This document shows positions 1 to 43,424 of a DNA stretch of 43,424 nucleotides, piece after piece. The first letter of the stretch is position 1. Each line of letters begins with the position of its first letter. This DNA comes from a virus (taxonomy: Duplodnaviria > Caudoviricetes): IMG/VR virus record IMGVR_UViG_3300011335_000213, positions 1-43,424 of that record; one strand, written 5' to 3'. Under the pieces are notes generated by a model. That model was not told the DNA's origin and searched no databases. It was given only the letters and a program-made list of their open reading frames with translations. Both the position numbers and the translations under genes were made by a program.

Positions 1-2
1 TG

Positions 3-2204
3 GCAAAAAATGTAGAAGAAGGAGCAGATTGGTTAAAGAGAGCCCGAGGTGGATCAGTTTATGACATGGCTGCTCGGTATGCTGATGGTGGCCCAGTCGA
101 TAAACCAGTAGAAGATGACAGGGCTGCAACTCCTGAATCTTTAGCCGCCGCTTATCCTCAATACGACGAAGCTCTTAAAGATGCTTATAAGAGCATTGGT
201 CGTAGCTGGGAGCAGGGAACAATTGATGTTCCTTCTTACAATTCTTGGATGAACAATCTTTCAAGTGGAGCTTTTAACCCGAAAGATCTTAAAACTACAT
301 TTGCAAAAAATTTGGGAGAAGGAGCAGATTGGTTAAAGAGGGATGCAACTCCTGAGTCTTTAGCTCGCGATTATCCTCAATACAATGCCGATTTAATCGA
401 CGCTTACAAGAGCATTGGTCGTAGCTGGGAGCAGGGAACAATTGACGCTCCTTCTTACAATTCTTGGATGAACAATCTTTCAAGTGGAGCTTTTAACCCG
501 AAAGATCTTAAAACTACATTTGCAAAAAATTTGAAAGAAGGAGCAGATTGGTTAAAGAGGCCTGGCGGCGGTGGCAGTACCACTCAAGACAAACTAGAAA
601 AAGCAGCAATTAATGCTGCATTATCTTATGCTATAGGCCCAACATATGATTATGCCAATGCTGGGCGTCAGTTTATACAAGGCGATATCCCAGGCGCTGC
701 AACCAGTTTTGTATCAGGTTTAACGGGCGGCGCATCAAATATTCTGAAAAAGTTTAGATTTGAAGATGGCGGTCCAGTGAAGACTCACTACCAAACAGCT
801 GGCGCTGTCAGGCTACCTAGCGGCTACATAAGCCCTGATGAAGAAGAAGATACTAATCAACGGTTTCGCGCATTTCGCGAAACACAGCCTGAAGCAGAAA
901 CTAACCCTATTGGAGTGCGCTCTGTTCCTATGCCAATAACTAATGAGATGCCTGTTGTTGCAGCTGCGCCTAAGGCTGCATTGACAAATATTGCTATTAA
1001 CAATGCTAAGAATGCATCTGAGCCTGCTCCTGTTGCAGCGCCTAAGGCTCCGGCAGCTTTGCCTTTTGGCAATGAACGCATGGGTAACATTCAAGCTTTG
1101 CTTGCTGCATACGGTCCAAAAGATAGCGCTTATTCTGCGGATTTAAAAACAGCTCGCGATAGTGCTAAAGCTGAAACTGATGCTTTTACTAAGATGCTAA
1201 CAGGCGCTATGAACTCGCCTGAAGATGCTCAAAGCTCTAAAGCCGAAATATATTTCCGTTTAGCAGCTGCGTTTGGCGCACCTACTAAGACAGGCCAGTT
1301 CAGTGAGAATCTTGGCATGGTTGGTAAAGAGCTTGGTGAATACGCTAAGAACAAACGCGCAGTTGGTCAGCAAAAACTTGCTCTTGCTCTTGAAGGTCAG
1401 AAGATGAAGATGACCGCAGCAAAAGAAGACTTGAATACATTGCGTGCTTTGACTGGTGAGGAAATGAAAGACAAGCGGGCCATCGCAACTGAACTAATTA
1501 AAGATTACATCAAGTCTGGCGAACCCCAGTCTACTGCTGGTAAACAAGCTCTTGATGAAGGTCTAGTAGCTGGTACTCCTGCTTACCAAAAACGTGTTGC
1601 TGAGATTGGCAATGCAAACGTAGAAGCTAAGATGGCGCAGATTACAGCCGCATTGGCAGGTGTTCAAACAGCTGCCGCTAACTTAAATGTTACTCAAGCC
1701 AACCTTGCTTTGAACCAAGAAAAATTAAATAATCTGAAAACTCAACAAGCTAAGTTGACAAGCCCTGAACTTAAACTTAAAGTTGAGGCAGAAGACCTTA
1801 TTGCTTCTAGCAAGCAGTCTTTAGCTGACTTAAAACAGGCTTACGCGCTGAACCCAAACTCGCTAGCTGGTGGCTGGTTGGACAAAGGTCAACAATGGAT
1901 GTATGAGGCAGCAGGTTCTAAGGATCCTACAATCGTCAACACCAGGGTGCTTAACAACCTATTGAGTTCTCAAGGTCTTGCTAAACTCCGCGCTACGTTT
2001 GGTGGTAACCCAACTGAAGGCGAACGCTCAATCTTGCTTGAGCTTGAAGGTATTGGTGCTAAGACTAAAGATGAACGTGGACAGATCATTAAACGGGCTT
2101 ATAAAGTGCTGCAAGACCGTCAAGCTCGTGAACAAACTCGCTTAAATCTAATCAATCAAGGTGCTTATCGTGACACTGCTCCTATTGAAGGAGGAACTAA
2201 CTAA
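3..2204 (+). CDS. Large virion-associated / putative DNA-ejection protein, 5'-truncated
   Basis: The frame is open from base 3 (AKNVEEGADWLKRARGG...) and continues into the listed 66..2204 ORF. It has N-terminal 73-aa repeats and an Ala/Lys/Gln-rich helical C-terminal half, and abuts a second ejection-type gene (TAATG overlap). Confidence 0.6.
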   Translation, partial: AKNVEEGADWLKRARGGSVYDMAARYADGGPVDKPVEDDRAATPESLAAAYPQYDEALKDAYKSIGRSWEQGTIDVPSYNSWMNNLSSGAFNPKDLKTTFAKNLGEGADWLKRDATPESLARDYPQYNADLIDAYKSIGRSWEQGTIDAPSYNSWMNNLSSGAFNPKDLKTTFAKNLKEGADWLKRPGGGGSTTQDKLEKAAINAALSYAIGPTYDYANAGRQFIQGDIPGAATSFVSGLTGGASNILKKFRFEDGGPVKTHYQTAGAVRLPSGYISPDEEEDTNQRFRAFRETQPEAETNPIGVRSVPMPITNEMPVVAAAPKAALTNIAINNAKNASEPAPVAAPKAPAALPFGNERMGNIQALLAAYGPKDSAYSADLKTARDSAKAETDAFTKMLTGAMNSPEDAQSSKAEIYFRLAAAFGAPTKTGQFSENLGMVGKELGEYAKNKRAVGQQKLALALEGQKMKMTAAKEDLNTLRALTGEEMKDKRAIATELIKDYIKSGEPQSTAGKQALDEGLVAGTPAYQKRVAEIGNANVEAKMAQITAALAGVQTAAANLNVTQANLALNQEKLNNLKTQQAKLTSPELKLKVEAEDLIASSKQSLADLKQAYALNPNSLAGGWLDKGQQWMYEAAGSKDPTIVNTRVLNNLLSSQGLAKLRATFGGNPTEGERSILLELEGIGAKTKDERGQIIKRAYKVLQDRQAREQTRLNLINQGAYRDTAPIEGGTN
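122..559 (+). repeat. Two tandem 219-bp (73-aa) in-frame repeats, with the tail of a third copy at 1-40
   Basis: GCAACTCCTGA occurs at 126 and 345; GGAGCAGATTGGTTAAAGAG at 21, 321 and 540. Peptide ATPESLA..YPQY...YKSIGRSWEQGTID.PSYNSWMNNLSSGAFNPKDLKTTFAKNL.EGADWLKR occurs twice. Confidence 0.95.
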
Positions 2205-4255
2205 TGGCTACATCTAATCCTTACGTTGGTGCGGCTAGAGCTGCTATAGGTCAAGGCCTTGGCATGGGTTGGGGAGATGAAGCCGAAGCATGGCTTCGTT
2301 CTAAGCTTGCTCAAAGCCCTGGCTATGAATCAGAACTTGCCAAGATCAATAAAGAATATGCTCAGTATTCTCAAGAAAATCCATTTGTAGCTCCTGCCTT
2401 GGAGTTTGTAGGAGGTGCTGCTCCGGCCTTAACAGCAATGTTAGCCACTCCTGCTACAGGCGGCGCAGCAGCGCCAGCTGCTGTTGCTGCAACTGCTCGC
2501 ACAGCAGGAGCTTTGTCGCGCTTGATGGCCAATCCTTTAGCTAGAGGGGCGGCAACAGGTATGGGTACAGGCGTTGTTTCAGGTGCAGGTTCTGCCCAAC
2601 CTGGCGAACGTGGCGAAGGTGCATTGGTTGGCGGGACTGTTGGTACTGTACTTGGTGGCGGTGCTCCTTTGGTTATTCGTGGTGGACAAGGCGCTGCAAG
2701 ATTCTTAAAAGACAGATTGAGTCGCGACCCTAATTACATTGAAAGCCGAGCTGCTGCAAAGGTCAATGCGGCATTAGACCGGTCAGGCATCACTCCAAAA
2801 GAAGCAGCAGCTTCAATGTCATTAGACAGAGCTGGAGGTGTGCCTTCTACATTAGCAAACACAACTAGGCCAACTGTCGGGCTTGCAGAGATTGTGGCAG
2901 CTAAAAGTGAAAAAGCAGCTGACACGCTAGCTGATGTGCTTGAAGCCAATAAGTCAGGAATTAGAGAACGTGTAGTTGGTCAGACACAACGTGGTGTTGG
3001 AAACAAAGGCAACTTTTACCAGCAAGAACAAGACATGGTTCAGAACTTGCGTGCCAATGCAGACACTTTGTATGACGAGGCTTACAAGTTTGGCACAGTT
3101 AATGATCCTACGATTAACCGTGTATTGCAAAATCCAAGATTTAAGTCATTCTTTGATGAAGCTAAAAAGATTGCAGACAATGAACGTCTTTCAGCAGAAT
3201 TGCGTGGAGAGAATCCTGCTAAGTACGTACTAGACGACATTTTTACTGCCGATGAAGTTGGCAATGTTGTTTTGTCAAAACTGCCTGATGTCCGCACGCT
3301 TGACTATATCAAGCGTGGCATGGATGCTGTGATTGATAAAGGTTACAGAGGCGAAGGTATGAGCAGCGCAGAAGCTAATAGCTTAAAAGGCTTAAAGAAG
3401 TCTATGGTCTCTGCTTTAGACAAAGCCACAGAAGTTAATGGTGTTTCTGCCTATAAAACAGCTAGGGGCCAGTATGCAGGCGATGCAGAAGTGTTAGAGG
3501 CTCTGCGCACAGGTATGTCTGACTTTAAAAAGTTAGACCCTGAACAAGTCATTAGCATGATGAAAGGCTTTAGCACGGCAGAACAAGAAGCCTTTAAAAC
3601 AGGAGCTATCCGCAACGTGTATGCCACTGTGATGGATCCTAGTGGCAACATTAATGCAGCACAACGCGTTATTGGTTCTCCAGAAGCTAGAGATAGATTG
3701 AAAGCATTGTTCCCAAGTCAAGCAAAGTTTGACATGTTTGAAGCTGCTTTAAAGCGTGAAAGCCAACTCTTTCAACAATCAAATAAAATTTTGTCAGGCT
3801 CTCCTACAGCTAGAAGGCAAGCTGGCATTGAAGCTTTTGATGAAGGTGAAAGCGCAATAAATGCCTTTGTTGGCAATTCCATAACCGGCGGCTGGATCAA
3901 TTCTTTGATGAATATGGCTGCAACTACAGCAACAAAATCAGGCATAAGCGATGAAGTTGCAGCCAAGGTTGCAAAGCTTCTTTCTTCTTCTAATCCTGCA
4001 GAAGTTGCAGCCGCTGTAAAGATCTTAGAACGCAACGCTGCTAAAGGCCAACAAGCTGTTACAAAGCTCAATCGAGGCGAAACAGGAGCAATTATGGGAT
4101 CAACCATAGCATCATCGCCTTCACCTATTGACCCTAATGCCAAGCCTCCAAGCATTGAAGCTGATATGCAGCTTGATTCCAATGTCCCGGGCCAACAAAT
4201 GATAGGGCCTGATATTGATGCCGATATTGCTGCGGACATGAAGAAAATGAAGTAA
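2204..4255 (+). CDS. Putative internal virion / DNA-ejection protein
   Basis: 683 aa. The N-terminal GQGLGMGWGDEAEA motif and Gly/Ala-rich hydrophobic segments resemble podovirus ejection proteins. Last gene before a terminator. Confidence 0.55.
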   Translation: MATSNPYVGAARAAIGQGLGMGWGDEAEAWLRSKLAQSPGYESELAKINKEYAQYSQENPFVAPALEFVGGAAPALTAMLATPATGGAAAPAAVAATARTAGALSRLMANPLARGAATGMGTGVVSGAGSAQPGERGEGALVGGTVGTVLGGGAPLVIRGGQGAARFLKDRLSRDPNYIESRAAAKVNAALDRSGITPKEAAASMSLDRAGGVPSTLANTTRPTVGLAEIVAAKSEKAADTLADVLEANKSGIRERVVGQTQRGVGNKGNFYQQEQDMVQNLRANADTLYDEAYKFGTVNDPTINRVLQNPRFKSFFDEAKKIADNERLSAELRGENPAKYVLDDIFTADEVGNVVLSKLPDVRTLDYIKRGMDAVIDKGYRGEGMSSAEANSLKGLKKSMVSALDKATEVNGVSAYKTARGQYAGDAEVLEALRTGMSDFKKLDPEQVISMMKGFSTAEQEAFKTGAIRNVYATVMDPSGNINAAQRVIGSPEARDRLKALFPSQAKFDMFEAALKRESQLFQQSNKILSGSPTARRQAGIEAFDEGESAINAFVGNSITGGWINSLMNMAATTATKSGISDEVAAKVAKLLSSSNPAEVAAAVKILERNAAKGQQAVTKLNRGETGAIMGSTIASSPSPIDPNAKPPSIEADMQLDSNVPGQQMIGPDIDADIAADMKKMK

Positions 4256-4294
4256 AATTTAGTCACTGCCTTTTGCGAGCAGTTGCCAACTTTT

Positions 4295-4321
4295 AACCCC
4301 GCTTTGGCGGGGTTCTTTTTT
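4295..4321 (+). terminator. Rho-independent terminator between convergent arms
   Basis: AACCCCGC-TTTG-GCGGGGTT followed by CTTTTTT; a T-run on the other side of the stem reads as an A-run on the minus strand. Confidence 0.9.
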
Positions 4322-4502
4322 AAAAGTTCTCATCATAAAACTTGCGTAGTACTTCATGCAAGTCTTGAGTTCTAAACTCCCCGCCTTGACCGCTTTTTAT
4401 GTCTCCTATCCAGATAGTTCCTTGGTTAGGAACTCTGCCAGGCGCAATAAACAGGTCTTCTACTTGAATGTGCCAAGGGCAGCTTGGCTCAAACTTTTCC
4501 AT
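4320..4502 (-). CDS. Hypothetical protein
   Basis: 60-aa ORF starting 2 nt after the stop of the upstream gene, within a co-oriented run. Confidence 0.65.
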   Translation of the reverse strand: MEKFEPSCPWHIQVEDLFIAPGRVPNQGTIWIGDIKSGQGGEFRTQDLHEVLRKFYDENF

Positions 4503-4504
4503 GA

Positions 4505-5137
4505 TTAATCTTTCTTTTCATTGATGTCATAAAACCAGTCATCACCTGCTGACCACTTACGCGTGCCATCCACGGTCCATAGTCTTTGAGCAGCTTGAAA
4601 GTCAGGAAATTTTGTCTCAGCAGGAATCAAAGACTGGTCATACCACAAACATCTGTTGTTTGGTTGGCATGCAAACTGGCCATTGTCCAATTGAATCCAA
4701 TTAAACGATTTGTGTTCCTCGGCTTGCTCTGTAAAACCTGTATCTAGGTCCATGCCATCAGCGCAGAAGTCCACAGTAAACAAGTAGCGACCAAAGTGCC
4801 ACTGCTTATCTTTGCCTAAGAACTTCACGCCAAGATTGCGTAGACCAATCTTTTCAAGAATGGTAAACTTGTAGCCCATGCAATCCCATAATTGCAGCGT
4901 ATCAATTGGCAAATCACCATAGTCTTCTTTCCACACATAAGCATGTATCGGCAGCTTGTCATACAACGCACCGTACGCGGGCAATAGTGACTCAATGCGG
5001 AACACTTGGCCACGCAAGGCTTTCAAGCTTACCCAGATTGCCGGCTCTAATTCGCCGTGACCCTTGTGGTCGTTGTAAAGAAACTCACGCTTTACAAAGC
5101 ATTTCATTGGCGGTAAGGATGCCACGATATAACTCAT
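4505..5137 (-). CDS. Conserved phage protein of unknown function
   Basis: 210 aa, Trp/aromatic-rich globular sequence (YGALYDKLPIHAY, LQLWDC, NGQFACQPNNR); looks like a real protein, function not recognised. Confidence 0.8.
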   Translation of the reverse strand: MSYIVASLPPMKCFVKREFLYNDHKGHGELEPAIWVSLKALRGQVFRIESLLPAYGALYDKLPIHAYVWKEDYGDLPIDTLQLWDCMGYKFTILEKIGLRNLGVKFLGKDKQWHFGRYLFTVDFCADGMDLDTGFTEQAEEHKSFNWIQLDNGQFACQPNNRCLWYDQSLIPAETKFPDFQAAQRLWTVDGTRKWSAGDDWFYDINEKKD

Positions 5138-5167
5138 GTGTTTCTCTCTTTAAGTCTTGTGTTTTCT

Positions 5168-5299
5168 TCAGTCATCATCACCTCCGTTCTGTGCTGTGTA
5201 AACCATCCAACCAATCATGGCACATACAAACACAAAGAGAATAGAGCCTAAGGCCAACATTGCAGCCATTACAAAAACATTTACAAGCATTTCTAACAT
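5168..5299 (-). CDS. Small membrane protein (43 aa)
   Basis: Read from sequence: MLEMLVNVFVMAAMLALGSILFVFVCAMIGWMVYTAQNGGDDD; GAGG upstream. Confidence 0.6.
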   Translation of the reverse strand: MLEMLVNVFVMAAMLALGSILFVFVCAMIGWMVYTAQNGGDDD

Positions 5300-5448
5300 G
5301 TTTTTTTCCTCTCAAACCTACTATCTTTCAAAAATGCCCTTAACCATTTACCTTTACCAAGTTTTACCCACTCTTCGTATTCGCTCTGTGTTAATTTGGC
5401 GCTAATGCTTCTTCCGTTTTTGGTCATTTCACGTTTTGGTTTCAGCAT
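5293..5448 (-). CDS. Small basic putative ribbon-helix-helix DNA-binding protein (51 aa)
   Basis: Read from sequence: MLKPKREMTKNGRSISAKLTQSEYEEWVKLGKGKWLRAFLKDSRFERKKTC; an alternating strand followed by two helices. Confidence 0.55.
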   Translation of the reverse strand: MLKPKREMTKNGRSISAKLTQSEYEEWVKLGKGKWLRAFLKDSRFERKKTC

Positions 5449-5623
5449 CTTTTCTCATCTTTACTATTGAATCTTGAAGTCTATACTCACAACTGTGCTG
5501 GTTGCCAGCCGATTCAGTTAAAAACACCAGCTTGCACTCTGTGCAGTACCAAGCTGAACCTTGCTCAACAATGTTTGTTTTGTTTTTAGTCCTACCAAAA
5601 AATGTTCTTATGTGTTTAAGCAT
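5429..5623 (-). CDS. Small zinc-finger-like protein
   Basis: 64 aa with CxxC...HxC (CTEC...HSC); overlaps both neighbours. Confidence 0.6.
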   Translation of the reverse strand: MLKHIRTFFGRTKNKTNIVEQGSAWYCTECKLVFLTESAGNQHSCEYRLQDSIVKMRKDAETKT

Positions 5624-5810
5624 TCTGTTGCTCCTTCCAGCGTTTACACAGACCTTTGGTTGTCTTGCTCTTTGATTTCTTGTTGCACATTTCGCTAATT
5701 GACCGTTCTTGTGCTTTTTGTTTTAGTGTTAAGGGCAGTGATGGTTCTGGAAATAAACCATTGAACCCCACAGTGCCTAGCAAAGCGCTGATGATGATTC
5801 GATCAATCAT
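5616..5810 (-). CDS. Hypothetical protein with N-terminal hydrophobic segment
   Basis: 64 aa, ATGA overlap with the upstream ORF. Confidence 0.6.
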   Translation of the reverse strand: MIDRIIISALLGTVGFNGLFPEPSLPLTLKQKAQERSISEMCNKKSKSKTTKGLCKRWKEQQNA

Positions 5811-6028
5811 TTGTAGCCTCCATCCTCTGTGTGTTTCAACAACCGTGATTCAAGACGCTTGATCCGGTCCTCGTTGTAGTGCATAGCAGAGTAGGCGTAC
5901 TCAGCCGCAGTCTCGGCTTCTAATTTACGCAAGTGTGCTTCTTGTAGTTCTGCACAGATTACCTCGTAGATAGTCTTTGGTCTGAGAATGTCCTTGATAT
6001 ACTTGACTGTTGTCTCTCTGAATGTCAT
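5807..6028 (-). CDS. Hypothetical coiled-coil protein
   Basis: 73 aa, in a co-oriented run with an AAGGA RBS. Confidence 0.7.
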   Translation of the reverse strand: MTFRETTVKYIKDILRPKTIYEVICAELQEAHLRKLEAETAAEYAYSAMHYNEDRIKRLESRLLKHTEDGGYK

Positions 6029-6032
6029 GCTG

Positions 6033-6302
6033 TTATCCTTGAGCTGCTAAAAGTTCAACTTCAACTTCTTTTACACGATCGCGCAAGATAATTGCTTCTT
6101 GCTCAAGCAAGTCAATCTTCTTTTCCATACGCTGCCTAGTCATTTTCTCAGCGTGCACCCAACCGATTAAAGCTCCTTCATTGACAACTTTATCGGCAAA
6201 TTTTTTAAAGTCTTTGCGACTTAAAAAACCACCAGCAACATCTATTGGAGGTGTAAATTTTTCAATTAAAAGGCCTAGTTCTTCTTGCATTTTTTTAGAC
6301 AT
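6033..6302 (-). CDS. Hypothetical protein
   Basis: 89 aa, strong AAGGAG RBS. Confidence 0.75.
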   Translation of the reverse strand: MSKKMQEELGLLIEKFTPPIDVAGGFLSRKDFKKFADKVVNEGALIGWVHAEKMTRQRMEKKIDLLEQEAIILRDRVKEVEVELLAAQG

Positions 6303-6315
6303 GATTTCTCCTTGA

Positions 6316-6399
6316 TTAAGATGACCACCAAGCTGCCAATAAAAATGCTAAGCCTACACCTATGGCAATAGCTGTTAAGATGTCAAGCAATTTATTCAT
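6316..6399 (-). CDS. Very small membrane peptide (27 aa)
   Basis: MNKLLDILTAIAIGVGLAFLLAAWWSS; AAGGA RBS; first ORF after the repeated promoter element. Confidence 0.55.
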   Translation of the reverse strand: MNKLLDILTAIAIGVGLAFLLAAWWSS

Positions 6400-6412
6400 T
6401 TGTCTTCCTTTA

Positions 6413-6480
6413 CAACATTGAGACGGCGACTTTGCCGTAGATTAATTGTACAACTCTTTTTTGGGTGCCGTACAACTATT
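6413..6480 (-). promoter_or_regulatory. Repeated early promoter plus 5' hairpin element, copy 1
   Basis: Minus strand: TTGTAC-19nt-TACAAT, then ACGGC-AAAGTC-GCCGT-CTCAATGT. Homologous to 14765-14831 and 17928-17993. Confidence 0.8.
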
Positions 6481-6481
6481 T

Positions 6482-8266
6482 TTATTTGATGCCTAAATCT
6501 GCCAAAATGGCATAAGCTTTTGTGATATACCATTGACGGTCAATGTCTTTAGGCGGCTTGGCTGGCAGCAGCATCAAGGGCCTGGCACCATCAGTCATGG
6601 CAACTTTATTCCCATTCTTTTTATAGTTGATTGAACCTGTCTCTCCAAGTGCATAGTACCAACGAACAGCTTTGCCTAAATAGGTATCACCTTTAACTGC
6701 ACCGCCTGTCACAGACCTGACTGATACAAACATCCTGGTATCTTGGCATGACCAGATAGTTGTCTCAATAGGTATGTCTAACTGAAGATGATCAACCACG
6801 GCTTGCACACAAACCTGAGCCGTTGGAGTTTTAGACAACTCAGCATCAGCATATGCACCTTTTGCTTTATAAGAGCCTGAAGGCTTAAAAGCAACGTAAT
6901 TATTGATGTCTCTAGAGTACAGAGCGGTGTAAGCCGTTTCTTCTGTATTAAAGCCAGTTGTCTCTTCCCAGGCTGCAATTATTGAAAATAAGGCCGCTTG
7001 GTTGCGCTTGTGGCAATAGATCACTATGCCATCAGTATTAGCACTCACAACCTGTATGCCAGAGCCTTCAAGAGCCTCTATCAGCATCAACAAGGCCAAT
7101 TGACCTGTAACCGTGGTTTGGATCAACAAATCAGGGCTGTACAGAGCTGACCAGCGGTTGCCGAACTTACCAAAGCTAGAATTGATGACAATTTTTAAAG
7201 AGGCATCAGTGACTTTGTCACCGGTCCTTTTGGCATGGACTCTCTTCTCAACAATCGACTTATAGGCAGTCAAGAACTCAGTGCCAATGTGCTTAGGGTA
7301 AAGCCTTTGGTTAAGAATGATGTTAGGGTAGTAACTAGTCACATCACGGTCAACTAAGATGTAGTCTGTGCCTGCAATGTAGTTGACTGTCTTCTCACAA
7401 GAATGAATGCCGCCAATGCCTAACTGATAAAGCGTTTGGTTGATCTTGACTTTGAGCTTACCTACCTTTTCAGGCTCAGCAGCATCGCCTTTTTCATTAA
7501 GCGTAAAAGCCTCACTCTTAAAGACTTCAAGAGCATTGACCAACTCAGGGTGCTTGAACTTGATGAACTTAGGAGGCACATAGTTAAATGAAAAACCATT
7601 AGGTAAATCAGGCCTATAAATCTTGGTTCCTTTGATTGCTTCAATCTGCTTCTTAATCACAGCTTCTGCAATCTGAGCATCTGACTTTGAGCGTAAGTCA
7701 ATCCCTAACTCCTCGCCCATCTTTTCACGCAAGTCAATCTGGCTGCTTAGCTTGTTAAACAAGTCAATTGTTGTGTCAAGGTCATTAATGCAATAGCTAG
7801 TCAAGAGCTCACGTTCATCTAGCTTGATGATTGCACTAGGCTCAATTGGCAAGTCTTGCATACGCTTACTATGCAAACGGCCGCCATAGATTTTTAGACT
7901 GGCTTTGCCAGGTGCAACATCAATCAAGTCAATGTGGTCTATGTATTTGCACTGAGGCAAGTTGTACTTAGACTCTGTGTCCCAAGCTCTGACATTATTG
8001 ACAATGATGTCATCTGACATGATCTTTAACTTTGAAGCATCAAAGCCTGCAATGGAGCCTTTTAAAAGAAGCAAGTCATATCTATTGCCATTAAAAGTGA
8101 TGATGGTGTATTTGCGCAATACGCTATTCAGCTGCTCTGCATCAAAGTCTGACCAATCAGAACGCTCAAAAGTCACAACCTTGTCATTTGCCATAGACTT
8201 TATGGCAATCAAAAAGTAGTTTGTATAGCACTCAATGTCAAGCACTGCTTTTGTTCTACTCGACAT
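6482..8266 (-). CDS. Family B-type DNA polymerase with 3'-5' exonuclease domain
   Basis: ExoI LDIEC and ExoII FNGNRYD; polymerase motifs DVTSYYP, KIVINSSFGK and SANTDG. Confidence 0.9.
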   Translation of the reverse strand: MSSRTKAVLDIECYTNYFLIAIKSMANDKVVTFERSDWSDFDAEQLNSVLRKYTIITFNGNRYDLLLLKGSIAGFDASKLKIMSDDIIVNNVRAWDTESKYNLPQCKYIDHIDLIDVAPGKASLKIYGGRLHSKRMQDLPIEPSAIIKLDERELLTSYCINDLDTTIDLFNKLSSQIDLREKMGEELGIDLRSKSDAQIAEAVIKKQIEAIKGTKIYRPDLPNGFSFNYVPPKFIKFKHPELVNALEVFKSEAFTLNEKGDAAEPEKVGKLKVKINQTLYQLGIGGIHSCEKTVNYIAGTDYILVDRDVTSYYPNIILNQRLYPKHIGTEFLTAYKSIVEKRVHAKRTGDKVTDASLKIVINSSFGKFGNRWSALYSPDLLIQTTVTGQLALLMLIEALEGSGIQVVSANTDGIVIYCHKRNQAALFSIIAAWEETTGFNTEETAYTALYSRDINNYVAFKPSGSYKAKGAYADAELSKTPTAQVCVQAVVDHLQLDIPIETTIWSCQDTRMFVSVRSVTGGAVKGDTYLGKAVRWYYALGETGSINYKKNGNKVAMTDGARPLMLLPAKPPKDIDRQWYITKAYAILADLGIK

Positions 8267-8684
8267 AGTTGCTCCAAACCCGCCCGCTGCTTAGCCATAA
8301 ATCTTTGCCACTAGAGATGTAGTCTTGGTCTGCAACAATCCTTTTTATTGGCGTGCATAACACTAACTTTGTGCAGCTGATACAAGGAGCTGTTGTGCAA
8401 TAAAGCGTGTCTGCTGCATCAACGTCTTTTAATCTTGCAATTGCATTTTGTTCAGCATGAGCTGACACACACAAATCAAGGCCAGTACCGCTAGGCAATG
8501 TGGAACCAGGACAAGGCGTGTCAATGCAATGTTGCGACCCAGGAAAAGAACCGTTGTAGCCTGAAGATAAGATGTAACCATTGCCGGTTACAACAGCACC
8601 GACTTGACGGCGTGAACAAGTTGCACGTTTAGCAAATGCACGTGCAATATCCATATAAGTTTGATCTAGTGTTGGTCTTGTCAT
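8256..8684 (-). CDS. dCMP deaminase
   Basis: Zn-deaminase motifs HAEQNA and PCISC, plus ATCSRRQVGAV and GYNG. Confidence 0.92.
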   Translation of the reverse strand: MTRPTLDQTYMDIARAFAKRATCSRRQVGAVVTGNGYILSSGYNGSFPGSQHCIDTPCPGSTLPSGTGLDLCVSAHAEQNAIARLKDVDAADTLYCTTAPCISCTKLVLCTPIKRIVADQDYISSGKDLWLSSGRVWSNYVE

Positions 8685-8705
8685 AATTTTAATTGTACAA
8701 CATTT
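8685..8705 (-). promoter_or_regulatory. Internal promoter (-10 TACAAT), probably leaderless
   Basis: Same GTTGTACAATT core as the repeated element; the -10 box ends 7 nt before the ATG and there is no Shine-Dalgarno. Confidence 0.5.
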
Positions 8706-9839
8706 TTAATCAAACCCATGAACTTTTAGTATGTATTCACCTTTGCTCATACCTGCTAACTTAAGCACATGATCATCAGAAGGATGGACTGTCAAAGAGT
8801 TAAATGACTTGATCAAGCCGTGTTCAAGCATTGCTTTTTGACGACCATACGGATGGTCAATGATTGTGCTGCTGTTCCAGATTTTGTCACGGTCCAGGTG
8901 GTTGTAGTCATAGCCAGGCCTAACGTAGTTTTCTATCCAACGGATTCCATCACAAAAAATATCTTCGCCGTCATAAGCAGTAGAACCAATGTCTTTGCAA
9001 AACTTCATTGTGACTTCATCTAAAAAATCTTGCTCATTGCCTTTACTTAAAGGTTTAGCTGCGTATTTCAAGCACTCGACTGCATTGCTGCCATAAAAGA
9101 ATGGGCTATCTAGATTAACGTATTCCGGGAAAAAGTCCGCAATGTCGCTAACAACTGCAGCGTACTGGAATTTGAATGCACGCATATCTCTCTGCTTGTT
9201 CCACTCAAACATCCATTCGCCAATGACTCGTAAGTCACGTCTGCCTTTTGATTCCAGCCATTCTGCCAGCTCTCTTGCTAACTTAGGTGCATATCTACAT
9301 AAGAAGAAGTCACCTCCAAGTTTGTAGTCGCTAGTAGGCTTTGGGAATGCAGGGAACTGATAACCAACAGATGTGTAGATAGTTGACTCTCTGTTAAAAA
9401 TAACATGAGTCATTTGCTCAATTGTGTCGCATGACCAAAACTTTGGCAAGATTGTGTTGTTATAGCCGCTAGGTTTTTTTGCGTAGTTGATACCACTGCC
9501 TGTGACTCGGTGAACTATAAACACATAAAGCCATTCAGCTAAACCCCACTCGCCTTCAACTCCATCAAATGATTCACAAATTGGTTTGCGCACATCATGC
9601 AGCTTATGAGCATACGGGTGGTCTGATGACGTGTTGTACCAGAGGTCTAAAATAATTTGTGTAAAGCCTGCATACTTTCTGTTAGCAACATCATAGAGTT
9701 CAACATGCCGCATCAAGTCATCTTTGACTGACCCTTCTAGATGTGGGATAGTTCCTAGATTGCATTCTTGCTGCTGCGTCTTAGCCATAGCAGCATAACG
9801 AACCATCTCGTCATAGTAAGCGGTTGTTTCGATTCTCAT
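8706..9839 (-). CDS. Divergent amino acid:DNA transferase (aGPT-Pplase1-like, glycosylase-related helical fold)
   Basis: Motifs in the same order as the family pattern I recall: LYDVANRKY ~ F-x-N-V-x-R; FQYAAVVSDI...FFYGSNAVECL ~ F..YE...DL...GPGA..GL; GEDIFCDGIRW ~ EH.LCE..KY. Lies in a nucleotide-modification operon. Confidence 0.6.
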   Translation of the reverse strand: MRIETTAYYDEMVRYAAMAKTQQQECNLGTIPHLEGSVKDDLMRHVELYDVANRKYAGFTQIILDLWYNTSSDHPYAHKLHDVRKPICESFDGVEGEWGLAEWLYVFIVHRVTGSGINYAKKPSGYNNTILPKFWSCDTIEQMTHVIFNRESTIYTSVGYQFPAFPKPTSDYKLGGDFFLCRYAPKLARELAEWLESKGRRDLRVIGEWMFEWNKQRDMRAFKFQYAAVVSDIADFFPEYVNLDSPFFYGSNAVECLKYAAKPLSKGNEQDFLDEVTMKFCKDIGSTAYDGEDIFCDGIRWIENYVRPGYDYNHLDRDKIWNSSTIIDHPYGRQKAMLEHGLIKSFNSLTVHPSDDHVLKLAGMSKGEYILKVHGFD

Positions 9840-10762
9840 AATCCACGCTCCAAGTCACGCATGTCATGCCATGCTCTTTGACTATCTAAAGGTATATCTT
9901 TGACTTGGTCGTAAAACTTGTTGACCTTATCGTCGGTCCCTACATTGATGAAGATAGAACCTTTTGCAGCAAAATTTTCAAAGTCTTCCCAGCACTTGGC
10001 ATCGTAGTTTGATGTAGATGGAAAAGGTGGGCGTTTACTTAATGGCACATCTTTTAAGAATGGCTGTGATGCAGACCAAAGAGTAGCATGACCAATCTCT
10101 CCATCGTGCATGTTCCTAGCAACAACAACGCCTTTACACAAAGCTTCTGGCCATGCAATCTGAAGAGCTCTAATTGCTGTGCCTGTTGAAACTGACATCC
10201 AAATCTCTTTAGGCTCTTCATCAAGCAGCTCTGCAATCTGTGTGCCTAGCCTAACAATGCCTGCTGTTACTAATGGTGTTTTTGCCAAACCAAAAGGCAA
10301 GTACTTTGCACCGTGCTGCTCTGCCCATTTCTTAGCATAGCTGTTCAATGTAGGCATGGCTGCAATCTTTACAAACCGCAAGTCTGCGCCATATGCAAGC
10401 AGTGCCTTTTGATGTTTAGAAGGTTCACCAGAAGCAGGACAAAAGAACACACACTTTTTACCATACATGCCGGCAAGCGTTGCAATTGCATCCATAGCCA
10501 TACCTACTCGAGGCGCACAATAAACTAAAACATCTTCTTTACATTCTGCAACTAGCTGCTCTGCGCCATAGCCTTTTAAACTTGACTGGCTAGCATCGCC
10601 TCTAAAGATGTATTTGTCATCGTATCGATGAACTACTGGCTTTGATAGCTTAGACATAAAGCCTTTGCTCATTGCGTGATAGTGACTGCGTGCTTCTAAG
10701 ACGGTCATACCTAAAGGAATGTCTTTGTTAGACTTGTCCGCCGTAATAGTGAAAAGGCTCAT
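9836..10762 (-). CDS. Fold-type II PLP-dependent enzyme (TrpB / cysteine desulfhydrase / ACC deaminase-like)
   Basis: FRGD....SLKGYG (Schiff-base Lys region), ALLAYGADL, phosphate-binding loop SVSTGT, and YDAK near the C-terminus. Confidence 0.8.
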   Translation of the reverse strand: MSLFTITADKSNKDIPLGMTVLEARSHYHAMSKGFMSKLSKPVVHRYDDKYIFRGDASQSSLKGYGAEQLVAECKEDVLVYCAPRVGMAMDAIATLAGMYGKKCVFFCPASGEPSKHQKALLAYGADLRFVKIAAMPTLNSYAKKWAEQHGAKYLPFGLAKTPLVTAGIVRLGTQIAELLDEEPKEIWMSVSTGTAIRALQIAWPEALCKGVVVARNMHDGEIGHATLWSASQPFLKDVPLSKRPPFPSTSNYDAKCWEDFENFAAKGSIFINVGTDDKVNKFYDQVKDIPLDSQRAWHDMRDLERGL

Positions 10763-11721
10763 GCTCTGCCCCAGTTAAAACGGCGGTAACTATTAGGAGC
10801 AATGTGGACCGATGAACTTAGCTCCATATATTTCTTGGCATACTCTTCACCATCCATAGAGTACCATTCTTCAGGAGGTCTAACCACTTTGTTTTCACAA
10901 GACATGAGGTCTATAAAGTAGCTAGTCCAGTCTCGCCTAGAGTCTATTGAACCGCAAAAAGGTTTGTCTTTGTAGTAACCAGTCTGTGGGAGTCTACGCG
11001 CCTCATACTCGACAGGAACAGGTGCTGCTATTTCTACAGCTATTTCAAATTCATTTTTTATGAACTCAATCACTTCGCAGTAACGCTCGCATAAGTTTTC
11101 TATGGCTTTTGCTGAGTCTGGTTGGCGGCCTATATGGTGCCGTATGTCGATAGAGCCTGCAACAAGAGTTGCTTTGCTTGGCATTTTCTTTAACTTACCT
11201 AATTGCTTTACAAACTCGCCTTTAGTTAAAGCTCCATGCAGAGTTAAACCGTTTGTACGCAAGACCATACTTCTAGGTGAAGCAAAAGCCGTAGCGTGAC
11301 TGTCGCCAACGGCAACCTTTACAAAACCTAACTGGCTTTGCAAAATAGTTTGACTGTTAGCAAGTCTAAGTTTAAAAGCCGTTAGCAAGCTTGGCGTTAG
11401 ACGCGGCGAACAAGTTGCTTGGCCTATCCGCTTTTCTAACTGCTCTCCATAGTCAGGCATAGGCAAGTCTAAACTGAATAGATTGCCATTAAAGTTAACT
11501 AGTTGATCGATCTTGTCAACAATCTCGTCAGTGACGCCGCCAAACAGATTAAGACCACCTCCAAAGTTTACGCCATGTTCCCAGTAAAGGTTGCTGCATG
11601 AACTAAGGTCTGTGTTTTTAGTTGCAATTTTTGTGTTCATGCACTCTGCCCAATGCATGGCCCAGCCACGCACATGTGATTTCTCACTGACAGGTATAGA
11701 AGCAAAAGGATTAAAGATCAT
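10759..11721 (-). CDS. Protein with SGNH/GDSL hydrolase-like C-terminal domain and unknown N-terminal domain
   Basis: Block I VGDSH, block II NGLTLHG, block III-like GSIDI, block V-like SSVHI. Confidence 0.6.
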   Translation of the reverse strand: MIFNPFASIPVSEKSHVRGWAMHWAECMNTKIATKNTDLSSCSNLYWEHGVNFGGGLNLFGGVTDEIVDKIDQLVNFNGNLFSLDLPMPDYGEQLEKRIGQATCSPRLTPSLLTAFKLRLANSQTILQSQLGFVKVAVGDSHATAFASPRSMVLRTNGLTLHGALTKGEFVKQLGKLKKMPSKATLVAGSIDIRHHIGRQPDSAKAIENLCERYCEVIEFIKNEFEIAVEIAAPVPVEYEARRLPQTGYYKDKPFCGSIDSRRDWTSYFIDLMSCENKVVRPPEEWYSMDGEEYAKKYMELSSSVHIAPNSYRRFNWGRA

Positions 11722-12368
11722 GGTTGCACCAAGTGAAAATGTTTAGGATAAACATGCAATGAGCCTGCGTTCCAGAATAAGTTGCCTTTAACTAGGTCAG
11801 GATATGTTTCATTCAAACGAGTAAGTGCTAAGTCAAGAACCGTGTCTTGCCAAAATCGATCGCCTTTATAGCCATAGACAACATCGTTGCTACGCATGTT
11901 GACTATGTGATGCAGCTTGCCATCACGAATCAGCAGCTGAGTGCTGTATGTGCACATAAAGTCTTTCATGCCATCAACTACTGAGTCTTCATGCATAGAA
12001 GGGCGAATGTAGATCATCACAGCTTGACGACTGTTTTTGTTTTTGACCAACGAGTCTATGGCTTTATGGAATTGGTAGCCGTTTGTTTGGCTAAAGATAC
12101 ACCAGCCATAGTTGCTATTGATCATGCCTTTTGAACTAGCTACTTGCTTCCATATCAATGGAACAGGAGGTGCTATCTCATTGACATTGAGTGATTGACT
12201 CATGTACCAACGCAACTCTTTAACATTCCATAGGTCATTGACTTCTCCAAAAATCAAAGGCTCATCTGCAATAAATGAAGCATTGACAATCTCAACGTTG
12301 CCGTCTTCTGCAAAGTCTTGTGCTGCTAGCTTATTTGTCAAGATATTACGGATTTGTTGAACGTTCAT
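11718..12368 (-). CDS. dCMP hydroxymethylase (T4 gp42-like, thymidylate synthase fold)
   Basis: Long stretches match T4 gp42 as I recall it: ASFIADEP.IFG, ELRWY, IWKQVASSKG.INSNYGW, SRQAVMIY.RPSM, DGMKDFMCT, VNMRSNDVVYG, GSLHVY. Asp at the cytosine-specificity position (YKGDRFW). Confidence 0.9.
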   Translation of the reverse strand: MNVQQIRNILTNKLAAQDFAEDGNVEIVNASFIADEPLIFGEVNDLWNVKELRWYMSQSLNVNEIAPPVPLIWKQVASSKGMINSNYGWCIFSQTNGYQFHKAIDSLVKNKNSRQAVMIYIRPSMHEDSVVDGMKDFMCTYSTQLLIRDGKLHHIVNMRSNDVVYGYKGDRFWQDTVLDLALTRLNETYPDLVKGNLFWNAGSLHVYPKHFHLVQP

Positions 12369-13123
12369 GGAATGCTCCTTACAAACCTATCATCTTTGTT
12401 TTTATTGTGTGCAGCATGTTCCATCAAGATGAACAGTTGAGTGCCTGCATGTGCAAGGTGGTCTAATCCTGACTCAGGGTCTTTGTCTTCGCCAGACCAG
12501 AAAGACATCATGTGACGCATGATAGATCCATAGGTACGTGACCAAACAACGGTCTCGCCTTGACGGTAAGAGTTTGCAAAATACTTCTTAGCACCAAAGC
12601 CAAAGACATTGGCAATTTGCATCATAGGTTCAATTGGAAGCAGGTCAAGACGGACCTTGGTTGCATCAAACTTTGGTGCAAAGCCTGCCACAACATTACC
12701 GTCTGAACTAGGTGCAAAGTCAAATACAACCTGCGTGTCTGCATCTTCGTCTAAGATTAATTGCAGCTCTGCTTCTGGAGCAGTCCAGCCTTCTGGTTTA
12801 ACTAAGTCACGTTTAAAGCCACCACGCTTTTCACCATTCTGACCAAGCTCTTTGGCCATGTTTGCTTCCATGACCTTTTCAAAGCCTGCAAGCAACGGGA
12901 AACCATGACGCTCTAAAGTGCCTACTGCAAAGACTATCAAGTCAAGCAAAGCATCGTATTGATCGACCTGTGTGTCTGCTGCAATGTACTCGTTTAACTC
13001 TTCGAGCATGGCAGCAGACCTAAATTCTTTTTCTTCTACAGTAAGATGGCTTGGCCCTATTGTATTTTCTATGCCAAACTTCTGATGCATGGCCTTCACA
13101 AGGTCCATTACTTTTGATTCCAT
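12365..13123 (-). CDS. Fusion of a MazG/PRA-PH-like NTP pyrophosphohydrolase and a dATP/dGTP diphosphohydrolase (DUF5664-like) domain
   Basis: N-half EELNEY...DALLD...V..ANMAK...KPEGW..PE; C-half KFDATK.RLDLLP...GAKKY...W.R...RH...GEDKDPESGLDHLAHA. Confidence 0.85.
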   Translation of the reverse strand: MESKVMDLVKAMHQKFGIENTIGPSHLTVEEKEFRSAAMLEELNEYIAADTQVDQYDALLDLIVFAVGTLERHGFPLLAGFEKVMEANMAKELGQNGEKRGGFKRDLVKPEGWTAPEAELQLILDEDADTQVVFDFAPSSDGNVVAGFAPKFDATKVRLDLLPIEPMMQIANVFGFGAKKYFANSYRQGETVVWSRTYGSIMRHMMSFWSGEDKDPESGLDHLAHAGTQLFILMEHAAHNKNKDDRFVRSIP

Positions 13124-13201
13124 TGTTAACTCCTATTCGTATTGATTGTTTGGACAGGCCACGCTCCTGATAGGCACACAAAGCTAGTGCTAGCTTAGTC
13201 T

Positions 13202-13726
13202 TTAACCTAAAAGGTCAGCGTCTTCTTTAGCAAAGTCAGCAAAGTCAGAGCTAGCTTCAGTCCGACCACTAAATGCTTCACCATCTTTTACCTTCATGAC
13301 ATTGTCAAGCGCAATCGATACGCCTTTGCCACCTGTTGGATGCTCCCATGCATAGGCACGAATAGAAGCACGGTAGTAAGCACCGCTATAGATCTCATCT
13401 GCAGACATGATTGGTTTAAGGTCTGTGCCAACGATGCCTGGCTTGTTGTTAGACGTGGCTTGCACGCTGTAGCAACCTGCCAGTTCAGGCCGATCTTCTT
13501 CATCACCATCTTTAACTGGTGACTTCATCTTAGGAGGAATTTTGCCCCATTTACCTTTAGCTGTTTCCTCAATCAAAGCATTCAGTTCATTCCAGAACTG
13601 ATTCTTTTTAGGAAGAGGTATGGTAATTTGGTACCGTGCCTTGGCGCCTTCTACGCCTTTAATTGCATGCGGCTCAAGCAAATGGACAAAAGAACCTCTG
13701 AACTCGGGTGTGATAATTTTTGACAT
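13202..13726 (-). CDS. Single-stranded DNA-binding protein (DUF2815 / Enc34-like)
   Basis: SFVHLLEP, PVKDGD, YSGAYYRASI, GVSIALDNVMKVKDGE, acidic C-terminal tail. Confidence 0.88.
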   Translation of the reverse strand: MSKIITPEFRGSFVHLLEPHAIKGVEGAKARYQITIPLPKKNQFWNELNALIEETAKGKWGKIPPKMKSPVKDGDEEDRPELAGCYSVQATSNNKPGIVGTDLKPIMSADEIYSGAYYRASIRAYAWEHPTGGKGVSIALDNVMKVKDGEAFSGRTEASSDFADFAKEDADLLG

Positions 13727-13785
13727 TGATTTTCCTTTAAAACGTTGAAGTAAATTGGCCGTCTTTCCGGCCTGTCATTTGGTCG

Positions 13786-14754
13786 TTAGACCACATCCAT
13801 TAGCAAGTCACGTGCTTTGTTTTTAATAGCATTGCCATAACCAAACCATGCTGCATTTTGATTAAGACCATGGTCTACATGTTCTGTAACAGCATTGAGT
13901 AATGCCCATGCGGAGCCGCTAGCTTCTGGCAAATCAGAACCTAAAGCTTGACCATTAAACAAAGCCATGATTGACTGAAAAGCTTTTGTGTTTTCTACTG
14001 GCACAGCTTCTTTGGTTTTAATGCCATTGACTGTAGTAGTACGGACAGACGCAGGCAAAAGCAACTTAAGAAACTCCACAGCAAAAGTAGAGTTGACTTC
14101 TTTTGCAGCTAAGCGGCGTGAGTCAATCAAGAACTTGTCGAATGAGTTAAATGCAATGCCTAAGTCAAGAGCTGTGTCTTTAGCACTGAATTCTTTAGAG
14201 TGATTGATCTTGATGGTGTCGCCGCCTTCTTCTGTAGCAAAGCCAAGAGTGTTTGAACAAACAACACGCACACTAGTAAAGCGCGCCGTTGTTGCCAATG
14301 TGCCGTCATAAGATGTGGCCAACAGAACATAAGGCTTGACTACGTCTTGACCAACTACTGTTGCGCCGTCATTGACTTTTGCCATTGCCCAAATACGCTT
14401 GCCGTTGGACAATGAACCTGCTGTTTCAAGTTCGAAGTTGTTGTTCTCAGCTAACTTAGCAAAGAAGTCTAAGACGTCTGCAGGCTGCACAACTTTGTAG
14501 TCTTTGCCAACAACGCCAAGAGGTGCATTTGTGTCTGAGCGATACAGCACATCGCGTGTTGTATGTGGCAGCAAAATATCGCCAGCAGAGTACTGAACCA
14601 TTGAGCGTTCGACTGTATGTGACAAGCCTGCTGCTTTGGCCCATACTTCAAGAGGTTGACCTGCTTCGAGCTGCTGGCCAAGACCGTGCCATGCCTTTTC
14701 ACCTACGTGAGCAAAGTTGGCTTGTGCGTTTGAGAAGTCTAATTCGTGTGACAT
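13786..14754 (-). CDS. DUF932/DUF945-family phage/plasmid protein
   Basis: AWHGLG, YKVVQP, ETAGSL..GKRIW, LATSYDG, VRVVCSNT, WALLNAVTEHVDH. Confidence 0.88.
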   Translation of the reverse strand: MSHELDFSNAQANFAHVGEKAWHGLGQQLEAGQPLEVWAKAAGLSHTVERSMVQYSAGDILLPHTTRDVLYRSDTNAPLGVVGKDYKVVQPADVLDFFAKLAENNNFELETAGSLSNGKRIWAMAKVNDGATVVGQDVVKPYVLLATSYDGTLATTARFTSVRVVCSNTLGFATEEGGDTIKINHSKEFSAKDTALDLGIAFNSFDKFLIDSRRLAAKEVNSTFAVEFLKLLLPASVRTTTVNGIKTKEAVPVENTKAFQSIMALFNGQALGSDLPEASGSAWALLNAVTEHVDHGLNQNAAWFGYGNAIKNKARDLLMDVV

Positions 14755-14764
14755 GATAATCTTT

Positions 14765-14831
14765 CAACATTGAGACGGCGAAGTTGCCGTGAGTTAATTG
14801 TACAACGCTTTTTGGGCTGTGCACAATTATT
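14765..14831 (-). promoter_or_regulatory. Repeated early promoter plus 5' hairpin element, copy 2
   Basis: TTGTGC-18nt-TACAAT, then ACGGC-AACTTC-GCCGT-CTCAATGT. Confidence 0.8.
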
Positions 14832-15930
14832 TTGCATTTTTTTCAAAATCTTTTTTGGCTGACTGGTTTTTGTCCACAGAAGGCCTTTTATCCTTCTCAG
14901 GAGCAATGGTTGGTTGGCCATAGCCAATGGTCACAAACTCATCTAGATCTAGATACTCACCTTTAAAGGCAGCTTCCATCTGTGCAACGCTAAGCAATAC
15001 AGGCTTTGTATAAATCTGGTCATAGCCTAGCTGCTTTAGCCATAGCTCAGTGGCTTCAAGGTCTTTCCAGCTTCTTGTCTTACGGCCTTCAACAACTTTC
15101 CACCCTGGGATTGATCCGCCTGCAAGCATGGTATCTTTTGCTTTGGCTTCTATTGCTTCAATGAATAAATTTAGCATCTTAAGTTTTGGCAGCCATTCTT
15201 CAATAGTGTTTATGCTTAAGTCATTGAAGTCAATTACAGCAGCTTCATTGGCTAACCTCTTCATCTCAGGGCATTGTGCTTTAGCATGACACCATCTACA
15301 AGCTTTGTCACTAGCTACAAACTTGTTAGGTTCATTTTGAATTGCAGCATAAGCAAGTTTAAGTGCTTCTGCAAATGCTAGCAGCTCTTCTACACTAATG
15401 GTCCATGTATCAATGTTGCCCATTGGTGGTTGCACAATAGTCAATGCCATAGCGCTTATGTCATACGCAGGTGAATACTTTAAATAAGCACCTAATGCAT
15501 AGCAAAGCAGCTGTGTATTGCCTTCAGACTCTACTCGAATGCCACCGCCTGTTTTAAGATCGATGACTCGCATCAATGAGCCTTCAATGATGATAGCATC
15601 AGCAGTGCCCCAACAGTCATTGATGACTTCAGCAAGAGTCACCTTCTCTTCATAAAACTTCTGGCCATTTAAAGACTGAATATAGTTCACATACACTTGA
15701 ACAATCTCGATCATGTCTTGCACAATGATGTGGCCATTGATAGTTTTACCAATGAATGACTTAGGCTCAAGGCCTTTAGTCAAGCAGTCATCAGAGACTG
15801 TGTGCATTGCAGTGCCTTTTTCTGCATACACACTTGAGTCGCCACCTTTAAAGTCAGGCTCTAAATGGACGCTGCCAGGGCAGGTCATCCACCTAGCGCT
15901 TGCAGAAGGTGATAGTTTAGCGTGCGCCAT
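14827..15930 (-). CDS. DUF2800-family Cas4-like PD-(D/E)xK nuclease
   Basis: HAKLSPS...RW..CPGS, GT..H, GTAD...IDLKTG, QL..YALG, CRWC..K..C. Confidence 0.88.
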   Translation of the reverse strand: MAHAKLSPSASARWMTCPGSVHLEPDFKGGDSSVYAEKGTAMHTVSDDCLTKGLEPKSFIGKTINGHIIVQDMIEIVQVYVNYIQSLNGQKFYEEKVTLAEVINDCWGTADAIIIEGSLMRVIDLKTGGGIRVESEGNTQLLCYALGAYLKYSPAYDISAMALTIVQPPMGNIDTWTISVEELLAFAEALKLAYAAIQNEPNKFVASDKACRWCHAKAQCPEMKRLANEAAVIDFNDLSINTIEEWLPKLKMLNLFIEAIEAKAKDTMLAGGSIPGWKVVEGRKTRSWKDLEATELWLKQLGYDQIYTKPVLLSVAQMEAAFKGEYLDLDEFVTIGYGQPTIAPEKDKRPSVDKNQSAKKDFEKNAK

Positions 15931-16216
15931 TGATCAAGCCCATTGCTTCTGCAAATTTGTCATCTTCAATGTCGCTAACTTTTTTAACACCAAGGTTTGC
16001 AAGAATAGCAATGACTTTGTCACGTTTGCCTGAACCTATCAATTCCGCCATGCCTTGACGCAAGTCATCAAGTGTTGGCGCTACTGCTACGTCCATTGGC
16101 GCTGCTGCAGGTTCAATTTTTACAGCCTTTGTTTCTTTAACTGCTTTAGGTGCTGCTTGCTCTTCAAACAGGTTAGCAAGTTCACGAAGTTTTTGTGCAA
16201 TGAGAGATTGATCCAT
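15917..16216 (-). CDS. Probable separately initiated 99-aa protein nested in frame in the helicase C-terminus
   Basis: TAAGGAG lies 6 nt before ATG 16216 (MDQSLIAQKL...). Helix, Ala/Pro/Lys linker, then ..LGVKKVSDI.., like the small genes usually preceding DUF2800. Confidence 0.6.
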   Translation of the reverse strand: MDQSLIAQKLRELANLFEEQAAPKAVKETKAVKIEPAAAPMDVAVAPTLDDLRQGMAELIGSGKRDKVIAILANLGVKKVSDIEDDKFAEAMGLINGAR

Positions 16217-17431
16217 GGTGGACTCCTTAATAATACGGTCGATGACGTCCATCTTCGTTAGCACTGAATGCAGCACTAAAGAGTCGATGGACTCGGATAT
16301 GGTCAGAAGGTCGACCGTAACATTGTCCTTCTGTCCAATTCTATGGCAGCGGTCTGCTGCTTGTTGTATGTCTGCTGGTGACCAACTGGCTTCAACAAAA
16401 ATTACATGGCTTGCAGCAGTTAAAGTCAGTCCTACTCCTGCAGCTTTGATATTGCCTACAAAAACTCTACAAGTTTTGTCTGCTTGAAACGTGTCAACAG
16501 CTGTTTGCCTATCTTCATTCTTGACTGAACCGGTTACTTTAACTGGGTTAAACTCTTTAAGTCCATCCATTAAACCGTCAATGATGTGTATGTGATGAGC
16601 AAACACCACAACCTTGTCTGTCTGCTCAAGACAGTCTTTGATATAAACAATGCTATCAGGCAGCTTCCTCTCAGCGTTCATCTTAAGAATGTCACTGATA
16701 GCTTCAAAAGGTATTGAGTCTGGTTTGTCAATTTGCTTTTGATCAAAATCTTTTTCACGCTTATCAACAGGCAAGTCAAGCTCAATGACTCTGTAAGTTT
16801 TTTCAGGCAAGTCTTTTAAGCATTCAGCTTTTGTCATCCGCAGCATGAATGGTTGAAGCACTGCTGCTAGCTCAGCAGAATGGCTTGAACCACTAAAGTC
16901 ATAGGTATCCCATGGCGTTCTCCAGCCTGCACAGTACCTCATGCCAAACTCAAAGTAACCTAGCTTAGTTGCACCGATTGAATAGAGCAAAGTCCACAAC
17001 TCGATCGGTCTATTGACAATTGGTGTGCCAGTTAGCAGACTTACATTAGGTGCAGCCTTGATCAGCTGCATCAAAACCTTTGTGCGTTTGGCTTTGTAGT
17101 TCTTTGCATAGTGTGCTTCATCAACAATCAAAGTGCTGACTGATGGTAAGTCTACCTTTTGCAGAATGTCATAGTTGATGATGGTCACATCAAGTTCTTT
17201 GATTGTGTCTTTAGGTGACTTGATGACTTGTACAGTTAGGTCAGGCCGCCACATCTTTAGCTCTCTTTGCCAGTTGAGTTTAAGCGAGGCTGGGCATACC
17301 ACCAGCGCAGGCTTTACTAAATCTAAGGCAGACACACAAGTCTTGCCTAAACCCATGTCCAAAGCAAGAATGGCCTTAGGTCTTTGACCTAGCCATTGCA
17401 CTGCTTGCACTTGATGCGGGTATAACTTCAC
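15917..17431 (-). CDS. SNF2-family helicase with fused C-terminal extension
   Basis: DMGLGKT, DEAH, LTGTP, GVGLTL, QAADRCHRIGQ. Likely GTG start at 17431 overlapping the upstream TGA. Confidence 0.9.
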   Translation of the reverse strand: MKLYPHQVQAVQWLGQRPKAILALDMGLGKTCVSALDLVKPALVVCPASLKLNWQRELKMWRPDLTVQVIKSPKDTIKELDVTIINYDILQKVDLPSVSTLIVDEAHYAKNYKAKRTKVLMQLIKAAPNVSLLTGTPIVNRPIELWTLLYSIGATKLGYFEFGMRYCAGWRTPWDTYDFSGSSHSAELAAVLQPFMLRMTKAECLKDLPEKTYRVIELDLPVDKREKDFDQKQIDKPDSIPFEAISDILKMNAERKLPDSIVYIKDCLEQTDKVVVFAHHIHIIDGLMDGLKEFNPVKVTGSVKNEDRQTAVDTFQADKTCRVFVGNIKAAGVGLTLTAASHVIFVEASWSPADIQQAADRCHRIGQKDNVTVDLLTISESIDSLVLHSVLTKMDVIDRIIKESTMDQSLIAQKLRELANLFEEQAAPKAVKETKAVKIEPAAAPMDVAVAPTLDDLRQGMAELIGSGKRDKVIAILANLGVKKVSDIEDDKFAEAMGLINGAR

Positions 17432-17538
17432 TCTGTTGCCCATGACCATAACTTATCAATGAGCATAGCTGTAGCTACGCCTATTAAGTAGAAAGGAATT
17501 AGAAAAGCAATGACAGCAATTGCAAGATAGATTTTCAT
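17428..17538 (-). CDS. Small membrane protein (36 aa)
   Basis: MKIYLAIAVIAFLIPFYLIGVATAMLIDKLWSWATE; 4-bp overlaps at both ends. Confidence 0.65.
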   Translation of the reverse strand: MKIYLAIAVIAFLIPFYLIGVATAMLIDKLWSWATE

Positions 17539-17723
17539 GCAAGCTCCAATGTAGGCTGCATAACTTGAACGTCATAGCCAAGAGCTTTTGCATTCTTGAG
17601 AGTTTCACGGCTCAAGGTTTTTTGACGTGCAATGTTTGCAAAGATGTGAGCTGCGTCATTTGCAGGATAGATCATCTCTGTGCCATACACATTTTTGATT
17701 GTGACTAATAAGACTTTGTTCAT
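17535..17723 (-). CDS. Hypothetical early protein (62 aa)
   Basis: MNKVLLVTIKNVYG...; AAGGA RBS and ATGA overlap support this start rather than 17783. Confidence 0.75.
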   Translation of the reverse strand: MNKVLLVTIKNVYGTEMIYPANDAAHIFANIARQKTLSRETLKNAKALGYDVQVMQPTLELA

Positions 17724-17911
17724 GACAATTCCTTTGCAGCATTCATAGCATTTACAATAGTTAAACAGTTTTTGGCTAAACACTTGAGAGTAGCATTTGA
17801 GCTGTTGCTAAAACTTACATCAGCATATTCCATCATTACTTCTTGAACTCTGATTGCCGTGTCTGCGTCAACCTTCAACCAAGCCATGATGTCTCTTGTT
17901 AATTGATTCAT
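17720..17911 (-). CDS. Hypothetical early protein (63 aa)
   Basis: MNQLTRDIMAWL...; AAGGA RBS; starts downstream of promoter copy 3. Confidence 0.7.
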   Translation of the reverse strand: MNQLTRDIMAWLKVDADTAIRVQEVMMEYADVSFSNSSNATLKCLAKNCLTIVNAMNAAKELS

Positions 17912-17927
17912 GATGTTTTCCTTTTTC

Positions 17928-17993
17928 GACATTGAGACAGCGTTATTGCTGTGAGATAATTGTACAACACTTTTTGAGTCGTACACAACTATT
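17928..17993 (-). promoter_or_regulatory. Repeated early promoter plus 5' hairpin element, copy 3
   Basis: TTGTGT-18nt-TACAAT, then ACAGC-AATAAC-GCTGT-CTCAATGT (compensatory stem change). Confidence 0.8.
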
Positions 17994-18008
17994 TTAGTTT
18001 TTTTTAAT

Positions 18009-18266
18009 TTATTTGCGTTTGGCCACTGGCAGCCAATTAGCTATATCAGGCCTGAGCTGCTCTTTTGTGAATGGTAGGGTCTTCATTGAACCGAACTTTT
18101 TGGCTGCCATACGGCCTACTTGGCCACGTGTAAACCAGTAAGAAACGGTGTTCCTACTCATCTTTGCTTGCCGTGCCATCTCGGCTTTTGTGCCAAAGTG
18201 GGCTAGCAGCCTGTCAAGGGCTTTACGGCATTCGGCTTTAAAAGGTTTAATTTTTTTTTGAGTCAT
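18009..18266 (-). CDS. Cro/YdaS-like HTH transcriptional regulator
   Basis: FGTKAEMARQAKMSRNTVSYW HTH and C-terminal LRPDI; located at the divergence point. Confidence 0.8.
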   Translation of the reverse strand: MTQKKIKPFKAECRKALDRLLAHFGTKAEMARQAKMSRNTVSYWFTRGQVGRMAAKKFGSMKTLPFTKEQLRPDIANWLPVAKRK

Positions 18267-18300
18267 GGTGTATTGTACATTGTTTTTTGTGTTAGAATTT
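18267..18300. promoter_or_regulatory. Divergent promoter region
   Basis: Leftward TACAAT (18277-18272) lies 5 nt before the regulator ATG; rightward extended -10 TGtTAGAAT at 18290-18298. Confidence 0.5.
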
Positions 18301-18346
18301 TAACTCCTCTTCTTTCTACTTTCTACTTTTTAGGAACCTCATCAAC

Positions 18347-18565
18347 ATGCCTGACTATGAAACCGACGATGCATTGTTTTTTATGCATCAAGAACAACTC
18401 TTGTCCTTGTCGCCTGAGATGAGGGAGGCTGTTGAAGATGCACGCAAACTCTTATTAGTCTCTAAGACTATGCTTATAGAGCTTAGACTCAGAAACATTG
18501 ATGCCAACAACATCGTTGCCTTAGCTGGCCTCTTGTACGAAAGAGGTGAAGCCAATGGAAAATAA
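18347..18565 (+). CDS. Hypothetical protein
   Basis: 72 aa, AGGA upstream, overlaps the primase start. Confidence 0.7.
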   Translation: MPDYETDDALFFMHQEQLLSLSPEMREAVEDARKLLLVSKTMLIELRLRNIDANNIVALAGLLYERGEANGK

Positions 18566-20975
18566 ACCTACCTCATCGGATTTAAGTGTTAGTAAACCTA
18601 CAGTCTTGGCAGTAGTGCCAAACAAAATTCCTACAGAGCTAAAAGCCATCCCTCGATGGGTCATGTGGAAGATGGTACCTCAATCAAAGCAGAACGGTGA
18701 GGTTGTATGGAAAAAGGTACCTTATCAGACTGATGGCAAGATGGCAAAAAGCACGGCTGCTGCCACATGGACAACCTATGAAGATGCCATGGATGCTTAC
18801 CTGATGGGTGGCTTTGATGGCATAGGCATCACAATCGATGGATCAAATGACTTCCAAGGCATTGACCTTGATGACTGCATCATTGATGGTGAATTGAACC
18901 AGGATGCCACTGAAGTATTGGACAAGATTGATGGCTATGCAGAAATCAGCCCTTCAGGCAAAGGCATAAAGCTGTTCACTAGGTCTAACTTAGCAATCTC
19001 TGGCAAGAAGGGCAACATTGAAGTTTACCGTGATGGCAGGTACTTCACAGTTACAGGCCACACGCTGAATGGTCACGGCTGCTTGCCTGATACCGTGCAA
19101 GACATTGACTGGTTTGTCGAAAGGCACTTTGGGTCAAACAATCAGGTAAGTTCCTTAGAAACCTATAAGCCGCCATTGACCGGTTGGGACATTGACAAGG
19201 TTGGTGATGAGCTTATACCGTTTTTAGGTGATATTGACAACTATGAGGATTGGCTCCAACTTGGCATGGCCCTTCACCATCAAGGCTCTGGTGATAGTAA
19301 GTGGATGGAAGTCTGGGACGAGGTTAGTCAAGCTACACCTACTTACAACCGGCAAGAACTAGAAACTAAGTGGGATTCTTTTAGTGAGCAGCGCAGTACT
19401 GGTGGAGGTGCTATCACTTTGGCTTCGATCATCAAGCGGGTTGGTGAGGTCAAGAAGGCTGAGCAACAAAAGACTTTTGAAAAGTATGAGGCAATGAGCA
19501 AAAATTGCCCTGACATTAATCAATTAAGGACTACTGTAGTTGAATCGATCAAGGAAGAGCTTGGCATTGACCATATAAGCCGTGGTGTTGTGGCACACAT
19601 ACTTAAAGACAAGTTCAAAGAGTTTAAGTTCCCTGTTTCTATTGGAGACGCCAAGAACCTGATTAAACAAAAAGGCAGAGATGGTGTGCCTGACTGGGCA
19701 GCAGACTGGGTTTATGTCACACATGAAGACCGGTTCTTTAATGTGGTCACCAAAAGGAAAGTTACGCAGTCAGGCTTTGGTGCCATGTTCAACCGTCTAA
19801 CCGGTGATGATTCTGCAGCTACTTTAGCCTTGAATTTGTGGGGCATTCCTACTCCTGACAAAATCATTTATTTACCTGCTGTTGGTGACCTGTTTGAGAT
19901 GAACGGAGTGCCATGTGTCAATGAATACAACAAAAACAGCCCACCAGACATTCCTGCTGCTTATAGCAAAGGAGACCTTGAAGCTATTGAAGTTGTGCGT
20001 GGGCATCTGGCAATGATCTTGACAGAACCTGGTGCTGCTGAAATGATGACTTCTTGGATGGCTTACTGTGTGCAGAATCCTGGCGTCAAGATTCGTTGGG
20101 CACCTTTGATTAAAGGAATTGAAGGTGATGGCAAGTCAGTGCTTGGCAATTTGATGATGGGTGTTATGGGAATTGTCAATGTAGGCATTGTCTCTCCTAG
20201 CGTATTGGCCACAGGCTTTACTAGTTGGGCAGCAGGCAGATGTGTTAACGTCTTAGAAGAGATTCGTATGGTTGGCCACAACCGTCACGATGTGCTAAAC
20301 ACCATCAAGCCATACATCACCAACGACCAAGTCACTATTCACCCAAAGGGCGTTAATGAGTATGTGGCCCCTAACACGGTTAACTACATTGCCTTTACTA
20401 ACCATCATGATGCTCTGCCTTTAGAGGACACAGATAGGCGTTGGTGGGTTCAGTTCACACCTTTTAATGATCAAGAAGAACTATTTCGAGTGGCTGATAG
20501 CAATTACTTTAGCCGCTTGTTTGAGTCTATTGCCAACCATGCACCTGGCCTCAGGAAGTGGCTGCTTGAGTTTGAACCTATAGAAGCATTTAACCCGAAA
20601 GGCCAAGCACCTACCTCTTTTGCTAAGAATCAGATGATTGGTTTGAACACATCAGATGAATTTCAGACTATAAAGACTCTGCTTGAAGAGGGGGGATTTG
20701 GCTTTAGCAAGGAAATTTTCTCAAGTAAACACCTCACAACTGCTATAAGTTTTGTCGAAGACGCAGAAGTGCCTAAAGGAAAAACATTGAACAAAATGCT
20801 CATGAAACTTGGCTATTCTACGCTTGGACACTCTGTCAAGTGGGAAGGCAAGGCTTGCACGATTTGGCTAAAAGGTTCGAGACTGAAAGCTTTTAAGGGG
20901 TTAGAAAAATCTGAAATAAATGACGAAATTCGAAATTTACTGGAAAAAACAAAAAATGAAGATCCTTTAAGTTGA
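18555..20975 (+). CDS. Primase-polymerase / PriCT-2 / P-loop helicase (DUF5906, D5-like) fusion
   Basis: AEP motifs GIDLDDC, EISPSGKG, YFTVTG; PriCT-2 YEDWLQLGMALH...W..S...KWDSF; Walker A GIEGDGKS, Walker B VLEEI, FTNH. GAGG RBS supports ATG 18555. Confidence 0.9.
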   Translation: MENKPTSSDLSVSKPTVLAVVPNKIPTELKAIPRWVMWKMVPQSKQNGEVVWKKVPYQTDGKMAKSTAAATWTTYEDAMDAYLMGGFDGIGITIDGSNDFQGIDLDDCIIDGELNQDATEVLDKIDGYAEISPSGKGIKLFTRSNLAISGKKGNIEVYRDGRYFTVTGHTLNGHGCLPDTVQDIDWFVERHFGSNNQVSSLETYKPPLTGWDIDKVGDELIPFLGDIDNYEDWLQLGMALHHQGSGDSKWMEVWDEVSQATPTYNRQELETKWDSFSEQRSTGGGAITLASIIKRVGEVKKAEQQKTFEKYEAMSKNCPDINQLRTTVVESIKEELGIDHISRGVVAHILKDKFKEFKFPVSIGDAKNLIKQKGRDGVPDWAADWVYVTHEDRFFNVVTKRKVTQSGFGAMFNRLTGDDSAATLALNLWGIPTPDKIIYLPAVGDLFEMNGVPCVNEYNKNSPPDIPAAYSKGDLEAIEVVRGHLAMILTEPGAAEMMTSWMAYCVQNPGVKIRWAPLIKGIEGDGKSVLGNLMMGVMGIVNVGIVSPSVLATGFTSWAAGRCVNVLEEIRMVGHNRHDVLNTIKPYITNDQVTIHPKGVNEYVAPNTVNYIAFTNHHDALPLEDTDRRWWVQFTPFNDQEELFRVADSNYFSRLFESIANHAPGLRKWLLEFEPIEAFNPKGQAPTSFAKNQMIGLNTSDEFQTIKTLLEEGGFGFSKEIFSSKHLTTAISFVEDAEVPKGKTLNKMLMKLGYSTLGHSVKWEGKACTIWLKGSRLKAFKGLEKSEINDEIRNLLEKTKNEDPLS

Positions 20976-21195
20976 AAATTCCGAACTTTAACGACCTCGA
21001 ACCTAACTCCGAACCTCCCCTCGAACTTGCTTAAATTGTTGATTTTCATATATATTTTACTTAAAAGGTTCGAGGTTCGAAATAATAGTATAAAGTTAGC
21101 AGCCGGCAGGAATATATATAATATAGGAATATGTTGTATATACTCCCGGTGGTGGTTGGACCCAAAACATTTCGAACCTCGAACCTCGAACCTGG
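20976..21195. repeat. Iteron-like (T/C)CGAAC(C/T) array with AT-rich spacers; putative replication origin
   Basis: Four forward copies at 20981-21027, two inverted (GGTTCGA x2, about 21067-21080) and three tandem forward at 21172-21192, separated by AT-rich tracts, directly after the primase-helicase gene. Confidence 0.7.
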
Positions 21196-21199
21196 ACGT

Positions 21200-21607
21200 A
21201 TGAAAAAAAAGATTACAAAGTCAGAGTCAAGTGAGCAAACTTTGCTCGTTGCCAGAGTGCGCAATTTTCATCCTGACCTGGTTTTTATGAGCATCCCGAA
21301 CGGTGGCAAAAGAGAGATTCGAGTAGCTGCGCAGATGAAGAGAGAAGGAGTGTTGGCAGGCGCTCCTGACCTGTTTCTCGCAGAGCCACGTGAGAATAAG
21401 CATGGATTGTTTATCGAGATGAAAAAGGTTGGTGGCAAAACTAGCAGCAGTCAGACTGATGTGATCGATAAGCTGCGTGCAAAAGGCTACGAGGCCTTTG
21501 TGTGCGAGGGAGCTGACGAGGCTTACGGCATGCTGCTGACCTATGTGTATGGTGACAAGCTACCTGACTGGCTTAAGCGCTTTGTGGTGGTTCGTGGCAA
21601 GAGCTGA
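21200..21607 (+). CDS. VRR-NUC domain nuclease
   Basis: E...Q, IPNGG.R, GV.AG.PDL, FIEMK, S..Q. Start moved to ATG 21200 because the upstream part is the repeat array. Confidence 0.88.
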   Translation: MKKKITKSESSEQTLLVARVRNFHPDLVFMSIPNGGKREIRVAAQMKREGVLAGAPDLFLAEPRENKHGLFIEMKKVGGKTSSSQTDVIDKLRAKGYEAFVCEGADEAYGMLLTYVYGDKLPDWLKRFVVVRGKS

Positions 21608-21676
21608 GGCACAAATAGCGGTATGATCTTTATGCTAAAATCTAAAGTAGAACGTCTGGCCGAAAGGGTTTGATTT

Positions 21677-22120
21677 ATGACACAATTGCGACAAAAAGGC
21701 GTGCCTGGTAATAAACCTGGCTCACCAAAGATGCCTGGATCAGGCCGTGCTGCAGGCACGCAGAACAAGATCACATTGACTGCAAGGCAAGCCATTGCCG
21801 AGTTTGTCGACGGCAATGCTCACCGGCTTACCGGTTGGCTTGATCAAGTTGCTAACGGCACTCCGTTGCTTGATGCCGAAGGTAAGCAAGTGTATGACAA
21901 CGAAGGCAACATGGTTTATGCTATCAGGCCAAACCCTGAGAAGGCGTTCAATTTGTTTCAAAGCGTGGTCGAGTATCATGTGCCGAAGCTTGCACGCAGC
22001 GAGATCAGTGGGCCTAACGGCGGAGCTATTGAGACTACGGTCGTAGACCTTAAAGGCTTGAGTGACAATGAGTTGGAGCAGATTCAGACCTTGCTGGTCA
22101 AAGCCACACCAACAGAATGA
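21677..22120 (+). CDS. Putative terminase small subunit
   Basis: GSGRAAGTQNK N-terminus and EISGPNGGAI...LSDNEL C-terminus; ATGA overlap with the large subunit. Confidence 0.7.
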   Translation: MTQLRQKGVPGNKPGSPKMPGSGRAAGTQNKITLTARQAIAEFVDGNAHRLTGWLDQVANGTPLLDAEGKQVYDNEGNMVYAIRPNPEKAFNLFQSVVEYHVPKLARSEISGPNGGAIETTVVDLKGLSDNELEQIQTLLVKATPTE

Positions 22121-23688
22121 ACTCTCCATTGGACCACAAAGCTTTAAGCGAGATGATCGCAAAGGAGCAATCACGACGAAAAGCTGAGAGCAATCTGTAC
22201 GAATTTGTCAAGCAAAGCTGGCATGTTGTTGAGCCGAGCATTCCATTCATACAAAGCTGGCACATTGAAACAATTTGTGAACACCTTGAAGCCATTACAA
22301 GTGGTGACATACGGCGCTTGCTGATCAACATCCCACCTCGTCACTCCAAGTCGACCATCGTCTCGGTCATGTGGCCTGCCTGGGAATGGATTGTCAACCC
22401 TTCGCAAAAGTTCTTGTGCGCTTCGTACTCAGGCAATCTCAGTACTCGTGACAACCTGAAGACCCGTCGCCTGCTGCAATCAAACTGGTATCAAGACAGG
22501 TGGAAGCACATGTTTGAATTGTCTGGTGACCAGAACGCCAAGCAGCGGTTCGAGAATGACAAAACCGGTTATAGGCTGGCAACTTCGGTTGGCGGCACTG
22601 CAACTGGTGAAGGTGGATCAAGGTTGATACTTGATGACCCTCATGGTGCGCAAGCTGCCCAGTCTGATGTCATGCGAAGCTCTGACCTTGAATGGTTTGA
22701 CATGGTGTGGTCAACCAGGCTGAACAATCCAAAGACCGATGCCATGGTCACAGTCATGCAGCGACTGCACGAGCTTGACATCAGCGGCCACATCCTTGAG
22801 GACATCAAAGGTTGGGAACATGTCTGCATACCGGCTGAATGGGATGGCAAGTCACGCAAGACCGTGCTTGGTCCATATGACCCACGCAAAGTCAAGAATG
22901 AACTGATCTGCCCTGAACGGTTTGGCAAGAAAGAGATTACGAACCTGAAGCAACTGCTCGGGTCGTATGGTACAGCAGGTCAGCTGCAGCAAGATCCTGT
23001 ACCTAGCCAAGGCGGTATCCTCAAGACAGACTGCTTCGAGATGTGGCCTGCTACCTCAGGCCTACCGCCATTCGAATACATCTTGCAGTCATACGATTGT
23101 GCCTTTACCGAGAAGACTACAGGCGACCCTACAGCATGTACGGTCTGGGCCATGTTCACGCACAAAGGTGAACGACACGCCATGTTGATCGATGCTTGGG
23201 ACGAACACCTCAGCTACCCTGACCTGCGTGCAAAGGCAATCAAGGATTGGACAACCGAGTACGGTGGCATGACCAAGGACTCACCATACTCACGAGCCAG
23301 AAGGCCTGACCGGATACTTGTTGAAGCAAAGGCCAGCGGCCAGTCCTTGCTACAAGACTTACGATTAGCTAAAGTGCCTGCTGTGGGCTATAATCCAGGC
23401 TTAGCAGACAAAGTATCGCGTGCACATCAAGCTGCTCCGACCTTGGAGCTAGGTTTGTTGTGGATACCTGAATCAGGAAAGAACCCTGGCCAACACGTCA
23501 GTTGGGCAGCACCTTTCCTAAAACAATTGGGCAAGTTCCCAGTAGCGGAGCATGATGACTATGTTGACACGTTTACGCAAGCTATTATCTATCTCAAGAA
23601 TGATAGATGGTTTGAGCTCCCTCAAGCTAAAGATATTGACGAGCCTCGCATCTCTAACAAACCGAAAATAAATCCTTATGCCGCCTAA
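22117..23688 (+). CDS. terL: Terminase large subunit
   Basis: INIPPRHSKS Walker A, LILDDPH Walker B, MQRLH..D, QSYDCA and HDDYVDT nuclease motifs. Confidence 0.95.
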   Translation: MNSPLDHKALSEMIAKEQSRRKAESNLYEFVKQSWHVVEPSIPFIQSWHIETICEHLEAITSGDIRRLLINIPPRHSKSTIVSVMWPAWEWIVNPSQKFLCASYSGNLSTRDNLKTRRLLQSNWYQDRWKHMFELSGDQNAKQRFENDKTGYRLATSVGGTATGEGGSRLILDDPHGAQAAQSDVMRSSDLEWFDMVWSTRLNNPKTDAMVTVMQRLHELDISGHILEDIKGWEHVCIPAEWDGKSRKTVLGPYDPRKVKNELICPERFGKKEITNLKQLLGSYGTAGQLQQDPVPSQGGILKTDCFEMWPATSGLPPFEYILQSYDCAFTEKTTGDPTACTVWAMFTHKGERHAMLIDAWDEHLSYPDLRAKAIKDWTTEYGGMTKDSPYSRARRPDRILVEAKASGQSLLQDLRLAKVPAVGYNPGLADKVSRAHQAAPTLELGLLWIPESGKNPGQHVSWAAPFLKQLGKFPVAEHDDYVDTFTQAIIYLKNDRWFELPQAKDIDEPRISNKPKINPYAA

Positions 23689-23845
23689 AAAACCTGTCTG
23701 GGAAAAAGCACGCCCCAAAAGCCTTGGCGAGAGCAAGCCTCTATCGTCCAAGGCTAAGTCGTCTGCTAAAGCAATGGCCAAAGCTGCAGGCAGACCTTAT
23801 CCAAACATGGTTGACAACATACGAGCTGCGGCTAAGAAAAAATGA
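23678..23845 (+). CDS. Small basic protein (55 aa)
   Basis: MPPKKPVWEKARPK...AKAAGRPYPNMVDNIRAAAKKK; overlaps both neighbours. Confidence 0.7.
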   Translation: MPPKKPVWEKARPKSLGESKPLSSKAKSSAKAMAKAAGRPYPNMVDNIRAAAKKK

Positions 23846-24117
23846 ACAAGCCAGTTGACAAAGATAGTCTCCAGCTTAATCAACCTAAGCGGACTCCTGG
23901 CCATCCTACAAAGTCGCACATTGTGAAGACCAAGGTAGATGGCAAGGAGAAGATTATCCGTTTTGGTCAACAAGGCGCAAGTACAGCAGGCAAACCTAAA
24001 GAAGGTGAGTCAGACCGTATGACTGCAAAGCGTGATTCATTCAAGGCACGGCATTCTGCTAACATAGCTAAAGGCCCAAGCAGTGCTGCATACTGGGCTA
24101 ACAAGGTTAAATGGTGA
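23842..24117 (+). CDS. Small basic conserved phage protein
   Basis: 91 aa: KIIRFGQQG...SFKARH...SAAYWANKVKW. Confidence 0.8.
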   Translation: MNKPVDKDSLQLNQPKRTPGHPTKSHIVKTKVDGKEKIIRFGQQGASTAGKPKEGESDRMTAKRDSFKARHSANIAKGPSSAAYWANKVKW

Positions 24118-24120
24118 TGT

Positions 24121-25476
24121 ATGGCTGAAGAAGATACACTAGACACGTTTGTTGCTCCGCGTTACCGCAAGCAGCGGGCAACACCAAGCTCTAAAGAAAC
24201 CAAAGCAAAAGTAGCTGAAGCAGCACAATTTGCTGCAGACATGGTCATTCCTCAGACGCCAATGGATGCAGGCTTGATGCTGATACCTGGTGGCAAGATT
24301 GCTCGTAAAGCCGGTGCTGCACTAATGGCTTTGGATGCTGGTGATGCTGAAGCTAGTCCATTGACCAAACTACTTAAAGCTTTTTATGGTGCTCGTAAAC
24401 CTATTGAGGGAATATACGACGTAGAAAAAGCATCTGATCGTAGCATTATGGGCAAAGGACTTAATGTGTCCACTGACCCATCTTATCCTTCTAAATGGGC
24501 AATGCGGCCAGGCAGCGAAGCTTCTGTTGTTTACGAGACAGGTATACCCATAGAAAAATATATTCAGCTCGATGCAACTTATCCACCAGAAGCTTTTGGT
24601 GTTCTTCGCAAAATTCGTGGTCGCAATCCTTTGCCTGAAGGTGAAGTTACAGGTGAACAGGTTTATCAGTCCTTACGAGGATTGCCGCAAACATTGATAC
24701 CTGACACAGTGCTTAAATCAGGTTACAAAGGCGTAGAGTATCCTGCTCAAGATAGCGGGCGTTGGTTCTCAATCTACGACACTGAAGGCGTTAAAGATCG
24801 TTTAGGTAAAAAGTTTGCAGCAGGCGGCAGCGTGTCAATCTACAATCCTGACAAAATCGATGCAATCATGAATAGCATTGATGCACCGACAGGTTTTGCC
24901 AAAGGCGGTGAAGTAGATGTTCCTGATATGGATTTTAAAGAAGACCCAGAAACATTGCGTCTTTACAAACATGCAATGAAGCAGTTCATGCCTAACCAAG
25001 AATATTCTGTTTCTACTGTTAGCACAGGCATACAAGGTCGTGTTGGAGGCGGCGATCTAAGTGCCGGTATTGACATGAACCGTATGTCTAAAGGCCAGCA
25101 AGACCAACTAATGAAGAGCATTGCTGCCAGCTACAATGTCGACTTAGGCGACTTAAACTTAAACGCCAGGTTAGAAGCTCCGCTTGATGCAAAAGACGTT
25201 TATGTCGGGATGCTTAATGGGTCAATACCAATTGGAGAAGGCCGTGCAATGCTTGGCGTGCAAGGTATCAAGACGCCTTATGGCAGTGACGTGCTAGGCT
25301 ACAACGCAGGATATTCTGGCAAAGTAGGGCCTGGCAGATTAAACGTCAATGTAAACAAACCAAAACAAGGCAAACCTTCAGCTCAAATGCAGTATCAAAT
25401 TCCTTTTGCAGAAGGCGGCAGCGTCACAGCGTACGATCCTGACCAAGTAGATGCAATCGCTAACCAGTACATGTGA
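24121..25476 (+). CDS. Modular protein: degenerate ADP-ribosyltransferase-like region plus beta-rich region, punctuated by FAxGG motifs
   Basis: 451 aa. FYGA...MGKGLNVSTDP...VYE...GYKGVEY resembles polyvalent-protein ART domains; FAAGG, FAKGG and FAEGG delimit segments. Confidence 0.5.
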   Translation: MAEEDTLDTFVAPRYRKQRATPSSKETKAKVAEAAQFAADMVIPQTPMDAGLMLIPGGKIARKAGAALMALDAGDAEASPLTKLLKAFYGARKPIEGIYDVEKASDRSIMGKGLNVSTDPSYPSKWAMRPGSEASVVYETGIPIEKYIQLDATYPPEAFGVLRKIRGRNPLPEGEVTGEQVYQSLRGLPQTLIPDTVLKSGYKGVEYPAQDSGRWFSIYDTEGVKDRLGKKFAAGGSVSIYNPDKIDAIMNSIDAPTGFAKGGEVDVPDMDFKEDPETLRLYKHAMKQFMPNQEYSVSTVSTGIQGRVGGGDLSAGIDMNRMSKGQQDQLMKSIAASYNVDLGDLNLNARLEAPLDAKDVYVGMLNGSIPIGEGRAMLGVQGIKTPYGSDVLGYNAGYSGKVGPGRLNVNVNKPKQGKPSAQMQYQIPFAEGGSVTAYDPDQVDAIANQYM

Positions 25477-25484
25477 GGTAAAGA

Positions 25485-27977
25485 ATGGCAACTAAAAGAT
25501 TACAAGACGATTTGCCTGAAGGCGAGAGCGTTGAACTTGAAGATGTTGACAACGAAGTTGAAGACACAGAGGACGGTGGTGTTATTCTGCGTGAGAAGAA
25601 CGATACAGACCACGCTACCAAGCTTGCACACTTTTCCAATATTGTCGATGAAGTAGATCAAGACATGCTGAAAACTGCCATCAATGACTTGATGGAAAAG
25701 ATTGGCAATGACAAAGAAGCACGCGAGAAGCGTGACAAACAGTATGAAGAAGGTTTGCGCCGCACAGGCTTAGGCGATGATGCCCCTGGTGGTGCTCAGT
25801 TTACAGGCGCAAACAAGGTCGTTCACCCAATGCTTGTTGAAGCCTGCGTAGACTTCTCTGCACGCTTCATGAAAGAAGTGTTCCCGCCAAATGGTCCTGT
25901 CAAAAGCAAAATCTTAGGCGAACGTGACAAGTCCAAGATCCAAAAGGCTGAGCGTAAAGCTGAGTTCATGAACTGGCAAACGACTGAACAGATGGTTGAG
26001 TTTCGTGGTGAGTTAGAACAGCTTAGTACGCAACTGCCACTTGGTGGCGGTCAATACATGAAGTTCATGTGGAACCCACTGCATAGAAGGCCTAACTCAG
26101 AGTTCATTGCAATCGATGACGTTTACTTGCCATTTGCAGCAACTAACTTCTACACAGCTGAGCGCAAAACTCATGTGCAGTACATCACCAAGTTTGAGTA
26201 CACAAGGCGCGTTAAGTCAGGCATGTATCTTGACGTAGACTTAGGCATTCCTGATGACCCTGAGTTCAGCAAGTCAACCCAGGCCAATGATAAGATCGAA
26301 GGCCGTAAAGACTTAAGCTACAACGAAGATGGTCTGCGTACTATCTACGAAGTCTACACGTACCTTGATTTTGGCGATGGACCTGAGCCATACATCTTAA
26401 GCATTGACAAGTCAACTGACAAAGGTTTAGGTTTGTACCGTAACTGGGAACCTGATGATGAACGTCAACTTGAGCTTGACTGGATTGTAGAGTTCCCATT
26501 TGTGCCATGGCGTGGTGCTTACCCGATCGGCTTAACTCACATGATTGGCGGCCTTAGCGGTGCAGCTACAGGAGCATTACGTGCATTGCTAGACTCAGCT
26601 CACATCCAGAACGTGCCTACGCTGCTTAAGCTTAAAGGCGGGCCTGGCGGCCAGACCTTAAACGTCCAACCGACTGAAGTAGTTGAGATGGAAGGCGGTG
26701 CATTGATCGATGATGTCCGCAAACTTGCCATGCCTCTGCCATTTAACGGTCCAAGCCCTACTTTGTTCCAACTTTTAGGCTTTTTGGTCGATGCAGGCAA
26801 GGGAGTTGTGCAAACTTCGTTCGAAAAGCTGTCTGATCAGAATCCGAACATGCCTGTCGGTACTACCATGGCTCTTATTGAGCAAGGCATGGTGGTATTT
26901 AGCTCAATTCATAGCCGCTTGCATGGCTCAATGGCTCGTTGTTTCAAGATTTTGCACCGCATCAATAGTGCTTACTTGACAATCGAGGATATTGAAGCTC
27001 AATCACAAGGTTTGGAGATTGATCCTTCGGACTTTGATGGTCCGATGGACATTATCCCTGTCAGCGACCCTGCAATCTTTAGTGAAACTCAGCGTTTTGC
27101 GCAAACTCAAGCCATCATGCAGCGTGCAACCGCAATGCCGCAGATGTACGATGCGCGTAAAGTTGAGGAGATGTTCCTTCGCAACATGAAGATGCCTGCA
27201 AATGAGGTGTTGCAGCCCTTGCCAGGCAGCGAAGACATGGACCCTGTGTCAGAAAACGTTGCTGCAGCAATGGGCCGACCTCTTTACGTGTTGCCATCGC
27301 AAGACCATATGGCACACTTAATGACGCACCTCCCATTCCTCAAATCTCCCTTGTTTGGCTCAAACCCTGCTATCGTAAAGACTTATTTGTACCCAATGGC
27401 TACTCATCTGCGTGACCACTTGCTTAATTACTACCTTGTTGAAGCCCATAACGCTGTTGACAAGGCACAAACAGAGAAATTGATACCTGAAGAAGCAGAA
27501 GACCAGGTCAAAATTATCTTAGAAGTACAAAAGTTCATTGAGAACCAGCTTGCAAGCTTTGCTCAAGAGCTTGCACAAATTGACCAAGCTGCTCAGCAGT
27601 TTAAACCTCAACCACCGATGCCGCCTGACCGCACCATGGAAGTTGCGCAGCTCAATGCACAAGTCCAAGGTCAAGCAATGCAGCAACGTATGCAGGTTGA
27701 TCAAGCTAAATTGCAGATTGAGCAGCAGAAGATGCAGTCGCAGCAACAACTTGAAGCGGCTAAGCTGCAAGCACAACAGCAAGAGCTTGGACAGCGCACA
27801 CAGGCTGAGCAACTTAAACAACAAGCCGAGAATGAACGCACAGCTGCTGAATTAGAAACCAGAGAGCGTATAAACACGGCTGACAATGACACGGCAAAGC
27901 TTCTTGCAGCTGCTGAAATGGCAACAGGCGAAAAGGTTGCAGTGAGTACTGGTACAGGCATTAATCCAAACCCTTAA
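25485..27977 (+). CDS. Portal protein
   Basis: 830 aa after the terminase; HPMLVEACVDF, GTTMALIEQG; long Gln-rich coiled-coil C-terminus as in P22-like portals. Confidence 0.9.
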   Translation: MATKRLQDDLPEGESVELEDVDNEVEDTEDGGVILREKNDTDHATKLAHFSNIVDEVDQDMLKTAINDLMEKIGNDKEAREKRDKQYEEGLRRTGLGDDAPGGAQFTGANKVVHPMLVEACVDFSARFMKEVFPPNGPVKSKILGERDKSKIQKAERKAEFMNWQTTEQMVEFRGELEQLSTQLPLGGGQYMKFMWNPLHRRPNSEFIAIDDVYLPFAATNFYTAERKTHVQYITKFEYTRRVKSGMYLDVDLGIPDDPEFSKSTQANDKIEGRKDLSYNEDGLRTIYEVYTYLDFGDGPEPYILSIDKSTDKGLGLYRNWEPDDERQLELDWIVEFPFVPWRGAYPIGLTHMIGGLSGAATGALRALLDSAHIQNVPTLLKLKGGPGGQTLNVQPTEVVEMEGGALIDDVRKLAMPLPFNGPSPTLFQLLGFLVDAGKGVVQTSFEKLSDQNPNMPVGTTMALIEQGMVVFSSIHSRLHGSMARCFKILHRINSAYLTIEDIEAQSQGLEIDPSDFDGPMDIIPVSDPAIFSETQRFAQTQAIMQRATAMPQMYDARKVEEMFLRNMKMPANEVLQPLPGSEDMDPVSENVAAAMGRPLYVLPSQDHMAHLMTHLPFLKSPLFGSNPAIVKTYLYPMATHLRDHLLNYYLVEAHNAVDKAQTEKLIPEEAEDQVKIILEVQKFIENQLASFAQELAQIDQAAQQFKPQPPMPPDRTMEVAQLNAQVQGQAMQQRMQVDQAKLQIEQQKMQSQQQLEAAKLQAQQQELGQRTQAEQLKQQAENERTAAELETRERINTADNDTAKLLAAAEMATGEKVAVSTGTGINPNP

Positions 27978-27987
27978 GGAGATAACT

Positions 27988-28125
27988 ATGAGCGATACAC
28001 CAAAAACAGGCACAGTCCCAATGACAGGTGCATTTGTAAAACAAAAACACCGTCTTGCAGCAGGCGAAAAGCTAAATGGTCAAACATTGCCAGCAGCCCC
28101 GGCAACGCCTAAGACGCCTGCATGA
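27988..28125 (+). CDS. Small hypothetical protein (45 aa)
   Basis: TAAGGAG RBS; MSDTPKTGTVPM...QKHRLAAGEKL...; ATGA overlap. Confidence 0.7.
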   Translation: MSDTPKTGTVPMTGAFVKQKHRLAAGEKLNGQTLPAAPATPKTPA

Positions 28126-28319
28126 ACATTGAGTCACAACTTTTGAATCGCCTTAAGGCAGAACAGCAATCATTTGCTATTGAAGCCTTGAAGCGTCCTC
28201 AGACTCGCGATACTTTCGAGTACGGGTATCGCGTTGGAATGGTTGCCGGTTATGAGGCGTCAATCAACGTACTATTGAAACTTCTAGACGAGGAGAAAAA
28301 CTTTGACAATGACCTATGA
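28122..28319 (+). CDS. Hypothetical protein
   Basis: 65 aa between portal and GroES, coupled on both sides. Confidence 0.75.
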   Translation: MNIESQLLNRLKAEQQSFAIEALKRPQTRDTFEYGYRVGMVAGYEASINVLLKLLDEEKNFDNDL

Positions 28320-28716
28320 GGACGCAATGGCGGAGGCTTTTCCAGCAGTAGATGCTGGCATTCAGCCTTTCGGAAGCCGTGTTCTGATTCAGATCCGTAC
28401 ACCGAAAAAGAAATCAGCTGGTGGCATCATCATTGACATACATGGTTCTAATGAAACAGAAAAGTGGAACACCCAGATTGGCAAAGTAATTGCCCTTGGC
28501 CCACTTGCGTTTAAGAACCGTAATGACATGAAGCCGTGGCCAGAAGGTGACTGGTGCAAAGCAGGCGAACATGTTCGCGTAGCTAAGTATGGTGGCGACC
28601 GTTGGGAAGTAAAGATTCCTAACACAGACGCATCTGCAATGTTTGTTATTTTCAACGACTTGGATATTATTGGGCAGGTAACTGGCGACCCTTTAGCAAT
28701 CCGAGCATTCATCTGA
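28303..28716 (+). CDS. GroES-like co-chaperonin
   Basis: QPFGSRVLI...KSAGGII...GKVIALGP...GEHV...KYGG...ND.DI. Confidence 0.88.
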   Translation: MTMTYEDAMAEAFPAVDAGIQPFGSRVLIQIRTPKKKSAGGIIIDIHGSNETEKWNTQIGKVIALGPLAFKNRNDMKPWPEGDWCKAGEHVRVAKYGGDRWEVKIPNTDASAMFVIFNDLDIIGQVTGDPLAIRAFI

Positions 28717-28729
28717 AGGGAGATGAGTT

Positions 28730-29686
28730 ATGGCTGAAGTTCTAAAAGAAGATGATGACGAAAAAGGCAGTAACGAAGAAATAGTTATTGTTGAAGATAA
28801 AAAAGATTTGACTGATCATGAAGATGATCATGAAGAACAAGAAGATGAACGCACCGCCTCATCTGATACAGAAGAAGATGACGGCAATGACCCTGAGCGA
28901 GCTGCAATTAGAGAAAGACGTAGACTTGAAAAAGTTGAGCGCAAAGACAGACGAGATCAAGCCATCAAGCGTGATAAACTTGAACTTGACTTCTTACGCA
29001 AACGCAATGATGATCTTGAGCGCAGAGTATCTGCTCAAGAGCAACGCTCGCATCAAGTAGACTTAGGCAGTTACGATCAAGCAATTGCTTCTGCTGCCAA
29101 TGAAGTTGAAATGGCAGAACGAGTTATTGCTAAAGCAGTAGAAGCAGGCAATGGCTCTGATGTTGCTCAAGCTATGCGCTATCGTGATCAAGCAATGCAA
29201 AAAGCGCAGCAGCTTCAGTTTGCTAAGCAGCAAGCAGCGCAGCAGAAACCACAGCCTCAAGGCCAGCAGATTGATGACATGACCATGCATTATGCAAAAG
29301 AGTTCATGTCTGAGAATCCATGGTATGACTCTCAAGGCCGTGATGAAGACTCTGCCATTGTGATTGCCATTGACCAAGCTTTGGCCAAAGACGGGTTTAA
29401 TTCCCAGACAGAAGAGTACTGGGATGAACTCCGCAAACGCACTGCTAGGCGTTTGCCTGAGAAGTTTAAGAACCAACGCCAACCGGCTAAGGAAGAAAGA
29501 ACTCCTCGTGGCGGGCCTGTCGTAGGTTCAGGCCGTGAGCATGCACCGGCATCAACACGCAAAGAGATCTATCTCAGCCCTGAACGTAAACAAGCTTTGA
29601 TTGACGCCGGAGTATGGGATGATCCTATTTTGCGTATGAAGTACGCCAAACGGTATTCCGAATACGATCGTGCCAATAAGGCATAA
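28730..29686 (+). CDS. Putative capsid scaffolding protein
   Basis: Acidic N-terminus, coiled coil, NPWY motif; upstream of the capsid genes. Confidence 0.7.
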   Translation: MAEVLKEDDDEKGSNEEIVIVEDKKDLTDHEDDHEEQEDERTASSDTEEDDGNDPERAAIRERRRLEKVERKDRRDQAIKRDKLELDFLRKRNDDLERRVSAQEQRSHQVDLGSYDQAIASAANEVEMAERVIAKAVEAGNGSDVAQAMRYRDQAMQKAQQLQFAKQQAAQQKPQPQGQQIDDMTMHYAKEFMSENPWYDSQGRDEDSAIVIAIDQALAKDGFNSQTEEYWDELRKRTARRLPEKFKNQRQPAKEERTPRGGPVVGSGREHAPASTRKEIYLSPERKQALIDAGVWDDPILRMKYAKRYSEYDRANKA

Positions 29687-29734
29687 TGATTTTTAGTTTA
29701 TAATTGATTCCAATCGCTGAAAGGAGCGAGTATT

Positions 29735-30265
29735 ATGACAGACGAACGCTTGAAAAAATCCGCAGGTGAAGGTCGTGAGAGTCGTGCGATGATAGATCGT
29801 GCAATCACACAAAACCGAGAGGTGACCGAAGACGAGCGGGTTGAAATGTTCCGTCAGCAGTTTTTTCAGTCCTCTTTACCGGACTTACCAAAACTTTCCG
29901 GCTGGCACATGTGCTGGCTAACCACGACTAACCCTCGTGACTCGATCCATATGCGGATTCGACTGGGCTATGAACCAGTAAAGTCAGAAGATGTTCCTGG
30001 CTGGGAATACGCAACCCTTAAAACCGGTGATTGGGCAGGGCTCATTGGGGTGAATGAGATGTTGGCTTTTAAGCTGCCCATTTCTCTTTATGAGAAATAC
30101 ATGAAAGAGGCGCATCACGATGCACCTTTACGTGAAGAAGAAAAACTGACGGACACGGCAGATTTTCTTGAGCAGCAAGCGCGTTCATCTAAGTCGCGGA
30201 TTACACAAGGCGATGGTAACCTGGAAATAGGGCAAAAAAGGGAAGCTCAATTCGATCTTTCCTGA
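29735..30265 (+). CDS. Conserved head-cluster protein
   Basis: 176 aa, AAGGAG RBS, RLGYEPV motif. Confidence 0.75.
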   Translation: MTDERLKKSAGEGRESRAMIDRAITQNREVTEDERVEMFRQQFFQSSLPDLPKLSGWHMCWLTTTNPRDSIHMRIRLGYEPVKSEDVPGWEYATLKTGDWAGLIGVNEMLAFKLPISLYEKYMKEAHHDAPLREEEKLTDTADFLEQQARSSKSRITQGDGNLEIGQKREAQFDLS

Positions 30266-30296
30266 CGCAACCTTTTAATCCACTTAGGAGCAACCT

Positions 30297-30896
30297 ATGT
30301 CTTCGACTAGCGCACCATTTGGCTTTAGAGCGAGTTTCCACAACAGTGGTCAAATTCGACCTAAAGCTTACACAATCGCCAGTGCTTATGCAGCTAACAT
30401 TTTTAGCGGTGACCCCGTTAAATTGGTAGATGCCGGCACTGTGCAACTCGGCACATCTGATGGTACCCGTTCAGGTACTGTTGATGGTATTTTGCTACTT
30501 GGCATTTTTGCCGGTTGCGAATACAATGATTCTACTGGCAAACCAACAATTTCTCCATTCTGGCCAAGCGGTACAACCGGCACAAACATCGTTGCTTATG
30601 TATATGATGATCCAGAAACATTGTTTAATGCTCAGTACACTAATCCAGGCACTCCTGGCACCACAACAATGCAAACTGCTGTTGGTGAAGAAATGGACTG
30701 GGTTGTGGCTTCACCTGGAGGTTCTACCTCAACAGGTTTGTCAACCACACAAATCGGCGTCATTCAAGCCACTTCTGGTCAATTCCAGATGACCGGCTTT
30801 GCTGGCGATATCAATGATTCTCTGACAGACGCATATATTGTAGTCAATGTTCGTATCAACGAGCACATCTACAAAGCTGCCGTCAACTCAATCTAA
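30297..30896 (+). CDS. Putative capsid decoration / minor capsid protein
   Basis: APFGFR...IFSGDPV...GIFAGCEY...VYDDP; Thr/Gly-rich; directly before the MCP. Confidence 0.7.
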   Translation: MSSTSAPFGFRASFHNSGQIRPKAYTIASAYAANIFSGDPVKLVDAGTVQLGTSDGTRSGTVDGILLLGIFAGCEYNDSTGKPTISPFWPSGTTGTNIVAYVYDDPETLFNAQYTNPGTPGTTTMQTAVGEEMDWVVASPGGSTSTGLSTTQIGVIQATSGQFQMTGFAGDINDSLTDAYIVVNVRINEHIYKAAVNSI

Positions 30897-30909
30897 GGAG
30901 GGTTAAAAA

Positions 30910-31824
30910 ATGGCTACCCCAATGCGAAGTACGGACTTTAGATCCGTAGTTGAACCTATCCTTAACGAAGTGTTTGACGGTGTGTACGACCAACGTGCAG
31001 ATGAATGGAAGATGGTTTTCCGTGAGCAAAAAGGCATTCCACGCAACTACCATGAAGAACCTGTTCTTTATGGTTTTGGCGCAGCGCCTGAATTGCCTGA
31101 CGGTATGGCTGTTACTTACCAATCAGGCGGCGTGTTGTTCTTGCAACGTTACCTTTACAAAGTCTACGGCCTGGCATTCAGCTTGACCAAAGTCTTGGTA
31201 GAAGACGGAGACCACATCCGTATCGGTCAAACCTATGCCAAACACTTGGCACAGTCTTTGATTGAGACTAAGGAAACTTTGTCAGCTAACGTTTTGAACC
31301 GTGCATTTAACAGTGCGTATGTTGGTGGTGATGGCGTATCGCTGATCAGCACTGCACACCCTATTGTTAGCGGCACATTCAGCAACCAGCTAAGCACGGC
31401 TGCTAACTTGTCACAAACTTCACTTGAGCAGTTGCTCATCCAAATCCGCAACGCCGTTGACAACAACGGCAAGCGTATTCGTTTGACACCTGAGAAGATT
31501 GTTGCAGGCCCTTCTAACGTGTTCCAAGCTGAAGTTTTGCTGAAAAGCGTTTTGCGTACAGGTACAGCTGATAACGACATCAACCCAGTTAAGTCTATGG
31601 GCTTGCTGGCTGATGGCCAAGCTAACTTGTCACGTATCACCTCTTCTACCGCATGGTGGATTCAGACTGATGCACCAGAAGGCTTGAAGCTGTTGATGCG
31701 TCGTGGCTTGGAGAAGTCTATGGAAGGTGACTTCGAGACTGACTCTATGCGCTACAAAGCTACTGAACGATACACTGTGGGTTGGACTGACCCACGCGGC
31801 TTGTACGGTACAGCTGGCGTGTAA
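30910..31824 (+). CDS. Major capsid protein (Mu gpT-like, HK97 fold)
   Basis: 304 aa, strong RBS; ANVLNRAF..GGDGVSL....HP, DFETD..RYKATERY..GW.DPRG.YG. Confidence 0.92.
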   Translation: MATPMRSTDFRSVVEPILNEVFDGVYDQRADEWKMVFREQKGIPRNYHEEPVLYGFGAAPELPDGMAVTYQSGGVLFLQRYLYKVYGLAFSLTKVLVEDGDHIRIGQTYAKHLAQSLIETKETLSANVLNRAFNSAYVGGDGVSLISTAHPIVSGTFSNQLSTAANLSQTSLEQLLIQIRNAVDNNGKRIRLTPEKIVAGPSNVFQAEVLLKSVLRTGTADNDINPVKSMGLLADGQANLSRITSSTAWWIQTDAPEGLKLLMRRGLEKSMEGDFETDSMRYKATERYTVGWTDPRGLYGTAGV

Positions 31825-31831
31825 GTAGAAT

Positions 31832-31864
31832 ACCCTGTCAGACACAATCTGGCAGGGTTTTTTT
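31832..31864 (+). terminator. Rho-independent terminator after the MCP
   Basis: ACCCTGTCAGA-CACAA-TCTGGCAGGGT followed by a T-run. Confidence 0.85.
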
Positions 31865-31940
31865 CTGGGATTTCCCGGCGTATCTGACAGTGCCCAGCTG
31901 ACGTCATGCAGACAGATACCCACAAACTCGCATGAGAGGA
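31865..31940 (+). ncRNA. Structured RNA downstream of the gpT-like capsid gene (candidate Mu-gpT-DE-type motif)
   Basis: Three interleaved pairings: CTGGG 31865-69 / CCCAG 31893-97; GTATCTG 31880-86 / CAGATAC 31913-19; TCATGC 31904-09 / GCATGA 31930-35. Confidence 0.6.
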
Positions 31941-31947
31941 ATTTAAA

Positions 31948-32421
31948 ATGGCTTCTACTACCTTTTCCGGCCCAGTAACGTCCACGAATGGCTTTATTGG
32001 TGCTTTGACCGGCAATGTAACAGGCAATGTAACAGGCAATGTTGCAGGAACTGGCCGCATAACGCACGCCACAACAGCAGCAATCAATGCTACTGCAACA
32101 GCAACGGCAGCACAAGTTGCTACTGGTTACATCACTTCTACTTCTGCAGCAGCAACAGCAATCACATTGCCAACAGGCACTTTGCTTGGCGCAGCAATTG
32201 GTGCCACTCAGGGTACAGTTTTTGACTTGTATGTTGACAACACCGCAGGCGCAAGCACAGTAACAATAGTTGTTGCAGTTAACGGTATTTTGTCTACCGC
32301 TGCAGCTGACACAGCAGGTAGCTTTGGTGACTTGACCATTGCTTCTGGTGTGACAGGTTTGGCTCGCTTTACCCTCATGTTCTCTAGCGCAACGGCTTAC
32401 GTGTTCACACGTACTGCCTAA
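31948..32421 (+). CDS. Putative virion structural (head fibre/decoration) protein
   Basis: MASTTFSGPV start, Ala/Thr-rich, GNVT x3 encoded by a 12-bp tandem repeat. Confidence 0.7.
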   Translation: MASTTFSGPVTSTNGFIGALTGNVTGNVTGNVAGTGRITHATTAAINATATATAAQVATGYITSTSAAATAITLPTGTLLGAAIGATQGTVFDLYVDNTAGASTVTIVVAVNGILSTAAADTAGSFGDLTIASGVTGLARFTLMFSSATAYVFTRTA

Positions 32422-32426
32422 TATTT

Positions 32427-32451
32427 ATCCAGGGCTTGTCCCTGGATTTTT
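32427..32451 (+). terminator. Probable terminator
   Basis: ATCCAGGG-CTTGT-CCCTGGAT followed by TTTT. Confidence 0.7.
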
Positions 32452-32474
32452 AAACCAACGCTTAGGAGATAAAC

Positions 32475-32885
32475 ATGGCAGATGCAGTAACCTCGCAAAC
32501 GATCCTTGACGGTGAGCGCTTGTTCATTGCCAAGTTTACTAACATTTCAGACGGCACGGGTGAAACCGCCGTTACCAAAATTGATGTGGCAACGCTTGCT
32601 CCAAATTCTTTTAATTTGGCTTGCAATGGTGTAAAGCTGAACAAGATTTATGGAACAACGCATGGTCAAGAGGTACGCATTCTTTGGGATGCTACTACTG
32701 ACCAGTTTGCATGGCAAATTCCACAAAATTCAAATTACTTGATGGATTTCTCATCATTTGGCGGTATTCCTAATAATGCCGGTGCAGGTAAAACAGGCAA
32801 TGTGCTGTTCACTACTACGGACTTTAGTTCAGGCGACATGTACACTATTGTGCTTGAATGCACAAAAACCTACGCATCTGCTTAA
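32475..32885 (+). CDS. Conserved putative structural protein
   Basis: 136 aa, AGGAG RBS, beta-rich. Confidence 0.75.
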   Translation: MADAVTSQTILDGERLFIAKFTNISDGTGETAVTKIDVATLAPNSFNLACNGVKLNKIYGTTHGQEVRILWDATTDQFAWQIPQNSNYLMDFSSFGGIPNNAGAGKTGNVLFTTTDFSSGDMYTIVLECTKTYASA

Positions 32886-32899
32886 GACAGGAATTCACA

Positions 32900-33145
32900 A
32901 TGACTGAAGACGCTATCAAAACTGCCAGGGAATTAGCTACTCATGCGTCTGACATTAAGCACTTGCAAGATGACATGGACAAAATGCTGGAAAGCATGAA
33001 GATCATGCAAGCAACTTTGACTGCGATTGACAAAACCTTGTCTGAAGCCAAGGGTGGTTGGAAAATGCTAATGTTAGTTGGAGGAGCAGGTGGCGCTGTT
33101 GGATCTTTTCTGACTTATCTAGCTAATTGGTTGCCATCAAAGTAA
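32900..33145 (+). CDS. Coiled-coil protein with C-terminal transmembrane helix
   Basis: MTEDAIK... (AGGA RBS), ending [26 protein letters not shown]. Confidence 0.7.
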
Positions 33146-33152
33146 ACATATT

Positions 33153-33314
33153 ATGCCAAGCAAATCCCCAGCACAACATCGTTTGATGGAAGCTGCTGCC
33201 CATACAAAGGGCGGCTATGGCGGTGTTCCTCAAAAAGTCGGCAAAGAATTTGTCAAAGCCGATAAGGTCAAACAATTAGCAAAAACCTCAACAAAACGTG
33301 GGAGCAAATCATGA
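33153..33314 (+). CDS. Small basic protein (53 aa)
   Basis: [38 protein letters not shown]...; ATGA overlap. Confidence 0.7.
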
Positions 33315-33772
33315 CAGTTGGAAAAGTTAAAGATTTTGATTTTAAATCAGGCAAAATGACTAAAGGTTTTGCCATGGGTGGTAGTGCAAAGCCAGGTCAA
33401 AATGTTCAAATGGCTAAATCTAATGCTGTTCAAAAAACTTTAGTTGGTCAGAAAATGACTCCCATGGCTAAAGGCGGTAAAGTCATGGAAAAAGCCACGG
33501 GTGAAAGCTATCCTAGCCGTAGAGCTATGGAAAAGCATGAGTCTATGGAAACTCCACGTATGCAGCGCAAAGAAGTCATGATGAGTGAAACAGTTAAAGC
33601 TCCATCAGCCCCTCAAGGGATGATCAGAAACCATGGTACTTTAGGCGTTATGGCCAATAAAAACCCAGGTGAGACACGCATGAATACTGCGCCTAATTTG
33701 CCTGGTGACAAAATGATGATGAAAAAAGGCGGCATGGCCATGAAAAAAGGCGGCATGGCCAAGAAGTGTTAA
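33311..33772 (+). CDS. Lys/Met-rich low-complexity protein with repeated xxKGG motifs
   Basis: FAMGG, MAKGG and MKKGG x2 (21-bp tandem duplication at 33719-33760). Confidence 0.75.
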
Positions 33773-33848
33773 GCAAAGATTGAATTATAATTTGTCAATA
33801 CTGGGCGTGCTAGGACAGCTGCCATCTGACTACTAAAACGGGGTTAGT

Positions 33849-34829
33849 ATGGCATATTCAGACACAGTGAGCACAACGACATTTAATGCTCTAAAGGTGG
33901 TAGACCACGCCTTTAGACGTTGTCGTCTGCCTGCTCAAGCCATATCTGCTGAGATGCAGACCTATGCCCTAGAGTCTCTTTATTTGTTTTTGTCAGAATT
34001 GGCCAGCATCAAAACACCTAGTTGGTGTATTGAGAAAATGGTCTTGCCAATGTATGAGAATCAACCAATTGTCACTCTGCCTTTAGGTACTGTTGAAGTT
34101 CTTAATCTGAACTATCGCACCCTTCAGCCGGTAACCGGCACAACTACAACCACTTCAACTTCTTACACGGTAAACTTTACGACTCAAACTGTCGTGGATA
34201 CTGTAGGCATTGAATGGTCTGGAGTGTCTACTCCTTTGACTTTTCAAGTTAGCACTAATGGTACTGCGTGGGTAACCGTTGGAACCTTTACAGATACAGC
34301 AAGCTCAGGCGAGATTGTTTGGACAGACATTTCTGGTGCATTGGCTTATCAGTATTTTAGAATTACCTCTACGGCAACTTTTAACTATACCGTGGTGAGC
34401 CTTGGCAACATGCCTCAAGAGATTCCTCTAGGTCAGTTAAATCGTGATAGCTACGTCAACCAGAGCAACAAAGTGTTTCCTGGCAGACCTAGCAGCTATT
34501 ACTTTCAGCGTGACTTAATTAAGCCTGTAGTTTACTTATGGCCTGCTCCTTTTTCTGCTGCTGAACAAGCTCAGTTGATTCTTTGGCGTCATCGTCAGAT
34601 TATGGACACTGCAAACTTGCAGCAAGATGTAGAAGTGCCGCAACGTTGGTTAAATGCAATTGTTGATGGTTTGGCAGCTGAAGTTGCTGCAGAAACACCA
34701 CAAGTTGATCCTCAAATTATGGCCGTGCTTGAGCAAAAAGCAGCCATGAGTCTGCAGCGTGCATGGGACGGCGATAATGACGGTTCACCCATCCAGATCA
34801 ACCCAGGCATCGGGGTTTACACAAGATGA
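33849..34829 (+). CDS. Putative head-tail adaptor / tail tubular-like protein with inserted beta domain
   Basis: AFRRC...E....A..SL, GRPSSYY...LWPAP, VPQRW...I..GLA; Thr-rich insert containing FQVSTNGTAW...YQYFRI. Confidence 0.65.
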   Translation: MAYSDTVSTTTFNALKVVDHAFRRCRLPAQAISAEMQTYALESLYLFLSELASIKTPSWCIEKMVLPMYENQPIVTLPLGTVEVLNLNYRTLQPVTGTTTTTSTSYTVNFTTQTVVDTVGIEWSGVSTPLTFQVSTNGTAWVTVGTFTDTASSGEIVWTDISGALAYQYFRITSTATFNYTVVSLGNMPQEIPLGQLNRDSYVNQSNKVFPGRPSSYYFQRDLIKPVVYLWPAPFSAAEQAQLILWRHRQIMDTANLQQDVEVPQRWLNAIVDGLAAEVAAETPQVDPQIMAVLEQKAAMSLQRAWDGDNDGSPIQINPGIGVYTR

Positions 34830-35128
34830 GTGTATTCCTAGACCCTAGCGGTCAGGCCACGTATGGCATTGCTATATGCGGCCGGTGCTCGCGCAAGATG
34901 TTGCTTGCTGAGCTATCGCCTGACCCAAATTACCCAGGCTTGATGGTTTGTGAAAAAGATCGTGACGAGTACGACCCGTACCGTCTTGCGCCTCGCAGGC
35001 CTGACCAGATTGTCCTTCCGTTTAACCGCCCTGACACACCGATCAATACTCACCCTGCTGGTGTAATTCAAGAAGCCGGTGATGAGTTCTTCATTACTGA
35101 AGACGGTGACGGCTACCTGGAGTTTTAA
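34826..35128 (+). CDS. Conserved Cys-containing virion-cluster protein
   Basis: AICGRC...GLMVC...D..DP....RPD. Confidence 0.75.
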   Translation: MSVFLDPSGQATYGIAICGRCSRKMLLAELSPDPNYPGLMVCEKDRDEYDPYRLAPRRPDQIVLPFNRPDTPINTHPAGVIQEAGDEFFITEDGDGYLEF

Positions 35129-37489
35129 ATGTCTGATGTCCCAAGTAATCTAATACCAACACGAGTCACGCAGCTGCCTGTAGCGCCTGTGGCTGATGCA
35201 AACTCTTTGATGATGATTGTCTACCAAGGCAATAATTATCAAATTCGTGTAGGTGACTTATTGAGCGTGGCCGGAGTGCCTACAAGCACGCAAGTAATTG
35301 AAGGCACAGGCATGACAGGCGGCGGTCAGTTAACTGGCAATGTGACCTTAAGTATTGCTAACGCAGGTGTAGGTTCTACTCAACTCAATACGACTGGTGT
35401 GACTGCTGGCGTATACGGCAATGCTACAAATATTCCGGTTTTTACAGTTGATACAAATGGCCGAGTAACCGCAGCTACTACAATCCCTGCCACCATTTCT
35501 GGCTACGTTCCTACAAGCACTCAAGTCATTGCTGGTAATGGTTTGACAGGTGGTGGAGCATTAAATACCAACGTCACTCTTGCAGCTAGTTACAGCGCCA
35601 CTCTGCCATCTGCAGGTTTCCAATCCGGTTCTGTTGGTGCAGCAAACACTCTAGCTCGTAGTGACCACAAGCACCCTGCAGTTGATCTTTCTGCTGATGA
35701 CCAGGTAGACAATCTGCTTGGATTAAGCAATGGTGGTACTGCTAGAAGTTTAGTTGCCGCTGCAGGTGCAATCATCTGGTCTGGCGCTGATGGTTTGTAT
35801 GTCGGCCCTGTCGGGCTTTCAGGCCAAGTGCTAGTTTCTGGTGGAGCAGGAGCGCCAACTTGGGGTTCTGCCTTGTTGGTTGTTGATCAACCTGCAAATG
35901 TGGTTTATGCAGGCCCTGCAGCAGGCGCTGCTGCTCCTACAGCTTTTAGGGCATTGGTCAATGCTGACTTGCCGGCTTCTGGCGTGGCAGCAAACACCTA
36001 TGGGTCATCTACTGCAATTCCTGTATTGACTGTTAACGCTAAAGGCGTGATCACTAGCGCAACAACCGTAAGTTTTACAGGCGGTTTGTCATACCAAGGT
36101 TCTTGGAATGCATCAACTAACACGCCCACGTTGGCTTCTAGTGTTGGCACAAACGGTTACTACTACATAGTGTCTGTTGCAGGCTCGACCAATCTGAATG
36201 GTGTGACTGATTGGCAAGTCGGTGACTGGGCAATTTTTAACGGCACAGTTTGGCAAAAGATTGACCAGACCAACTTGGTCAGTTCTGTCAATGGTCAAGT
36301 TGGTGCTGTCAGCCTTGCTTATGCGGATCTGGCCGGCGCTATTCCTACTTGGAACCAAAATACTTCTGGTACAGCCGCTGGTTTATCAGCTACTTTGGCT
36401 ATTGGTTCTGGTGGAACAGGTCAAACAACAGCAGGTGCTGCATTCAATGCTTTGTCACCCATCACCACAACTGGCGATTTAATTCTTGGCAATGGTACAA
36501 ACAGTGCTACTCGTTTGGCAATTGGCACTAATGGATACTTGCTGACTTCAGTTGGAGGTACAGCGGCTTGGGCAGCTGCTCCTGCAGGTGGAGTAACCAC
36601 TTTTAGCGCAGGTACAACCGGCTTTACGCCTTCTTCTGCCACAACTGGCGCTATTACTTTAGCCGGTACCTTAGCTGTTGCTAATGGCGGTACTGGTGTT
36701 ACTACTTCTTCAGGTGCAAACAGTGTTGTTTTGCGTGATGCTAGCCAAAATATTACCGTCAATGCATTAGACGACGCGTATACAAATGTTGCAGCCGCTG
36801 GAACAACAACTACATTGACAGTTGCTTCTGCTCGTAGATACACAGTTACAGGTTCTGGTGGTCAAACTTTTAAACTGCCTGATGCAACCACATTGACAAA
36901 TGGTACTGTTTTTCAGTTTGACAATAACCAGAGTAGTGGTGCAATTACAGTAAACAATAATTCAAATACATTAGTTGTTTCTGTACCTAGCGGCGGTTTT
37001 GTGTTGGTTAATTTATTGTCTAACGCAACCTCAGCAGGTTCTTGGGATAGGCACGATCAAGCACCTTCTAATGTATCTTGGTCAACTAATACATTTGATT
37101 ATGCCGGTTCAATCACCTCTGCAACTTGGAATGGTATTACCGTTGCTGTTAATCGAGGTGGCACAGGACTTGCAAGTTATTCAATTGGCGATACGCTTTA
37201 CGCAAGTGGAGCAACAACTCTATCTAAGCTTGCTTTAGGTACAACTAACTATGTGATGACGGCAGGAGCATCTGCTCCTCAATATGTTGCTCAGTCAACT
37301 TTGTCCGTAGGTTCAGCAACAACGGCTACAACAGCAACAAACCTTGCTGGTGGTGTGGCAAGCCAGATACCTTATCAAACAGGCGCAGGGGCAACAAGCT
37401 TTATTGCCAATGGCACAGCAGGCCAAGTATTGACTTCTGCAGGCGCAAGTGCTCCGGCTTGGGGCGGCATCTCTGGAGGCACATTCTGA
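35129..37489 (+). CDS. Tail fibre protein
   Basis: 786 aa Gly/Thr/Ala-rich; repeated GV.AG.YG....IPV.TV...G..T, L.V..GGTG and VSSVNG..G motifs. Confidence 0.85.
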   Translation: MSDVPSNLIPTRVTQLPVAPVADANSLMMIVYQGNNYQIRVGDLLSVAGVPTSTQVIEGTGMTGGGQLTGNVTLSIANAGVGSTQLNTTGVTAGVYGNATNIPVFTVDTNGRVTAATTIPATISGYVPTSTQVIAGNGLTGGGALNTNVTLAASYSATLPSAGFQSGSVGAANTLARSDHKHPAVDLSADDQVDNLLGLSNGGTARSLVAAAGAIIWSGADGLYVGPVGLSGQVLVSGGAGAPTWGSALLVVDQPANVVYAGPAAGAAAPTAFRALVNADLPASGVAANTYGSSTAIPVLTVNAKGVITSATTVSFTGGLSYQGSWNASTNTPTLASSVGTNGYYYIVSVAGSTNLNGVTDWQVGDWAIFNGTVWQKIDQTNLVSSVNGQVGAVSLAYADLAGAIPTWNQNTSGTAAGLSATLAIGSGGTGQTTAGAAFNALSPITTTGDLILGNGTNSATRLAIGTNGYLLTSVGGTAAWAAAPAGGVTTFSAGTTGFTPSSATTGAITLAGTLAVANGGTGVTTSSGANSVVLRDASQNITVNALDDAYTNVAAAGTTTTLTVASARRYTVTGSGGQTFKLPDATTLTNGTVFQFDNNQSSGAITVNNNSNTLVVSVPSGGFVLVNLLSNATSAGSWDRHDQAPSNVSWSTNTFDYAGSITSATWNGITVAVNRGGTGLASYSIGDTLYASGATTLSKLALGTTNYVMTAGASAPQYVAQSTLSVGSATTATTATNLAGGVASQIPYQTGAGATSFIANGTAGQVLTSAGASAPAWGGISGGTF

Positions 37490-37833
37490 TGATTGAAGAC
37501 TTGATTGAGCGTATGTTCCATGCTAGGAATGCAGCTCACATTGCACATTGGAAGACCAAGTCCTATGCTGAGCATAAAGCTCTTGGGCACTATTACGAGG
37601 ATGTGATAGAAAAGCTTGATGACTTGATTGAAGCTTATCAAGGTACTTTTGGCATTATCGGCAATGTTGAAGACCAAGAGAAAAGCATTGCAAAAACAAT
37701 TCACGATGATATAATTTGGCTGAATGAAAACCGTAGCAAAGTTGCTAAGGGGGTTCCTGCCTTAGAGAACATCGTTGATGAGCTCACAGGCGTGCACATG
37801 AAGACCCTTTACAAACTTGAAAACTTGAGGTAA
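37489..37833 (+). CDS. Ferritin/Dps-like four-helix protein (DUF5856-like)
   Basis: HIAHWKTKSYAEHKALG.YYE....LD.L.E.YQG...LENIVDE.....LYKL; TGATG coupling. Confidence 0.75.
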   Translation: MIEDLIERMFHARNAAHIAHWKTKSYAEHKALGHYYEDVIEKLDDLIEAYQGTFGIIGNVEDQEKSIAKTIHDDIIWLNENRSKVAKGVPALENIVDELTGVHMKTLYKLENLR

Positions 37834-37837
37834 CACT

Positions 37838-38065
37838 ATGGCGGCATCAGGCTTTACACCCATTCAACTCTATCGCACTTCGACAGCAGCGGCTGTGCCT
37901 TTGGCTGCTGACCTAGCTGCCGGTGAGCTAGCTATCAATACAACTGATGAAAAGTTGTATTTTAAGAATGCAGCAGGAACTGTAAAACTGCTCGCAAGCA
38001 ATTCAGCTACGAGCGGCGCTACCAAGGGTCAGGCCATAGCATTCTCAATGATTTTCGGTCTATAA
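37838..38065 (+). CDS. Short tail-fibre-related protein
   Basis: P....LAAGELAINTTDEKLYFK fibre N-terminal motif; ends AIAFSMIFG. Confidence 0.65.
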   Translation: MAASGFTPIQLYRTSTAAAVPLAADLAAGELAINTTDEKLYFKNAAGTVKLLASNSATSGATKGQAIAFSMIFGL

Positions 38066-38074
38066 GGAACCATC

Positions 38075-38467
38075 ATGGCAAATCCAAATATTGTCAACGT
38101 AACGTCCATTCTTGGCACAACAACGTACTTAACGCCCAGCGGCACATCCGCCGTTGTTCTTGTACCTAACGCCGCCGCAAGCGGTACAGTGTTTAAGATC
38201 AATCAGATTGTTGTGGCTAACACCACTGCGTCTGCGGCAAATGCTACTGTGGCGGTATATTCAAATGGCGCCGTGGCTCAAGGCTCTGCGCCTTCTGGTG
38301 GTACAGCCTATCCAGTGGTGTCAGCAGTATCTGTTCCAGCAAATGCGTCATTGATTGCCGTTGACAAAACCACAGCCATCTATCTGATGGAAGGTACGTC
38401 AATCTCAATTACATCGGGTACAGCAAGCGCGTTGACCTACACCATCAGCTACGAAGTCATAACTTAA
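38075..38467 (+). CDS. Conserved beta-rich tail-associated protein
   Basis: MANPNIVNVT...ISYEVI; AAGGA RBS. Confidence 0.7.
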   Translation: MANPNIVNVTSILGTTTYLTPSGTSAVVLVPNAAASGTVFKINQIVVANTTASAANATVAVYSNGAVAQGSAPSGGTAYPVVSAVSVPANASLIAVDKTTAIYLMEGTSISITSGTASALTYTISYEVIT

Positions 38468-38479
38468 ACGGGTAGCACC

Positions 38480-39394
38480 ATGAGTATGCGCTATCAAGCT
38501 GGTATTGTTTTGCCGGGGTACAACCCGTTAAAGGTTCCCAATGCGCCTACGATTGGTACGGCTACGGGTGGGAATGTTTCTGCGTCTGTAACCTTTACTG
38601 CGCCTTCTGATATAGGTGGTGGGGCTATCACTGGGTACACAGTTGTCTCAACACCGAGCGGTATCACTGGTACTGGCGCATCTTCTCCCATTACTGTAAG
38701 TGGTTTGACCAATGGTACGGCGTACACATTTAAAGTGTTTGCGACAAATGCTTACGGCCCAAGCCCTTTGAGTGCGGCTTCTAACTCGGTAACACCAGCA
38801 TTAGCAATTGGCGACGCTTATCAAGGCGGATTTTATGCTGGACAAATTTCAACTACGGGCAATAGTATTGCTGATTACAACTTGGTAGTTGGCCCATTAT
38901 CTTCTGCACAAAACGCAAGTGTGCAATTTAAAACATCTCAAACAGATGATGGTACAGTTTCTAAAATTAACGGCCCCGCCAACAGTGCATCAATGAATAG
39001 TGCTAGTAACCCAGCGGCATTTTTCTGTGAAGGTCTTACTATCGGTGGGTTTAGTGACTGGTATATGCCAGCATATAACGAGTTAGATGTTTGTTACTTT
39101 AATTTAAAACCAACGACATATGCAAATGATACTGGTTCTGGAATAAATGTAAACGCTGTTCCGGCTAGGGCAAGTTACTACACGGCTGGCAACCCTGCAC
39201 AAACTTCAGCAACCAACTTTAGAAGCACAGGTGCAGAGCCTTTTATTGCTACCCTTTACGCAAACTTTTACTGGAATAGTACACAATACTCTCCTGAACG
39301 AGCTTATTTACAGACCTTTCTTTACGGAGCGGTGGCTTTCAACGTAAAAACTGCTACAGCGCCTGTCCGAGCCATTCGCCGTGTTGCAGTTTAA
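38480..39394 (+). CDS. Fibronectin-III plus DUF1566/Lcl-like (C-type lectin fold) putative adhesin, paralogue 1
   Basis: PNAPTIGTAT...GLTNGTAYTFKV.A.N (FN3); IG..YQGGFYAG, DWYMPA..EL, YW.ST, VRAIRRVAV. Confidence 0.8.
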   Translation: MSMRYQAGIVLPGYNPLKVPNAPTIGTATGGNVSASVTFTAPSDIGGGAITGYTVVSTPSGITGTGASSPITVSGLTNGTAYTFKVFATNAYGPSPLSAASNSVTPALAIGDAYQGGFYAGQISTTGNSIADYNLVVGPLSSAQNASVQFKTSQTDDGTVSKINGPANSASMNSASNPAAFFCEGLTIGGFSDWYMPAYNELDVCYFNLKPTTYANDTGSGINVNAVPARASYYTAGNPAQTSATNFRSTGAEPFIATLYANFYWNSTQYSPERAYLQTFLYGAVAFNVKTATAPVRAIRRVAV

Positions 39395-39402
39395 GGAAAC
39401 AT

Positions 39403-40074
39403 ATGCCTAATTTTTCTGGAATGTGGACAGTCACTCAGCAGATGCAAGCTAAGGGTCAAAGTCTTTGGCCTGCTGTTGTGCCTACCGTAATCGGTCAGGC
39501 GTTTGGTGGCGGGTTTTATGCGGGTCAAATTGGTGTTTCTGGTGTTGCTACACACTACATAATTGTTGGGCCAGCGGCATCTGCACAAAGTCCTTTAGCG
39601 TGGAAAAATGCAAACACAGCAACACCCGGTGCTGACAGTGATATTAACGGCCCACAGAATACTGATGACATGGTTGCTGACGGTAACTCTACAGTGTATC
39701 CTTGCGCTCACTTTTGTAATAATTTAGTTACTGGTGGACAATCAGACTGGTATATGCCAGCAAAGAACGAACTTGAGGTTTGCTTTTTTAACTTAAAACC
39801 CACAACAGCAAACAATAACACAGCTTCAGGCATAAACCCAAACGCTGTTCCTGCAAGAGCAAGTAACTATACTGCTGGCACTCCAACACAAACGTCAGCT
39901 ACAAATTTTCAATCAACTGGTGCAGAAACATTTGCCCCATTTGATATTTATTGGTCTAGTACTGAGAGTTCTGCAACGCAAGCTCGTAATCAATACTTTA
40001 ATACGGGCGGTCAATACACTAACAATAAGACTTCTGGTTACGTTGTCCGTGCTATCCGCAGAGTCGCAGTTTAA
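39403..40074 (+). CDS. DUF1566/Lcl-like putative adhesin, paralogue 2 (no FN3)
   Basis: IGQAFGGGFYAG, DWYMPAKNEL, YWSSTE, VRAIRRVAV. Confidence 0.8.
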   Translation: MPNFSGMWTVTQQMQAKGQSLWPAVVPTVIGQAFGGGFYAGQIGVSGVATHYIIVGPAASAQSPLAWKNANTATPGADSDINGPQNTDDMVADGNSTVYPCAHFCNNLVTGGQSDWYMPAKNELEVCFFNLKPTTANNNTASGINPNAVPARASNYTAGTPTQTSATNFQSTGAETFAPFDIYWSSTESSATQARNQYFNTGGQYTNNKTSGYVVRAIRRVAV

Positions 40075-40083
40075 GGAATAGCC

Positions 40084-41082
40084 ATGAGCATTAAACAATA
40101 CCCCGGCGGCATCATCACCAAGAACCCAACAGCACCGACAACTTCGGCGGCTAAAGGTATCTGGACGCTTGACCAAGCATCAAACTACGTGAAGCAAGGC
40201 ATCTGGCCTAGAAGCCCCGGCGCTCCTACGATTGGGACTGCTACGGCTGGTACGTTGTCCGCTACTGTTGCATACACTGCGCCATCTGACCTTGGAACGG
40301 GTACAGTAACATACACAGCAACGTCTAGCCCCGGTGGTTTGACTGGTACAGGCGCATCTCCTATTACGGTCAGCGGATTGACTGGTGGAACGTCCTACAC
40401 CTTTACAGTAACAGCATCAACCCCCGGCGGTACAAGCCCATCAAGCGCAGCATCAAATAGCGTAACGCCAACATCACCATCAATTGGTCAAGCATTTGGC
40501 GGTGGTTACTATGCTGGAAAAATTTCAACTACAGCAAATCAAGTGGCTACACATTATTTAATAGTTGCTGATGCCACTGTGGGCGTATCCTACGGTACAA
40601 CATGGGGGACTATGGGAGTTGTCACTGGCGTAACTTCACGCATAGATGGCCCGACAAACTCATCGACTCTTGCTGCTTTAGGAGTTGATTATGCAGCGGC
40701 TAATTTTTGCGAAAATTTAAACACAGGCGGATATACTGATTGGTATATGCCAGCCATTGATGAACTTGGAGTAGCATATTATTTTCTAAAGCCCAATACA
40801 AGTAACAATGATACTGGGTTTGGGGCAAATTTATACTCTGTTTCACCACAGCCTTACAATACAAACTACGCTACAACTGACCCAACACAAACTACGGCAG
40901 CCGCTTTTCAAACCGCAGGAGCGCAAGCATTTCTTGGAACTTCTGGCGATCATTACCAAGCAAGTTTTGAAAATAATTCCAATACATCTAGAGGTGTTGT
41001 GGGGAGTAGCGGTAGAAACGATCCTAAAAACAAAAACAATACCGCTAGTTATACAAGAGCCTTTCGTAGAGTTGCAGTTTAA
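40084..41082 (+). CDS. FN3 plus DUF1566/Lcl-like putative adhesin, paralogue 3
   Basis: PGAPTIGTAT...GLTGGTSYTFTV; IGQAFGGGYYAG, DWYMPAIDEL, RAFRRVAV. Confidence 0.8.
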   Translation: MSIKQYPGGIITKNPTAPTTSAAKGIWTLDQASNYVKQGIWPRSPGAPTIGTATAGTLSATVAYTAPSDLGTGTVTYTATSSPGGLTGTGASPITVSGLTGGTSYTFTVTASTPGGTSPSSAASNSVTPTSPSIGQAFGGGYYAGKISTTANQVATHYLIVADATVGVSYGTTWGTMGVVTGVTSRIDGPTNSSTLAALGVDYAAANFCENLNTGGYTDWYMPAIDELGVAYYFLKPNTSNNDTGFGANLYSVSPQPYNTNYATTDPTQTTAAAFQTAGAQAFLGTSGDHYQASFENNSNTSRGVVGSSGRNDPKNKNNTASYTRAFRRVAV

Positions 41083-41090
41083 AGGGAAAT

Positions 41091-41507
41091 ATGATTTACC
41101 TATCTATCACTCAAATAGACGCAGTTACAGGCGTTCTTTGCACTGCGGAGCCTATGCGAACTGGTCCATCGTACCCGCAGGTTAAAGGTTTTGTTTTTGT
41201 TTGGGCGGATCAATCAAATTGGCCTATTGCTACGACACCTGAAGGCGCACATACAAGAGCGCCATTGTTCTTTGGTACTTGTAATGACGATGCCGACACT
41301 TCAATTGTTGGTGTTGTAGCTACCTATACGGCAGAAGAGTATGCTTCTTTAAAGACCACTGAACACCAAGCCCGTAAGCCGTATCCTAGCTGGGTTGGTA
41401 ACGAAGAAACAATGACTTGGGCTGCACCTACACCCATGCCAACCGACGACAAGAGTTATGTTTGGGATGAGCCAACAACATTATGGATTGAGGTAACCAA
41501 TGGCTGA
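41091..41507 (+). CDS. Tail-fibre-associated (assembly/chaperone-like) protein, paralogue A
   Basis: KPYPSW......W.APTPMP.D...Y.WDE....W; similar to 41567-41998 along its length. Confidence 0.7.
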   Translation: MIYLSITQIDAVTGVLCTAEPMRTGPSYPQVKGFVFVWADQSNWPIATTPEGAHTRAPLFFGTCNDDADTSIVGVVATYTAEEYASLKTTEHQARKPYPSWVGNEETMTWAAPTPMPTDDKSYVWDEPTTLWIEVTNG

Positions 41508-41548
41508 ACGCTACCCCGGCGGTGTCATCACCCAGAGTTGCAGTTTAA
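41500..41548 (+). pseudogene. Deletion remnant of a fourth adhesin paralogue
   Basis: GAGG RBS plus ATG MAERYPGGVIT (cf. MSIKQYPGGIIT at 40084), joined out of frame to AGAGTTGCAGTTTAA, identical to the last 15 nt of 40084-41082. Confidence 0.85.
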
Positions 41549-41566
41549 TTTTCAAGGAGCATCAAA

Positions 41567-41998
41567 ATGTACATTTGCATAACCGAAGTAGACGCAGTAA
41601 CTAAAATAGTCTGCACAGCCGAGCCACAACGCACAGGCCCATCAATGCCTGCTGTCAAGGGCTATACACATTTATGGCACGATAGTTCAACATGGCCTGT
41701 TGCGACAGCATCCGATGGCACATATCTCAGAGCGCCAAGATACTATGGCACTTGCGATGATGATGCAGACACTACCATTGCTGGTGTTTTGCAAGTCTTA
41801 ACAGAAGCAGAGTACACCACCCTCAGAACCGCAGAACACGAAGCCCGTAAGCCGTACCCATCTTGGGTTGGCTACTTAGACACAATGACTTGGGCTGCAC
41901 CTGTAGCAAGGCCAGCAGATGCCGTGATGAACGGTGGGAATGTACGCTACCAGTGGGACGAGGCTACGGTCAACTGGGTTGCCCAGACTCCAGCATGA
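41567..41998 (+). CDS. Tail-fibre-associated protein, paralogue B
   Basis: IT.VDAVT...CTAEP.RTGPS.P.VKG...RAP..GTC.DDADT...EH.ARKPYPSW shared with paralogue A. Confidence 0.75.
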   Translation: MYICITEVDAVTKIVCTAEPQRTGPSMPAVKGYTHLWHDSSTWPVATASDGTYLRAPRYYGTCDDDADTTIAGVLQVLTEAEYTTLRTAEHEARKPYPSWVGYLDTMTWAAPVARPADAVMNGGNVRYQWDEATVNWVAQTPA

Positions 41999-42813
41999 AA
42001 GAGTTTTTCTTCATCTCTGGTTTGCCACGGTCAGGCTCGACCCTACTCTCGGCTATCTTGCGCCAGAACCCTGAGTTCTATGCAGACATCTCATCCCCCG
42101 TGCAAGGCTTGGTGGCATCGACTATCAACGTCATCACGGGCAGCGAGAGCAACCACTTGGTAGATGAAGACAGGCGCAGGCAGATACTCAAGGACGTAAT
42201 CAACGCATACTACAAAGCCGTCACGCCAAACACCGTGTTTGACACTAGCAGGGGCTGGACATCAAAAACATCACTGCTCAAAGACCTCTACCCACAGACC
42301 AAGATCATTTGCTGTGTGCGTGACTTGCCTTGGATACTGGACAGCTTTGAGCGTATATCGGCTAAGAATTCTTTGTACGGCGCAAGCCTAACAGATGATG
42401 AAGCAAATCAGACAGTCACTACAAGGTGCGATGCCCTAATGGATGTCAAGAAAGAGGGTCAAGTGGTCAAGCCCTACTACTTTCTAGAAGAAGGTTTACT
42501 GCTAAACCCAGACATGATTATGTTGGTGGAGTACGAAATGCTTTGCAAACAACCTGAGAGTGTGATGCGGGAGATATACCAGTTTATTGGCAAACCCTAC
42601 TTTGACCACGATTTCAAAAATGTTGAGTACGAGAACGAGGTGTTTGACAAAGCCTTGAACATGAAGAGTCTGCACACTGTACGCAAGGAAGTAACTTGGC
42701 AAGAGCGTCCATCCATCCTGCCTAAATCGGTGTGGGAAAAGTACGCAGGAAAAGACTTTTGGCGCACACCAGCACCTGACTTTGCTGTCAAACAACTGTA
42801 TAAAGTCAAATGA
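41995..42813 (+). CDS. Sulfotransferase-family protein
   Basis: 5'-PSB FFISGLPRSGSTLL, KIICCVRD...ILDS, VEYE.L...P. Start at ATG 41995 (ATGA overlap). Confidence 0.85.
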   Translation: MKEFFFISGLPRSGSTLLSAILRQNPEFYADISSPVQGLVASTINVITGSESNHLVDEDRRRQILKDVINAYYKAVTPNTVFDTSRGWTSKTSLLKDLYPQTKIICCVRDLPWILDSFERISAKNSLYGASLTDDEANQTVTTRCDALMDVKKEGQVVKPYYFLEEGLLLNPDMIMLVEYEMLCKQPESVMREIYQFIGKPYFDHDFKNVEYENEVFDKALNMKSLHTVRKEVTWQERPSILPKSVWEKYAGKDFWRTPAPDFAVKQLYKVK

Positions 42814-43250
42814 AAATACTGATCATGGGCTTGCCCGGTGCGGGTAAAACCACTCTTGCTACAGCCTTGGCAAGGGAGCTACAGTGCGTCCACTTCAATG
42901 CTGATGAAGTGCGTAAGGAGATCAATAAGGATCTTGGCTTTAGCGTGGCGGACAGGTTGGAACACGCAAGACGCATGGGCGTGATGTGCGACATTGCTTC
43001 AAGGTACGGTGCTCATGTGATTGCCGACTTTGTTTGCCCTACGCCTGAGACACGGGAAGCCTTTGGCGCTCACTTCATTGTCTGGGTGGATCGCATCAAA
43101 GAGGGAAGGTTTGAGGACACCAACAAATTATTTGTACCCCCAGAAAATCACGATGTACGGGTCGATGGTCAGTTTGGTATGCAGTATTACGCAGAAGAAA
43201 TTGCCAAAATGGTCGAGCCACCGCAGCTTAAAGCTCGTTGGACTTATTGA
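42810..43250 (+). CDS. Adenylylsulfate (APS) kinase-like P-loop protein
   Basis: GLPGAGKTT, NADEVR.....DLGFS..DR, DFVCP, F.PP; shorter than canonical CysC. Confidence 0.8.
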   Translation: MKILIMGLPGAGKTTLATALARELQCVHFNADEVRKEINKDLGFSVADRLEHARRMGVMCDIASRYGAHVIADFVCPTPETREAFGAHFIVWVDRIKEGRFEDTNKLFVPPENHDVRVDGQFGMQYYAEEIAKMVEPPQLKARWTY

Positions 43251-43253
43251 GAT

Positions 43254-43424
43254 GTGGATCCTCTTAGCATCCTCTTTGCTGCAAATGCTTGCGTTGCCGC
43301 TATTAAGCAGGGGTGCAAACTCTATAAAGACGCTAAAACGTCTTTCATGGAGATCAAGAAGACTGTCGATGAAGTTGCTTCAGATGTCAAAGCCGTCAGA
43401 GGATTCTGGGCAAAGCTCTTCGGG
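43254..43424 (+). CDS. 3'-truncated hypothetical protein
   Basis: GTG start, MDPLSILFAANACVAAIKQGCKLYK...; open to the window end. Confidence 0.6.
   Translation, partial: MDPLSILFAANACVAAIKQGCKLYKDAKTSFMEIKKTVDEVASDVKAVRGFWAKLFG

Follow-up and report, generated by a model that had tools for sequence, protein, structure and literature searches.

Described hypermodification pathways

As far as found, the reported hypermodifications of cytosine are sugars or carbamoyl groups, while decoration with amino acids is limited to thymine and depends on a kinase. Thymidine hypermodification pathways have been described for M6, ViI, PaMx11, PhiW-14 and SP10 (Lee et al., PMC8989533; Wen et al., PMC11472151), and the known amino acid:DNA transferases need a base phosphorylated by a kinase (PMC8989533). 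For cytosine, the T-even pathway to hmC and glucosyl-hmC uses gp56, gp42, gp1, cd and the alpha- and beta-gt; a 5-hydroxymethylcytosine carbamoyltransferase has been reported (Yang et al., PMC8670742); and 5-hydroxycytosine is arabinosylated in RB69 and DLP3 (PMC13326640). Whether phages with gp42 and without glucosyltransferases further modify their hmC was left open by Petrov et al. (2010).

Layout of the locus

The window considered here is the whole 43,424-nt stretch of a Caudoviricetes record that is itself 72% complete. Five minus-strand genes are chained by ATGA stop/start overlaps at 4/4 junctions, at the coordinates a first, sequence-only reading had given, and the deaminase and polymerase genes follow as it described, the former starting 21 bp past the gene for the helical protein and overlapping the latter by 11 bp. 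Contigs from 3/3 other runs cover 30/30 bins of the region 6400-13800, with no single contig spanning it. Because the same gene order is found in viral contigs with ~90% identical proteins, the arrangement is not a misassembly.

We favor the view that this operon encodes a cytosine hypermodification pathway. A bolder reading, at a probability of about 0.45, is a widespread kinase-free route in which a chimeric enzyme would O-acylate hmC and a new clade of the aGPT-Pplase superfamily would swap in an amino acid, to be trimmed by a PLP enzyme. Its resemblance to the thymidine pathways lies in a TS-family hydroxymethylase, an aGPT-Pplase-fold protein with an ExxxC motif and a homologous PLP enzyme, all near a polymerase. 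The window differs in that its TS homologue is predicted to be dCMP-specific, no 5-HMUDK kinase was found, the helical protein is not ADDT by sequence and gives no Pfam match to clade 1, and there is a chimera of BGT-N and SGNH domains that is absent from those pathways.

Nucleotide supply

The first gene of the chain (12365-13123, minus strand) encodes a two-domain nucleotide pyrophosphohydrolase of 252 aa. In Pfam searches its N domain is MazG/PRA-PH-like (PF01503, E 4.9e-6) and its C domain dATP/dGTP diphosphohydrolase-like (PF18909, dGTP_diPhyd_N, E 4.1e-28). From the gene context we infer a role like that of T4 gp56, removing dCTP and supplying dCMP.

The next gene (11718-12368, minus strand; 216 aa; Pfam Thymidylat_synt family) matches PDB 1b49 at E 1.6e-63 (phmmer) and T4 gp42 at 50% identity over 220 aa, vs 32-34% identity over only about 70 aa for the thymidylate synthase homologues of M6 and PaMx11. 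The catalytic residues noted earlier are present (E51 in ELRWY, C139 in DFMCT), as is the Asp at the pyrimidine-specificity site: D170 of YKGDRFW occupies the ThyA N177 site and aligns with T4 D179. Under the criteria for TS homologues set out in PMC13326640 (the L143, D169 and N177 sites), D136 of DFMCT is the acidic residue at the L143 site and D162 of RSND is Asp, not Asn, at the D169 site. These signatures and the identity to gp42 uphold the earlier assignment as a T4-type dCMP hydroxymethylase, as a predicted activity. A 5-hydroxy-dCMP synthase of the RB69 gp48 type was rejected, the D169N signature being replaced by D162 in RSND. As in RB69 and DLP3, an Asp177-type TS homologue would start the cytosine modification; unlike here, those systems need D169N, and they use glycosyltransferases.

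The dCMP deaminase (8256-8684, minus strand; 142 aa; PF00383, E 2.4e-19) may supply dUMP for the host thymidylate synthase and could also deaminate hmdCMP. The family-B-like phage DNA polymerase (6482-8266, minus strand; 594 aa) matches phrog_1252 at E 4.9e-194 and, weakly, PF03175 (E 0.007); it would incorporate hm-dCTP.

Compared with the T-even pathway, then, the locus shares a gp42 orthologue, a pyrophosphohydrolase, a deaminase and, as described below, a beta-gt acceptor domain. Unlike the T-even arrangement, the UDP-sugar-binding domain is replaced by SGNH, the gp1 kinase was not found, and the phage is of 54-56 kb and not a T4-like myovirus.

The BGT-N/SGNH chimera

The product of 10759-11721 (minus strand; 320 aa) had been read as an SGNH protein that (de)acylates the finished base. 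The SGNH fold stands, but for residues about 131-317 only. The front domain, residues about 1-125, was missed; it is a homologue of the T4 beta-glucosyltransferase (BGT) acceptor/DNA-binding domain, as judged from sequence profiles only, with shuffled controls. It carries the NFFGG loop and, as Asp85, the equivalent of D100, the catalytic residue of T4 BGT (bioRxiv 2023.12.21.572611). The UDP-glucose-binding C-terminal domain of BGT is not in the chimera, whose C domain is the SGNH part, with Ser141 (in GDSH) and His306. GDSH is found in 138/138 full-length matches and H306 is invariant across 96 sequences; the Asp of the SGNH triad (DxxH) is absent, with SSSVH in its place here and a consensus of xSSVH. 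The protein is a candidate hmC-DNA O-acyltransferase.

With its BGT-like front domain and with fusions to helical transferase-like domains elsewhere, the chimera would more probably take an early step, with hmC itself as substrate, than the final one first suggested. Distant homologues of the helical protein number 173, and seven of the 150 listed carry the chimera fused at their N terminus. That early role is weighed against a considerably less probable reading in which acyl-hmC is the end product or the finished side chain is acylated, the helical protein using plain hmC or a base activated differently. This would still be a new cytosine, made in another order, and is closest to the first suggestion. 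Chimeras without a detected helical partner, as in phage 25 and PTm1, speak for it; in phage 25 the chimera adjoins a UDP-galactopyranose mutase and a gene resembling a GT-B enzyme (no Pfam GT match). The PaMx11 pathway also ends with an acetyltransferase, and O-carbamoyl-hmC is described in PMC8670742 as a stable end product. It is opposed by the seven fusions and that in phage 44RR (below), by the BGT-like domain with D85, which points to a free hydroxymethyl acceptor, and by the leaving group needed by known transferases, with no kinase found. The carbamoyltransferase is itself like the preferred route in putting a non-sugar, O-acyl-type group onto hmC in phage DNA. It differs in enzyme family and in that its product is the reported end point; the main text has 0 matches for PALP, SGNH or aGPT and describes no helical or PLP step.

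The PLP enzyme and the helical protein

The enzyme encoded at 9836-10762 (minus strand; 308 aa) matches Pfam PALP at E 4.4e-8, its 33.2 bits being just under the cut-off of 35. The earlier call of a PLP enzyme is strengthened by its homology to M6 gp52 (HHalign probability 95, E 3.3e-8, 212 columns), in which K63, present in 11/11 dereplicated members, aligns with K36, the predicted aldimine lysine of gp52. By these profile comparisons it is a fold-type II enzyme and a distant homologue of the M6 gp52 DNA decarboxylase.

The helical protein (8706-9839, minus strand; 377 aa) has the aGPT-Pplase/HhH-glycosylase-like fold that had been expected, and its best structural match is a transferase. Fold and ExxxC motif match PaMx11 gp46, which clamps the base with Cys247 and binds metal through Glu243; the corresponding Cys and Glu residues are indispensable to M6 gp51 and ViI gp247. 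In the family, E292 is conserved in 67/68 and C296 in 66/68 sequences, although the motif aligned to clade 1 at E 0.054 only. The idea of an amino acid:DNA transferase-like protein thus holds for superfamily fold and motif, but not for membership in ADDT (clade 2, PF18724): none of 101 close members matches PF18724 at E up to 1, and HHalign to ADDT gives 1.2%, vs E 1.4e-46 for the control M6 gp51 against PF18724. Nor does the window's protein, or any of these 101, match clade 1 (HMUDK_hel, PF18723) in Pfam. Its language-model neighbors carry PF18723/PF18724 and point to clade 1; in the nearest ESM Atlas clusters (score 0.97), PF18723 is found on 11-13% of members. No report of transferase activity was found for clade 1. 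The helical protein appears to form a separate clade of the superfamily and is a candidate for transferring a group to the C5 methylene. A structure model of SP10 gp186 matches that of the helical protein; the chimera-first order of the fusions is activator-first, as in gp186 with its N-terminal kinase.

HhH glycosylases (AGOG, AlkA, EndoIII) rank close behind in the fold search and head the Foldseek list, at non-significant E-values. With the HhH-GPD (MBD4-like) or weak UDG-like gene found in the same cluster of related large phages, they lend something to a different picture, in which the helical protein works as a DNA glycosylase in repair or discrimination (acting for example on hmU:G from hmC deamination), the DNA has hmC or acyl-hmC only, and the PLP enzyme is metabolic. 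This is considered quite improbable given the transferase as best structural match, the conserved ExxxC, the PF18723/PF18724 neighbors and the match to M6 gp52; where a recognizable glycosylase is present, it is a separate gene.

Kinase search and co-occurrence

The sequence-only reading had overlooked that the known amino acid:DNA transferases need a phosphorylated base; the kinase that would make it was not found, the window's own record being 72% complete. The PF18748 kinase profile matched 0/5 records and, in a search that covered G007 (below) and an M6 control, the M6 control only; the M6 gp54 and PaMx11 gp49 kinases had no tblastn match in the genomes G006 or G007. The latter, a complete relative (54.4 kb, with terminal repeats) with the same operon, also agrees with the earlier remark that no glycosyltransferase is visible: 0/104 of its ORFs (>=100 aa) match families of kinases, glycosyltransferases, methylases or TET enzymes.

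The 80 SGNH-anchored loci include the helical protein in 67 cases, the PLP enzyme in 66 and a TS homologue in 58, with 0 matches to the kinase, full BGT, ADDT or clade 1. In a set of 174 loci, the helical protein accompanies 40/40 SGNH clusters (70% identity), the PLP enzyme 34 and the TS homologue 32. The suggested co-occurrence with Asp-type TS homologues is strong, D169 plus D177 being found in 99/100 TS matches there. The cassette is frequent in viral metagenomes, with the helical protein encoded on at least 582 IMG/VR stretches, and it occurs both in 55-kb phages and in large T4-like phages.

Another reading places the modified base at a T position, the deaminase turning hm-dCMP into hm-dUMP and the later enzymes acting on hmU in the manner of M6 and ViI. 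The deaminase is indeed the next gene, every characterized homologue of the helical and PLP proteins acts on hmU, and T-even deaminases accept hm-dCMP. T4, however, has both a dCMP hydroxymethylase and a deaminase yet keeps hmC, the deaminase is near the cassette in only 24/92 loci, and G006 and G007 each have a single TS-family gene, of the Asp type. According to PMC4111573, T4 BGT glucosylates duplex hmU only when it lies opposite G, which agrees with a substrate at a C position. A T-position base is rated unlikely.

Proposed pathway

In the preferred, kinase-free route, the pyrophosphohydrolase would drain dCTP and the gp42 homologue would make hm-dCMP, an established synthesis for gp42-type enzymes. 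Host kinases would phosphorylate hm-dCMP, and the phage polymerase would put hmC into DNA. The chimera would bind hmC:G DNA through its glucosyltransferase-like domain; Asp85 would activate the 5-hydroxymethyl, and the acyl group, most simply acetyl, would come from an acyl-enzyme at SGNH Ser141. The resulting ester would take the place of the kinase-made phosphate leaving group of the thymidine pathways. The helical protein would add Cys296 to C6, expel the acyl and let an amino acid trap the exocyclic methylene (Cys-to-C6 addition and methylene trapping have been shown for M6 gp51 and ViI gp247), and the PLP enzyme would decarboxylate the adduct. Serine, the amino acid used in ViI, would yield 5-(2-aminoethoxy)methylcytosine. 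The modification would probably serve as an escape from restriction and from enzymes recognizing hmC or glucosyl-hmC.

That hmC is further modified by the chimera, helical protein and PLP enzyme is held with good confidence; an amino-acid- or amine-derived group is preferred over a sugar; the exact order of acyl activation is put forward tentatively. If true, the cassette would join the cytosine and amino-acid branches, add a new activation chemistry, and bring both a novel DNA base and an O-acyltransferase that works on DNA bases. Acylation or amino-tagging of hmC by such an enzyme could also be useful in 5hmC sequencing.

A fused form in cultured Aeromonas phages

In ORF233c of Aeromonas phages 44RR2.8t and 31, a BGT-N/SGNH chimera with 30% identity is joined to a helical domain; if the bolder reading holds, this fusion would explain the hmC decoration of these cultured phages. 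As cultured 44RR2.8t has this fused form, part of the idea is approachable through existing phage DNA. Differences from the window are that no membership in the window's clade of helical proteins was detected for this helical domain, that the neighboring gene is a sodium:solute symporter, and that tblastn found no PLP homologue in 44RR2.8t/31. The genome has an Asp-type gp42 and gp56 and lacks alpha- and beta-gt. The helical domain of ORF233c gives a weak PF18723 match and carries the motif EIACC.

Operon and distribution

The operon at 8256–13123 (minus strand) is real and conserved. It is a variant form of pyrimidine hypermodification, biochemically uncharacterised, for which a specific mechanism can be proposed and tested and a cultured phage can serve as test case. 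The sequence-only reading was borne out in its ORFs, their coordinates and all four ATGA overlaps. The window is a viral record of 43.4 kb, estimated to be 72% complete, and the operon lies in its replication arm, with a ssDNA-binding protein on one side and the polymerase (6482–8266) on the other. Runs that contain at least a fifth of the window's sampled words and are not candidates for its source carry river, lake, freshwater or aquatic labels, and contigs from three of them cover 30 of 30 bins of the operon region.

The thymidylate-synthase homologue (TS; 11718–12368) is 50% identical to T4 gp42 over 220 aa, and 32–34% identical to the M6 and PaMx11 enzymes over only ~70 aa. PMC13326640 describes three informative positions: 177, where Asp confers selectivity for dCMP; 143, where an acidic residue accompanies products other than the methylated one; and 169, where Asn is the signature of 5-hydroxy-dCMP synthases. 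Because D170, D136 and D162 occupy the three diagnostic sites in the window enzyme, its expected product, judging by sequence, is hm-dCMP; these residues and the gp42 identity uphold its earlier assignment as a T4-type dCMP hydroxymethylase.

Loci for comparison were the best 80 of at least 582 stretches and the best 80 of at least 562, with 20 further loci from the first scan and seven from genome contigs (174 overall, some duplicates). Among the best 80 SGNH-anchored loci, the helical protein was found in 67, the PLP enzyme in 66 and the TS in 58; the 91 helical-anchored loci had SGNH in 60, PLP in 56 and TS in 40. Co-occurrence with Asp-type TS homologues, proposed earlier as a check, is evident in these loci: of 40 SGNH clusters at 70% identity, all had the helical protein, 34 PLP and 32 TS, and 99 of 100 TS matches have D169 and D177, the remaining one having no readable motif. 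Many surveyed loci are short. SGNH and PLP genes were found in four of five longer records checked, some far from the helical gene. No TS match was present in one 174-kb record rated complete; from a relative's gene order we infer that the gene would lie just past the record end.

A second, divergent helical paralogue, which the window lacks, occurs in 67 of the 91 helical-anchored loci. It is ~335 aa long (HHalign 87% to the window's helical family) and is found in larger phages (loci L019, L045, L092 and others), alongside an HhH-GPD/MBD4-like or weak UDG-like gene; some such loci have a divergent Asp-type TS (DTPCN, ~29% identity). The genome-contig matches (L205–L211), all seven in metagenome-assembled bins of unrelated taxa, have helical, SGNH and PLP genes and are probably phage contigs binned with bacteria.

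The SGNH protein and its fusions

The 10759–11721 product, first described as SGNH-like, does have an SGNH domain, but only at residues ~131–317; its front part is a separate domain resembling T4 beta-glucosyltransferase (BGT). GDSH is present in 138 of 138 full-length matches to the SGNH domain, and the DxxH aspartate is absent from it. One fused homologue (1 of 30 proteins) gave a weak PF09198 match (E 0.078), and the front domain was therefore compared with BGT. A profile of 75 N domains matched T4 BGT alone weakly; against a profile of eight BGT sequences the probability was 94.6 (E 6.7e-8, 100 columns from the protein start). None of 60 column-shuffled controls came close (best 19.9 vs 55.3), and in the reverse search with the BGT profile all 22 matches listed were to this chimeric family. 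NLFGG in the chimera aligns with NFFGG in BGT, a loop that presumably has a role in base flipping. D85, invariant among 96 close sequences and present in 76% of a wider set, aligns with D100, the catalytic residue of BGT (bioRxiv 2023.12.21.572611).

The helical protein (8706–9839) has the fold of the aGPT-Pplases, reportedly defined by Iyer et al. in 2013. Among its distant homologues, 7 of the 150 listed (of 173) have the chimera fused at the N-terminal side. In the cultured Aeromonas phages 44RR2.8t and 31, the helical domain to which the chimera is fused is another one, matching PF18723 (aGPT-Pplase clade 1) below threshold (17.2 bits vs 25). 44RR encodes an Asp-type gp42 and gp56. According to PMC2993671, these phages have no glucosyltransferases; that study leaves open further modification of hmC in phages of their type. 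A sodium:solute symporter lies immediately upstream of the 44RR2.8t fusion (ORF234c/233c, L021:4399–8379) and may import the group destined for hmC, whether a sugar, a polyol or an amine.

Stand-alone chimeras are found in other phages. That of Aeromonas phage 25 (L022:3521–6792) shares a locus with UDP-galactopyranose mutase and a possible glycosyltransferase without a Pfam match, which suggests acylated galactofuranosyl-hmC. In Tenacibaculum phage PTm1 the chimera (L213:4767–5786) is ~77 kb from a second, divergent TS (L220:1444–2121), which has the D169N signature of 5-hydroxy-dCMP synthases.

The PLP enzyme

The PLP enzyme (9836–10762) matches M6 gp52 (HHalign 95%, E 3.3e-8, 212 columns), with K63 aligned to K36, the predicted aldimine lysine. 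In tblastn, the nearest cultured relatives of the enzyme are three records (36–29%) annotated as DNA methylase, and in one examined record a methylase domain is fused to the PLP domain; the family appears to be a shared module for DNA tailoring. The fusion in Erythrobacter phage vB_EliS_R6L gp1 (L023:3780–6200) joins a PLP domain (36% to the window's) to an N6/N4 methylase domain; a PAPS-reductase-like gene is nearby, and the locus may represent another base hypermodification.

A possible pathway

Known transferases require 5-phosphomethyl-dU (PMC8989533). The 5-HMUDK kinase family (PF18748) was not found in five viral records (G000, G001, G002, G006 and G007), nor in 44RR, phage 25 or PTm1; the M6 control was positive. 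In the complete relative G007 (54.4 kb), kinase, glycosyltransferase, methylase and TET families were found in none of 104 ORFs of at least 100 aa, in agreement with the earlier remark that no glycosyltransferase was visible.

Synthesis of hm-dCMP by the gp42-type TS, the putative first step, is established knowledge for the family; the later steps we infer. The BGT-like domain would present the hmC hydroxyl for activation through acylation by the SGNH acyl-enzyme domain, the helical protein would then use its Cys to put an amino acid in place of the acyl group, and the PLP enzyme would decarboxylate the product. That acylation is the activation step is suggested by the joining of hydroxyl-presenting and acyl-enzyme domains, and by their place in the fused homologues, where the chimera precedes the helical domain as the kinase does in SP10 gp186. 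Counting against this pathway, phage 25 and PTm1 have the chimera but gave no sign of a helical partner for it, no dNMP kinase was found, and the clade-1 protein M6 gp55 is dispensable in vitro (PMC8989533).

Full-text searches of the open-access literature brought up no study in which genes of this kind decorate phage hmC with an amino acid or acyl group; the hmC carbamoyltransferase (MetaGPA) study, in its available part, has carbamoyl-hmC only (PMC8670742).

Sulfur and tail-region genes

A sulfotransferase (PF13469) adjoins an APS kinase at 41863–43250, in the tail-gene region. Since neither is present in the complete relatives G006 and G007, they probably act in sulfation of the virion or a surface and not on DNA. 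Three adjacent genes at 38480–41082 encode proteins with Lcl_C-like domains, in two cases below the Lcl_C cut-off; two of the proteins also have fibronectin III domains.
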